Source: Promethearchaeota archaeon
Lineage (GTDB): Archaea; Asgardarchaeota; Lokiarchaeia; Sigyniarchaeales; SOKP01
DNA: 11,632 bases
Direction of reading: 5' to 3'
Assembly: GCA_016930515.1 (NCBI GenBank)
Contig: JAFGGO010000058.1
Location: 1 to 11,632 of the forward strand
Shown here: positions 1 to 11,632 of the stretch, one piece after another
Layout: every line of letters starts with the position of its first letter
Position numbering within the stretch: position 1 is the stretch's first letter
Translations under genes and position numbers: made by a program
The notes under the pieces: model-generated
Told to the model about the DNA's origin: nothing
The model's input: only the letters and a program-made list of their open reading frames with translations
Database searches by the model: none

Positions 1-302
1 AAAAATATGTTTTATTAATTTTAATTGATAATTTATTAATAGTTATAAATAATTCCCCTAATATTTAATTTTTTACAATTTATCCTTACTTGTAACAAAA
101 ACGATCTCAAAAAAGCGACTACAAGCATTTTATAAACAACTCGTTCTTAAATTGGCTTTATCAACGATTATAATAAAAGAATTTTAAAAAAAATAAGATA
201 TGGACTTTTAAAATATGAAAATTCCTTTGTTTCTTAACTTTTAATAAGAATTTAAAATCACGCGCGAAAAACAACAAGATATCTTTCTGGTAATATTTTT
301 CA

Positions 303-317
303 ATAAAAATATAAATA
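303..317 (+). promoter_or_regulatory. Candidate archaeal BRE/TATA promoter for the Pro-rich gene
   Basis: A-rich run followed by TATAAATA at 310-317, about 85 bp upstream of the GTG. The background is very AT-rich, so specificity is low. Confidence 0.35.
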
Positions 318-401
318 CGAAATTATATTATTACAATAAATAGTACTATTTAACTAGTTATTCTATTTTTCAAATAATAAGTTAGAGGAAATGATTAAAC
401 C

Positions 402-1121
402 GTGGCTGATAAAGACCAAAAGAAAATCAACAGAGTTATAAACTTCGTCAAGAAGGGATTATCCGGATTAGCGGACGAACTTGACAATACCGTCAAAGCG
501 ATAAACGACTTTACAAAATCATTGAAAAAAGCCCAAAAAGACCTTAAAGAAGTTTCAGTTGAAGAAACGGTACAAACTGTAAGTACTTCCTCTAAAAAGG
601 TTGCGGCTCCTGCAGGTGGAGTTAAGGCAGCAGCAGCAAACACGTTATTTTCTTTATTGAGCGGTAATGAAGGACAAGCGCCCGTAGCCCCTAGTCCCGC
701 TATGACTGCAGCTCCAAAAGCGCCCGCACCTCCAGATGGCGGTGGACCTCCCAAGGCACCGGGTGGCGGTGGACCTCCCAAGGCACCGGGTGGCGGCGGA
801 CCTCCCAAGGCACCGGGTGGCGGCGGACCCCCCAAGGCACCGGGTGGCGGCGGCGGACCTCCATCGAGAGCAGGATTACCTCCTGCACCAAAATTACCTC
901 CAACTAGTGGCGGGCCTCCAACAGCACCTCCAGGTGGTGCGCCACCCTCACCACATGCAAAAAGACCCGGACCTCCAGCACCTCCAGGGGGAAGTAGGCC
1001 TCCAGCACCTCCAGGTCCGCCCGCAGCTGCTAGTACTGCAGGTGGAGGGTTGAGTTCTCTAAGAGACGAGATGTTGGACGAATTAACCCGGCTCAAGAAG
1101 ATTATGAGAGGAGAATCTTAA
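402..1121 (+). CDS. Pro/Gly-rich protein: N-terminal coiled coil, (GGGPPKAPG)n proline-rich linker, C-terminal WH2-like helix (putative actin-binding regulator)
   Basis: 239-aa ORF. GTG start at 402 is the first possible start (in-frame TAA at 396-398), with purine-rich AGAGGAA at 384-390. Heptad-patterned helix at aa ~9-51, low-complexity P/G/A region at aa ~93-213, terminal amphipathic helix LRDEMLDELTRLKKI, T-rich tract after the stop. Coding status is well supported; the function is inferred. Confidence 0.8.
   Translation: MADKDQKKINRVINFVKKGLSGLADELDNTVKAINDFTKSLKKAQKDLKEVSVEETVQTVSTSSKKVAAPAGGVKAAAANTLFSLLSGNEGQAPVAPSPAMTAAPKAPAPPDGGGPPKAPGGGGPPKAPGGGGPPKAPGGGGPPKAPGGGGGPPSRAGLPPAPKLPPTSGGPPTAPPGGAPPSPHAKRPGPPAPPGGSRPPAPPGPPAAASTAGGGLSSLRDEMLDELTRLKKIMRGES
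738..863 (+). repeat. In-frame 27-bp tandem repeat, 4 full copies plus a partial copy, encoding GGGPPKAPG
   Basis: Unit ggcggYggaccYcccaaggcaccgggt at 738, 765, 792 and 819, then a partial copy with one extra ggc codon at 846-863. The full copies differ only at two synonymous positions. Confidence 0.97.
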
Positions 1122-1129
1122 AACCCTAA

Positions 1130-1160
1130 TTTTTTCATTTCTTTTTCTCACATTTTATTC
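1130..1160 (+). terminator. Candidate archaeal oligo-T terminator
   Basis: ttttttcatttctttttctcacattttattc starting about 9 nt after the stop codon of 402..1121. Confidence 0.5.
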
Positions 1161-1205
1161 ATTATTAAAGCAAACATCCAAAGGATTAAATTTAAATTAG
1201 ATCTT

Positions 1206-1222
1206 CGAAATTATTTTATATA
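1206..1222 (+). promoter_or_regulatory. Candidate BRE/TATA promoter for the actin-like gene (probably leaderless mRNA)
   Basis: CGAAA at 1206-1210, then TTTATATA at 1215-1222, ending 25 nt before the ATG at 1248. No Shine-Dalgarno-like motif precedes the ATG. Confidence 0.5.
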
Positions 1223-1247
1223 GAAGCACATGTAAAACACCTTCGCG

Positions 1248-2366
1248 ATGCCAAACCTCACAATCGTATTAGATGTTGGTCAATTTTCTACCAAGATTGG
1301 ATTTGCGGGAGAGGATTCTCCATCTAATGTGTTTTTTACGATTGTTGGGAAACCTAAATATCAAAATTTAAGCGCACAAGAAAGCTTAAAAGAAAGGGAG
1401 GAATTATATGTTGGAGATGAAATACAATCCCTTGGTCTTTTTAAAATACATTCTCCCATTGATAATGGTTCTATCGTGGATTGGGGTTACTTTTCAAAAA
1501 TAATTGACTATATTTTCTATTCTTTGAGAGTAGACCCGAGTTTAGTAAATTTACTTTACGCAGTTCATCCTTCTTTTCCTAAAAAGGATCTTCAAAAATT
1601 GTTCGAATTATTTTTAGAACACTATCAATGTATGGCTTTTTATCCCGTGCTCGATTCTCAATTAACCTTATATTCTGGTGGTTTTCAAACTGGTTTGATG
1701 ATCGAAATGGGAGATAGTAGCACGCGGATAGTACCTATTTATCAAGGATTTAAAATCGAACACGCCGTCCAAATTCTCGAAATTGGTGGAAAGGTATTAT
1801 CCAGGTATATGGAAAAAATTTTAGGGACAATAGGTTTTTCAGTGGATTCTTCTATTCGCAGGGAATTAGTTAGAGTAATTAAGGAAAAAGCATCTTTTGT
1901 ATCTTTAGATTACAACGAAGATATCAAGCGATACGAGCAATACAGCAAGAAATTTTCATTACCTGACGGTTCTGTAATTAATTTAGATAAGGAGCGCTTT
2001 ATGGTTGCTGAGGCTTTGTTCGATCCTTCCTTAGTAAGTTTGGAAGCAAAACCCTTACATATTGCAATTCTTGATGCAATTGAGGAATGCGACTTGGATA
2101 TACGCCCGAACCTTTTAAATAACATCTTTCTTTCTGGTGGCTCTTCCATGTTTCAAAATCTCAAGTCCCGGATATACCAAGAGCTTGAATTGGAATTAAT
2201 TAGACGAAAAAAAAAAGATCAAATCGTAAAAATCATTGCTCCTCGAGAAAGAACCTATTCCGTCTGGATAGGTGGATCCATTCTTGCCTCTATTCCTGAA
2301 TTTAGCAAGAATTGGATAACGCGAGCGAAATATTTTAACGAAGGCATTCCAGAAGATCTCTTATAG
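1248..2366 (+). CDS. Actin-family protein (divergent Asgard actin / actin-related protein)
   Basis: 372 aa, colinear with eukaryotic actin: IVLDVGQFSTKIGFAGEDSP (actin LVxDNGSGxxKAGFAGDDAP), YVGDE, LTLYSGG, EMGDSSTRIVPIYQG (DSGDGVTHxVPIYEG), IKEK, LPDG, ERFMVAEALFDPS, CDLDIR, LSGGSSMF, KIIAPRERTYSVWIGGSILAS. Confidence 0.96.
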   Translation: MPNLTIVLDVGQFSTKIGFAGEDSPSNVFFTIVGKPKYQNLSAQESLKEREELYVGDEIQSLGLFKIHSPIDNGSIVDWGYFSKIIDYIFYSLRVDPSLVNLLYAVHPSFPKKDLQKLFELFLEHYQCMAFYPVLDSQLTLYSGGFQTGLMIEMGDSSTRIVPIYQGFKIEHAVQILEIGGKVLSRYMEKILGTIGFSVDSSIRRELVRVIKEKASFVSLDYNEDIKRYEQYSKKFSLPDGSVINLDKERFMVAEALFDPSLVSLEAKPLHIAILDAIEECDLDIRPNLLNNIFLSGGSSMFQNLKSRIYQELELELIRRKKKDQIVKIIAPRERTYSVWIGGSILASIPEFSKNWITRAKYFNEGIPEDLL

Positions 2367-2406
2367 ATTAGAATAATTTCTTATTGTAACACGGGGATGA
2401 TACTTT

Positions 2407-2456
2407 TTTATATATTTTGAAATTACTGTTTTCTTCTTACTCACAATAAATAAGGT
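2407..2456 (+). promoter_or_regulatory. Candidate TATA box and ribosome-binding site for the wHTH gene
   Basis: TTTATATA at 2407-2414; AAGGT at 2452-2456, 7 nt before the ATG at 2464. Confidence 0.4.
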
Positions 2457-2463
2457 AATAAAA

Positions 2464-2820
2464 ATGGAAGAAAATTCTGAAAAAATTCCCATTGTCGAAG
2501 AAGAATCAGATTCAAAACTGTTCAATAAAATCAAACAAATTAACACTCCTATAAAGAACGAACTCTTAATTACATTATTAGACGGACAATGGCATCCTGA
2601 ATCGGAACTCATTCGAACTGCTAAAAAAGAGCGAAATTATGCTGGTGCCGTCTTGGTAGGCACCATGTTAAACAGCATCAATTCTTTAGGCCAGGATGTA
2701 TTATTGAATAAGAAAATCATTGATGGTGAATGGCACTTTAAAATCTCTAACAATTATGTTGGACTGACAAGGGCCGCGTTTACAAGGACTGCTTATAGGA
2801 AATTAGATCAAAGCGATTAA
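2464..2820 (+). CDS. Small protein with probable winged helix-turn-helix fold
   Basis: 118 aa with ATG and an SD-like motif. Pattern helix (IKNELLITLLDG), strand (QWH), helix (ESELIRTAKK), helix (AVLVGTMLNSI), beta-hairpin wing (LLNKKIIDGEWHFKIS). The fold is inferred from pattern only. Confidence 0.7.
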   Translation: MEENSEKIPIVEEESDSKLFNKIKQINTPIKNELLITLLDGQWHPESELIRTAKKERNYAGAVLVGTMLNSINSLGQDVLLNKKIIDGEWHFKISNNYVGLTRAAFTRTAYRKLDQSD

Positions 2821-2836
2821 AAAAATCAAAATAGAC

Positions 2837-5023
2837 TCATTTTTTACTTTTTACGCATTTATTATTCTCTATTGAATAATCCTTGCATTGAGAACAAAAT
2901 CCCTTTCCAGAACGAGACTCTAGTCCTTCTTTCCAACATTTCGGGCATAAATAATAGTTAAACGCCTTCCCATTATTTTGTGTAGAAATTTTAAAAACAT
3001 CGAAACCACATATAGAACATTGTGTTTCCAGCATTGTTGCCCTTCCTTTTTTAGGAAGAGGCAAGTATGTCTTACAGGCGTTATCCGTGCAGGCTAAAAA
3101 CCTTTTATTTTTTAAATTAATAAATTTCATTTGTGATTGTATACATGTCGGACATTTTCCAACGGTTAGCTTAAAACGTTCTGATGGATTGTAATTGTTA
3201 TAGGTGTTTTTTTTTTGTTCTATTTCTGGTAAAATCTTTTGGAACTCTTCTTTAGCTGAAAGAAAATTGTCAAAGAGCATTAAAAATTCTTTTCTCACTT
3301 CCTCTATAACATCATTCATTTTTCGCTGGCCTTCCTTTATTTGCTTCAATTTATCTTCTACTCTTTTCGTAAATGAAGGTTTTAAAAATGGCAACCAGAC
3401 TTGTACGAGAATTTGCATCAAAAAAACACCCAAATCTGTAACTAAAAATTTGTTTTTTTCTTTTCTGATAACCTTACGGCTTAACATTGTTTGGATGATT
3501 TGAGGTCTAGTAGCTTTCGTGCCTAATCCGTGCTTCTCCATGAGCTTTAATAGCGTGGGATCTGTATATCGAGGTGGAGGCGTCGTTTCTTTTTCGAATA
3601 ACTCTATATTTTGTACGGGTATCGTGTTCCCTTCGATTTGAATTTCCAAATCATAATGTGGTTTTAAAAATGGTGCAATTTCGAAGAATCCTAAATGAAT
3701 AAGAGAAACGATCTGAGCTTTAAATGGCTCATCCTTGATTAATAAATCTAAATCCTGTCGAGATTCCGTTGCCTCTTCCCCGAATAAGGCTAAATAATGC
3801 CTTGAAAGCGTATTATATACTTTTGTGCGAAAGCCACCACTTAATCTCTTATCATTTAGTTCAATGCTTTCCAAGGGCGTTATGGGGGGATGATCTCCCT
3901 CGTCTTTTTTTCCTTTTGTTGGAATAACTCGTTTGTTAGTTAATTGTGTTTTAGTATATTTACCATATATAGAATGCAAAGTAAATTTAGTTAAAATCGT
4001 CAGGTGATCGAAATTATTTTTGTAAATGTCGCTTTCTGTTCTTGGGTACGAGATGATTTTTTCTAAATATAAATCGTTCATTGTGTCCATCGCTTGCTTA
4101 GCGCTTATCTTAAGCGTTTTAGTTAGTAAGATTAACGCTTTATTTGTATTTAGGGGAGAAGGAGGTTTTCTGTTTACTTTATTCTGATTAAAATTTGTTA
4201 TTATTGCCAATTTTTCTTCCTTTATTTTTTCGTAAATAGCCCTTGCAACTGTTTCATTGTTTTTGGAAAAAGGATTTGCCTTATGGTGAGCTTTAAAAGA
4301 AGAATTTTTAGCTATTAGAATTGCATCAATAACGAAATATTTTTCGGGAACGAATTCTTCTATCTCTTTTTCTTTTAAATATAATAAATATAATGTAGAG
4401 GTTTGAACCCTACCAATAGAAGTCCAATTGACTCCAAATTGCTGCAACGCTTGCTTTAATGAATTGCTAACCTCGCGAGTTGCCGAAAATCCAATAAAAG
4501 CATCGATTATAGATCTTGCTTCCCCACTTTCTGCCCAAAAATATTTTGGTGAGATTAAATTATTAAATTTTGATTGTATTTCGTTTGGTTGTAAAGAACT
4601 TATCCACAGTTGCGATATTTTAATAGAAGGACGACTTTTTAGAACATATGGTAAAGCGTCCATTATTCCAATATTACACCCCTCGATGTCCGCATCTGTA
4701 CCGATCACACAATGATCGCTATTCAGGGCGATTTCTTTTAATACTTTCATATAAGGACTCAAACCTCTGATTAAATATTTTTTAATTGCGCTTGGGTTTG
4801 TAATGATATTTCGAGGTGCAGGATATTTCCAATTAGAAAAATCAGGTGTGTTCCTATGCTCTTGTAAATGGCCACGTAAAGGAATTACTACGATATCCTT
4901 ATCAATAACATTGTAAATATATATATATTTACTTTTTTTAATAACTTGAACCTGACCTAATGCCTCTGCGATTGCTCTGGCTGCTTTGTTTTTCTCCGAA
5001 ATAATTATTGTTGTCATTATCAA
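2837..5023 (-). CDS. topA: DNA topoisomerase type IA (archaeal TopA/Topo III-like) with C-terminal zinc ribbons
   Basis: TOPRIM IIISEK...GHL...TDADIEG, SIGRVQT, catalytic ISYPRTES, HPPITP, LGTKATR, C-terminal CxxC clusters. Start is either TTG 5023 or ATG 5017. Confidence 0.96.
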   Translation of the reverse strand: MIMTTIIISEKNKAARAIAEALGQVQVIKKSKYIYIYNVIDKDIVVIPLRGHLQEHRNTPDFSNWKYPAPRNIITNPSAIKKYLIRGLSPYMKVLKEIALNSDHCVIGTDADIEGCNIGIMDALPYVLKSRPSIKISQLWISSLQPNEIQSKFNNLISPKYFWAESGEARSIIDAFIGFSATREVSNSLKQALQQFGVNWTSIGRVQTSTLYLLYLKEKEIEEFVPEKYFVIDAILIAKNSSFKAHHKANPFSKNNETVARAIYEKIKEEKLAIITNFNQNKVNRKPPSPLNTNKALILLTKTLKISAKQAMDTMNDLYLEKIISYPRTESDIYKNNFDHLTILTKFTLHSIYGKYTKTQLTNKRVIPTKGKKDEGDHPPITPLESIELNDKRLSGGFRTKVYNTLSRHYLALFGEEATESRQDLDLLIKDEPFKAQIVSLIHLGFFEIAPFLKPHYDLEIQIEGNTIPVQNIELFEKETTPPPRYTDPTLLKLMEKHGLGTKATRPQIIQTMLSRKVIRKEKNKFLVTDLGVFLMQILVQVWLPFLKPSFTKRVEDKLKQIKEGQRKMNDVIEEVRKEFLMLFDNFLSAKEEFQKILPEIEQKKNTYNNYNPSERFKLTVGKCPTCIQSQMKFINLKNKRFLACTDNACKTYLPLPKKGRATMLETQCSICGFDVFKISTQNNGKAFNYYLCPKCWKEGLESRSGKGFCSQCKDYSIENNKCVKSKK

Positions 5024-5165
5024 TAATTACCTATCTTTCATCTTTTAAAAATAAATAAAGAATTAGTAATTTTTAATATAGTTTGAACTCTTTATTATGC
5101 TAATTATTTATGTATCTTATTTTGAACGAAAGGTAAATTAATGAAAATATTTCCGATATTTCTTA

Positions 5166-8100
5166 TTATTTTTTTCTTGGGATAGTAAAGCAAAATTCAG
5201 ATCCAAGATTTTTTCCTTGGGATTTTACCCAAATCTTTCCTCCATGTGCTTCGACGATACCTTTGGTTATATACAAGCCTAAACCGCTTCCTCTCTCTAA
5301 AATTGAGAAGGTTTCGATGTTTTGATCGATAGTGACGAACTTTCTAAATAATTGATCGATCTCTTTCTTGCGTAATCCAAGACCACTATCCTGAACCATA
5401 CATAAGATTTTTTCGCCCTGATCTTCTGCGAATATCCTAATTTTTCCTCTCATTTTCGAAAATTTAATCGCATTTGAAATAAGATTTAAAAACACTTGCG
5501 TTATTCGGAACTCGTCTATTTCAAAAGAGAGATTTTCGCTCATATCTATATCTATTTCAAGATTCTTTTGTCTAATTTGATAATCCAATTCAGAAACACA
5601 ATCTTTTATAATATTCTTTATTTTTTTTTCTTTTAGGTTTAATTCAATCTTTTTTGCGTCTATGATTAATACATCCATTAATTGTTCGATGTATTTCTCG
5701 AGCCTTTTGGAATTATTTAAAACCCTTTCTAAATCCTCTTTTATTTCAAGATGTAAATCCTTATCTCTGGTTAATATTAAATCCACAAATCCTATAATCG
5801 ATATCAATGGTGTTTTTAATTCGTGTGATGCAATCGTTATAAAATCAGTCTTTAATTTATCCAATTTCTTGAGTTCTATGTTTTGTTCTCTTAATTTCCT
5901 CTCAGAATCTATTAAATTTTCTTCAAACTCTTTTTTTTCGGTATTATCGATCATTGTCGTTAACAACGCGTATTTTTCTCTAAATCTAATGGTCGTGGCA
6001 TAAGCATCAATCCATCGTGGTTTTCCCGATTTTGTAAGGATCCGAAATGAAATTTGAGACGGATATTCGATGGGTAATTTTGCTAAATTATGAAGCCTGG
6101 TAAGTTCTACGATGTTACTAGTAAGAAAGAGAAAATCGTCGGGATAGAAGGCTTTTTTTAGTTCGAATTTTTTCCAACTCAATATCTCGTCGATAGTATA
6201 GCCCGATATATCTGAGACGGCGCTATTAGCATATTTTACCCTTCCATCCTGCAATATTGCGATTCCCATTAATGATTGTTCGGTAATTGTTCGAAAAAGC
6301 GATTCGGATTCTTTTAATTTCGCTTCGGCTTTATTTCTTTCAGTAATATCCTCGGCAGCACATACCACATATTCTACCTCTCCGTGTTTATTAAGCTTGG
6401 GTGTTTTCGTTATTGAGAATAGTCTTTGAGCTCCCATCTTATTTGTAATATATTCTTCTGTACGGATCTGTATTTTTTTTCTGAACACTTCCTTGTTACT
6501 TGCTAAAAATTGATTTAAATTTTTTTTTGAGAGAATAGACTTTAAGGATTTATTTTCACATAACTCCTTTTCTATGCCTAAAAAATTAGCGTGTGCTTTA
6601 TTTACTGCCCCATATGCATGTTCGTTCTCTAAATACCAAATCTGAGTTTCTATATTGTCCAAAAGAAGCGTTTGTTCTTCGTTTTTAATAATTAATTGTT
6701 CCTTGGATGTGCTTAACTCTTTTGTTCTTTCTTGAATTTGATTTTCAAGTTCTTTATTAAACTCTTGTAGCTTTATCTCTAACATTTTTGCTTCTGAAAT
6801 ATCACGCAATATTATTTGAAAAAAGATTTCCTTACCAATTCTAATAATCGTCGTTTCAACAGTTATCCAGATTGTTTTGTTTTCAATTCCCATGGCTTTA
6901 AATTCCACTGGCTCCAAGCAATCGTGCTTTTCAAAATTAGATTTTAATTGTTCAATTGGGGGATGTTTATATTCACTTCCTTTGATTTTAGAAAGTGTTT
7001 CTACAAAAGAACTTCCAATAACCTTATTTTTTGGGATATTCGATATGTAGCGATTAAATCCTTCATTACAATCAACAATATATCCATTTGAATCAACGAT
7101 CCAAATACCAAATGGAGAGTTGTCGAACAAATTCCTATATAATTTTTCTGATTTTTTAAGCTTACCTTCAACCGTTTTAAGTTCATTAATGTCCTGTATG
7201 ATGACTTGGACCATCTTTTCTCCGCCTAATGTGAAAAAAGCGCATTGATATAATACCCAATTTGGTGTCATATCTTTCTTATGAAGTTGTATTTCCTTAA
7301 CCTTAACGGACTTCCCCTTGATTAAGTCCATGAAATCCTCCATTATTATTGGAAGGTATTTTTTTGGAAACAAGTCGTGTTCTGTTAAAGTAGAGCCAAT
7401 TAATTCGTTCGCTTTAAATCCAGATAATTTTTCTGCCGTTGCGTTAAACCCTACCATTTCGCCTTTCATATTATAAATAACTATAGCATTTGGAGATGTC
7501 TCAAATAATGTTCTATATCTTTCTTCAGATTCTATTAATTTTCTCTCGATTTCGTTATACTGAGTGATCTTTCTGAGATATCCTGCGATACCTTGTGGCT
7601 TGTTTTTTTGATCCCTTAAAAAAGAGACGAGTAATTCTATTAAAACCATTGACCCCTTTTTATGTATAAATTCTAACTCAATAAAGATAACACGGTTAAT
7701 AATTCTATCCAATTTAGTTTCATAGGCAAGTTCTTCCCTGAAAGCATTACGCATCTTTTTAATAGAACTGGGACTCATAAATTCTTCAAATTTTTTTCTC
7801 TTAATCTCCTCAGGTGTATAACCAAGAACTTGAATCACTGAAGGCGCAATAAACATATATTCGAGATTTAGATTCATAGTAAAGGCTAGTTCGCTCGCTT
7901 TTTCTGTAAAAGATCGATAATTTTCAAGTGATTGTTCTAATAATTTTTCCTTATCCTTATTTCTCGTGATATTTCTTAAAAGTAGGATATATTTTAAAGA
8001 TCCCTGCTCGTCTTCATAAAGCATGCCTCGAGTATCGAACCATAATGACTTTTTTTTCTCCTGAATAAATTGTATTTCTTTAGAAATCATGCTTGATTTT

Positions 8101-8669
8101 TTAAGATCATTCAAGAAATCATTTACAGCATTTATATCTTTCGAGCCTATGAATTCAAAGAGACTCCTGTTTTTTATTAGTTCTTCGGATAAATTAGAAT
8201 TACATTTTTCATTGAGCCTTATTAATTTTTGTATATTATATTTATCATCCAGAACGAGTATAATGTCGTCGAATTTTTCAATGAATAAATGAATTATTTT
8301 TTCAATGCTAAATGATCGAGCATTAAGGAAATCAAGAATCTTGATTGTACCTCTAAATCCTTGTAAAAATCTATGCTTGTCAATAAAAGGTTTTACCTTT
8401 AATAAAACTTCAAAAACTCCCTTATTTTTGCTTTTAAGCGGTAATTTAAATTCAGTTAAGCGTGAAAGGTTTTGAGATTGAACATCAGGAAATAAATCGA
8501 AAAGATTAAGATCGGATGCTTGTATTTTTTCTAATCCCATAAATTCTTTGAATCCTTCGCTATGATAGGTAAACCGTCCAAATTTATCAGTTTCCCATAT
8601 CCAATCGCTTATATCCTCTAATATATCCTTACTAATTTCCATTAATTTTGTAAAGTCGTTTGCTTGCAT
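5166..8669 (-). CDS. Cytoplasmic multi-PAS sensor histidine kinase (about 7 PAS + HisKA + HATPase_c)
   Basis: H-box FITIASHELKTPL, N-box QVFLNLISNAIKF, G1 QDSGLG, G2 GSGLGLYI. Repeated PAS starts (e.g. LFETSPNAIVIYNMKG, LFDNSPFGIWIVDSNG) and PAC ends (NIT, KIT, DIN, DIS, DIT, DNT). No transmembrane stretch. AGGGGA upstream of the ATG. Confidence 0.96.
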   Translation of the reverse strand: MQANDFTKLMEISKDILEDISDWIWETDKFGRFTYHSEGFKEFMGLEKIQASDLNLFDLFPDVQSQNLSRLTEFKLPLKSKNKGVFEVLLKVKPFIDKHRFLQGFRGTIKILDFLNARSFSIEKIIHLFIEKFDDIILVLDDKYNIQKLIRLNEKCNSNLSEELIKNRSLFEFIGSKDINAVNDFLNDLKKSSMISKEIQFIQEKKKSLWFDTRGMLYEDEQGSLKYILLLRNITRNKDKEKLLEQSLENYRSFTEKASELAFTMNLNLEYMFIAPSVIQVLGYTPEEIKRKKFEEFMSPSSIKKMRNAFREELAYETKLDRIINRVIFIELEFIHKKGSMVLIELLVSFLRDQKNKPQGIAGYLRKITQYNEIERKLIESEERYRTLFETSPNAIVIYNMKGEMVGFNATAEKLSGFKANELIGSTLTEHDLFPKKYLPIIMEDFMDLIKGKSVKVKEIQLHKKDMTPNWVLYQCAFFTLGGEKMVQVIIQDINELKTVEGKLKKSEKLYRNLFDNSPFGIWIVDSNGYIVDCNEGFNRYISNIPKNKVIGSSFVETLSKIKGSEYKHPPIEQLKSNFEKHDCLEPVEFKAMGIENKTIWITVETTIIRIGKEIFFQIILRDISEAKMLEIKLQEFNKELENQIQERTKELSTSKEQLIIKNEEQTLLLDNIETQIWYLENEHAYGAVNKAHANFLGIEKELCENKSLKSILSKKNLNQFLASNKEVFRKKIQIRTEEYITNKMGAQRLFSITKTPKLNKHGEVEYVVCAAEDITERNKAEAKLKESESLFRTITEQSLMGIAILQDGRVKYANSAVSDISGYTIDEILSWKKFELKKAFYPDDFLFLTSNIVELTRLHNLAKLPIEYPSQISFRILTKSGKPRWIDAYATTIRFREKYALLTTMIDNTEKKEFEENLIDSERKLREQNIELKKLDKLKTDFITIASHELKTPLISIIGFVDLILTRDKDLHLEIKEDLERVLNNSKRLEKYIEQLMDVLIIDAKKIELNLKEKKIKNIIKDCVSELDYQIRQKNLEIDIDMSENLSFEIDEFRITQVFLNLISNAIKFSKMRGKIRIFAEDQGEKILCMVQDSGLGLRKKEIDQLFRKFVTIDQNIETFSILERGSGLGLYITKGIVEAHGGKIWVKSQGKNLGSEFCFTIPRKK

Positions 8670-9066
8670 GTTTATCCCCTATAAAATCATGGAATATTGT
8701 TAGTTGAATTGCATTTATATTTTTGACATGTTTGTTAAATTTGATACCCTAATGTTTGAAAAAATGAAGTATTACTCGTAAAATATAGACTTACTAATTT
8801 ATAGTTTTGTTTTCTTAAAGCAACTCATAAATTTTAATTGGGTTTTTTTGGATTATAAAGATATATTTTTTTGTGAAAAAATTACTTGATTTTATTGATT
8901 TTAAAAAAATCACTTTAAAAAGCTTTAGAAATATCAAGATCTATAGATATTTATATATCTCTTCTTTCGAAATAATTAACTAAAGATTTAAACTAATTTA
9001 AATTTTAAATTAATAGGATTATAATGAACTAAATACATTGAGAACAATTATTAGCTTAAATGTAAA

Positions 9067-9675
9067 ATGAAGGAACATATTACACCATCCTTTGAAATAG
9101 ATGAGAAAGGAAGGGTTTATTGCAGAATGCATACAAAATATCGAAAACACATAGAAAAAAAAGACTATTTTGAATATATGTTATTGGAAAAAGATTTGAC
9201 TTGCATGCGCTGTGGTCATTACAAGAGTGACGATTGTTATTTCCCTCGTTCTGAATTGGATAAAATTGTTCACGATCAAGAGAAGGAAAAACATTTTTCG
9301 TGCAGATTGTGCGGTTCTCAAATTAAAATAATGTTAACGATTGTCCAAAAACTATATTATGAAGAAAAATTTAATCTTAAGATGCAATTGATATGTTGCG
9401 ATTGCCATCAAAAACTTTCAGAGAATCGATATAGACAAGAATCGTTAAATAAAATCTTGGCTTTGGGATTTATCGTTTCTGTGAGCCTTTTCTTTTTTAT
9501 TTACGCTTCAATCATAAGCTTTTTACTTGGAACAAATTTAATAACATTTATCTTTTTATTTATTTGTTGGTGCTTTATTGTTTTTCTTCCAGCAAGAAAG
9601 ATTGTGCGTATTTGTCGTGGATTGATATACTATAAGAAATTTTTTTGTAAAAACAAGTTATTGAGATTAACCTAA
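9067..9675 (+). CDS. Hypothetical membrane protein with Cys/His-rich putative Zn-binding N-terminal domain and two C-terminal TM helices
   Basis: 202 aa; C19xxH22, C46xxC49xH51, C57, C79xxC82, C110xxC113; hydrophobic segments at aa ~130-155 and ~158-175; basic C-terminal tail. Confidence 0.75.
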   Translation: MKEHITPSFEIDEKGRVYCRMHTKYRKHIEKKDYFEYMLLEKDLTCMRCGHYKSDDCYFPRSELDKIVHDQEKEKHFSCRLCGSQIKIMLTIVQKLYYEEKFNLKMQLICCDCHQKLSENRYRQESLNKILALGFIVSVSLFFFIYASIISFLLGTNLITFIFLFICWCFIVFLPARKIVRICRGLIYYKKFFCKNKLLRLT

Positions 9676-10776
9676 TGTTCCTGCCCAGCCCCTTACGAGT
9701 TTTCTCATTTTTTTTTGTTTTTCAATTATACTTAGAATCTCCTTTTTATTTTTGGATCTTAAATCGTCTATTTCGGGAACGAAGTCATATTTTATGAAAA
9801 GGTCTCGACATTCATTCGATATCAATCCTTTCTTTATCTTTTGAGGGTTATTTACAAAGCTAGGGTATTCAAGCACCCAATCTTTCAAAAAATCCTCAAT
9901 ATTATTTATAGATTCAAAAACAGGTAAAACACCTAAATTATTAGGAGTTGTGATGGCAATTGTTGCTCTGGATATAGTATATTCATTTCCATTAAACGAT
10001 ACGGCTATCCCCCTTTCTTGTTTTAGCCTTTGAAGCATATTTATGTCTGTTATTGAGTCACCCAGAGCAATCATATCGGAGATAGGCGTGCCTGTCCTTT
10101 TAGAAATATCTTCTATTGCTAATTCTTTTCTCTTTCCTCCTCGAACTTTAATCTTATTCATTATCCTAAAATAATCTGAATCTTCGCTTTTCCAAAAAAA
10201 ATCGTTTAAATCCTCTAAAACCGTTTCCAAATCTTTATCGTTGTCTAAATATTTTTTAAAGATTTGTTTTACTAAAATATGAACTGAATTTTCTATACTA
10301 TTAACTCCCTTCTTTAACAGATCGATGTTAAAATCCGTGCAATAGACATGATCTTGAGGTATCGATAATGCGCCAGTTATCGTGTGAGCAAATTGGGTAT
10401 AACTTGTAGAAATAACATAAACATCCCATTCCCTATGTAAGATGCCCATTAGATCCATACAGCCGGGTAATAATCCCAGATTTTGTTGTGCTAAACTCAA
10501 TAATTCGGTTTCTGAATAACATGCAAGATATAAGGGCGCCATGATTCTCAAAGTATCTCCTGGTTGATATTCAGAAATATTCAATCTTTCTTTGATCCCG
10601 GGTGTATCAATGATGTAATCGTCGTAATTTGAGATCATAAAAAAGAACTCTCCCATGTCGTAATCTTGCAACGAAAGTTCCGGTCTATTACTTAATAACT
10701 TGCCAATATCAGCAGCAAAATCAACGGTACTGATTGGCCCTTCGAGGTCCCAGCAACATACTTTTTTATTTTTCAA
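9667..10776 (-). CDS. HAD-superfamily hydrolase, EhaR / COG4030-like
   Basis: Motif I variant WDLEGP, YDD, YQPGDTL, motif II ISTSYTQF, motif III GGKRK, motif IV GDSITD, FNGN. Matches my recollection of the archaeal COG4030 family. TTG start; no eha operon in the window. Confidence 0.85.
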   Translation of the reverse strand: MKNKKVCCWDLEGPISTVDFAADIGKLLSNRPELSLQDYDMGEFFFMISNYDDYIIDTPGIKERLNISEYQPGDTLRIMAPLYLACYSETELLSLAQQNLGLLPGCMDLMGILHREWDVYVISTSYTQFAHTITGALSIPQDHVYCTDFNIDLLKKGVNSIENSVHILVKQIFKKYLDNDKDLETVLEDLNDFFWKSEDSDYFRIMNKIKVRGGKRKELAIEDISKRTGTPISDMIALGDSITDINMLQRLKQERGIAVSFNGNEYTISRATIAITTPNNLGVLPVFESINNIEDFLKDWVLEYPSFVNNPQKIKKGLISNECRDLFIKYDFVPEIDDLRSKNKKEILSIIEKQKKMRKLVRGWAGTLG

Positions 10777-10992
10777 TTAATCTCACTTTTAGCTTTCTCT
10801 TTAGAATAATTTGAGAATACCTTGCTTAAATACATATTTATTAATTTATTATTAATGTATTGGGCTTGAAGATCTCTATAATTACAGAAATTCTTTAAAT
10901 AATTATTTTAAAAGTATCTTTTCATAGAATTAATTAAGAAACACATCTTAAAAGCAAAAAATAACTGATTTTTTAAATAAAATGCCCATAAA

Positions 10993-11490
10993 CTAACGTG
11001 TTTTTAAAGATTTTTTTAAAATTTCTTCGATGCTACGGTTTTTTTTAAATTCTTTTTCTACGATATAACGCCATTCTGGTTCGATAGTGTCGAAAGCTTT
11101 TTGAGTGAGCTTTTTGAGTTCTTCATCTTCTGACGAAAGAAAAGGGCCAATTAAGACTAAAGCCCTCTTGTCTTTTAGATTGATAAAGCTTTCAATGATG
11201 TGTATGATCGTGAATTTATCTGGATTTTCGGCATCCATTTCTTCTTTGAGTTTTGAAGCGATTATCATGGTTGCTTTAGGATCACCAATTCTTCCCATGG
11301 CTTCTATTATGCGATTGCACACCATCTTGTCTTTTTCTTTTTGTAGCGCCCTGCACATAAGATTGGTTGCCCTTCCGTCCTTCATAAATCCTAACTCCCT
11401 GGCAGCTTCGCCCCTTTCCTGCCAATTCTCGTCGTGAAAAAGCTTATTGATGAGGCTGTTAAACCTTTCGTTTACTTCATGCCATGTCAT
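10993..11490 (-). CDS. HEAT-repeat (PBS-lyase HEAT-like) protein
   Basis: 165 aa with helical-hairpin repeats: DENWQERGEAARELG, EKDKMVCNRIIEAMGRIGDPKA, IIESFINLKDKRA, LSSEDEELKKLTQKAF. Confidence 0.9.
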   Translation of the reverse strand: MTWHEVNERFNSLINKLFHDENWQERGEAARELGFMKDGRATNLMCRALQKEKDKMVCNRIIEAMGRIGDPKATMIIASKLKEEMDAENPDKFTIIHIIESFINLKDKRALVLIGPFLSSEDEELKKLTQKAFDTIEPEWRYIVEKEFKKNRSIEEILKKSLKTR

Positions 11491-11632
11491 TATTCAATTT
11501 AAAGAAGTATAGAGAATAATATAACTTTATTGTTATATTTTATAAAAAAATAAATATTCAAGAAAGCAAATTTAATTGATAATATCATCCTAGTAATGAT
11601 GAAATAGAATGTTTTGTAATAATTAAAATCAT

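Follow-up and report, generated by a model that had tools for sequence, protein, structure and literature searches.

A conserved amphipathic helix at the C-terminus of a proline-rich Asgard protein: a candidate docking element that does not match WH2

The window analysed here is a whole contig of 11.6 kb from a genome of 4.0 Mb that is 94% complete. Its gene P0001 (positions 402 to 1,121, + strand, GTG start), taken from the list of open reading frames and their translations, encodes a putative tether or adaptor of 239 amino acids that ends in a helix conserved far beyond chance. According to the model the helix is amphipathic with a single conserved face. It recurs in proteins of other architecture, it is joined to different anchoring heads in different lineages, and it has no profile similarity to WH2. 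To judge from these sequences, the tail helix is apparently a portable unit common to many Asgard proteins, and we infer that it docks onto a partner. Binding to a folded helical groove other than that of actin, grooves of the MIT type included, is quite possible, if somewhat short of probable. The N-terminal helix of P0001, which in other Asgard lineages is a true transmembrane helix, would anchor or assemble the protein, the flexible proline-rich arm would link this anchor to the terminal helix, and the terminal helix would plug into a partner common to many Asgard proteins. On one hub, the tether would then meet the soluble proteins that carry the helix (small GTPase/zinc-ribbon and Sec23/24-like proteins).

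The P0001 family is present in most of the Asgard genomes searched and is named only as hypothetical. No description of the family or of the motif was found in the literature searched, in which the string LRDEML appeared in none of the papers. Asgard archaea have actin, profilin and gelsolin, and we know of no described Asgard membrane linker. Small GTPases and Sec23/24-like proteins, which carry the helix as well, belong to the eukaryote-like parts of trafficking, and identifying the partner of the helix would therefore uncover a hub in how Asgard cells are organised. This hub could be actin, the ESCRT/Vps4 machinery or something new, and its identity would bear on the origin of the coupling between cytoskeleton and membranes in eukaryotes.

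Anatomy of P0001 and its terminal helix

A word-indexed search returned 218 homologues of P0001 at E ≤ 0.01. They come from Asgard metagenome-assembled genomes, are about 180–270 amino acids long and are all named hypothetical; among 41 relatives, 36 have the protein. When the whole protein was scanned no Pfam family passed the cut-off, and the sub-threshold matches to the whole protein and its pieces (TMP_N, Laminin_II, DASH_Duo1 and others) were dismissed as coiled-coil noise. An open reading frame on the minus strand (395–1,096) overlaps the gene and arises as a side effect of the GC-rich repeats. The + strand gene is supported since both ends of P0001 are conserved at the protein level.

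The protein starts with a long helix (residues 2–50, positions 405–551), which was modelled by AlphaFold2 with pLDDT above 90 and is conserved at K8, R11, F15, G19, L20, L23, L27, I34, F37, S40 and L41. It is likely an assembly or anchoring element. A second, short conserved helix with the pattern K..AA.TLF.LLSG (residues 74–87, positions 621–662) is invariant at A78, A79, L82 and L86 and at least 90% conserved at F83 and L85; AlphaFold2 placed it at residues 74–86 with low confidence. It is followed by a disordered arm rich in Pro, Gly and Ala (residues 88–213, positions 663–1,040), which varies in length and sequence among the homologues. Residues 87–216 were modelled without secondary structure, and the pLDDT of the arm is 46–68. 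Within the arm, Tandem Repeats Finder detected 4.3 copies of a 27-bp tandem repeat (positions 737–853, 97% matches) encoding GGGGPPKAP units. The proline motif GLPPAPKLPP (residues 158–167, positions 873–902) is conserved in the otherwise variable arm, with L159, P160, P163 and P166 at 90% or more.

Positions 1,041 to 1,121 comprise codons 214–239 and the stop codon and encode the tail GGGLSSLRDEMLDELTRLKKIMRGES, which directly follows the Pro/Gly-rich stretch. The tail is a glycine-capped helix, GGG-LSSLRDEMLDELTRLKKIM-RG-ES (positions 1,041–1,118), whose helical part covers residues 217–235 (nucleotides 1,050–1,106). All 120 P0001 homologues among the matches listed end in GGGL[SG]SLRDEML[DE]EL[NTS]RLKKIMRG[ED]. 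An alignment of 58 sequences, which takes in order-level relatives only 40–48% identical overall, is invariant in the tail at L220, R221, E223, M224, L225, E227, L228, R230, L231, K232, I234, M235 and G237, and at least 90% conserved at G214, G216, L217, S219, D222, K233 and R236. Thus 13 of 22 tail positions are near-invariant across the order. A profile of 30 positions built from the tail alone scored 68–78 bits in relatives and matched 243 of the 301 sampled genomes of the Asgard phylum, among them 80 of the 90 high-quality ones, and 52 of 70 genera.

From the alignment, AlphaFold2 modelled residues 217–235 of the free monomer as one continuous helix of 19 residues that includes LKKI (pLDDT about 93) and is flanked by G214–G216 and by G237. 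The amphipathic helix after a proline-rich region that the first-pass annotation had described from the single sequence is therefore borne out both by the 58 aligned homologues and by the model. On a helical wheel the conserved residues occupy an arc of about 320–180 degrees and the variable ones an arc of 200–300 degrees. I234, L220, L231, M224, L217/M235 and L228 form a hydrophobic stripe along one side, which is bordered on one flank by the invariant E223, E227 and R230 and on the other by R221, K232 and L225. The positions that vary (218, 222, 226, 229 and 233) lie on the opposite arc, so that the predicted helix is one-faced. A sequence search of the PDB with the tail returned only leucine-rich-repeat proteins through summed weak repeats, which were judged to be chance matches.

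Comparison with WH2 and Ena/VASP

The tail had been proposed to be a WH2-like motif made up of an amphipathic helix and a following LKKI, a reading that was to fall if LKKI were not conserved in orthologues. The alignment shows LKKI conserved in the orthologues of the order, and on this point the proposal withstands its own check. The tail also has a general likeness to the WH2 motif (PF02205) of the WASP, WIP and thymosin-beta4 type: both are short, modular units that form an amphipathic helix, have a Leu-basic-basic-aliphatic sequence and follow a proline-rich region, and both occur in many architectures and sometimes in tandem.

Nevertheless, the identity as WH2 is not supported. With E values up to 10, hmmscan of residues 200–239 and 150–239 gave no match to any Pfam family, WH2 included, and a search with PF02205 across the six-frame translated genome at the same limit gave a single match at an unrelated place on contig C161. 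Only T229 and R230 stand between L228, the third hydrophobic residue, and L231 of LKKI; the linker of a canonical WH2 has five to seven residues. With only these two residues, there is no flexible linker that would let LKKI run extended along actin. Instead LKKI is part of the helix: L231, I234 and M235 continue its hydrophobic stripe, while K233, the second of its two Lys, points to the solvent on the variable side. Distant orthologues and other carriers have A, E, R, N, Q, G, H, S or T at the third position of LKKI and I, L, F or A at the fourth. Furthermore, conservation of the tail spans IMRG as well as acidic and Arg positions that are not conserved in WH2. In an alternative register L220 and M224 would be followed by LKKI at +11, as in thymosin-beta4. 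This register is conceivable if binding unwinds the helix in its second half, and the spacing argument against WH2 is accordingly strong but not absolute.

The Ena/VASP EVH2 region is ordered like P0001, with a proline-rich region that leads into a run of Gly and then into a helix with many E, M, L and basic residues, and the tail also recalls the F-actin-binding (FAB) segment of VASP. In P0001, however, the putative assembly helix is N-terminal and no EVH1 is present. A tetramerisation helix of the VASP type, which the first-pass annotation had named as a model for its alternative reading, did not hold up at the profile level, since VASP_tetra (PF08776) had no match in the window's own genome at E values up to 10 and none by hmmscan. 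The tail has no acidic/Trp segment, as had been correctly stated. We advise against annotating P0001 as WH2 or as a homologue of WASP or VASP.

Other carriers of the helix and variants of the head

Orthologues in the distant families f9, f11, f17 and f31 are 270–350 amino acids long and combine a transmembrane helix, Arg/Lys residues, a coiled-coil region and a proline-rich arm with the same terminal helix. Following the positive-inside rule, we infer that the arm and helix of these orthologues lie in the cytoplasm. Because of this transmembrane start in distant families, P0001 is read as anchor, proline-rich arm and docking helix. ZipA is likewise built from an anchor, a flexible linker and a small C-terminal element, and thaumarchaeal CdvA also shares with P0001 the membrane anchor, the long flexible linker and the small element at the C-terminus. 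In ZipA and CdvA, which have no homology to P0001, this element captures a polymer or its remodelling ATPase; CdvA of Thaumarchaeota carries a MIM2 (PMC8970359).

An exhaustive search of 1.84 billion representative proteins with the tail profile yielded 52 matches at E ≤ 1e-3. Besides proteins of the P0001 type and fragments, they include other architectures with the unit LR[DE]EML.EL.RL[KRQ].IM[RG]G. One architecture consists of a Ras/Roc GTPase domain, a PPPP stretch, the unit and a zinc ribbon (CPxC...NH...GIPCCxC); another has two or three tandem units, then a zinc ribbon of the type seen in the GTPase carriers and a further domain. GTPase-like and LRV-repeat proteins have the unit at the C-terminus, and one carrier continues into a TIR domain. 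The carriers that bear names are hypothetical proteins of Asgard archaea. Of 35 carrier matches scanned with Pfam, five showed Ras and Roc. A second match of the tail profile in genomes of the window's family falls in Sec23/24-like proteins (Pfam Sec23_trunk, Sec23_BS), and a small zinc-ribbon protein also matches. Carriers other than the tether keep the Leu, Arg, Glu and Met positions and have A, E, R, N, Q, G, H or S in place of the second Lys, a variability by which the unit again differs from WH2. The window's own genome encodes P0001 and one weak second carrier (C16:7,258–8,025, E 0.006), which has a sub-threshold match to DUF4140 (22.6 bits, cut-off 27). With one strong and one weak carrier, a hub with many clients is not evident in this genome.

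As in the alternative reading of the first-pass annotation, the helix might also associate with itself in a bundle of two to four helices, which would either oligomerise the tether or zip it to soluble carriers and so recruit them to the membrane. We hold this to be unlikely, though worth keeping in view. The hydrophobic face is broad, with a 3-4-4-3-4 spacing of L217, L220, M224, L228, L231 and M235 and with L225 and I234 in addition, and every carrier keeps this face conserved, regardless of its architecture. Tandem copies within single proteins suit self-association as well, and one tether per genome together with a patchy set of other carriers would fit a receptor-client scheme made from one module. 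On the other hand, nineteen residues are short for a stable coiled coil, and the invariant charged residues R221, E223, E227 and R230 suit a specific groove at least as well. Moreover, the tether is almost the sole carrier in its own genome, and the helix is as conserved there as elsewhere.

Neighbouring genes and candidate partners

None of the computational tests that were run identified a binding partner of the tail. P0001 lies next to an actin-family gene: the co-oriented gene 126 bp downstream encodes P0002, a divergent actin paralogue of 372 amino acids (positions 1,248–2,366, + strand, Pfam Actin 5.8e-86). It ranks second among the four actin-family genes of the genome and is 40% identical to the best one, a Lokiactin-like gene on contig C111. 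The next gene (positions 2,464–2,820, + strand) encodes a protein of 118 amino acids without a Pfam match, which was found by clustering of neighbours in five loci, all from family f1. In this family the gene order is an 86–91-aa protein, the P0001-type gene, often a PIG-L deacetylase, the actin paralogue and the 118-aa protein. Of 19 f1 loci, 13 have an actin paralogue no more than 1.5 kb downstream of the P0001 homologue. No actin gene was found near the P0001-type gene in the loci examined from f2, f3 and f4, which belong to the window's order, or in those from f7, f9, f11, f17 and f31. In the loci examined the adjacency is confined to one taxonomic family. Judging from T-runs after the P0001 stop codon and from a TATA-like TTTATATA some 30 nt upstream of the ATG of the actin gene, separate transcription of the two genes is probable. 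A scan for bacterial promoters and terminators was set aside as not relevant to archaea. From its position P0002 is a neighbour of P0001, and it may be considered a candidate partner only.

According to an actin-based reading, the tail would bind Lokiactin or an actin paralogue in the barbed-end groove or on the side of the filament, and P0001 would act as a tether or as an elongation or nucleation factor. This is unlikely in our view, yet several observations point towards it. The downstream actin paralogue keeps its order in the f1 loci mentioned above, and actin regulators, as well as the pair of arcadin-2 and crenactin, offer parallels to the succession of anchor or assembly domain, proline-rich arm and terminal helix. 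Lokiactin is 72–100% identical across the phylum, as would be expected of the partner of an invariant helix. The tandem units of some carriers recall tandem WH2 nucleators. Furthermore, a paper of 2022 (PMC9433394) states that machinery for the nucleation of filaments had not been found in Asgard archaea.

Other observations speak against actin as partner. Apart from the unmatched WH2 and VASP_tetra profiles, the position of LKKI inside the helix with its second Lys on the variable face, the probable separate transcription and the restriction of the adjacency to one family, the Pfam scan found no actin-related domain in any other motif carrier. The arm has PP doublets without long polyproline, and the profilins of the Loki type are reported not to bind polyproline (PMC9433394, PMC8410842). 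Actin is present in 263 of the 301 genomes, and Lokiactin occurs also in families in which the motif was not found; the phyletic comparison is uninformative because actin is nearly universal. A broader version of the actin-based reading, in which the helix, borne by a membrane-anchored proline-rich tether as well as by small GTPases and coat-like proteins, is an archaeal actin-docking module and functional forerunner of WH2- and VASP-type motifs that couples Lokiactin to membranes and GTPase signalling, is rather doubtful. If true, it would supply the missing link between Lokiactin filaments, membranes and GTPase signalling in Asgard archaea.

Close prokaryotic parallels for an actin-binding tail are arcadin-2 of Pyrobaculum (PDB 5LY3) and the ParR/ParM system, where the gene likewise lies beside an actin-family gene. 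The C-terminal helix of arcadin-2, 17 residues long, binds the hydrophobic groove of crenactin (PMC5173319), and both arcadin-2 and ParR touch the groove of the actin solely through a conserved C-terminal helix borne on a flexible segment; for P0001 groove binding is a candidate. The likeness is one of description and not of sequence comparison, and the adjacency to actin is limited to a single Asgard family. In addition, the arcadin-2 contact relies on a Trp, which the P0001 tail lacks, and the P0001 helix is shared with non-cytoskeletal proteins.

The closest sequence similarity of the tail, though a weak one, is to the helix at the C-terminus of Asgard ESCRT-III, for which a MIM1-like character has been described (PMC7240154). 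The genome has two Snf7 genes (contigs C85 and C76), whose products end in ...ISELEKELDRLKQND and ...VQAEIEKLKKELNS, and encodes a Vps4 with an MIT domain (C85). Order-wide, the ESCRT-III tails read [IV].[ED]LE.E[LI].[KR]LK. Like the MIM1 of the Vps2/24/46 class, the ligand of the Vps4 MIT domain, the tail of P0001 is a Leu-rich amphipathic helix at the C-terminus on a flexible, partly proline-rich linker, and the pattern E-[LM]-x-x-E-L-x-[RK]-L-K is common to it and to the ESCRT-III tails from its order. An hhalign comparison of the tail with the ESCRT-III tails gave a probability of 55–65% and a score of 19.4–19.8 over 12 columns only (dEML.EL.RLKk aligned with.dLEkEl.kLK.). Column shuffles scored 8.0 ± 2.2, and none of 150 reached 19.4; the reversed alignment scored 9.9 and other 30-column windows of ESCRT-III at most 11.7.

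The next-highest control was the N-terminal helix of P0001 itself, which scored 15.2 over 9 columns against the tail profile. This value, together with the resemblance of the N-terminal GLSGLADE to the GLSSLRDE of the tail, would fit a latch in which the tail folds back on the N-terminal helix. Such a latch would not explain the presence of the helix in unrelated architectures that have no N-terminal helix, and we regard it as improbable, taken together with the further possibilities of a membrane-binding amphipathic helix and a turnover signal. Membrane binding was rejected since the acidic residues do not suit binding of lipids.

For a docking helix with a groove other than that of actin the ESCRT-III resemblance is of restricted weight, as it covers 12 columns and the reciprocal searches fail. 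When the motif profile was run on the open reading frames of the genome, ESCRT-IIIB ranked only 44th of 59,355 with a non-significant 5.3 bits, and with the ESCRT-III tail profile P0001 ranked 674th, again not significant. P0001 has no Pfam match to Snf7, the four conserved residues IMRG follow the shared part in the tail, and in the loci examined P0001-type genes were not syntenic with genes for Vps4 or ESCRT. A role with actin would also still agree with the proline-rich arm and the neighbouring actin gene. The PPKAP units of the arm fit a loose MIM2 core pattern as used in PMC8970359, a pattern that would fit many proline-rich sequences. Owing to the MIM1-like resemblance an MIT-type receptor is kept as the most concrete single candidate for the docking helix; that its receptor is a three-helix bundle of the MIT type, e.g. 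that of Vps4, is nevertheless quite unlikely when taken as a specific claim.

A small protein of 88 amino acids is a more constant neighbour of the P0001-type gene than actin. It lies beside this gene or within 2 kb of it, in varying orientation, in f1, f5, f6, f7, f16 and f25. A query with a single sequence did not find it in the motif-carrying families f9 (0 of 28), f17, f26 and f31, which makes it a doubtful receptor of the tail. As it was not seen in the transmembrane-type families, it may belong with the soluble head and not with the tail, and by these searches the transmembrane head and the small companion appear to be distributed in a complementary manner. The AlphaFold2 model of the protein is confident (pLDDT 94), but neither Foldseek (best E 0.19) nor VIA-align (best Z 4.6) found a clearly matching structure in the PDB, and the ESM Atlas yielded nothing. 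In the window's own genome its gene is at the start of contig C87 (53–310). P0001 is at the start of the window (contig C108), and for this reason the two contigs probably abut.

The neighbourhoods of the carriers P0172 and P0132 and of the transmembrane-type orthologues contained neither actin nor ESCRT genes. They comprised RpiA, V-ATPase D/F and purine genes, all of the housekeeping kind, as well as one Arf-family GTPase; at the loci of the transmembrane type the neighbours were RpiA, V-ATPase subunits and, once, the Arf-family GTPase.

Neighbouring genes and membrane anchoring

The most constant neighbour of genes of the P0001 type, which encode the predicted tether protein (window 402-1121, +), is a highly conserved protein of 86-91 aa, found in this position in the Asgard families f1 (the family of the source genome), f5, f6, f7, f16 and f25. 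An AlphaFold2 model of this companion is confident (pLDDT 94), and its comparison with solved folds gave no clear match. In the source genome the companion gene lies at the extreme start of contig C87 (53-310; locus L072) and the P0001 gene at the start of the present contig, C108. Therefore, the two contigs are probably joined across an AT-rich divergent promoter region on the side of window 1-401.

P0001 orthologues of distant Asgard families carry an N-terminal transmembrane helix (L073:4183-5088, L075:4946-5929, L076:4759-5769 and L077:4677-5477). With a single-sequence query the 88-aa companion was not found in f9, f17, f26 and f31 and was detected in f11 in only 3 of 76 genomes. This distribution of the transmembrane helix and the companion suggests that the same tether is anchored in two alternative ways.

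A 118-aa protein without a Pfam match (window 2464-2820) is encoded 3′ of the actin paralogue in all five f1 loci examined with wide flanks. The other genes of the contig, all on the minus strand, are ordinary: a topoisomerase (Topoisom_bac and Toprim) with C-terminal zinc fingers (2837-5023), a histidine kinase of 1167 aa that carries several PAS domains (5166-8669), a HAD-family hydrolase (9667-10776) and a HEAT-repeat protein (10993-11490).

The putative docking helix and a zinc-ribbon module in other proteins

The putative docking helix at the C-terminus of P0001 (window 1041-1118) also closely follows the beta-sandwich of Sec23/24-like proteins (zinc finger, trunk, beta-sandwich) in two genomes of the source family (L070:3365-5029, −; L071:3054-4802, +); tblastn found no orthologue in the source genome. 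A 252-aa protein of the source genome (contig C16:7258-8025, −; locus L068:3259-4014) ends in a weaker copy of the helix, APAGGLRTEMMNELNRMKSLKRTQRYKQLK (E 0.006 among six-frame ORFs of the genome), and its DUF4140 match is sub-threshold (22.6 bits, cut-off 27).

In small-GTPase proteins and tandem-helix proteins of Asgard archaea the helix is followed by a zinc-ribbon module, F..F...CPxCG..NH..YL..FYF...GIPCCxCFKK, that seems not to have been described before. Carriers of the module are P0131, P0164, P0170, P0172, P0129, P0132, P0143 and P0152; the single copy in the source genome (C73:1912-2703) lacks the docking helix.

Motifs and repeat of the P0001 arm

Two conserved short motifs, K..AA.TLF.LLSG (residues 74-87, window 621-662) and LPPAPKLPP (residues 159-167, window 873-902), probably provide the arm with further binding sites. 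A third, FAKRP, is present in most homologues and reads HAKRP in P0001 itself. A 27-bp tandem repeat (window 737-853; 4.3 copies, 97% identical) codes for GGGGPPKAP, and both its copy number and the arm length vary between homologues.
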